DNA from: an uncultured Alphaproteobacteria bacterium
GTDB taxonomy: Bacteria; Pseudomonadota; Alphaproteobacteria; Rs-D84; CACZYB01
Length of the DNA: 32,000 nucleotides
Assembly (NCBI GenBank): GCA_934246625.1
Contig: CAKQHZ010000001.1
Span: forward strand, 570,001-602,000
Direction: 5' to 3'
Shown: in pieces, positions 1 to 32,000 of the stretch
Position numbering within the stretch: the first letter of the stretch is position 1
How the letters are laid out: every line of letters starts with the position of its first letter
Notes under the pieces: model-generated
Database searches by the model: none
Told to the model about the DNA's origin: nothing
What the model saw: only the letters and a program-made list of their open reading frames with translations
Position numbers and translations under genes: made by a program

Positions 1-237
1 TGTTCCAAAGATTATGTTAAATTCATAAGTCTTTTTGCCGTCCATTTGAAATTGGATTGTCTTTGTTGCTTCACCAAATGCGATTGGAAGAACTCCTGTT
101 GCAAGTGGGTCAAGGGTGCCAGTATGTCCAATCTTTATTTTTCCAAGTGTTGGATAGAATATTTTTTTTACTTTGTAAAGGACATCGTTTGATGTCATAC
201 CACTGTCTTTGTTTATATTTAAAAAGCCATTTAACAT
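1..237 (-). CDS. truB: tRNA pseudouridine(55) synthase TruB, first 79 codons; the rest runs off the left edge
   Basis: Absent from the ORF track because there is no stop in the window. Reverse-strand translation from ATG (235-237) gives MLNGFLNINKDSGMTSNDVLYKVKKIFYPTLGKIKIGHTGTLDPLATGVLPIAFGEATKTIQFQ... It carries the TruB catalytic GHTGTLDPLATGVL motif. Confidence 0.85.
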   Translation of the reverse strand, partial: MLNGFLNINKDSGMTSNDVLYKVKKIFYPTLGKIKIGHTGTLDPLATGVLPIAFGEATKTIQFQMDGKKTYEFNIIFGT

Positions 238-298
238 TTTGTATTCTTTGTTTTTCCTTTATTATCGGTCTTTTTTTTATATTTACAATAAAAATATA

Positions 299-326
299 TT
301 GACAAATAAATAAAATTTGTTAAATT
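299..326 (+). promoter_or_regulatory. Sigma70-like promoter for the 358-636 ORF
   Basis: TTGACA (299-304), 16-nt spacer, then extended -10 TGtTAAATT (318-326). A GAGGTG Shine-Dalgarno follows at 348-353, ahead of ATG 358. Confidence 0.5.
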
Positions 327-357
327 AAATCAATATTTTATAAAAAAGAGGTGTGAT

Positions 358-636
358 ATGAATTTGTTTAGAAATGAAAATAATTTTAAGTTTTTAGGTT
401 CTATGGAAGAAAAAAAGGCTTTTGATGAAAGAGCTAAAAAATTTAGTGAACTTTATGAAGTTTCAGAAAATGAAGATGTTCTTCGTGCAATTTCCGCAAT
501 TTATTTAATTAAAGCAAATAAATTAGTTAGGAGTAATTTAGTTAATAAAATCCTACTTGAGTTAGAAGTTAAAAAACTTAAAAAATTTTATAGAAAAGAA
601 GAAGAATTTTTGCTTTTTACACCAAAAAGTCGTTAA
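358..636 (+). CDS. Hypothetical 92-aa protein, Lys/Glu-rich and predicted helical
   Basis: ORF with a near-consensus promoter and a good SD. I recognise no family. Its 3' end overlaps the mutS stop by 4 nt, convergently. Confidence 0.5.
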   Translation: MNLFRNENNFKFLGSMEEKKAFDERAKKFSELYEVSENEDVLRAISAIYLIKANKLVRSNLVNKILLELEVKKLKKFYRKEEEFLLFTPKSR

Positions 637-3332
637 TTTAAAAGATTTTTTATTTCATATAATATTTCAAGTGCAGATTTAGGAGTCAATTCGTCAGGAT
701 TGACTTCTTTTAATTTCTTTTCCAAAAGTTCAAGATTTTGATTTTGTTTTGGGGCAGGTGCTTCTTCCATTACATTATATGAAAATAGGTCAAGGTCGTT
801 TATTTTTTTTATTGCATTTTTTGTTTTTGTTAAGTTTTCGTCGGATTCAAAGCTGTTTAAAATTTGTGATGCTCTGTTTATTACAGTTGTTGGAATTCCA
901 GCAATTTTTGCAACGTGGATACCGTATGACTTATCAGCAATGCCTTTGCCTACCTTGTGAAGGAAAATTATGTCTCCTTCGTATTCCTTTATTTGCATTG
1001 TATGTGTGCTTACATTTGAAAGTTTTGAAACACTTTCAGTTAATTCGTGATAGTGGGTTGCAAATAATCCACGGCAACGATTGATATTGTTTAAATATTC
1101 AAGAACAGCCCATGCAATGGAAAGTCCATCAAAAGTTGCGGTTCCTCGTCCTATTTCATCAAGAATCACAAATGAGTGTTCATCGGCTTGGTTTAATATG
1201 GTTGCGGTTTCACTCATTTCAACCATAAATGTTGATTGTCCGCGTGCAAGATTATCAGATGCTCCGACACGACTGAATAACTTATTTACCACACCAATAT
1301 GTGCAGATGTTGCAGGAACAAATGAGCCAATTTGTGCCATAATTATGATAATTGCATTTTGGCGGAGGAATGTTGATTTACCAGCCATATTTGGACCTGT
1401 TAAAATCCAAAGTTTGCTACTGTTGTTTGTGTTTTCAAGTATGCAATCGTTTGGAATAAATGTTGCATTTTGTTTTTTGATGTTGGCTTCAACTATTGGG
1501 TGGCGACCATCAATTATTTCAAATGCCAAAGTATTATCGACTATTGGTTTTACATAATCATTTTCAAGTGCAATAAGGGCAAGATTTGTAAATACATCAA
1601 GTTCAGAAATGCTTTGTGCAAAAAGTTCTATATCCTCGACTCTGTTTAAAATATCTTTGCATAAATCCTTGAATAATGATTGCTCAAGGGATACATATTT
1701 ATCATCTGCAACAAGAATTTTTTGTTCAATTTCAGTTAGCTCTGGAGTTGTAAATCTTACTGCATTAAGAAGGGTCTGTCTGTGTTTAAAACCACTTTGT
1801 GGGTCCATAAGAGATGTTGCCTGTTTGATTGGCACTTCAATAAAATAGCCAGCAAGATTGTTATATTTTATTTTTAGTGATGATATACCTGTATCAAGGA
1901 TATATTTTGATTGTAAATCAAGGATTATTTGTTTTGCATTTGTTTGAATATTTCTGTATTCGTCAAGTGTAGGATTGTAGCCTTCCTTTATATATCCAGA
2001 TTCCTTTGTTGTAATAGGAGCATCTTCTATAATTGCATTTTTGATATTTCGTGTAAGGATTGAAAAATCCTTTAGTCCATTTATTATGTTTTGTAATGGA
2101 TTGGTGATGTTTGTTTTTATTGCGGTTTCCAATATATCCTTTAGATATGTTGAAACGGATAGTGTCAGACCAATGTTTTGTAAATCCTTTGGACCAGCAC
2201 GATTGAAAGTTATACGACTTATTATTCTTTGAATATCGGAAATAAGTGAAAGTTGTGTTCGGATTTGTAAAAGCAAATCTTTGTTTTCAGTGAAAAATTC
2301 GACAATGTTTAAACGATTATTTATATTTTCTGCATTTGCAAGAGGTGTGCTTAAAATTTGTCGTAAATATCTTCGTCCCATTGATGTTTGAGTTTTATCA
2401 AGTATTTCAAAAAGACTTGAATCCTTTAGATTTTCATCATTGATATTGTTGAAAATTTCAAGATTTCGAATCGAAAAGGCATCAATTTGAAGAAGGTCTG
2501 AATTGTTTTCCTTTGTTGGACGTTTAAGGTTTGGTTTTGTTCCAATTTGTGTAATTTGGATATAATTTAAAATTGCACCACAGCAAGAAATTTCTGTATC
2601 AGACAATTTGCCCAAAGAATCAAGTGTTGATATTTCATACAAATCACATAGATTTTTTGTTGCATTAAGTGTATCAAAAAAACTTTCTGGTTTTATGACG
2701 AGCTTTTGTTTGTGTTCACTTATGATACTTTCAAATTTTTTGTTGTTTAAAAGTTTATCACTTATGATAATTTCCGCTGGGTTTTTAATAAGCAAGAATG
2801 ATTGAAGTTCGGATATTGAGTTTGTGTCCCAGTTTTGTATTATGAAATCTCCAGTTGAGATGTCTGCAAGTGCAATGGTGATATGTGGTTCTAGCCCTTC
2901 TGTAAAATTTACAGAACAAAGGTAATTGTTAAATGAGCTATTTAATAAATTGTCTTCAGTTAGTGTTCCTGCAGTGATAATTCGTGATACCTCGCGTTTT
3001 ATAACAGCTTTGTTTCCGCCACGAAGTTTTGCTTCCTCGGGTGTTTCGGTTTGGTCGCAAATTGCAACTTTGTATCCTTGTTTTATTAACTTTGGCATAT
3101 ATGAAGAAAAGGCATGGTGTGGAACTCCGCACATTGGAATTGGTTTTCCCAAATGGGTGCCACGATGGGTTAGTGCAATGTCCAAAGCCTTTGATGCAAT
3201 GACTGCATCATCAAAAAATAATTCGTAAAAATCACCCATTCTATACATAAGAAGGTAGTCCTTATGCTTTTCCTTTACTTCCAAATATTGAAGCATCATA
3301 GGTGTAGTTTTAGGTGTCTTTTCGGTAGTCAT
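633..3332 (-). CDS. mutS: DNA mismatch repair protein MutS
   Basis: 899 aa. N-terminal mismatch-binding region TPMMLQYLEVKEKHKDYLLMYRMGDFYELFFDDA, Walker A GPNMAGKSTFLRQ, Walker B ILDEIGRGT, and FATHYHEL. Confidence 0.97.
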   Translation of the reverse strand: MTTEKTPKTTPMMLQYLEVKEKHKDYLLMYRMGDFYELFFDDAVIASKALDIALTHRGTHLGKPIPMCGVPHHAFSSYMPKLIKQGYKVAICDQTETPEEAKLRGGNKAVIKREVSRIITAGTLTEDNLLNSSFNNYLCSVNFTEGLEPHITIALADISTGDFIIQNWDTNSISELQSFLLIKNPAEIIISDKLLNNKKFESIISEHKQKLVIKPESFFDTLNATKNLCDLYEISTLDSLGKLSDTEISCCGAILNYIQITQIGTKPNLKRPTKENNSDLLQIDAFSIRNLEIFNNINDENLKDSSLFEILDKTQTSMGRRYLRQILSTPLANAENINNRLNIVEFFTENKDLLLQIRTQLSLISDIQRIISRITFNRAGPKDLQNIGLTLSVSTYLKDILETAIKTNITNPLQNIINGLKDFSILTRNIKNAIIEDAPITTKESGYIKEGYNPTLDEYRNIQTNAKQIILDLQSKYILDTGISSLKIKYNNLAGYFIEVPIKQATSLMDPQSGFKHRQTLLNAVRFTTPELTEIEQKILVADDKYVSLEQSLFKDLCKDILNRVEDIELFAQSISELDVFTNLALIALENDYVKPIVDNTLAFEIIDGRHPIVEANIKKQNATFIPNDCILENTNNSSKLWILTGPNMAGKSTFLRQNAIIIIMAQIGSFVPATSAHIGVVNKLFSRVGASDNLARGQSTFMVEMSETATILNQADEHSFVILDEIGRGTATFDGLSIAWAVLEYLNNINRCRGLFATHYHELTESVSKLSNVSTHTMQIKEYEGDIIFLHKVGKGIADKSYGIHVAKIAGIPTTVINRASQILNSFESDENLTKTKNAIKKINDLDLFSYNVMEEAPAPKQNQNLELLEKKLKEVNPDELTPKSALEILYEIKNLLN

Positions 3333-3344
3333 AATAAGCTCAAA

Positions 3345-3476
3345 TTATTTTGCTGGTTTTAAATCCTCTGGAATAACAAGTGGATTATTTTCAGGTAAGT
3401 ATTCATTGTATCTGCAATTACATGAACAATTTGATAAACATAAACTTAATATACATAAGATAAATAATTTATACAT
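3345..3476 (-). CDS. Small (43 aa) hydrophobic Cys-rich peptide, possibly secreted or a lipoprotein
   Basis: Below the ORF-track size cutoff. Translation is MYKLFILCILSLCLSNCSCNCRYNEYLPENNPLVIPEDLKPAK, preceded by a GAGGGG SD about 5 nt upstream. It fills the gap between the AI-2E transporter gene and mutS on the same strand. The lipobox is imperfect (LSNC). Confidence 0.35.
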   Translation of the reverse strand: MYKLFILCILSLCLSNCSCNCRYNEYLPENNPLVIPEDLKPAK

Positions 3477-3490
3477 TTTCCCCTCTTTGA

Positions 3491-4531
3491 TTAAATTGTT
3501 TCACCATCACGACTTAATAATATCGCAATTTTTTTTGTTTGTGGAAATTCAAATAATGTTATTGTGATTATAATCATTATTGGAACAGATAAAAACATTC
3601 CCATAATTCCCCAAATATGTCCCCAAACAACAAGTGATAAAATTAAAACTAATGGACTTAGGTTTAAGCTGTTGCCTGTTAATTTTGGGTCAATAATGTT
3701 TCCTATTATAAGTTGAGTTGTTATTATACCGACAGATATAATTGTGAATGGTACAAATGTATTGTTATATTGTAGTAATGATAAAAGTATTGGAAATATT
3801 GATGCAACTATGGACCCAATGGTTGGGATAAAGTTTAATAAAAATATTAAAATTGCCCAGAATAATGAAAAGTCAAGATTTACACTTTCCATAATTATGT
3901 AGGTTATTATTGCAGTTAAAAAACTTGTGAAAAATTTTACCAACATATAAATGCGAATCTTTGTAAAGACTTTGGTAAAAATATTTTTTACTTTTGTTAA
4001 AGTTTTTTTATCCTTGAATAAAAGAGGAAGTTTATTGATTAAACTTTTTTCTTCAAGAATTAAGAATAATATGTAAACAAGAACCATAGTAGTGCTACTT
4101 AGAAAGCCAGCAAAACTTTGAATTACAGAGTTGATTAGTTTTGGTATGTTTATATTTTGAAGTAATTCCTTTGAATTTAAAGATGAAATGTGAAATGAGG
4201 TTGCGATTTTATCGATTATTAAACTTATATTATGTTGATATGAGCCAAATGTTTTTGATACATCGTTTATGTTGCTTTTGATTCCTACAACGATGAAGTA
4301 CACAATGCCTGCAAGTGTAATTATTGCAAGTGGCTTTGTAATAAAATTTATCCATTTAGGGCAATTTAATTTTTTGATAAATAAGTCCTTGTATGATGTG
4401 TCAATTATATAAATTATGCACCAAAAAAATAATGCCATTACAAAAGGAAGAAATATATTTTGTGTTGTTTTTAATACATACATAATTAAAAATAATAAAA
4501 TTATGTTTAAAGATATATTTTTCCCTTGCAT
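3491..4531 (-). CDS. AI-2E family (PerM/UPF0118) transporter
   Basis: 346 aa polytopic membrane protein. The C-terminal half has family-typical FLLNFIPTIGSIVASIFPILLSLL and GHIWGIMGMFLSVPI segments. Confidence 0.75.
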   Translation of the reverse strand: MQGKNISLNIILLFLIMYVLKTTQNIFLPFVMALFFWCIIYIIDTSYKDLFIKKLNCPKWINFITKPLAIITLAGIVYFIVVGIKSNINDVSKTFGSYQHNISLIIDKIATSFHISSLNSKELLQNINIPKLINSVIQSFAGFLSSTTMVLVYILFLILEEKSLINKLPLLFKDKKTLTKVKNIFTKVFTKIRIYMLVKFFTSFLTAIITYIIMESVNLDFSLFWAILIFLLNFIPTIGSIVASIFPILLSLLQYNNTFVPFTIISVGIITTQLIIGNIIDPKLTGNSLNLSPLVLILSLVVWGHIWGIMGMFLSVPIMIIITITLFEFPQTKKIAILLSRDGETI

Positions 4532-4593
4532 ATTTTGACCTCGTATTCCTTTTAAAACAAATTTATTCTAGCATAAAAATTTTTTTCTTCAAT

Positions 4594-4625
4594 AAAAAAG
4601 GACTTTGAAAATCAAAGCCCTTTTT
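4594..4625. terminator. Hairpin terminator downstream of the 4646-5479 gene, bidirectional in form
   Basis: GGACTTTGA-aaa-TCAAAGCCC stem with one mismatch (4599-4620). It is flanked by an A-run upstream and a T-run downstream. Confidence 0.55.
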
Positions 4626-4645
4626 ATTTTTTATCTTATATATTT

Positions 4646-5479
4646 TTATTTAGGCATTGTTTGCATTGCTTGCATCATAGCAAGTAAAATATATGTTGAA
4701 TATATAAGAATTGTTGTGCCAATGATTAAGAAGTTATATCCAAAGAATGATAATACTTTTACGATTGGGGTATATGCTTTCTTTAACCATTTTGAATCTA
4801 ATATTATAACTTGAAGAATATTAAATCCTGCAATACTTATAATAAATGTAACGATTGTTTTTACTGCATCTTGTGCTTGAGCAAGTTGAGGTTGCATATA
4901 TGGAGTTAAACTTAAAACACCAACTAAAGCAATATATAATAATTGAGTGATAGTTGTTCTTCCAAAGAATGAACCAATTTTTTTAACTTTTTCAAAATTT
5001 GATTTATATGCAGAATCGTTTGCTTCGTCCTTTTCAGATTTAAAGAAACAGAAATATGGTTTAAATAATAATGTTCCAACGATTGAATAAAAACCACTTA
5101 TTCCAAGTGAATGTGCACGTTTGTATCCAAGTGAAATAGCAATTATAAATAAAATAATTGCGATTATATTATATGACCAATCAACAATAGGATTATAACC
5201 CATAAGGCTTGAAATTCCTGTGAAAATTAAATCCAAAACTAATGAAATTAAAAGCAATATAAATGTTGAACCAAGGAAAAGTTCCTTTGAAATATTTCCG
5301 TTGAAAGAAAATAAGAAATTCAACAAACCTTTTTTAGAAGAAGTTGTCTTTGCAACAACTGGTTTTGATTGGATTGTTTTTGTGTTTATTGTTTTTGCAA
5401 CCTTTGCAGTTGTTTTTTTTGTTACTGGTTTAGTTGTTTTTGGTGTAGCTTTTTTAATATTTTTTTTAGGTGTAACCAT
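4646..5479 (-). CDS. DUF805-like inner membrane protein with a Lys/Thr/Pro-rich basic N-terminal tail
   Basis: 277 aa. FSFNGNISKELFLGSTFILLLIS and GYKRAHSLGISGFYSIVG resemble the DUF805 signature (RRLHD-G-SGWW). The N-terminal ~50 aa read KKNIKKATPKTTKPVTKKTTAKVAKTINTK... Additional C-terminal TM helices are present. Confidence 0.5.
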   Translation of the reverse strand: MVTPKKNIKKATPKTTKPVTKKTTAKVAKTINTKTIQSKPVVAKTTSSKKGLLNFLFSFNGNISKELFLGSTFILLLISLVLDLIFTGISSLMGYNPIVDWSYNIIAIILFIIAISLGYKRAHSLGISGFYSIVGTLLFKPYFCFFKSEKDEANDSAYKSNFEKVKKIGSFFGRTTITQLLYIALVGVLSLTPYMQPQLAQAQDAVKTIVTFIISIAGFNILQVIILDSKWLKKAYTPIVKVLSFFGYNFLIIGTTILIYSTYILLAMMQAMQTMPK

Positions 5480-5549
5480 TTTACTCTCCTTTATTAAATT
5501 ATTAACGAATTTATTATAGCAATTATATTTTTAAAATGCTAGTGAAATA

Positions 5550-5834
5550 TTAACGCATCTTTTCAATTAAGTATTTGTAAATGCCTTCATCGTTTGTTGA
5601 TTTTATGTTATAGGTTCGCAAAATTTTATCGGGATTTTGGATTGATAAATCTTTTAACTTATTAAATCTTTGTGAAATTAACATTTTAGATTCACTAAGT
5701 GATATTCTGTATTTTTGAGATACTATTTTTTCAAGAATTTTTTGTAAATTTTCAATATCGTTCGATTGACTGGGGTCTGGTTCATCATTTTTATTTGTTG
5801 TTATTTTAGACAGATTTACTTCTGTTGTATTCAT
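5550..5834 (-). CDS. Hypothetical 94-aa protein
   Basis: I prefer the internal start MNTTEVNLSK (ATG 5832-5834), which has AAAGG upstream, over the longer track ORF ending at 5894. No family recognised. Confidence 0.4.
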   Translation of the reverse strand: MNTTEVNLSKITTNKNDEPDPSQSNDIENLQKILEKIVSQKYRISLSESKMLISQRFNKLKDLSIQNPDKILRTYNIKSTNDEGIYKYLIEKMR

Positions 5835-5920
5835 TTTTTTACCTTTCTTTTTTAAAGTTGTTGATTTAATACATCTATTATTATAAAGTATCAAAAAAAA
5901 TAAACAATAGGAATTTTATT

Positions 5921-7030
5921 ATGGGACTTAAATGTGGTATTGTTGGACTTCCAAATGTGGGAAAATCAACTTTGTTTAATGCACTTACACAAACTATACA
6001 GGCAGAATGTGCAAATTATCCATTTTGCACGATTGAACCAAATTCTGGTATTGTTTCTGTGCCAGATGAAAGACTTGTAAAACTTGCCGAAGTGGCAAAG
6101 TCAAAGGAGCTTCTTCCTACTAAACTTGAATTTGTGGATATTGCTGGACTTGTAAAGGGTGCAAGTAAAGGTGAGGGCCTTGGTAATCAATTTTTGGCAA
6201 ATATTCGTGAAGTTGATGCAATTATCCATGTTGTGCGTTGTTTTGAAGATGGAAATATTATTCATGTTGAAAATAATGTTGACCCAATAAGAGATATTGA
6301 AATTATCAATACTGAACTTATGCTTGCGGATATGGAATCTCTTCAAAAAAGATTGCCTTTACAAGAAAAGAAAGCAAAAAGTGGTGATAAGGAAGCTGTG
6401 ATTATGAGTGAAATTATTAAACTTGTGCTTTCAAGTTTGGAAAATGGAAAGCCTGCTTTGTCTGTAAAACCATCAAAGGCAGATGCAGAAAAGTTGCGTG
6501 TATTTAATATGCTTCAACTTTTAACATCTAAACCTGTGCTTTATGTTTGCAATGTTGATGAAGAAAGTTGTGCAAATGGTAATGAGCTTTCAAAAAGAGT
6601 TTTTGATTATGCAAAAAATGAAGGCAATGTTGCGACAGTGATTTCCGCAAAAATAGAGCAAGAAATTGCCTCTCTTTCTGATGAAACAGAAAAAAAAGAA
6701 TTTTTGGAAACTTTGGGGATTACGGAAACTGGACTTTCAAAAATTATTAAAGAAGGATATAAACTTTTGAACCTTATTACATTTTTTACTATTGGTCCAA
6801 AGGAAGCTCATGCTTGGACAGTTGAAAAGGGGGCAAAGGCTCCTGAAGCAGCAGGTGTGATTCATTCTGATTTCCAAAAGGGATTTATTCGTGCAGAAGC
6901 AATTTCAACCGAAGATTATATTAAATTTGGTGGTGAAGCTGGGGCTCGCGAAAATGGAAAATTAAGAACAGAGGGAAAAGATTATATCGTGGAAGATGGC
7001 GATATTTTCCATTTCTTGTTTAATACATAA
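5921..7030 (+). CDS. ychF: Ribosome-binding ATPase YchF (Obg-family)
   Basis: 369 aa. G1 motif GIVGLPNVGKSTLFNALT, then DIAGLVKGASKGEGLGN, and a C-terminal TGS-like domain (GFIRAEAI...). Confidence 0.95.
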   Translation: MGLKCGIVGLPNVGKSTLFNALTQTIQAECANYPFCTIEPNSGIVSVPDERLVKLAEVAKSKELLPTKLEFVDIAGLVKGASKGEGLGNQFLANIREVDAIIHVVRCFEDGNIIHVENNVDPIRDIEIINTELMLADMESLQKRLPLQEKKAKSGDKEAVIMSEIIKLVLSSLENGKPALSVKPSKADAEKLRVFNMLQLLTSKPVLYVCNVDEESCANGNELSKRVFDYAKNEGNVATVISAKIEQEIASLSDETEKKEFLETLGITETGLSKIIKEGYKLLNLITFFTIGPKEAHAWTVEKGAKAPEAAGVIHSDFQKGFIRAEAISTEDYIKFGGEAGARENGKLRTEGKDYIVEDGDIFHFLFNT

Positions 7031-7091
7031 TGGTAAAAAATTCCTTTGAGTTTTTATTTTTCTGTGATAGATAGTTTATTAGGAGAAAAAA

Positions 7092-8840
7092 TTGAGTATT
7101 AGAGTTTTATCACAGAATCTTATAAATCAAATTGCCGCTGGTGAAGTGATTGAGCGACCATCTTCTGTTGTAAAAGAGTTGGTCGAAAATGCGATTGATG
7201 CTGGGGCAACAAAAATAGATGTGAATGTTCGTAATTCTGGAAAATCATATATTTGTGTTTCTGATAATGGTTGCGGAATGAGTAAGGAAGATTTGCAATC
7301 TTGTATACTTCGTCATGCGACATCTAAACTTCCAACTGATGATTTGATGAATATAAATTTCCTTGGGTTTAGAGGAGAGGCTTTGCCATCAATCGCATCT
7401 ATTTCAAAAATGGTTATTACAACAAATAATGGTGTGGAGTGTTGGGCTTTGTATATTGATGCGGGTGAGGTGAAAAAGATTGTGCCTGCGTCTTATGTTA
7501 AGGGAACAAAAATTGAAGTGATGGATTTGTTTTTTAATGTGCCAGCACGACTTGCGTTTTTAAAAACGGATAGGGGAGAAATGTCATCAATTATTGATGT
7601 GGTGGAGCGAATCGCCCTTAGCCACCCTGAAAAGGATTTTACACTTAATGATACTTTGAAGTTAAAGGCTGGTGATAAAATTTCACGTGTGTGTGAAGTT
7701 TTGGGTCGTGATTTCAAAGAAAACCTTATTGAAATTGATGCGGTTAAATATAATTTAAAAGTTAGTGGGTTTATTAGTCGTCCAACATATAATAAGGGAA
7801 CATCTTCTTCACAATATTTTTATGTGAATGGGCGTGCATTAAAGGATAAATTATTGATTGGTTCTTTGCGTGCAGCATATTTAGATGTTATTGAAAAAGG
7901 AAAATTTCCGGTGTGTGTATTATGGATTGAAATTCCTCTTTCTGATATTGATGTCAATGTTCACCCTCAAAAGGCAGAGATAAGATTTAAAGAACAATCA
8001 AATGTTCGTGGTGCGATAATTTCTTTATTAAGAATGTATCTTTCAAAGGTAGAGGTGAAAGCAAATATTATTGATATTAAGAAAAACTTTGAAGATAAGG
8101 GAAAACTTTCTTCTAATATTTTAGAATTTTCAAATAAGATTCAGAATCCAAGTTTTGTTTGTGAAACGGAACAAACTTCTTTTGATGATAATATTTTGCC
8201 ACTTAGTGTTAATTCAAAATCAGTTGATACTGTTGAAATTGATGCTGATGATGAACGATTGGATTATCCATTGGGTGTGGCACGTGGACAACTTCATAAT
8301 ACATATATTATTTCTCAGGTATCAGATGGTATTATCATTTTAGATCAACATGCGTGTCATGAACGAATCGTTTATGAACGAATCAAAAAAGAAATTCGTG
8401 AAGGTGGTATTAAAAAGCAAATTATGCTTATACCAGAAATTGTTGAACTTGGTGAAAAAAAGGCAGGAATGCTTTTGGAAATTAAAGATGAACTTTCTTC
8501 TTTTGGTTTGGAAATAGAAGAATTTGGTAATGGTGCTGTGTTGGTTCGTGAAATGCCTGCAATACTTGGTGATTGTGATTTGCAAGCCTTGGTTAAAAAT
8601 ATTGCTGATGATATTGATGATTTTAATAAGGCTCAAATTTTAGAGGATAAAATGGCAATGATTTCAAAAACTTTTGCGTGCCATACTTCTATACGTGCAG
8701 GGAAAAGTTTGACTATTGATGAAATGAACGAACTTCTTCGTCAGGTTGAACAATGTGAAAATGCTGGTCAATGTAATCATGGAAGACGAAGTTATGTGAA
8801 AATAAGTCTTTCGGATTTGGGTAAGTTGTTTGATAGATAG
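7092..8840 (+). CDS. mutL: DNA mismatch repair protein MutL
   Basis: 582 aa. TTG start just downstream of AGGAG. GHKL ATPase motifs AAGEVIERPSSVVKELVENAIDAGA and DNGCGM. The C-terminal dimerisation region includes ACHTSIRAG. Confidence 0.95.
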   Translation: MSIRVLSQNLINQIAAGEVIERPSSVVKELVENAIDAGATKIDVNVRNSGKSYICVSDNGCGMSKEDLQSCILRHATSKLPTDDLMNINFLGFRGEALPSIASISKMVITTNNGVECWALYIDAGEVKKIVPASYVKGTKIEVMDLFFNVPARLAFLKTDRGEMSSIIDVVERIALSHPEKDFTLNDTLKLKAGDKISRVCEVLGRDFKENLIEIDAVKYNLKVSGFISRPTYNKGTSSSQYFYVNGRALKDKLLIGSLRAAYLDVIEKGKFPVCVLWIEIPLSDIDVNVHPQKAEIRFKEQSNVRGAIISLLRMYLSKVEVKANIIDIKKNFEDKGKLSSNILEFSNKIQNPSFVCETEQTSFDDNILPLSVNSKSVDTVEIDADDERLDYPLGVARGQLHNTYIISQVSDGIIILDQHACHERIVYERIKKEIREGGIKKQIMLIPEIVELGEKKAGMLLEIKDELSSFGLEIEEFGNGAVLVREMPAILGDCDLQALVKNIADDIDDFNKAQILEDKMAMISKTFACHTSIRAGKSLTIDEMNELLRQVEQCENAGQCNHGRRSYVKISLSDLGKLFDR

Positions 8841-8850
8841 AATAATAAAA

Positions 8851-8870
8851 AGGCCTCCGTTTGGAGGCTT
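8851..8870. terminator. Bidirectional hairpin terminator between convergent mutL and the exonuclease gene
   Basis: GCCTCC-gttt-GGAGGC stem-loop flanked by an A-run (plus strand upstream) and T-rich sequence. Confidence 0.65.
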
Positions 8871-8872
8871 TC

Positions 8873-9487
8873 TTAATGTTGAAAAATGTCTTCGTCTTGC
8901 CAGCCTTGTAAATCCAAAGCACAACGAGTTGGTAAAAATTCGAAACATTTTTTTGCAAGTTCGAATCGTCCTTCACGATTTAATTTTTGAATAAGTATAT
9001 CTTTTATTCTGTGAAGGTATAGGACATCTCCTGCGGCATATTTTATTTGCGAATCAGTTAATGTGTCGACAGCCCAATCGGAACATTGTTCTTCTTTGTT
9101 TAAATCTACATCAAAAAATTCTTTTACAAGAGCCTTTAATGAATGTTTATCAGTTGATGTTCGTGCAAGACGAGATGCTATTTTAGTGCAAAAAATTGGG
9201 AATACATCTATACCCAAACATTTTTTTATCATTGCAACATCGGCACGTGCAAAGTGGAATATTTTTTCAATATTCGAATCAGTTAAAAGTTTTTTAAGAT
9301 TCGGACAATTATATGGTGGTTTTACGTGAATTACATAAATTTCACCATTGCCATCTGTTAATTGAACAACACAAAGTCGATCTCGTAAAAGAGAAAGACC
9401 TGTCATTTCTGTATCAATAGCAATAGAGTTTTTAAAATTTACATTTGATGGTAAATCGTCCTTTAAGTATATGATTTTATTTTCCAT
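8873..9487 (-). CDS. rnd: Short RNase D-like DEDD 3'-5' exonuclease
   Basis: Exo motifs IAIDTEMTGL, FHFARADVAM and YAAGDVLYL. I prefer the start MENKIIYLKD (ATG 9485-9487, AAGGAAA SD), giving 204 aa, over the 224-aa track ORF. Confidence 0.8.
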   Translation of the reverse strand: MENKIIYLKDDLPSNVNFKNSIAIDTEMTGLSLLRDRLCVVQLTDGNGEIYVIHVKPPYNCPNLKKLLTDSNIEKIFHFARADVAMIKKCLGIDVFPIFCTKIASRLARTSTDKHSLKALVKEFFDVDLNKEEQCSDWAVDTLTDSQIKYAAGDVLYLHRIKDILIQKLNREGRFELAKKCFEFLPTRCALDLQGWQDEDIFQH

Positions 9488-9560
9488 TTTGATTTCCTTT
9501 TTATTTGAAATTTGTTTTATTATATTATTTTTTTTATTCTTCTTCAAGAGGTATGTTTCC

Positions 9561-9695
9561 GATTCTTTCCCAAAAAACTGGGAATTGAAAAGTTGAAAAA
9601 GAATCTGATTTTTTTTGATGTCTTTTTAACCTATTGATTTTTAGTTGTTTTTGAAGAATCTTTTAAGGGAAAATTTTCTTTTTTTAATCAGAGTC
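9561..9695. promoter_or_regulatory. GANTC-rich segment of the exonuclease/dnaA divergent spacer; candidate methylation-sensitive control region
   Basis: GANTC sites at 9561 (GATTC), 9601 (GAATC), 9656 (GAATC) and 9691 (GAGTC). Inverted repeat GATTCTTT (9561-9568) / AAAGAATC (9598-9605). Direct repeat AAGAATCT at 9599-9606 and 9654-9661. Confidence 0.3.
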
Positions 9696-9867
9696 AATGA
9701 AAGAAAGTGTCAAGAAATAAAAAAAAATTTTAGACTTTATTTTTCATTTTTAACTTCCTAATATGAGTTTGTGTCGTGAGTGATTAGAAATATGAATTTA
9801 TGACACGGTTGTAGAGAAGCAACCTTAAATAAGAGAAAAGGGTAAAAGAGAAGGAGTTCTTTTTAAA

Positions 9868-11211
9868 ATGCAAAGTTGGAAACAAATTCAAGAAACTGTT
9901 CAAAAAAGTATTTGTGCTTCTGCTTACAGCACTTGGATTGCGCCACTTGATTTTGACAAGATTGATCTTGATACATTATATATTGTTTCTCCAACACGTT
10001 TTATTGCCGATTGGGTAAAAAGAAACTTCTTCTCATCAATTTTATCTGCTACTCAATCTGTTATTCCTAATATAAAAGATATTGTTATTTCTGTTGGTGT
10101 TAAAAAAACAGAACCTGTTGCTATTAAGGAAGAAATTGTAAAGTCAGAACAACATATTGCAAGTGTTGAAAATTCTTCTTTGAATGTTAGTGCAAAAGTT
10201 TCACAAAAATTTACATTTGATAATTTTGTAAAGGGTATTTCAAATAATTTGGCTGTGGCAAGTCTTCAAAGAGTTATGAGTGATGATATGGTTAGTTTTA
10301 ATCCTTTGTATATACACTCTCCTTCTGGATTTGGAAAAACTCATTTGCTTCAAGCATTTGTTAATGAAATGGAAAAAGTTAATCCAAGAAAAAGTATTAT
10401 TTATGTGTCTGCAGATAAATTTATGTATTCTTTTATTAAAGCATTAAAGGAAAATGATACATATAGATTTAAGCAAAGTTTTAAATCTGCTGATATTCTT
10501 ATTATTGATGATTTACATTTTATCGTTGGTAAAGAATCAACTGCAAAAGAATTATTTTATATAATTGAAGATTATATTACTAATGGAAAGCAAGTTATTA
10601 TGGCTTCTAATAATTCACCTTTTATGATGGAAGGTTTAAATGATAATTTGAAGTCAAGAATTTCAAGTGGTTTGGTTGTTGATATTAAACCTGCTGACTT
10701 TGCTCTTCGTTCTGAAATTGTAAAGGTAAAAGCAAAGGCTTTGGATTTATGTTTGGCTGATGGTATTGGTGATTTTATTGCAAGTAAGATTACAACATCA
10801 ATTCGTGAAATTGAAGGTGCTTTGAATAGAATTTCTGCTCATACAATTTTGATGAATGAAGTTCCTACACTTTCAAATATAAGAAAAATTTTAGCTGATA
10901 TTTTAGCAGTAAATTCAAAACCTTTATCAATAGAAGATATTAAAAAGGTTGTTGCTGAAAAGTGGGGCGTTTCAGTTAGTGATATTGATTCAGAAAGAAA
11001 GCAAAAAGAAATTGTTATTCCTCGTCAAGTTGCAATGTATATCGCAAAAACTTTGACATCTAAAAGTTTGCCAGAAATTGGTAAAACATTTGGTGGAAGA
11101 GATCATGCAACTGTGATTTATGCAGTTAAAAAAGTTAAGGAATTGATGAGTGTAAATCCAAAGATGGAACTTCTTATCAATGAAGTTGAGAGAGAATGTA
11201 GTGCTTTGTAA
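9868..11211 (+). CDS. dnaA: Chromosomal replication initiator DnaA
   Basis: 447 aa. AAGGAG SD. Walker A SGFGKTHLLQA, Walker B ILIIDDLHF, and C-terminal DNA-binding domain RQVAMYIAKTLTSKSLPEIGKTFGGRDHATVIYAVKKV. Confidence 0.97.
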   Translation: MQSWKQIQETVQKSICASAYSTWIAPLDFDKIDLDTLYIVSPTRFIADWVKRNFFSSILSATQSVIPNIKDIVISVGVKKTEPVAIKEEIVKSEQHIASVENSSLNVSAKVSQKFTFDNFVKGISNNLAVASLQRVMSDDMVSFNPLYIHSPSGFGKTHLLQAFVNEMEKVNPRKSIIYVSADKFMYSFIKALKENDTYRFKQSFKSADILIIDDLHFIVGKESTAKELFYIIEDYITNGKQVIMASNNSPFMMEGLNDNLKSRISSGLVVDIKPADFALRSEIVKVKAKALDLCLADGIGDFIASKITTSIREIEGALNRISAHTILMNEVPTLSNIRKILADILAVNSKPLSIEDIKKVVAEKWGVSVSDIDSERKQKEIVIPRQVAMYIAKTLTSKSLPEIGKTFGGRDHATVIYAVKKVKELMSVNPKMELLINEVERECSAL

Positions 11212-11235
11212 TTTAAAGTTTGGGAGAGAGATAGA

Positions 11236-11268
11236 AAAATCCTTAGGTTTATGACTTAAGGATTTTTT
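11236..11268 (+). terminator. Rho-independent terminator of dnaA
   Basis: AAAATCCTTAGG-tttatga-CTTAAGGATTTT stem (12 bp including one G:T) running into a T-run. Confidence 0.7.
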
Positions 11269-11283
11269 GATTTTTATGAACTT

Positions 11284-11307
11284 AAAAAAATCCCCTTAGA
11301 AGGGGAT
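11284..11307 (-). terminator. Rho-independent terminator of the 711-aa gene
   Basis: ATCCCC-ttagaa-GGGGAT hairpin. On the minus strand it is followed by T7 (plus-strand A-run 11284-11290). Confidence 0.65.
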
Positions 11308-11320
11308 TGAAGTTTAAGTG

Positions 11321-13456
11321 TTATCTTTTGTTTTCACATACGGATTGATAATTATCAACGGTTAGAACAGCTTCACCATTATTTAATTTTAGATAATATT
11401 GGGTAAGTCCAGCCATAGGAATATTATAAACACCTGACATATTTGGATAAGTTGATGTTGTTCCGTATGTGCCTACTTCAACATTTTTTCCACTATATTT
11501 TTGACAGTGTGCCTGTAAGAATTGAGCGTGAGACATAGAATTTGATTTTCCATTTTCGGTGAATGTAATAAATCCATCTGTGATTTGTGTAATGGTTAAA
11601 TTATTTGAGTTTGTATTATTTTTTGACTTTGCTGCCTTTGACAAACGTGATGAAAGGTTAATAGCATAAGTTCTTGCTTCGGTTGAATTATTTATACTTA
11701 TGTTGTTTGATTCCTTTTCACAACCGTTCTTTTCAGGAGAGTCGTCCTCACATTGAGCTTTATTTATATAGTTATCAGAGTTAACTAAATCCAATGCAAC
11801 CTTTGCAGATTTTTTGAATTCGTTAAGAACAGTATTATAGTTTTCATCGCGACCTATTGTGTCATCGTTGTATCGAGAAAGGATAGTTAATTGTGATGAC
11901 ATAACATTTTTAATACAGCTTGTATATTGTTCAATATCAAGAGAGTATTGGATACATGAATTTATTACTGCATAGTTTGTTGAAGAATTTGAATAATTGC
12001 CACTTATTGCTGCAATTTCGGTTTCTTCTAATGCACGGTCTGCACTAAGCACAGCTTTTGTTACACGGCGAGTAAGTTCAGCAACTTGTTGACCAACTCC
12101 ACCAACGATTGATGACATAGTTGAACCGCCAAGTAATACAGAAGTGATGTCTGTTGAAGAGGAGCTGTCGAAATCACTACATGAGTAGTCTCCATCAGAA
12201 GAATTTTCGATTATCAAGCCCTTATCATCAAATTTTGTTTCGTTTGATGAAGTTGAAAATGATGACATACCTTTACATCTTGTTTCACATGAAGTGGTAA
12301 GTTCGGACATTTCCGTTTCAATGGTGTTAATAGTTTCACTTAATTTGTTTTGTAATTCGTAAAGGTTGTTAATTTTATCGTCTGAAATTGTTCCAGTTGT
12401 TTCATCATCGGCATTTAATGCTTCAAGTTCACCAATGGAAGTTGAAAGAGTTTCACGACTTTTTGTTAAAGTATTCAGTGCGTTTTTAAGTTCATTTTTG
12501 ACATAGGATTCTTTTGTATCCTTTGTGCATTTAAAGTTTGCGGTTGTTTTATATTTGCTTCCGTTGACAAGAGATTTTGATTTTGCAGAGCTTTCAACAT
12601 TTAAGCCATAAACTTCAACAATTTGTGGTGAAAAGCCAAGAACGGAATTTTTTTGTGTGTCGGTTGTTTTTGTTATTCCCAAAAGGTTATATGCTTTTGA
12701 GGTATAGGTTTTTGCAGTTGTTATATCCTTTTTTACAGCAGATATTATGTTGTTATATTTTACATTTGGTTTATTGTTTCGTGCTTCCTCGGCAGCTTTT
12801 TTTTGACGAGCTATTTCAGCATCTTTGGCTTCTTGTTCCTTTTGATACTTTAGTTCTTCTAATTCTAATTGAGTTTGTTTTTCAATTTCGGCAGCTTTGA
12901 TTTTTGCTTGTTGTTCAGCCTCGGCAGCCTTGGCCTTAGCATTTGCAGCAGCTTCTTCAGCAGCACGTTTTTCAGCTTCGATTTGTGCTTCTTGTTGTTT
13001 TAATTGTTGTTCGTGTGCACGTTCGGCGGCATCGAGTTTTGCTTGTTCTTGATTTGCGAATGATTTTGCAAAACCAGAAATATAGCTTGCACATTGGTAA
13101 GGTAAGAATTGATTTTCAGCCTTTAGACAGCCGAATAATAAGCCTCTGTTTGACATTTCATCAGAGCAAGCACCATCAGTTGCACAGTTTGCATCGTAGC
13201 ATTCGTATATGTAATCTTCACATTTTGAAGTTAAGTTTGATTTATTGCATTTTGCAAGAATAGAAGGGCATTTTGCCGCATTTACAGTAAATGTGAGTGT
13301 TTCAGGAGAAAATGAGTTTAGGCAAGTTAAACATGCGGTTGATATAGTTTTTTTCTTTGTACTTTTGCGTTTTTGTGCAAATGTTTGTATAGAAAATGAT
13401 AGGCAAGTGATTGCCAATGTTAAAATATATAGGTTGTATTTTTTTATATTTTTCAA
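11321..13456 (-). CDS. Secreted 711-aa protein: signal peptide, Cys-rich N-domain, Ala/Glu/Lys/Gln coiled coil, large Ser/Thr/Asn-rich C-terminal region
   Basis: TTG start with GAGGGA SD. Signal peptide MKNIKKYNLYILTLAITCLSFSIQTFAQ. Thirteen Cys lie between about residues 40 and 125. Coiled coil reads ERAHEQQLKQQEAQIEAEKRAAEEAAANAKAKAAEAEQQAKIKAAEIEKQ... No family recognised. Confidence 0.7.
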   Translation of the reverse strand: MKNIKKYNLYILTLAITCLSFSIQTFAQKRKSTKKKTISTACLTCLNSFSPETLTFTVNAAKCPSILAKCNKSNLTSKCEDYIYECYDANCATDGACSDEMSNRGLLFGCLKAENQFLPYQCASYISGFAKSFANQEQAKLDAAERAHEQQLKQQEAQIEAEKRAAEEAAANAKAKAAEAEQQAKIKAAEIEKQTQLELEELKYQKEQEAKDAEIARQKKAAEEARNNKPNVKYNNIISAVKKDITTAKTYTSKAYNLLGITKTTDTQKNSVLGFSPQIVEVYGLNVESSAKSKSLVNGSKYKTTANFKCTKDTKESYVKNELKNALNTLTKSRETLSTSIGELEALNADDETTGTISDDKINNLYELQNKLSETINTIETEMSELTTSCETRCKGMSSFSTSSNETKFDDKGLIIENSSDGDYSCSDFDSSSSTDITSVLLGGSTMSSIVGGVGQQVAELTRRVTKAVLSADRALEETEIAAISGNYSNSSTNYAVINSCIQYSLDIEQYTSCIKNVMSSQLTILSRYNDDTIGRDENYNTVLNEFKKSAKVALDLVNSDNYINKAQCEDDSPEKNGCEKESNNISINNSTEARTYAINLSSRLSKAAKSKNNTNSNNLTITQITDGFITFTENGKSNSMSHAQFLQAHCQKYSGKNVEVGTYGTTSTYPNMSGVYNIPMAGLTQYYLKLNNGEAVLTVDNYQSVCENKR

Positions 13457-13525
13457 TTTCTCTATCCCTCTATTATATATGTAATATTACTCTATTTTAT
13501 TGATATTGTAAAGAAAGTTTGTAAA

Positions 13526-13554
13526 TAAAAAAACACAGGATAAAAATCCTGTGT
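13526..13554 (-). terminator. Rho-independent terminator of the H1-like gene
   Basis: ACACAGGAT-aaaa-ATCCTGTGT perfect 9-bp stem. On the minus strand it is followed by T7 (plus-strand A-run 13526-13532). Confidence 0.75.
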
Positions 13555-13576
13555 TTGAAATGATGCTTAAAGAAAG

Positions 13577-14017
13577 TTATTTTTTGCTTCCAACAACGAT
13601 TTTAATTTTTGTTTTTGGTGCAGATTTTTTTGTTTCTTCTTTCTTTACCATTGGGATAATTTTTGCAACTGAAACTTTTTTTGCTGGTGCTTTTTTAGCA
13701 ACAGTTTTTTTAACAGCTACTTTTTTTGTTGCAACTTTTTTTACTTCTTCTTTTTTAACAGATGCAGATTTTTTTACAGCAACTTTCTTTGCAGGAGCTT
13801 TTTTAACAACTGCTTTTTTAGCTGGTGTTTTTTTAGTTGCAACTTTTTTAGATGATTTTGTTTTTACAACTTTTGATTCAGATTTTTCTTCTGAATGAGT
13901 TAATTCGTATAATTTTGTTGCTTCGTCCCAGATTGCCAAATCTTGATTTTCAGGACGTCCACGATTTAGCCATATAAAATATGCTGCCTCTTGTATATAA
14001 TCTTTTTTTGATACCAT
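13577..14017 (-). CDS. DUF2934-like domain fused to a histone-H1-like Lys/Ala/Val-rich tail
   Basis: I prefer the start MVSKKDYIQ (ATG 14015-14017, AAGGAGAG SD), giving 146 aa. YIQEAAYFIWLNRGRPENQDLAIWDEA fits the DUF2934 signature. The C-terminal ~90 aa are KKVATKKTPAKKAVVKKAPAKKVAVKK... imperfect repeats. Confidence 0.7.
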   Translation of the reverse strand: MVSKKDYIQEAAYFIWLNRGRPENQDLAIWDEATKLYELTHSEEKSESKVVKTKSSKKVATKKTPAKKAVVKKAPAKKVAVKKSASVKKEEVKKVATKKVAVKKTVAKKAPAKKVSVAKIIPMVKKEETKKSAPKTKIKIVVGSKK

Positions 14018-14131
14018 TTTTATTCTCTCCTTATTTAATTTTGTTTGTATTTTACCACTTACATCGGTCATTATAACATGTGATTTTCAAAAATCTACAG
14101 TTTTTTCAGATTTTTTTAAGTTTTTTATAGC

Positions 14132-14160
14132 TTGAATTTTTATGTGTAGTAATGTATACT
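14132..14160 (+). promoter_or_regulatory. Sigma70-like promoter for the bactofilin/tRNA-Thr unit
   Basis: TTGAAT (14132-14137), 17-nt spacer, then TATACT (14155-14160). It lies 35 nt upstream of ATG 14195; AGGAG SD at 14180-14184. Confidence 0.5.
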
Positions 14161-14194
14161 TTTCACGTGTTAATTAAGTAGGAGAATTTTTAAA

Positions 14195-14638
14195 ATGGAA
14201 GTGAAAGATAAAAAAGAATTACTTGATAATTTAACAAAAACTAAATCATCATTTGCAACAAATATTTCTAAAGGTCATAGTGTTATGCCAAAAGCAGATG
14301 GCAAACAACTTATTGTTGGAAAAAATATTAAACTTAGTGGTGCGATTGATGTTTGTGAAAGTTTGGTTGTTGAAGGAACTTTGGAAGCAAATTTGAATGG
14401 TGCAAAATATTTAGATATAGTTTATGGTGGAAGTTTTACAGGAACAGCAGAAGTTGAAGAAGCTCATATCAGTGGCGTTTTTGATGGAACATTGACAGTT
14501 ACAGGAACTCTTTATGTTTATGAAACTGGTGAAGTTCGTGGTAAAATTAACTATGCAAATTTGGTTGTTGAAAAGGGTGGTATTTTGAAGGGGACTCTTA
14601 AAAATATAGACAGCAAACCAAGAACTACTTTGGATTAA
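14195..14638 (+). CDS. Bactofilin (polymer-forming cytoskeletal protein, DUF583)
   Basis: 147 aa. Typical beta-helical repeat core GKNIKLSGAIDVCESLVVEGTLEANLNGAKYLDIVYGGSFTGTAEVEEAHISGVFDGTLTVTGTLYVYETGEVRGKINYANLVVEKGGILKGTL. Confidence 0.85.
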   Translation: MEVKDKKELLDNLTKTKSSFATNISKGHSVMPKADGKQLIVGKNIKLSGAIDVCESLVVEGTLEANLNGAKYLDIVYGGSFTGTAEVEEAHISGVFDGTLTVTGTLYVYETGEVRGKINYANLVVEKGGILKGTLKNIDSKPRTTLD

Positions 14639-14644
14639 GGTTTT

Positions 14645-14720
14645 GCCGTCTTAACTCAGTTGATAGAGTGCTAAATTCGTAATTTAGAAGCCGTGGGTTT
14701 GAATCCCGCAGACGGCACCA
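14645..14720 (+). tRNA. tRNA-Thr (anticodon CGT), CCA encoded
   Basis: 76-nt cloverleaf folded by hand. Acceptor GCCGTCT/AGACGGC, D stem ACTC/GAGT, anticodon stem CTAAA/TTTAG with loop TTCGTAA, T stem GTGGG/CCCGC. Discriminator A73. G1:C72 and C2:G71 match the ThrRS identity set. Confidence 0.9.
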
Positions 14721-14732
14721 AAGATAAAAAAT

Positions 14733-14756
14733 AATGCCCCTTTTTATTGGGGCATT
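14733..14756. terminator. Bidirectional terminator shared by tRNA-Thr (+) and the HIT gene (-)
   Basis: AATGCCCC-tttttatt-GGGGCATT hairpin with T-runs on both strands. Confidence 0.75.
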
Positions 14757-14769
14757 TTTCATATTTGTT

Positions 14770-15126
14770 TTATAGTCCAAAATCAGGAAGTTTTTCTCCT
14801 CCTAAAATATGTATATGAAAATGTGGAACAGATTGTCCTCCAAATGCACCTGTGTTTGCGACAAGTCTGTATCCTGAATCGTTAAGATTATATTCCTTTA
14901 TAACTTCATTTATTGCTTCCATTAAGTCAAGTTTTTCATCAACAGAAGCATTTGTTCCAAATGTTGTATATGATTCATATTCGCCCTTTGGCAATACCAA
15001 AAAGTGGTAGTGAGCCTTTGGGTATAAGTTTTTTATTACCAAAGTATTTTTGTTTTCAAAAATTTTTGTGCATGGAGCTTCGCCTTTTATAATTTTGGCA
15101 AAAACGTTATCTTTGTTGTATGTCAT
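14770..15126 (-). CDS. HIT (histidine triad) family nucleotide hydrolase
   Basis: 118 aa. N-terminal NVFAKIIKGEAPCTKIFEN and histidine triad PHFHIHILGG. Confidence 0.9.
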   Translation of the reverse strand: MTYNKDNVFAKIIKGEAPCTKIFENKNTLVIKNLYPKAHYHFLVLPKGEYESYTTFGTNASVDEKLDLMEAINEVIKEYNLNDSGYRLVANTGAFGGQSVPHFHIHILGGEKLPDFGL

Positions 15127-15218
15127 AAAATTCCTCTTTCTAGTTGATTTTTTATTTCTTTTAGTTTAATATGAAACAGATTAAAATTCAACAAACAATT
15201 ATAGTATAGGTAAATAAC

Positions 15219-15683
15219 TTGAAGAATAAATTTGATATGGATAATAGTGCATCAAAAGAATTAGATGTGAGCCTTCTTGACGAATATGTTGGTAAGCGTT
15301 TGAAACTTAGACGCGTTATGCTTCGTATGAGTCAGGACGAGTTGGCATGTATGATTGGAGTAACTTTTCAACAAGTGCAAAAATATGAAAGTGGTGCGAA
15401 TAGAATTAGTGCTAGTCGTTTATTTATTATTTCAAAGGTTTTGCAAGTTGATGTTGGATTTTTCTTTTATGGTCTTGAAAAGGAAGTGCCAGAAGTTGTT
15501 GATGCTTTGAACTTTACAGAAGTAGAAGGTCCAAATAGTGTCGCAGAAGATGAAGTCGTATTCCAAGATCCAATGAATAATACGGAAACTTTGCGTCTTG
15601 TAAATGCTTATTGGCGTTTGAATGATCCTGAAAAAAGACAAAAAATCCTTGATTTTATTGTAACTATGACTGGTTCACTATAG
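15219..15683 (+). CDS. XRE-family helix-turn-helix transcriptional regulator
   Basis: HTH MSQDELACMIGVTFQQVQKYESGANRISASRLFIISKVLQVDVGFFF. The start is ambiguous: TTG 15219 (track) or ATG 15237 (MDNSASKE). Confidence 0.85.
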   Translation: MKNKFDMDNSASKELDVSLLDEYVGKRLKLRRVMLRMSQDELACMIGVTFQQVQKYESGANRISASRLFIISKVLQVDVGFFFYGLEKEVPEVVDALNFTEVEGPNSVAEDEVVFQDPMNNTETLRLVNAYWRLNDPEKRQKILDFIVTMTGSL

Positions 15684-15687
15684 GTTA

Positions 15688-16248
15688 TTAAAACTTAAAT
15701 TTGCTTTTAAGTTCGATAAGGTTATCTGAACAGATAATTTCGCTTATGTTATCGATTTTTATAAAGTTTTTATAAATAGGAAGTTTTGCAAATTTTAAAA
15801 GTTTTTTGGATTTTGCATTGCATACTTTTTTTTCATCGTGGAATTGTTTGTTTAAATTTTCCAGTGCATTAGTAATTTTTATAAAATCCTTATTTGCAAG
15901 AAGTGGAGATTGCTTTTTTGAATTTTCAACAAGCTCCATGGTAATACTTAGCAATTTTGATTGATTGTTATATATTTCATTTATGTTTGTTGGTTGTTCC
16001 TTTGCAAGGATATTTATTTTTATGATATTTTTTAATGTTTCTTCGTTATGGATTAAATAACCCTTTGATAAATTGATTAGTTCAGGAATTAGTGAAAGAT
16101 TATTTTTTATAAGTTCAACTTGTTTTTCCTTTGATTGAATAATTTCACGTTTAAGGTTAGAGCTTATTTTTATTGGAAGAATTGCTAAGAATATGCTGAA
16201 TAATAAAAATAATACAAATAATGTGAAGTTTGCGTTCTTTTTATTCAT
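15688..16248 (-). CDS. lemA: Divergent LemA-family membrane-anchored protein
   Basis: 186 aa with an N-terminal TM helix. LSLIPELINLSKGYLIHNEETLKNI parallels LemA DLIPNLVxTVKGYAxHExxTL. ELVENSKKQSPLLANKDF parallels LemA ENYPELKANxNF. Confidence 0.55.
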   Translation of the reverse strand: MNKKNANFTLFVLFLLFSIFLAILPIKISSNLKREIIQSKEKQVELIKNNLSLIPELINLSKGYLIHNEETLKNIIKINILAKEQPTNINEIYNNQSKLLSITMELVENSKKQSPLLANKDFIKITNALENLNKQFHDEKKVCNAKSKKLLKFAKLPIYKNFIKIDNISEIICSDNLIELKSKFKF

Positions 16249-16363
16249 AATTCCCCCTTTTGTGATTTTGGTTTATTATATATCAAAAGTTTTTTATTTT
16301 CTACATAAAGTTTTACTTCCATTTATTATTTTTTTTTGTATTATATATAAAGAGGAGAGAGAA

Positions 16364-17731
16364 ATGTTATTTGAGGGTAAAAAATTCCTTAAAAAAATTG
16401 ATGGTGCAGCAGTGTTAATGCAAACTTTGTTAGGTTTGGCAATTATGGTTGCTATGACTCCTGTTATATTAAGTCAGATTAAAAAATATAATGAATCTAT
16501 TAACCGCGAAGAAGTTATTTCTCAAATGTCATTACTTCAAAAGGCGGTTACTTCTTATATCTCTTTTGACAGAACTTCTGTGCCAATGGGCTGTGTTGTA
16601 AGAAATGCCAATGGTATAAGGACTATATTAAAAGATTATGGTGGTGAAAAAATTGTATCACCAAATAAGTTCGGGCAAAGTTATAATTTTATTACTTGTA
16701 AGCGTCAAGTGGGTTCTGTAGATGACCCTCAATATGCTATTGATGCAGCAGTGTTTGCTTTTGGTGATGTTGATGATTTAACATTGAATGGAATTGGTGA
16801 ATATTTGTTTGATCAAGGTGTTGTTCTTTCAAATAATGACCATGCTGAACTTACAAATTATAATGCAAAATTATCAGCAACTTTGAAGTCGGAAATTGTT
16901 AAGCAAATTGGAACAAAGGGTGCTTTGGTTATGTTTGTAAGTGATGGTTTTATGGTATCAGATTATCTTTATATAAATAAGGGACCTGGTGGAAGTAATG
17001 CTGTGAATACTATGCTTGCAAATATTGATATGAATAATCATAGTTTGGTTAATGTTTATAATGCAAAGGGAACTGTTTTAAATATTATAAAGGATTTAAA
17101 GGTTGCGGGTCTTGCTGGGAAAAATTTAAGTATTGCAGATTCTGTGTTGGGTGGAGTTTTTTCCATTGAAAATACGGCACCATTTGCAACTGGTGATGTT
17201 ATACAAATTATTACAGACAATATAAATATAAATTCTTTGCAAGTAGAGAATGCTGAATTTTCAAAAATTAGCTTGGACCCAGGTGATTTAAAAACTGAAA
17301 ATTTGGAAACAGATACTTTGACCGTTGAAGGTAATGTTACTGTTGTTGCAGATGGTGAAAATTGGCAATTTGGAGCAAGTAATGTCGAAGCAGATTCTTT
17401 GATGTCAAATGGCACAAAAACAAATGTGTTTAAAAATATTACATTAAAAGATGATGAAACAAGTAGTGAAAAGCAAGAAAGCTATATTTATTATGGAAAG
17501 GTTAATGAATCAGGTGCTTTTGATAATGCAGCTAGTGGTATTTTGAATTTGTCAGGTATGTCGGAAGTAACTGATATTTGTTGGGACGGAGGTGTCGGTG
17601 GTGTTGGTGGTGGTCCATCTTGTTTATCAGATCAAGTTCGTTCAGTTTATAACAGAATACTCCTTGAATGGAGGCATTATGATTGTGTTGCAACTAAAGG
17701 TATTTGGTATAACAATTCATGTAAGTATTAG
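16364..17731 (+). CDS. Giant pilin-like protein A (455 aa), PilV/shufflon-constant-region-like
   Basis: I prefer ATG 16364 (AGAGGAGAGAG SD). The track's 57-aa extension overlaps lemA antisense. N-terminus MLFEGKKFLKKIDGAAVLMQTLLGLAIMVAMTPVIL (basic leader plus hydrophobic helix). Core motif DYLYINKGPGGSNAVNTMLANIDMNNHSLVNV. C-terminal half is rich in N/S/T/V repeats. Four C-terminal Cys. Confidence 0.6.
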   Translation: MLFEGKKFLKKIDGAAVLMQTLLGLAIMVAMTPVILSQIKKYNESINREEVISQMSLLQKAVTSYISFDRTSVPMGCVVRNANGIRTILKDYGGEKIVSPNKFGQSYNFITCKRQVGSVDDPQYAIDAAVFAFGDVDDLTLNGIGEYLFDQGVVLSNNDHAELTNYNAKLSATLKSEIVKQIGTKGALVMFVSDGFMVSDYLYINKGPGGSNAVNTMLANIDMNNHSLVNVYNAKGTVLNIIKDLKVAGLAGKNLSIADSVLGGVFSIENTAPFATGDVIQIITDNININSLQVENAEFSKISLDPGDLKTENLETDTLTVEGNVTVVADGENWQFGASNVEADSLMSNGTKTNVFKNITLKDDETSSEKQESYIYYGKVNESGAFDNAASGILNLSGMSEVTDICWDGGVGGVGGGPSCLSDQVRSVYNRILLEWRHYDCVATKGIWYNNSCKY

Positions 17732-17739
17732 GGATAAAA

Positions 17740-19137
17740 ATGCAAGATAATAAATTTTATAAATATAAGCATATTTTAGGTCTTGGTGTTATTGAAATAA
17801 TACTTGCTGTTGCTGTTATGATGATTATTACTCCTGCAGTTTTAAAGTATTCGTTTAAGGAATTATTTGAAGTTAAATATATAAATGTTGCAAAGCAGTT
17901 GAAAAAAATTGAAAAATCTTTGCTTAACTATGCGTCTATTGAAAAACAAAAATGGGGTAATAATGCAACAGGTCAAATTGTGTCTGGGGTAAGAGAAAAA
18001 TTTGAAACAGATTATGGTTTGGAAACTGATATTGCAAGAGAGCTAACTGATAATTTAAAGGTTAAGTATAAAAAAAATTCTGCGGGTGAAGTTGTTGTTT
18101 ATGGTGTCCTTGATATGTCAGATTTAAATTTTGATGAAATGGCATTTAAACAAACTTTACTTTATGCTGGTGATACCGCTGGGTATAGAGAAGATAATTT
18201 CGCATATTCGATTACTGGGGCTTGGTCTGAAAGTATGTCTGATATTATGCCAAATGCTGTTGGTGATAGGATTGTTGTAATTCGAATCGATGATACAAAT
18301 TTGGAAAATGAGTATTCTTCATCAAATTATTTGTATCGAAACAATCAAGGTGGTGCAGAAGGTAATAGAATGAATGTTGACCTTAAACTTGGTGATAATG
18401 CAGGGTATAGTATAAATAATTTTGGAACGATTGATGCAGCGAATGTGTACTCATCTGCGACTTCGGATTCAAAGGTTAGTGAACTTAGGTTTAATAATGG
18501 AGATATAAAGGGAACTTCACATATCAATAAAAATGCTGTGTTAAAGGGAAAAATTTCATTTCTTTCTGGTGCAAATATAAGGACAAAGTTGTTTGAAATT
18601 GCATATTTAGAAAATGGTTCTTCTTTTGTAACATCTGTGCTTAAGGAATTGATTGTGCCAAATGCGGTGTTAGGAAATTCGTCCTCTGGAATATCAAGTT
18701 CACGTGCAAATATTATTGTGAATGGTCTTGCTATACTTTCAAATTTATCAGTTAAAAATATGCAATTTTCTTTGCTAACTGGATATAATGGGGCAAATAC
18801 TCCACTAACTATTAAACCTTTTAATTTATCAGAATATAGTGATAATAAATCAAAACTTCATTTGGAAATTTCGGCAAATGAAATTGATGATTTATCCGTT
18901 TATACTATGACAGTGAAGAATGGATTTCTTGAAAGTTCAAATCAGGGGCTTTATGTTGCTTCTAATAATGGATTTGTTTGGGTGAAACGTTCTGCAAATG
19001 TTATTATTCAAGATGTTTGTCATAGGGTTGGATATTGTGATACTATGACATTAAAAAATTATAATTTATCTGGGTTTATGAATACTTTTTCGAATAGCCT
19101 TAATGATTTAAGTAGAGAAATAGACAAGTTAAAATAA
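17740..19137 (+). CDS. Giant pilin-like protein B (465 aa), PilV/shufflon-constant-region-like
   Basis: AGGGA SD, 8 nt after gene A. N-terminus MQDNKFYKYKHILG|LGVIEIILAVAVMMIITP has G at -1 and E at +5, i.e. the class III (prepilin) signal pattern. Core motif NYLYRNNQGGAEGNRMNVDLKLGDNAGYSINNFG. C-terminal Cys pair CHRVGYC. Confidence 0.65.
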   Translation: MQDNKFYKYKHILGLGVIEIILAVAVMMIITPAVLKYSFKELFEVKYINVAKQLKKIEKSLLNYASIEKQKWGNNATGQIVSGVREKFETDYGLETDIARELTDNLKVKYKKNSAGEVVVYGVLDMSDLNFDEMAFKQTLLYAGDTAGYREDNFAYSITGAWSESMSDIMPNAVGDRIVVIRIDDTNLENEYSSSNYLYRNNQGGAEGNRMNVDLKLGDNAGYSINNFGTIDAANVYSSATSDSKVSELRFNNGDIKGTSHINKNAVLKGKISFLSGANIRTKLFEIAYLENGSSFVTSVLKELIVPNAVLGNSSSGISSSRANIIVNGLAILSNLSVKNMQFSLLTGYNGANTPLTIKPFNLSEYSDNKSKLHLEISANEIDDLSVYTMTVKNGFLESSNQGLYVASNNGFVWVKRSANVIIQDVCHRVGYCDTMTLKNYNLSGFMNTFSNSLNDLSREIDKLK

Positions 19138-19149
19138 TTGAGGGGAAAA

Positions 19150-20658
19150 ATGCAAAAATATAAAAATGATAGAGCGAATATTTTGTTGGAAGTATTGTTA
19201 ATGCTTGCAATTTTAATTGTTATTTTCCCTATGCTTCAAAAAAATGTGAAGGAACGTTCTGATACTCTTCGTAATCAACTTGTTGTAAAGGATATGATGA
19301 AAATCAAATCTGCAACAGAAAATTATTTGAAAATGCAACCTGATATTCCTGATGGTGTGATGTTGGTGCCATTTACTGAACTTGAAAAAAATGGATTGCC
19401 AAAGAATTTTAAAAATGCTTCTGGGAATCAGGAACGAACAAATATCCTTGGTCAAAATTATCGTGTGAAAGTAAAACGAACAACTGAAAATGATGGAACT
19501 GTTGATTATGATGCAATTATTATTGCTGATGGTAATCCTGATATTTCTGATATGCGAATCCGTGAAATTGTAAAGGAAAGTAAAGGTTTCGGTGGATATT
19601 TGGAAGATGGAATGATTTATGGAACAAGCTGGGCTTTGGATCCAAATGGTTGGGGTGAAGATGATTGGAAAAATACAGATGCTCCATCAAGTTTGCCTAT
19701 TATATTTAAAATTGGTTTTGCAAAAAAGGATTATCAATATATTTCACGAAATGGTATTGGTTCTTCTACTATGATGACAGATTTGTTTATGAATTTGAAT
19801 AACATTGAGCATGTTAATAATTTTGTTATTACAAAGGGTAAAGAGGATAATAAGGACGGAAGTATAGAAGTTAATGATTTGGTGTTGTATGCGTCCGGTC
19901 TTGCTGATATAGGTGTGTTATCTGTTGATGAAATGTTGACGCTTAATTCTTCTATGGATGCAACTAATTCAAAGGCTTCTGTTTCATTGATAAAGGGAAT
20001 TAACCAACCTTCAATGAGGATTTCTGATACGGAAACAAAAAATGTGTCTCTTAGTGATACATTAAGAATAAGTGAAAATTTAACAACATCAAATTCCGAG
20101 TCGAATCATTTAAGTTTTGTTGATATTAAAAATTTGATGGTGAATAGAAGTGTTGATTTAATTGTTGGTGGTTTGATTAAAACTCCTGAGCTTTCAACTA
20201 TTGTTGCACAATTTGGAACAGTTGATTTATCAAGTGTCAATATTGATGCTCTTAATATGCAATATAAATATGCGAATACATCAACTCGTTCACAGGTAGG
20301 ATTTGTTTTTGATAATTTGTATAGTAAGAAAAATAAAAATAAGTATTATATAAAATCAACAACAGATGGAAAAATGAATTTAAGTTTATCTGATGTGATT
20401 GTAAAAAGAGTTAATGATATTTTTACAAAGGATAGCAGCGGTAATACAACTTATGTGCGTGTTGGTGATATTATTATTACTGAAAAAACACCTATATCTG
20501 TTATTTTAAGGGCTTTGAGTTATGAATATGCCGATATTTACCGAATTGTTAAGCCTGGAAGTTATAGTGGTATGATTGACCCTATGCCAGGATTAGAATA
20601 TGATGAATATTTAAGATGTAATTCTCAACAATGTTCAGATAAGACGTGGTCTTTCTAA
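19150..20658 (+). CDS. Giant pilin-like protein C (502 aa), PilV/shufflon-constant-region-like
   Basis: I prefer ATG 19150 (GAGGGG SD) over TTG 19138. N-terminus MQKYKNDRA|NILLEVLLMLAILIVIFPML has E at +5. NYRVKVKRTTENDGTVDYDAIIIADGNPDISDMRIREIVKESKGFGGYLEDG resembles the PilV constant region. Core motif DYQYISRNGIGSSTMMTDLFMNLNNIEHVNNF. C-terminal Cys pair CNSQQC. Confidence 0.65.
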   Translation: MQKYKNDRANILLEVLLMLAILIVIFPMLQKNVKERSDTLRNQLVVKDMMKIKSATENYLKMQPDIPDGVMLVPFTELEKNGLPKNFKNASGNQERTNILGQNYRVKVKRTTENDGTVDYDAIIIADGNPDISDMRIREIVKESKGFGGYLEDGMIYGTSWALDPNGWGEDDWKNTDAPSSLPIIFKIGFAKKDYQYISRNGIGSSTMMTDLFMNLNNIEHVNNFVITKGKEDNKDGSIEVNDLVLYASGLADIGVLSVDEMLTLNSSMDATNSKASVSLIKGINQPSMRISDTETKNVSLSDTLRISENLTTSNSESNHLSFVDIKNLMVNRSVDLIVGGLIKTPELSTIVAQFGTVDLSSVNIDALNMQYKYANTSTRSQVGFVFDNLYSKKNKNKYYIKSTTDGKMNLSLSDVIVKRVNDIFTKDSSGNTTYVRVGDIIITEKTPISVILRALSYEYADIYRIVKPGSYSGMIDPMPGLEYDEYLRCNSQQCSDKTWSF

Positions 20659-21366
20659 TTAAAGTTTTTTCATTTCATTTTCGATTGATGAAACGAGTTT
20701 TTCTTGAAATTCTTCTTTATCAAGATTTGTTGAAATTGGTGGAAGTATTCTTACCTTTATTACACCTTGTTTTTTTAAAAATCCGTGTTTAGGCCAATAT
20801 TCGCCAGCATTCATCGCGATTGGCACAACCCAGGTATCTTTTAGTTGTTGTGATATGATGCTTAATCCAGATTTGTATTTTGGTGTTGTATGTGGTTTTG
20901 TGCGGGTGCCTTCTGGGAATATTATGACATTACGAATTTTAAGAGCATTTTTAAATTTTTTTACAAGGTTGTTTAATGTTTTTTTGTTGGCATTGCCACG
21001 GTCAACCATTATGTTGCCTGCTTTGATTAAAGTGATTCCAAAAAATGGGATAAAGGCAAGTTCCTTTTTAAACATAAATATACAATTTTTTAAAAGATAT
21101 TGGTATGCGATTGTTTCCCATGCAGATTGGTGTTTTGATGCGAATATTACGTGTTTGCCAGATGGAATGTTTTCTTTGCCCTTTATGTCATAAGTGATGT
21201 GGCAAATGTATTTTAGTAATACCAAACTTGTATAGCTCCAGATGTAGGCTATTTTTATCAATACTCCCTTTGGAAAGCATACAGATAGTGTTGCAAGTAT
21301 TGAAAAGAAAGTTGTTTCTATTAAAAATAAAATATTAAATATTGCAGAGCGAATGTATTGTATCAT
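20659..21366 (-). CDS. plsC: 1-acyl-sn-glycerol-3-phosphate acyltransferase
   Basis: 235 aa. Acyltransferase motifs KHQSAWE (HX4[D/E]) and FPEGTRT. The start overlaps the upstream gene's stop (TAATG). Confidence 0.88.
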   Translation of the reverse strand: MIQYIRSAIFNILFLIETTFFSILATLSVCFPKGVLIKIAYIWSYTSLVLLKYICHITYDIKGKENIPSGKHVIFASKHQSAWETIAYQYLLKNCIFMFKKELAFIPFFGITLIKAGNIMVDRGNANKKTLNNLVKKFKNALKIRNVIIFPEGTRTKPHTTPKYKSGLSIISQQLKDTWVVPIAMNAGEYWPKHGFLKKQGVIKVRILPPISTNLDKEEFQEKLVSSIENEMKKL

Positions 21367-22070
21367 TATAAATTTTCCTGTATTTTAAGTATAAATGTTG
21401 ATTCAAAACCAGCTTTGTTCCAAAGGTAGGTTAAGATGTATTTATTATACTCGCTAAATGTTAATTTTAGTAAAGTTGGATTTGAAAATACATTTGGTGT
21501 TTGTTCGGAAAAAAGAACTGGGTGTTCAATTATTTCAATATGTGGAATGTATTTTTCAAATATAAGTTTGCTTCGTGGCATATGATAATATGAGGTCATA
21601 AGGCGAATTGATTGTATGTTGTTGCGTTTTACCCAACTTGCCGTTTCAAGTCCGTTTTCAATTGTGTTTTCAGCACGACCAGTTGAAATTTTTGATTTTA
21701 GGTTTTCCTTTGATGTTTTTAAAAGTTTTTCCTTTTGCAAATTGGAAATTGTTTTATCAATAAGGTTTTCAAGGGAGGCTTGTCTGTAAATACCAGAGAT
21801 AAAAAGTTTGTTGGAATTACCCTTTGCAAGTTCTTTTATACTATCAACAATTCTTTTGTTTTCACCAGTTAAAACTACTATGGCATCGGTTTTTTTGTTT
21901 GGGGCCATATCTTTGAAATTAAGGTTATATGCAAAAACGACAAAGCCAATTAAGTATGCGATTGCAAGAACAAATAAAAATAAAACTATTTTCTTACTTC
22001 TTTCTTCGTTTAAAAAATTATGTTCGGTTGGTTTGAACCCTTCTTTGTATTTTTCTACTACCTCGACCAT
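21366..22070 (-). CDS. DUF218 (YdcF/ElyC/SanA-like) membrane-anchored protein
   Basis: 234 aa with an N-terminal TM helix. DAIVVLTGENKR and TSYYHMPRS are typical of DUF218. Confidence 0.8.
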   Translation of the reverse strand: MVEVVEKYKEGFKPTEHNFLNEERSKKIVLFLFVLAIAYLIGFVVFAYNLNFKDMAPNKKTDAIVVLTGENKRIVDSIKELAKGNSNKLFISGIYRQASLENLIDKTISNLQKEKLLKTSKENLKSKISTGRAENTIENGLETASWVKRNNIQSIRLMTSYYHMPRSKLIFEKYIPHIEIIEHPVLFSEQTPNVFSNPTLLKLTFSEYNKYILTYLWNKAGFESTFILKIQENL

Positions 22071-22071
22071 T

Positions 22072-22962
22072 TTATACCATTTCGTTTAATGTTTTATTTA
22101 CAGTTAGTATCGCAGTTATTTTTGAAATTACACCTGCAATAATTGGTATTAAAAGTATATACCAATAAATACTTGAAGAAAAGTTAAAATTTGAAATTAT
22201 TCCGCCATCGATTGTGCCAGCGTAATTTTTTATAATCATTATAACTATACAAGAAATTAAATAGCCAGCAATACCTCCACTTATGGAAAGTTCCATCATT
22301 TGGTTTGAAAAATGTTTGCAAATATAGTTATTGTGTGCTCCTACCATATGCATAATTTCGATAACATTTTTGTTTGTGATAAGTCCTGATTTTGTTGCAT
22401 AGGAAATTGTGATGCCTGTGGTTGTTAAAATAAGGACGATTATCAAACCCAATAATGTTTGAAGTGCGGATAAGGTTTTTGTGAATTCGTTTATCCATGA
22501 TTCATAAGTTTCTATTGTGATTAGATGAGAATAACTTTTTATTTCATCGGTTAATGCACGAACGTTTAGTGGAATTATATCTGAAACTTCAACAGTGATT
22601 ATTCGTGGAAGAGGAATATCAAGTTTGTTTTTTCCTATTTCTCCAAGCCATGGTTTTAAAAGGTCGGTTGTTTCCTTAAGGCTCATTGCATAGGAGGATT
22701 TTATACCAGGTGTTTGCTTTAAAATTTCGGTAATGTTTTTTATTCTTTCTTCTATTTCCTTGTTTGGGTTTCTATTTCGCATATCTGGTAAAACTTGGAT
22801 AGTCATATTGTTTGACATACGTTTGTCCCAATCGTTTGTTAGGTTGTTTCCAATTATGGCTGTTGCCAAAGTTATACATGCAAGGAATACCATAAATGCA
22901 GTAATAAATGGAAGAAAGCCTTTGTTTATATCTGATTTGAATGCAATATCTGTTTTTAACAT
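22072..22962 (-). CDS. ftsX: Cell division ABC transporter permease-like protein FtsX
   Basis: 296 aa. One TM helix, a periplasmic domain, then three TM helices. It lies immediately downstream of ftsE. Confidence 0.88.
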   Translation of the reverse strand: MLKTDIAFKSDINKGFLPFITAFMVFLACITLATAIIGNNLTNDWDKRMSNNMTIQVLPDMRNRNPNKEIEERIKNITEILKQTPGIKSSYAMSLKETTDLLKPWLGEIGKNKLDIPLPRIITVEVSDIIPLNVRALTDEIKSYSHLITIETYESWINEFTKTLSALQTLLGLIIVLILTTTGITISYATKSGLITNKNVIEIMHMVGAHNNYICKHFSNQMMELSISGGIAGYLISCIVIMIIKNYAGTIDGGIISNFNFSSSIYWYILLIPIIAGVISKITAILTVNKTLNEMV

Positions 22963-22964
22963 TT

Positions 22965-23651
22965 TTATATCCTTGTTAAATGTCCGTTTTCAAGATGAAT
23001 TACTGGAAATTTGAATTGCTTTATAAGGTTTGTGCTATGGGTAGCAATGATTATGCTTGTCCCCATTTTATTTAATTCAAGAAATAAGAATAACAATTTT
23101 TTTGCCATTTCTTCATCAACATTGCCTGTTGGTTCATCGGCAATTAAAATATCAGGATTGTTGATTACTGCACGTGCGATTGCGACACGTTGTTGTTGTC
23201 CGCCAGATAAAAACGGAGGTTTTGCATTTATAAATTTTTTAAGTCCGACCCATTCGATAAGTTCAGGAACGTGTGTTTGTATATATTTTTCACTTTTTCC
23301 AATTATGCGAAGAGGAAGTGCAATATTGTCAAGAACGGATAGGTGGTCAAGAAGTCGATAATCTTGAAAGACTATACCAATTTTTCTTCGAATGCTTGCC
23401 ATATCCTTTTGATTGATGGTGTCAACATCTTTTCCAAATATTTTTAATTTTCCACGGCTTGGTTTTGTGGCAAGATGCATTAAATTTAAAAGTGATGTTT
23501 TACCAGCACCAGATGCACCAGTTAAGAAATAAAAATCACCTTGTTTTAATTCAAAATTTATATCCTTTAAAACTTCGTGGTTTGGACCATAACGAAAACC
23601 CACATCTTGAAGTGAGATTATTGTTTTGTTATTTGGATTTGTTGTTTGCAT
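22965..23651 (-). CDS. ftsE: Cell division ATP-binding protein FtsE
   Basis: 228 aa. Walker A GASGAGKTSLLN, signature LSGGQQQRVAIARA, Walker B ILIADEPTGNVD. Confidence 0.93.
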   Translation of the reverse strand: MQTTNPNNKTIISLQDVGFRYGPNHEVLKDINFELKQGDFYFLTGASGAGKTSLLNLMHLATKPSRGKLKIFGKDVDTINQKDMASIRRKIGIVFQDYRLLDHLSVLDNIALPLRIIGKSEKYIQTHVPELIEWVGLKKFINAKPPFLSGGQQQRVAIARAVINNPDILIADEPTGNVDEEMAKKLLFLFLELNKMGTSIIIATHSTNLIKQFKFPVIHLENGHLTRI

Positions 23652-23788
23652 TTATTCCTCCATCTTTTATAATGATACTTATTTTTTTTTAAATTACAAA
23701 TATTTATTTGTCGAAATGAATATTTTGTGTTGATTATATTGAAGAATCTATTATTATATATACAGATATATTTATTAAAAATTGGGGA

Positions 23789-24517
23789 ATGCAAATGATT
23801 ATAAAATGTCCAAAATGTAAAACTGAATTTGAAATTGATGATGCTCTTGTTGAACATAAAAAAATAAAGTTTCAATGTGCTGAATGTGCCTTTGTTTGGA
23901 GTGTTGGAAATGATGTAGAGGAAGAACCTGTTGCCCCACAAAAAATTGAGGAAGTAGAACCATATAATCCAGAAGTTGAAATTGAAAAAAAGAAACTTCT
24001 TTATGGTTTGGGTGTTGAAGAAAATTCTGTTGAAAAAAAATCAAATTGGTATAGGGAATTATTCTCCCTTAAAAATGTATTGGTATTCTTTTTGGGTTTG
24101 ATTTTATTTCTTATAATCTTTTTTGTATTTAGTCTTGTTTATGAAAGTGTTTATGGAAATAATAATTCTGTACCTGCTCAACAACAAAGTATGTTTGAAA
24201 GAAAAGACGAAAAAATTGATACATCTAAATTGTATATAGAAATTTCAAAACCTTTGACTTTGACACGTGAAGGTGTAAATGACTATATTATTATTCGTGG
24301 ATTTATTTATAATCCAACAAGTGTTAATATGCCTATACCAAAACTTATTATAAAACTTGAAAATAAAGATGAACGTGTGCTTCAAGAACAAGAACGTGAA
24401 ATAGATGTAAAGTCTTTGGCTCCACTTGAAAAAACTGATTTTATGTTTAAGGTTTTCAAATTTTCTGGTCAAGTTCAAAGGGTAAAAGTTGAATTTGATG
24501 ACAGCAGTAAAATTTAA
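23789..24517 (+). CDS. MJ0042-type zinc-ribbon / DUF3426 membrane protein
   Basis: N-terminal zinc ribbon IIKCPKCKTEFEID...KFQCAECAF, a central TM helix, and a C-terminal DUF3426-like beta domain (YIIIRGFIYNPTSVNMPIPKLIIKLENKDERVL). Start is ATG 23789 or 23795. Confidence 0.8.
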   Translation: MQMIIKCPKCKTEFEIDDALVEHKKIKFQCAECAFVWSVGNDVEEEPVAPQKIEEVEPYNPEVEIEKKKLLYGLGVEENSVEKKSNWYRELFSLKNVLVFFLGLILFLIIFFVFSLVYESVYGNNNSVPAQQQSMFERKDEKIDTSKLYIEISKPLTLTREGVNDYIIIRGFIYNPTSVNMPIPKLIIKLENKDERVLQEQEREIDVKSLAPLEKTDFMFKVFKFSGQVQRVKVEFDDSSKI

Positions 24518-24534
24518 TTCCTAAAGGAGGCATA

Positions 24535-24996
24535 ATGAAAAAAATATTTTTGATATTGTTTTCTTTGTTAAGTTTTCGTGCAAATGCCTCTTGGGTGAAT
24601 TGGTTTAAATTATCTGATCAACAATATAAAATTTATATTGTATCTGATAATCAATTACAAACGACTGCTGGGTTTTATTTGACAACTTTCCCTTGCTATG
24701 GTGAATATAATCAGGAATATTATAAAACTATTCCTGGGAAAAATATGATAACTCTTTATTGTATGGAACCACCAACAGAAATATATCTTACATATATTGT
24801 AAAACCTCTTGGAAGTTTTTTCCCGTTAAATGAAAAGGCTCAAGGATATATGAAATGTCCTGTGGTTATAACTGATAATGTTGGTGGTGGAATTATTCCT
24901 CGTTTGCAAGTTAATTTACAGGAGTGTGAAAGAAAACAATTAAACTATGGTGCAAATAAAAATATTATTAAAAAGTATGGTGGAGTAGAATTATAA
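24535..24996 (+). CDS. Hypothetical secreted 153-aa protein
   Basis: AAAGGAGG SD. Signal peptide MKKIFLILFSLLSFRANA. Four Cys in the mature part. Its stop abuts the rluD start (TAAATG). Confidence 0.55.
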   Translation: MKKIFLILFSLLSFRANASWVNWFKLSDQQYKIYIVSDNQLQTTAGFYLTTFPCYGEYNQEYYKTIPGKNMITLYCMEPPTEIYLTYIVKPLGSFFPLNEKAQGYMKCPVVITDNVGGGIIPRLQVNLQECERKQLNYGANKNIIKKYGGVEL

Positions 24997-25989
24997 ATGG
25001 ATAAGCAAGTTTTTAACTTTGTTGTGGAAAATGAATTTGATGGTTGGCGAATTGATAAGTGGTTGGCAAAAATGGTGCCAACTGTTTCTCGTGTTAGATT
25101 GCAAAAAATGCTTAAATCCGGATTTGTCCTTGATTCCAATGATGAAGTTGTTGCTGATGTAAGACTTAAAATTTCAGAAGGTGATAGCTTTACAATAACT
25201 ATTGTTCCAGAAGAAAAGTCATTTATTATGAAACCTCAGGATATTCCTTTGGATATTTTATATGAAGATGATGATTTGATTGTTATAAATAAACCTGCTG
25301 GTATGGTTTGTCATCAGGGTGCAGGTCGTGAAGATGGAACTTTGGTTAACGCTTTGTTGTATCATACAAATGGTGTGCTTTCTTCTTTTGGTGCAGAGGC
25401 TGGACGTGCAGGTATTGTGCATAGACTTGATAAGGACACAAGTGGTGCGATGATGGCTTGTAAATCGGATAGGGCTCATATTGAAATGTATAAGCAATTT
25501 GCGAATCACGATGTGAAACGAGAATATTATGCTCTTGTTTGGGGAATTGTTAATCCTGTGGCTGGTGTGATTGATAAAAATATTGGAAGAAATCCTCATA
25601 ACAGGCAAGAAATGCAGGTTATGGTTGATGGTGGTAAAAAGGCAATTACCAATTATGAAACTTTGGAAGTTTTTACTGGTTCAAAATTTAAGCCTGTAAG
25701 TCTTATAAAATGTCAACTTGAAACAGGAAGGACCCATCAAATTCGTGTTCATCTTGCATCTATGGGTAATCCGATTATTGGAGATGCAGTTTATGGTAAT
25801 ATTCCAAAGCAATTAGTGCAAATTGAAAACAAGGAGGTTAAGACTATGCTTGCCTCTGTGAAAAGACAAATGCTTCATAGTAAAAATATAGAGTTTGTTC
25901 ACCCTATAACAAAGGAGTTATTAAAGTTTGAAACAAAGATACCAGATGATATGCAAGCTATACTTGATTTCTTTAGGTATGAAGTTTAA
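24997..25989 (+). CDS. rluD: RluA-family 23S rRNA pseudouridine synthase, RluD-like
   Basis: 330 aa. N-terminal S4 domain (RIDKWLAKMVPTVSRVRLQKMLKSGFV), catalytic HRLDKDTSG, and GRTHQIRVHLA. Confidence 0.88.
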   Translation: MDKQVFNFVVENEFDGWRIDKWLAKMVPTVSRVRLQKMLKSGFVLDSNDEVVADVRLKISEGDSFTITIVPEEKSFIMKPQDIPLDILYEDDDLIVINKPAGMVCHQGAGREDGTLVNALLYHTNGVLSSFGAEAGRAGIVHRLDKDTSGAMMACKSDRAHIEMYKQFANHDVKREYYALVWGIVNPVAGVIDKNIGRNPHNRQEMQVMVDGGKKAITNYETLEVFTGSKFKPVSLIKCQLETGRTHQIRVHLASMGNPIIGDAVYGNIPKQLVQIENKEVKTMLASVKRQMLHSKNIEFVHPITKELLKFETKIPDDMQAILDFFRYEV

Positions 25990-26004
25990 AGATAGGAGTT
26001 TGAA

Positions 26005-26775
26005 ATGGAAATGATACGAAAAATTGGAGTATTGGGTATTGATTTTATGAAATCAGTTGGAAGGTTCCTTGTATTTTTAATGCAAGCGATTCATAATTGT
26101 TTTTTGCCTCCGTATTATCCGAAAATTTTGTTGCGACAGATGATTGAAATAGGGTTTTATTCTTTGTCTGTGGTTGCTTTGACTGCTTTGTTTGCTGGTA
26201 TGGTGTTGGCATTACAAAGTTATTCTGGATTTTCAAGTTTTTCTGCCGAAGGTGCTGTTGCAACAGTTGTTGAAATTGCAATTACTCGTGAGCTTGGCCC
26301 TGTGTTTGCGGGACTTATGGTTGCGGGTCGAATCGGTGCAACTATGGCGGCAAGTATTGGAACTATGCGTGTAACAGAACAAATTGATGCTCTTAAAACA
26401 CTTTCAACAAATCCGTTTAAATATATTGTTTCACCACGTGTGCTTGCAGGAATTCTTGTTATGCCACTTTTGGTTTTGATTGCTGATATTATTGGAATTT
26501 TTGGTGGTTTCCTTGTCAGTGTGAACGAGCTTGGTTTTAATCCCTATACTTATATAAAGGATACCTATGATACACTTAAAACTATTGATGTGATAGTTGG
26601 TATTACAAAGGGTGCAACCTTTGGTGCGATTATAACATCTTTGGGTTGTTATTATGGCTATTATACAGAAGGTGGTGCCGAAGGTGTTGGTAAATCAACA
26701 ACCAATGCAGTGGTGATTTCTTCTATTTTAATACTTATTTCAAATTATATATTAACAGCATTGTTCTTTAATTAA
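26005..26775 (+). CDS. mlaE: Phospholipid ABC transporter permease MlaE
   Basis: 256 aa polytopic protein. Family-typical TRELGPVFAGLMVAGRIGATMAASIGTMRVTEQIDAL. Confidence 0.9.
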   Translation: MEMIRKIGVLGIDFMKSVGRFLVFLMQAIHNCFLPPYYPKILLRQMIEIGFYSLSVVALTALFAGMVLALQSYSGFSSFSAEGAVATVVEIAITRELGPVFAGLMVAGRIGATMAASIGTMRVTEQIDALKTLSTNPFKYIVSPRVLAGILVMPLLVLIADIIGIFGGFLVSVNELGFNPYTYIKDTYDTLKTIDVIVGITKGATFGAIITSLGCYYGYYTEGGAEGVGKSTTNAVVISSILILISNYILTALFFN

Positions 26776-26786
26776 GGAGTTTTATT

Positions 26787-27548
26787 ATGGATAAAAATTT
26801 TGAAAATAACAAACCTGTGATAGAACTTAAAAATGTATATAAATCTTTTGGTTCAAAATATGTGCTTCGTGATTTTGATTTAAGTATTTATAAGGGACAA
26901 TCTGTGGTAATGCTTGGTCAATCAGGTATGGGAAAATCTGTAAGTATTCGACTTATGCTTGGTTTATTGGAAGCAGATAGTGGTAGTATAAAAATAAATG
27001 GTAATGAAATTTCAAATTTCAGTGATAAGGAATTTTATGAAAACAATAAAAAAATGGGAATGCTTTTCCAAAATGGGGCATTGTTTGACAGTATGACTGT
27101 GTGGGAAAATGTCGCATTTGGTCTTATCAATGTGGAAAAGATGAATCCTGAAGTGGCTCGAAAAATTGCGATTGAAAAATTGGCTGATGTTGGGTTGACT
27201 GCAAAGGTTGCGGATATGATGCCAAGTGAACTTTCTGGTGGTATGAAAAAACGTGTGGGTCTTGCCCGTGCGATTGCAACAAATCCAGAGATAATCTTTT
27301 TTGATGAACCGACAACTGGACTTGATCCAATTATGTCTGATGTTATCAATGATTTGATTGTGCGATGTGTGAAACAACTTGGGGCTACGGCATTGACTAT
27401 TACACACGATATTGCAAGTGCGAAAAAAATAGCAGACAGAATTGTTATGCTTTATGATGGAAAAATTATTTGGGACGGAACTCCTGATGATCTTTCACGT
27501 CCAAATAATGATTATGTTGAACATTTTGTTAAGGGTGTTGCAATTTAA
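26787..27548 (+). CDS. mlaF: Phospholipid ABC transporter ATP-binding protein MlaF
   Basis: 253 aa. Walker A GQSGMGKSVSIR, signature LSGGMKKRVGLARA, Walker B IIFFDEPTTGLDP. Confidence 0.9.
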   Translation: MDKNFENNKPVIELKNVYKSFGSKYVLRDFDLSIYKGQSVVMLGQSGMGKSVSIRLMLGLLEADSGSIKINGNEISNFSDKEFYENNKKMGMLFQNGALFDSMTVWENVAFGLINVEKMNPEVARKIAIEKLADVGLTAKVADMMPSELSGGMKKRVGLARAIATNPEIIFFDEPTTGLDPIMSDVINDLIVRCVKQLGATALTITHDIASAKKIADRIVMLYDGKIIWDGTPDDLSRPNNDYVEHFVKGVAI

Positions 27549-27595
27549 TATAAATTAGGTTATTATTTAATAGAATAATTTAAGAGGGGATTTTT

Positions 27596-28210
27596 ATGAA
27601 GACATTTATTTTTTCATTACTTTTTGTTTTGACTTTTGGTTTTAATTCTTTTGCTGCAAGCCTATCATCTATTACAGCAAGTTCATATTGTGATATTGCT
27701 TTGCCAGAGGAAGCAAAGGATAAAATTAAATTTTATCAATATAAAATAAATGTTGATACTAGTGTTTTTTTTAAAGAAAATGAAGATGAAAATGAAAATA
27801 GTTATTTTGTTGGTTTGTCAAATGTTATAAATAGCTTAAAGAAAGTTGCTTCTGATATACAAATAGAATCTTTTGAAGATGATCCTGATGAAGATCTATT
27901 ATATATTAATGTTATAACAAATTCACCAAATGCAAAATTATTGTCTAGAAATTGGGCTTTTGCTATGTATGATTTTAATAATTATCGTTTTGATAAGAAA
28001 TATTTATCAGAATTACAGCAAACAGATGAATATATAAAGTGTTATTATAAGGCAAAAAAGGATACATTCAAAAAATTTATGGAATATAAAGATATTTTGA
28101 AACTGGGTAAGGTTGATGGTCATATTTTTTTAAACTGTTCACCATCATATATTAAAAATGGAAATAAACTTCGTATAGCCTGTGAAATGACTGGAAGTTT
28201 TTCTTATTAG
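27596..28210 (+). CDS. Hypothetical secreted 204-aa protein
   Basis: AGAGGGG SD. Signal peptide MKTFIFSLLFVLTFGFNSFAAS. Acidic patches (ENEDENEN, EDDPDED). No family recognised. Confidence 0.55.
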   Translation: MKTFIFSLLFVLTFGFNSFAASLSSITASSYCDIALPEEAKDKIKFYQYKINVDTSVFFKENEDENENSYFVGLSNVINSLKKVASDIQIESFEDDPDEDLLYINVITNSPNAKLLSRNWAFAMYDFNNYRFDKKYLSELQQTDEYIKCYYKAKKDTFKKFMEYKDILKLGKVDGHIFLNCSPSYIKNGNKLRIACEMTGSFSY

Positions 28211-28273
28211 AGCTTTTTTATTGCCTTATATCTTTGAATGTGTTAATTTATATTTCATAAATTGGAGACATTT

Positions 28274-29299
28274 ATGGATATTAAAAAACGTGAAATTTCA
28301 TTTGATATAATTCGATTATTTGCAATCTTTTTGGTTGTGTTTAGTCATATTATTGCAGTTGGAATTTTTGTTTTTCGAACAACGATAGGTAATGTTATTT
28401 TACTTGATTTTTTCTTTCATCTTGGAGTGCCATTATTTTTTATGTTAAGTGGTGCGTTGACATTAAAAAATAAATTATCTGTAAAAGAATTTTATAAGAA
28501 AAAGATTTCAAAGTTTATTGTTCCTTTTATTTTTTGGAATATTTTTTATATGTATTTATTTGAATTAGGTAATATGACCAATAATTTTATGTTTAGGGAT
28601 TTTTCATTTTCAAAATTGGGTGAATTTTTGTATATGACTTTTTATCCATGGTATCATTTATGGTTTTTGAATTGTTTGTTTATTCTTTATTTTATTTCTC
28701 CTTTTATTGCAAATTTTGTTCATAATGAAAAAAATAAAAAATACTTTTTTGCATTTGTTGCACTTTACATAATACTTGATATTTTTAAAATAAATATTTT
28801 GAATAGGCATTTTTATTTTTCACTTAGCTATTTGATTTATTTTGTGATTGGTTATTATCTTTCAAAGATGGATTTTAAAAGGTATAAAATTCCCTTGTTT
28901 TGTTTGTTTGGAATTGGATTTGTTATTCTCTTTATGGTAAGAACTTTTTTTGCAGAATTTTATGTCGCACATAATCATGTTGAATTTGTTATGTATTACC
29001 TTTCTTATGCAAGATGGTGGTTTATTGTTTTGGCATCATTGTTTTTTATGATTATTCGCAGTTTTAATTTTGAAAATTTATCAGGAACCAAAGTTGGAAA
29101 AGCTATTTCATCATTGGCGAATTTAACGTTTGGTGTATATCTTGTTCACCCATTATTTCTTCAAATATTAAGAATAATTTTTAAATCTACGGGAATAGTA
29201 AAATATGGAAATTTATATATAATTTTTATTACGTATGTTGGTTCATTTCTTTTTACTTTTTTAATTAAAAAAATAAAATATGTTAAAAATATTGTGTGA
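28274..29299 (+). CDS. Acyltransferase family 3 (OafA/YrhL-like) integral membrane O-acyltransferase
   Basis: I prefer ATG 28274 (GGAG SD at 28264-28267). N-terminal EISFDIIRLFAIFLVVFSHI signature and about 10 TM helices. TGA stop. Confidence 0.75.
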   Translation: MDIKKREISFDIIRLFAIFLVVFSHIIAVGIFVFRTTIGNVILLDFFFHLGVPLFFMLSGALTLKNKLSVKEFYKKKISKFIVPFIFWNIFYMYLFELGNMTNNFMFRDFSFSKLGEFLYMTFYPWYHLWFLNCLFILYFISPFIANFVHNEKNKKYFFAFVALYIILDIFKINILNRHFYFSLSYLIYFVIGYYLSKMDFKRYKIPLFCLFGIGFVILFMVRTFFAEFYVAHNHVEFVMYYLSYARWWFIVLASLFFMIIRSFNFENLSGTKVGKAISSLANLTFGVYLVHPLFLQILRIIFKSTGIVKYGNLYIIFITYVGSFLFTFLIKKIKYVKNIV

Positions 29300-29308
29300 G
29301 GTTTTTTT

Positions 29309-30673
29309 ATGAAAAATAAGATTATTTTTGAATGTCAAAATTGTGGTGCAAAGTATTCAAAATGGCTTGGTAAGTGTGAGGCTTGTAATTCTTGGAATAC
29401 TATTGTAGAGGCAAGAGATGAAACGGCTTCTATACCAACGGGACTTACCGCTGGGGTAGGAGGTATTAAACTTTCATTTTGTGGACTTGATGGAAATAGT
29501 TCTGATTATCCACGAATTTCTTGTGGTATAAAGGAGCTTGATAGAACATTGGGTGGTGGTTTGGTTGCAGGTGGAGTTATTCTTGTCGGTGGAGACCCAG
29601 GTATTGGAAAGTCAACAATACTTTTACAGGCGGTTTCCAATGTTGCAAGGAATGGTAAAGTTTTTTATTTGACTGGTGAAGAATCTGTGCATCAAGTAAG
29701 AATGCGAGCATCAAGACTTGGGCTTTCTGATGCCCCTGTAAAATTGGCAGCAAATTCAAATATTCGTGATATTGTTGCAACTCTTAAGGAAGAAGATGAT
29801 GTAAAGGTTGTTGTAATAGATTCTATACAGACAATGTTTTTGGATAGTATTGAATCGGCTCCTGGAACTATTTCTCAAGTAAGGAGTTGTGCGAATGAGC
29901 TTATCAGACTTGCAAAGCAAAAAAATTTTACATTGTTTTTGATTGGGCATGTGACAAAAGAGGGGGCTCTTGCTGGACCTCGTGTTCTTGAACATATGGT
30001 TGATACAGTTTTATATTTTGAAGGCGAGCGTGGACATCACTTTAGGATTCTTCGTTCTGTTAAAAATCGATATGGTGCAACCGATGAAATTGGTGTGTTT
30101 GAAATGACGGAAAAGGGACTTTGTGAAGTGGCGAATCCATCGGCTTTGTTTTTGGCGGAACGTAGGGGGAATATTTCTGGGTCTTCGGTTTTTGCAGGTA
30201 TAGAAGGCACAAGACCTTTGCTTTTGGAAATACAGGCTTTGGTTTCAGCTTCAAATTATGGTAATGCAAAGCGTTCTGTAGTTGGATATGATTTGGCAAG
30301 ACTTTCTATGATTACGGCTGTTTTAGATGCTCGATGTCATCAAGAATTTTATAATTATGATATATTTTTGAATATTGCTGGTGGGCTTAAAATTTCTGAA
30401 CCTGCTGGCGATTTGGCTGTTGCTGCTGCATTGATGTCATCAAAAAATAATATTCCTGCTCCTGCTGATATGGCTATATTTGGTGAGATTGGGTTGTCTG
30501 GTGAAATTCGTGCGGTGAATTTGATGGATTTGCGTGTTAAGGAGGCGGCAAAACTTGGGTTTAAAAAAGTTTTAATGCCAAAGTCGATTAAGAAAAAAAA
30601 TCTTCCAGATTTGGGAATAAAAATTATTGAAATAGGTCATCTACAAGATTTGATAAATATGTTTATGAAATAA
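29309..30673 (+). CDS. radA: DNA repair protein RadA (Sms)
   Basis: 454 aa. Zinc finger CQNCGAKYSKWLGKCEACNSWNT, Walker A GGDPGIGKSTILLQ, KNRYG motif, and a C-terminal Lon-like domain. Confidence 0.96.
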   Translation: MKNKIIFECQNCGAKYSKWLGKCEACNSWNTIVEARDETASIPTGLTAGVGGIKLSFCGLDGNSSDYPRISCGIKELDRTLGGGLVAGGVILVGGDPGIGKSTILLQAVSNVARNGKVFYLTGEESVHQVRMRASRLGLSDAPVKLAANSNIRDIVATLKEEDDVKVVVIDSIQTMFLDSIESAPGTISQVRSCANELIRLAKQKNFTLFLIGHVTKEGALAGPRVLEHMVDTVLYFEGERGHHFRILRSVKNRYGATDEIGVFEMTEKGLCEVANPSALFLAERRGNISGSSVFAGIEGTRPLLLEIQALVSASNYGNAKRSVVGYDLARLSMITAVLDARCHQEFYNYDIFLNIAGGLKISEPAGDLAVAAALMSSKNNIPAPADMAIFGEIGLSGEIRAVNLMDLRVKEAAKLGFKKVLMPKSIKKKNLPDLGIKIIEIGHLQDLINMFMK

Positions 30674-30692
30674 AAATTAGGAGAAATAGACT

Positions 30693-31676
30693 ATGAAATT
30701 TTTTATGAAAAAGAAATATCCTTTTCGTGTAAGATTGGAGGCATCAACACTTTGCCAATTAAATTGTCGTGATTGTTTTATGCGAAAAAATAAATGTGGA
30801 GCGGTTGGGTCTGGATTTTTAAAGTTGGTGGATTTTGTTGCTTTCCTTGATAAAAATCCATTTATCAAAGAGATTGAATTATCAAATAATGGTGAAATTT
30901 TTCTTAATCCTCAGTTATTAGATATTCTTAGAGTTGCGTATGAGCGTGGAGTTGATATTTATGCTTCGAATGGTGTGAATTTTAATACAGTATCTGATGA
31001 AATGTTGGAGGCGTTGGTAAAGTATGGTGTTAAGAAAATTACTTTTTCTATTGATGGAGCTTCTCAAGAAATTTATTCAAAATACAGACGAAATGGTAAT
31101 TTTGATACGGTTATAAATAATATTAGAAAACTTAATGAATATAAGAAAAAGTATGATAGCTTTTTCCCATTGATGAAATGGCAATATGTTATTATGGATA
31201 CGAATGATAGCGAAAGTGAAATTTTAAAGGCGAAAAAGTTAGCGGAGGAATTAAACCTTAAAATGGTTTTTAAGAAAACTTGGAATCAAAATTATGTCCC
31301 AAAAAATCCAGAAATGTTGGAAAAATTGACTGGACTTTCTTTTTCAAATAAAGATGCTTTTTTTGAAGGTCGTAAGCGTTTTATTCCGTGTGCAGATTTA
31401 TGGAAAAATCCACAAATCAATTATGATGGAAGATTTTTAGGGTGTTGTTGTAATTATACTTTGCCATTTGATATAAATGTTTTTGATGTTGGACTTAAGA
31501 AATGTTTAGATTCAAAAGTTGTTCGCAAAAGTAAAGAAATGCTTAAGGGTGGAAAGCCATATAAGGACTCTCCTTGCTATAAATGTTATTTTTATTCAGA
31601 TTTGTTGAAAAGTAAAAATTTTATTAAGGAAGAAGAATTTGAAAATGATTATAGTAGTGATGCTATGATGTATTAG
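30693..31676 (+). CDS. Radical SAM enzyme with a C-terminal SPASM/Twitch-like Cys cluster
   Basis: 327 aa. AGGAG SD. CX3CX2C motif CQLNCRDC near the N-terminus. The C-terminal CADLWKNPQINYDGRFLGC segment matches CX12GX4C, followed by CC and CYKC. Confidence 0.8.
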   Translation: MKFFMKKKYPFRVRLEASTLCQLNCRDCFMRKNKCGAVGSGFLKLVDFVAFLDKNPFIKEIELSNNGEIFLNPQLLDILRVAYERGVDIYASNGVNFNTVSDEMLEALVKYGVKKITFSIDGASQEIYSKYRRNGNFDTVINNIRKLNEYKKKYDSFFPLMKWQYVIMDTNDSESEILKAKKLAEELNLKMVFKKTWNQNYVPKNPEMLEKLTGLSFSNKDAFFEGRKRFIPCADLWKNPQINYDGRFLGCCCNYTLPFDINVFDVGLKKCLDSKVVRKSKEMLKGGKPYKDSPCYKCYFYSDLLKSKNFIKEEEFENDYSSDAMMY

Positions 31677-31733
31677 ATTGTCCTTGATAATTACTTGTTT
31701 TTATGCTATTTTATAAAGGTTAGGAGAGATAAA

Positions 31734-32000
31734 TTGTTCACATTTTTAGATTTTATTTTTTTGGTTGTGGTTGTTGCATCGGCTGTGTTTGCATACAATG
31801 GTGGACTTATTTCCGAGGCTTTTGGAATTGGTTCATGGATTGTGACTGCGATTTTAACAAAATATTTCTATCCTGTGGTGGAACCTCAATTTGCATCACT
31901 ATTCGGACAAAGTAATGTGTTTTCTTCTATGTCCGCATATATTTCAGTTTTTGTTGTGTTTATAATGTTTTTGTCCTTTATAAATAAAAGTATGGCAAAA
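31734..32000 (+). CDS. cvpA: CvpA-family membrane protein, N-terminal 89 codons; runs off the right edge
   Basis: Absent from the ORF track because there is no stop in the window. TTG start after AGGAGAG. LFTFLDFIFLVVVVASAVFAYNGGLISEAFGIGSWIVTAILTKYFYP matches the CvpA N-terminus. Position next to radA is the usual proteobacterial neighbourhood. Confidence 0.7.
   Translation, partial: MFTFLDFIFLVVVVASAVFAYNGGLISEAFGIGSWIVTAILTKYFYPVVEPQFASLFGQSNVFSSMSAYISVFVVFIMFLSFINKSMAK

Follow-up and report, generated by a model that had tools for sequence, protein, structure and literature searches.

What is the role of three adjacent genes for large pilin-like proteins that are located on the chromosome, in the core genome, of an AT-rich, uncultured gut alphaproteobacterial lineage? 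In the window, i.e. the whole analysed stretch of 32 kb, the locus is laid out as follows:

16249-16363, plus strand: intergenic region between a divergent lemA-like gene and gene A, with a strong SD-like AAGAGGAGAGAGAA just 5' of the ATG
16364-17731, plus strand: gene A, PilV-like pilin-like protein of 455 aa
17740-19137, plus strand: gene B, PilV-like pilin-like protein of 465 aa
19150-20658, plus strand: gene C, PilV-like pilin-like protein of 502 aa

The three genes are co-oriented (16364-20658), with gaps of 8 nt (A-B) and 12 nt (B-C), and each start is preceded by its own SD-like sequence (AAGAGGAGAGAGAA for A, TAGGGA for B and GAGGGG for C). This tight spacing, together with the individual SDs, suggests co-expression of A, B and C. 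The region at 16249-16363 is presumed to be the operon promoter region; a promoter-like match at 16300-16329 was no better than chance. Next to the trio, envelope genes are conserved (lemA-like, plsC, DUF218, FtsX/ABC and MlaE/ABC). An earlier sequence-only reading had described the layout, gaps, SDs and protein sizes, an alphaproteobacterial-type host, the N-terminal motifs, a helix ending in xxxY, a DY/NY-x-Y...M motif and C-terminal Cys pairs, all of which were confirmed at the places it had given.

The same reading had proposed a resemblance to PilV of the IncI1/IncI2 conjugative plasmids (R64, TP114 and pMCR-1 type; Shufflon_N, PF04917). This minor pilin carries an annotation as tip adhesin of the type IVb thin pilus. 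The resemblance is real. Aligned by hhalign to IncI2 PilV, the family profile of C, the closest of the three, reached 98.3% (E 2.2e-14, 206 columns), that of A 96.5% (E 9e-10) and that of B 80.5% (E 1.3e-5), over residues ~2-218/240 of PilV, which are the N-terminal part of its constant region. A phmmer search with IncI2 PilV finds C (E 1.2e-9), and tblastn with one orthologue (P0043) gave matches in 508 plasmids, within the constant region of PilV; 503 of these plasmids are predicted to be conjugative. Against Shufflon_N itself, some orthologues scored above the Pfam gathering threshold of 27.5 bits (P0042 39.5, P0048 35.2 and P0043 33.2), while A, B and C of the window stay below it; 12 of the 48 family members match at E<=0.1. 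The homology extends over only ~positions 54-232 of the 324-position domain, and the shared core motif corresponds to ~residues 195-218 of IncI2 PilV. It thus lies mid-domain, since both the constant region and the Pfam domain reach residue 345, and the earlier placement at the constant region's end does not hold. On this sequence evidence, A, B and C are type-IV-pilin-like proteins with a core homologous to PilV/Shufflon_N, and the following conserved elements could be placed:

16961-17056, plus strand: core motif of A, DYLYINKGPGGSNAVNTMLANIDMNNHSLVNV (residues 200-231), aligning to ...DRLYRYS..NRMHTAIDMNSNNLNNVG of PilV
17579-17623, plus strand: Cys406-Cys420 loop of A (CWDGGVGGVGGGPSC), C406 and C420 invariant among A orthologues
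18325-18426, plus strand: core motif of B, NYLYRNNQGGAEGNRMNVDLKLGDNAGYSINNFG (residues 196-229), YLYRN.QGG..G..M.V invariant in 14 orthologues
19585-19611, plus strand: GFGGYLEDG of C (residues 146-154), aligning to GLGGYINSS of IncI2 PilV, with G146, G149 and Y150 invariant
19729-19824, plus strand: core motif of C, DYQYISRNGIGSSTMMTDLFMNLNNIEHVNNF (residues 194-225)
20488-20634, plus strand: C-terminal helix of C, TPISVILRALSYEYADIYRIV (residues 447-467), then RC....C with the invariant pair C490 and C495

The likeness to PilV comprises a class III signal with Glu+5 (in B and C), an N-terminal domain of ~200 residues with ..A..NY.., G.GGY and LY(R)....N.M...(I)DM..N.L.NVG, a size of 430-500 aa and a divergent, presumably receptor-binding C-terminal part. 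In contrast to PilV, which is encoded by one gene with invertible 3' segments, the chromosomal trio consists of three fixed paralogues, has no adjoining pilN-pilU machinery and includes one member, A, without Glu5. Neither rci nor sfx-like repeats were found in ~52 kb around the trio or in ±10 kb at the other fetched loci.

The three proteins are also related to each other. BLASTP between the paralogues gave similarity well above chance (E values: A-C 7e-11, A-B 1e-4, B-C 2e-4), and the families align by hhalign with 96-98.5% probability over 244-268 columns, so that the first ~220-300 residues are homologous, with P27, Y195 and M208 (C numbering) invariant across the 48-sequence alignment. 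No similarity between the paralogues was detected by hhalign over the last ~170-200 residues, in agreement with the unrelated C-terminal halves noticed earlier. These halves (~200-270 aa) are family-specific and conserved among their own orthologues; in C, the C-terminal helix has T447, P448, S450, R454, Y458 and Y460 invariant, and the Cys pairs are kept in both A and C, but only partly in B. Their description as short-repeat sequence did not hold, as self-BLAST and TRF gave no internal repeats in A, B or C except for a 9-nt x2.9 tandem array (17587-17612) inside the Cys loop of A, the length of which varies within the species. AlphaFold2 models of A and C bore out the expected long N-terminal helix (~55 residues) followed by a sheet of 5-6 strands at pLDDT ~90 (in A, helix 13-68 plus strands, with pLDDT ~90 for residues 20-190). 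The C-terminal halves were poorly modelled, mostly as low-confidence beta strands, with a helix at 449-467 of C (pLDDT 66-85). Foldseek gave no significant match for A or C against PDB and BFVD, and the family profiles of A, B and C detected no sequence similarity to PDB chains.

Each protein carries a class III (prepilin) signal and begins with a short basic leader, G or A at -1 and a single hydrophobic helix, with no second hydrophobic segment:

A leader, residues 1-15, plus strand: ...KIDGA/AVLMQ, Ala at -1 here and Gly in orthologues, Gln at +5
16406-16471, plus strand: hydrophobic alpha1-N segment of A (residues 15-36), the only such segment in A
B leader, plus strand: ...KHILG/LGVIE, Gly-1 (G14) and Glu+5 (E19) invariant
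C leader, plus strand: ...KNDRA/NILLE, Ala at -1 here and Gly in orthologues, Glu+5 (E14) invariant

The residue at +5 is thus Glu in B and C and Gln in A, and the split follows the gene: gene 1 has Gln+5 in 39/42 trios, gene 2 Gly-1/Glu+5 in 42/42 and gene 3 Glu+5 in 42/42. Ala in place of Gly at -1 of A and C is found in the window's own species; Ala at this position is usually a poorer substrate for prepilin peptidase. A superfamily profile gave hits to N-terminal sequences of type IV pilins of known structure (geopilin PilA-N, E 6e-4 and 9e-4) and, at a marginal level, to GspG.

Given these data, we favour, at a probability of roughly 0.55, that the trio represents shufflon-free minor pilins of the PilV lineage. 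These would build a heteromeric complex that caps or primes the pilus, bear three adhesin-like C-terminal domains that do not vary by inversion, and work with machinery presumably encoded elsewhere. A prepilin peptidase would cleave the leaders of A, B and C, and their alpha1 helices would then associate into a staggered heteromeric complex, a heteromer that we purely infer. The complex would prime and cap a type IV filament whose machinery and major pilin would be encoded elsewhere in the genome. A, without Glu5, would be the first and topmost (tip) subunit, B and C, with Glu5, would dock below it, and the three differing C-terminal domains might make up a composite adhesin at the filament tip. 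Most of the within-species polymorphism of the trio falls in these domains (variable sites past residue 250: A 29/34, B 18/26, C 31/34).

In the minor-pilin sets of the T2SS, T4a and BFP systems, only one member lacks Glu5 and has been proposed as the first tip subunit (PMC5207764), and tip trimers are known for CofB and TcpB, minor pilins of the T4b class (PMC7248040). That gene 1 alone lacks Glu5 (in 39 of 42 trios) is thus the pattern known from minor-pilin sets that form a tip. Among 42 non-identical complete trios from gut or metagenome alphaproteobacterial MAG lineages, the order is always A-B-C, and the copy number is 1:1:1 in every complete locus despite changing flanks, with no gene gain, loss or swapping. 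Such an invariable, ordered trio suggests a three-part pilus-tip complex and not three alternative adhesins. Points against the tip set are that no machinery was found nearby (~52 kb here, ±10 kb at related loci), that A and C have Ala at -1 in this species, that Foldseek gave no significant match, and that the Glu5-less A departs from GspK-type subunits in size and gene position.

It is possible, but unlikely, that A, B and C are independent of any pilus, the filament machinery having been lost or never present. These PilV-derived proteins would then be anchored in the inner membrane by an uncleaved or signal-anchor helix, with a role in the periplasm or envelope, e.g. in a heteromeric structure that spans the envelope or lies on the surface. 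As had been reported for the window, it holds no recombinase, strong inverted repeat or pilus machinery. The ~52 kb around the trio of this organism contain neither an ATPase or platform protein nor a prepilin peptidase, secretin or major pilin, and the ±10 kb at ~70 related loci are likewise free of pilus machinery. The envelope genes conserved next to the trio also fit this explanation, as does the Ala at -1 of A and C in the window's species. However, genes for type IVa pili often lie dispersed over the genome (PMC7248040), and distance from the machinery is therefore weak evidence of absence. Moreover, Glu+5 of genes 2 and 3 is kept in 42/42 trios at divergence to ~30% identity and beyond, which argues against a plain membrane anchor, where an invariant charged residue is unexpected, and a single Glu5-less member is a pattern specific to filament tip sets (PMC5207764). 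In addition, in 24 sister-lineage loci a PilS-like small pilin (ESG/RSLIE..., with a C-terminal Cys pair; HMM match to IncI2 PilS, E 1.4e-8, and Pfam PilS, E 5.6e-4) lies ~2 kb from the trio, but none is present in any fetched locus of the window clade.

Less probable still is that A, B and C are alternative tip adhesins, each capping a pilus alone, with three receptor specificities replacing shufflon inversion, much as the sequence-only reading had supposed in stating that the genes hard-wire three alternative C-termini. Homologous cores with unrelated C-terminal halves, the concentration of polymorphism in the C-terminal parts, and the differing recipient specificities of shufflon PilV variants (PMC9045228) would agree with this. 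In all 42 trios, however, the number, order and orthology of the genes do not vary. The N-terminal cores are strongly diverged (only ~15-20% identity between families), co-expression is suggested by the tight spacing and own SDs, and the lack of Glu5 in gene 1 only points to distinct structural positions and not to equivalence. As ancient, non-interchangeable paralogues that conserve their own C-termini, A, B and C are better regarded as subunits acting together, like GspI-J-K-type sets. That the trio is a set of minor pseudopilins from a T2SS-like or competence-type machine, confined to the envelope, is improbable. In favour are the single Glu5-less member, as in GspH-I-J-K (PMC5207764), and weak ComGE/ComGG matches (E 0.01-0.1; Pfam and NCBIfam), which are insignificant and cover only the N-terminal hydrophobic helix. 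Against it, the detectable homology is with type IVb adhesive/conjugative PilV rather than with minor pilins of the Gsp or Com kind, the polymorphic C-terminal domains of ~200-270 aa with Cys pairs better suit surface exposure, and the linked small pilin is PilS-like.

Contrary to what had been suggested, pilin-like proteins of 420-520 aa have precedents. CofB, by its size, and GspK, by its relative size, are examples of large pilin-like proteins. IncI2 PilV is 457 aa long, and for TcpB the construct that was expressed covers residues 25-423 (PMC5207764). CofB (ETEC CFA/III) and TcpB (V. cholerae TCP), which act at the start of assembly and occupy the tip as a trimer (PMC7248040, PMC5207764), resemble the trio in being large pilin-like proteins that combine a pilin domain at the N-terminus with beta-rich domains towards the C-terminus. 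Each of them is encoded by a single gene inside a pilus operon and forms homotrimers, whereas here three different genes would fill the three positions. GspI-GspJ-GspK (T2SS) and PilV/W/X-type (T4a) sets, proposed as the first filament subunits (PMC5207764, PMC7248040), likewise consist of distinct, co-encoded minor pilins, exactly one of which lacks Glu5. Unlike these sets, to which they show no detectable sequence relationship, A, B and C are all large (455-502 aa) and mutual paralogues, and the Glu5-less A has Gln and not a hydrophobic residue. GspK-type subunits are the largest and encoded last (PMC5207764), whereas A is the smallest of the trio and encoded first. As the proposed tip set, the trio would work like a GspI-J-K or CofB-trimer complex built from triplicated PilV-like subunits, and not as a shufflon.

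The three genes are co-oriented, with gaps of 8 nt between A and B and 12 nt between B and C, and the ORF listing places them as follows:

16364-17731, + strand: gene A, 455 aa
17740-19137, + strand: gene B, 465 aa
19150-20658, + strand: gene C, 502 aa

An SD-like sequence stands ahead of each ATG (AAGAGGAGAGAGAA for A, TAGGGA for B and GAGGGG for C), and the listing together with these upstream sequences bears out the tightly spaced arrangement with individual SDs described in the sequence-only reading, whose quoted motifs were all recovered at their positions in A, B and C. A lemA-like gene is divergent from A, and a convergent plsC-type acyltransferase gene abuts C, stop codon against stop codon. 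Ahead of the trio the window carries the following features:

9868-11211, + strand: dnaA
11321-13456, - strand: ORF of 711 aa without a Pfam family
13577-14071, - strand: ORF of 164 aa with a DUF2934 match (2.9e-10)
14645-14720, + strand: tRNA-Thr (CGT), the sole RNA gene detected in the window by Rfam and tRNA scans

The 711-aa ORF is conserved in relatives, where it adjoins a bactofilin gene, and its counterpart in the related locus L006 encodes 738 aa. The 164-aa ORF, for which the public gene call is 146 aa, also has a sub-threshold match to the histone-H1-like HC2 family (2.4e-6, 28.2 bits against a 40-bit cutoff) and resembles lysine-rich proteins of the nucleoid type. GC skew stays positive throughout the 32 kb, without a sign change, and the cumulative curve climbs monotonically, so that the window shows no skew-defined origin switch.

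Pairwise comparison related the three proteins to one another, both by BLASTP and by hhalign of family profiles built from database homologues (n=13 for A, 14 for B and 21 for C). The closest pair is A-C (BLASTP 7e-11 over ~330 residues; hhalign 98.5%, E 2.6e-15, 268 columns), followed by B-C (2e-4; 96.9%, 1.8e-10, 244 columns) and A-B (1e-4; 96.1%, 3.1e-9, 264 columns). Judged by these alignments, A, B and C are paralogues across their first 250-300 residues only, and the last ~170-200 residues were reached by no pairwise alignment of the family profiles. Ser and Asn are moderately enriched in the C-terminal halves of B and C; the description of these halves as short-repeat sequence is unsupported, since self-BLAST and TRF detected no internal repeats apart from a 9-nt array in A.

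The proposed resemblance to PilV was substantiated by hhalign, phmmer, tblastn and the Shufflon_N scores of orthologues. Searches of A, B and C against Pfam and NCBIfam gave nothing significant, with weak ComGE/ComGG matches on the hydrophobic helix. The expected link to Pfam Shufflon_N (PF04917; gathering threshold 27.5 bits; 324 profile positions; PilV residues 33-345) held in part: the window proteins do not match it even at E<=1, whereas three orthologues of C exceed the gathering score (P0042 with 39.5, P0048 with 35.2 and P0043 with 33.2 bits). Orthologues of B score 24.5-24.8 bits, against the threshold of 27.5. When all family members were scanned, Shufflon_N was the top family, matching 5 of 21 members for C (best 6.4e-10), 6 of 14 for B (1.8e-5) and 1 of 13 for A (5.9e-4). 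In a tblastn search of 72,556 plasmids, P0043 matched 508, of which 503 are predicted to be conjugative (E ~1e-4, residues 10-258), and among the matches listed the annotated feature beneath was PilV. As PilV reference for hhalign, IncI2 PilV of pMCR-1, whose locus carries the canonical pilN-O-P-Q-R-S-T-U-V and an integrase, was used in place of R64 (AP005147); the family profiles aligned to it at 98.3% for C (E 2.2e-14), 96.5% for A (E 9e-10) and 80.5% for B (E 1.3e-5), and phmmer of PilV against protein C of the window gave E 1.2e-9. Homology of the trio to authentic PilV is thus demonstrable. The hhalign alignments span from the signal peptide to ...LYRYS..NRMHTAIDMNSNNLNNVG, ending at PilV residues 218-240, and coverage of the Shufflon_N profile is ~54-232, reaching 289 in one protein, which is less than the whole constant domain; common to the trio and PilV is only the first ~60% of that domain. 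The shared motif had been taken for the end of the constant region, but the Pfam domain, like the constant segment of TP114, runs on to PilV residue 345. Family members with a source name all carry the label 'hypothetical protein', most of the family is missed by Pfam, and our literature search on the clade (RF32, CAG-239) and on chromosomal Shufflon_N proteins found nothing relevant.

A class III signal comprises a short basic leader, Gly or rarely Ala at -1, Glu at +5 and about 20 hydrophobic residues. Such a signal was detected in A, B and C with no other TM segment, each protein having one strongly hydrophobic 19-residue window, which is N-terminal, and none beyond residue 60. Cleavage (arrow) is predicted at G14↓LGVIE19 in B, at A9↓NILLE14 in C and at A15↓AVLMQ20 in A, where Gln occupies +5. 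The residue at -1 is Gly in all trios examined except those of the window's species, where it is Ala in A and C (codons 16406-16408 and 19174-19176), which may mean that processing is relaxed or altered in that species. When 1.84 billion cluster representatives were searched by profile, 349 relatives were found at E<=1e-3, and at almost all of their N-termini G↓xxxxE precedes a hydrophobic stretch, R64-like ...RGWASLDVG... sequences included. The A5 profile, a broad superfamily alignment of distant relatives, matched geopilin N-termini in the PDB (E 6e-4 and 9e-4), with GspG marginal, and the family profiles of A, B and C found no relatives in a PDB sequence search. AF2 models of C and A show a ~55-residue helix followed by a sheet of 5-6 strands (pLDDT ~90), while the C-terminal halves are poorly predicted except for C residues 350-470 (about 70-88). 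Since Foldseek gave nothing significant for the models of A and C against the PDB or for that of C against BFVD, we regard the modelled pilin fold of A and C as no more than plausible. The assignment to PilV and to pilins is supported by the class III signal in 42 trios and by the PilV homology. As a separate observation, PDB 9cuy_g, a phage 'putative tail fiber protein', matches A5 positions 217-373, the segment just past the PilV-like core in distant family members, in several overlapping stretches, which hints at tail-fibre-like repetitive beta structure there; with E 1e-4 but high compositional bias, the match was set aside as evidence.

The window is matched by an ENA gut-metagenome scaffold, and a 715-kb contig of the same species comes from a sample with the label Hadza. 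Fourteen GTDB species representatives have orthologous trios; all are MAGs labelled Alphaproteobacteria, 'Rickettsiales' or 'bacterium' (isolates include RUG13061, Water_deer_Rectum, Mgla_MAG and Im510_bin77), and one scan of JGI metagenome contigs gave 45 additional loci. Within the window clade the synteny is constant, from the lemA-like gene through A-B-C to plsC-DUF218-FtsX-ABC, and more distant lineages keep the trio while the flanks differ. Comparison of gene number among relatives, as the sequence-only reading had envisaged, found the order A-B-C to be identical in all 42 non-identical complete trios. Position +5 of gene 1 is Gln in 39 of these and Glu in 3, gene 2 has Gly at -1 and Glu at +5 in 42/42, and gene 3 has Glu at +5 in 42/42. 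By this comparison the trio is a conserved module and not an idiosyncrasy of one genome. Most within-species variable positions lie past residue 250 (29 of 34 in A, 18 of 26 in B and 31 of 34 in C), and the C-terminal halves are also less conserved among orthologues; both patterns fit halves that are exposed and receptor-facing. The Cys pairs of A and C are also conserved, and this suggests that they lie in an oxidising environment outside the cytoplasm. A 9-nt tandem repeat (CGGTGGTGT, x2.9, window 17587-17612) encodes a Gly-rich loop of A bounded by the invariant Cys406 and Cys420, and within-species alleles vary in the length of this loop (GGVG, GGVGGV, GGVGGVF and extra-glycine versions), always in frame.

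When a subunit docks, its Glu5 is described as neutralising the amine at the N-terminus of the subunit before it, and the minor-pilin sets of T2SS, T4a and BFP systems contain a single member without Glu5, for which a place at the tip, as first subunit, has been proposed (PMC5207764). In T4b pili the tip is instead a trimer of one large minor pilin, either CofB or TcpB (PMC7248040). Three PilV-like paralogues in a fixed set, of which one has no Glu5, therefore argue for a heteromeric tip or priming complex over three alternatives. We consider it somewhat probable (roughly 55%) that the trio is a shufflon-free, triplicated PilV-like minor-pilin set, in which A, B and C would assemble into a composite pilus tip with A, lacking Glu5, as the cap subunit. 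The trio shares with GspK-type sets that exactly one member, here gene 1, is without Glu5 (PMC5207764); however, that member is in those sets the largest protein and the product of the 3'-terminal gene, whereas A, the shortest of the three in the window, comes from the first gene. CofB/TcpB-type T4b initiators differ as well, being single large minor pilins that form a homotrimer and are encoded in a T4b pilus operon, whereas the trio consists of three different genes outside a pilus operon, and the family profiles gave no sequence match to any PDB chain, CofB and TcpB among them.

The search for machinery covered about ±10-20 kb around the trio. PilB/GspE ATPase, GspF platform, A24 peptidase, secretin and small pilin genes were absent from the window, its ±10-kb extensions and the other window-clade loci, the ~10 kb added on each side of the window held only housekeeping genes, and neither window nor extended flanks contained small ORFs with a class III signal. 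This absence is in line with an anchored complex independent of any pilus, a reading we consider fairly unlikely. In the sister lineage, 24 loci carry a PilS-like small pilin gene ~2 kb upstream of the trio on the opposite strand, which ties the trio to a filament-type system:

L030:4636-5079, - strand: PilS-like pilin, with 23 further loci among L030-L070
L065:3340-3858: PilS-like pilin, one of these 23
L055:4914-5393: PilS-like pilin, one of these 23

This pilin is ~147-152 aa long, has the leader M.EESG↓RSLIE and a C-terminal Cys pair, and matches IncI2 PilS (E 1.4e-8) and Pfam PilS (E 5.6e-4) by HMM. On the JGI and other metagenome contigs of the sister lineage its neighbours are OmpA- and OmpH-family genes; no assembly genes adjoin the trio there, and no counterpart of the pilin was found in any window-clade locus fetched. 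It is unlikely that the clade is without any type IV filament machinery, with the triplicated PilV-derived proteins forming a heterotrimer that is anchored in the membrane and suffices by itself as a surface or envelope structure. If true, this would be a 'tip complex without a pilus', retained in the core genome of gut-associated alphaproteobacteria whose genomes are small and AT-rich, perhaps serving attachment to host or prey cells.

Three genes downstream of the trio were also noted:

23789-24517, + strand: Zn_ribbon_4 protein of 242 aa with a ZitP-like N-terminus
24535-24996, + strand: 153-aa protein without a Pfam match
24997-25989, + strand: RluD-like pseudouridine synthase

Zn-ribbon, 153-aa-type and RluD-like genes lie directly 3' of the trio on the same strand in a distant lineage (L030:11782-13750), where the Zn-ribbon protein has a weak DUF3426 match (E 0.04). 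In alphaproteobacteria, zitP-like genes adjoin ftsEX. Caulobacter pilus biogenesis requires ZitP (PMC5182063), and the adjacency of Zn-ribbon gene and trio may be a functional link or old synteny; we treat the functional link as a lead because of the latter. On the 715-kb contig of the window's species (locus L026), about 3-10 kb past the window's right end, lies a further run of genes unmatched by phmmer with IncI2 pilus machinery proteins:

L026:13848-20984, - strand: large genes without a Pfam match (567, 757, 407 and at least 490 aa), with ruvA in between

Shufflons undergo Rci-driven multiple inversion, with an rci tyrosine recombinase gene by pilV and inverted sfx sites bounding alternative 3' segments. 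The window and its flanks hold no rci, integrase or other recombinase gene, unlike the IncI2 locus, in which an integrase comes after pilV, and no sfx-like repeat family, the inverted matches being AT-rich, at chance level and of 70-94% complementarity. The earlier impression that recombinase and inverted-repeat system are both missing was therefore correct. The proposal built on it, a 'hard-wired shufflon' in which three genes fix three alternative C-termini, is not supported, given the fixed order of the 42 trios and the one member without Glu5. For the same reasons, with the order kept in 42/42 and gene 1 alone lacking Glu5 (39/42), it is unlikely that the three proteins act as alternative single adhesins. 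A pseudopilus role seems very unlikely.

PilV-type adhesins have been described from conjugative plasmids and genomic islands, where they diversify through DNA inversion. Here, the chromosomes of a whole group of uncultured gut alphaproteobacteria carry the PilV lineage as a fixed module of three genes, with trios from human (Hadza), mouse-type MAG, rumen, deer and termite sources. If its products form one complex, the trio would bridge two architectures, the homotrimeric CofB and TcpB tips of type IVb pili and the heteromeric tips found in type IVa pili and in T2SS (GspI-J-K), and would illustrate how duplication can give rise to heteromeric tips. The trio represents a concrete candidate adhesin for an unstudied gut lineage.
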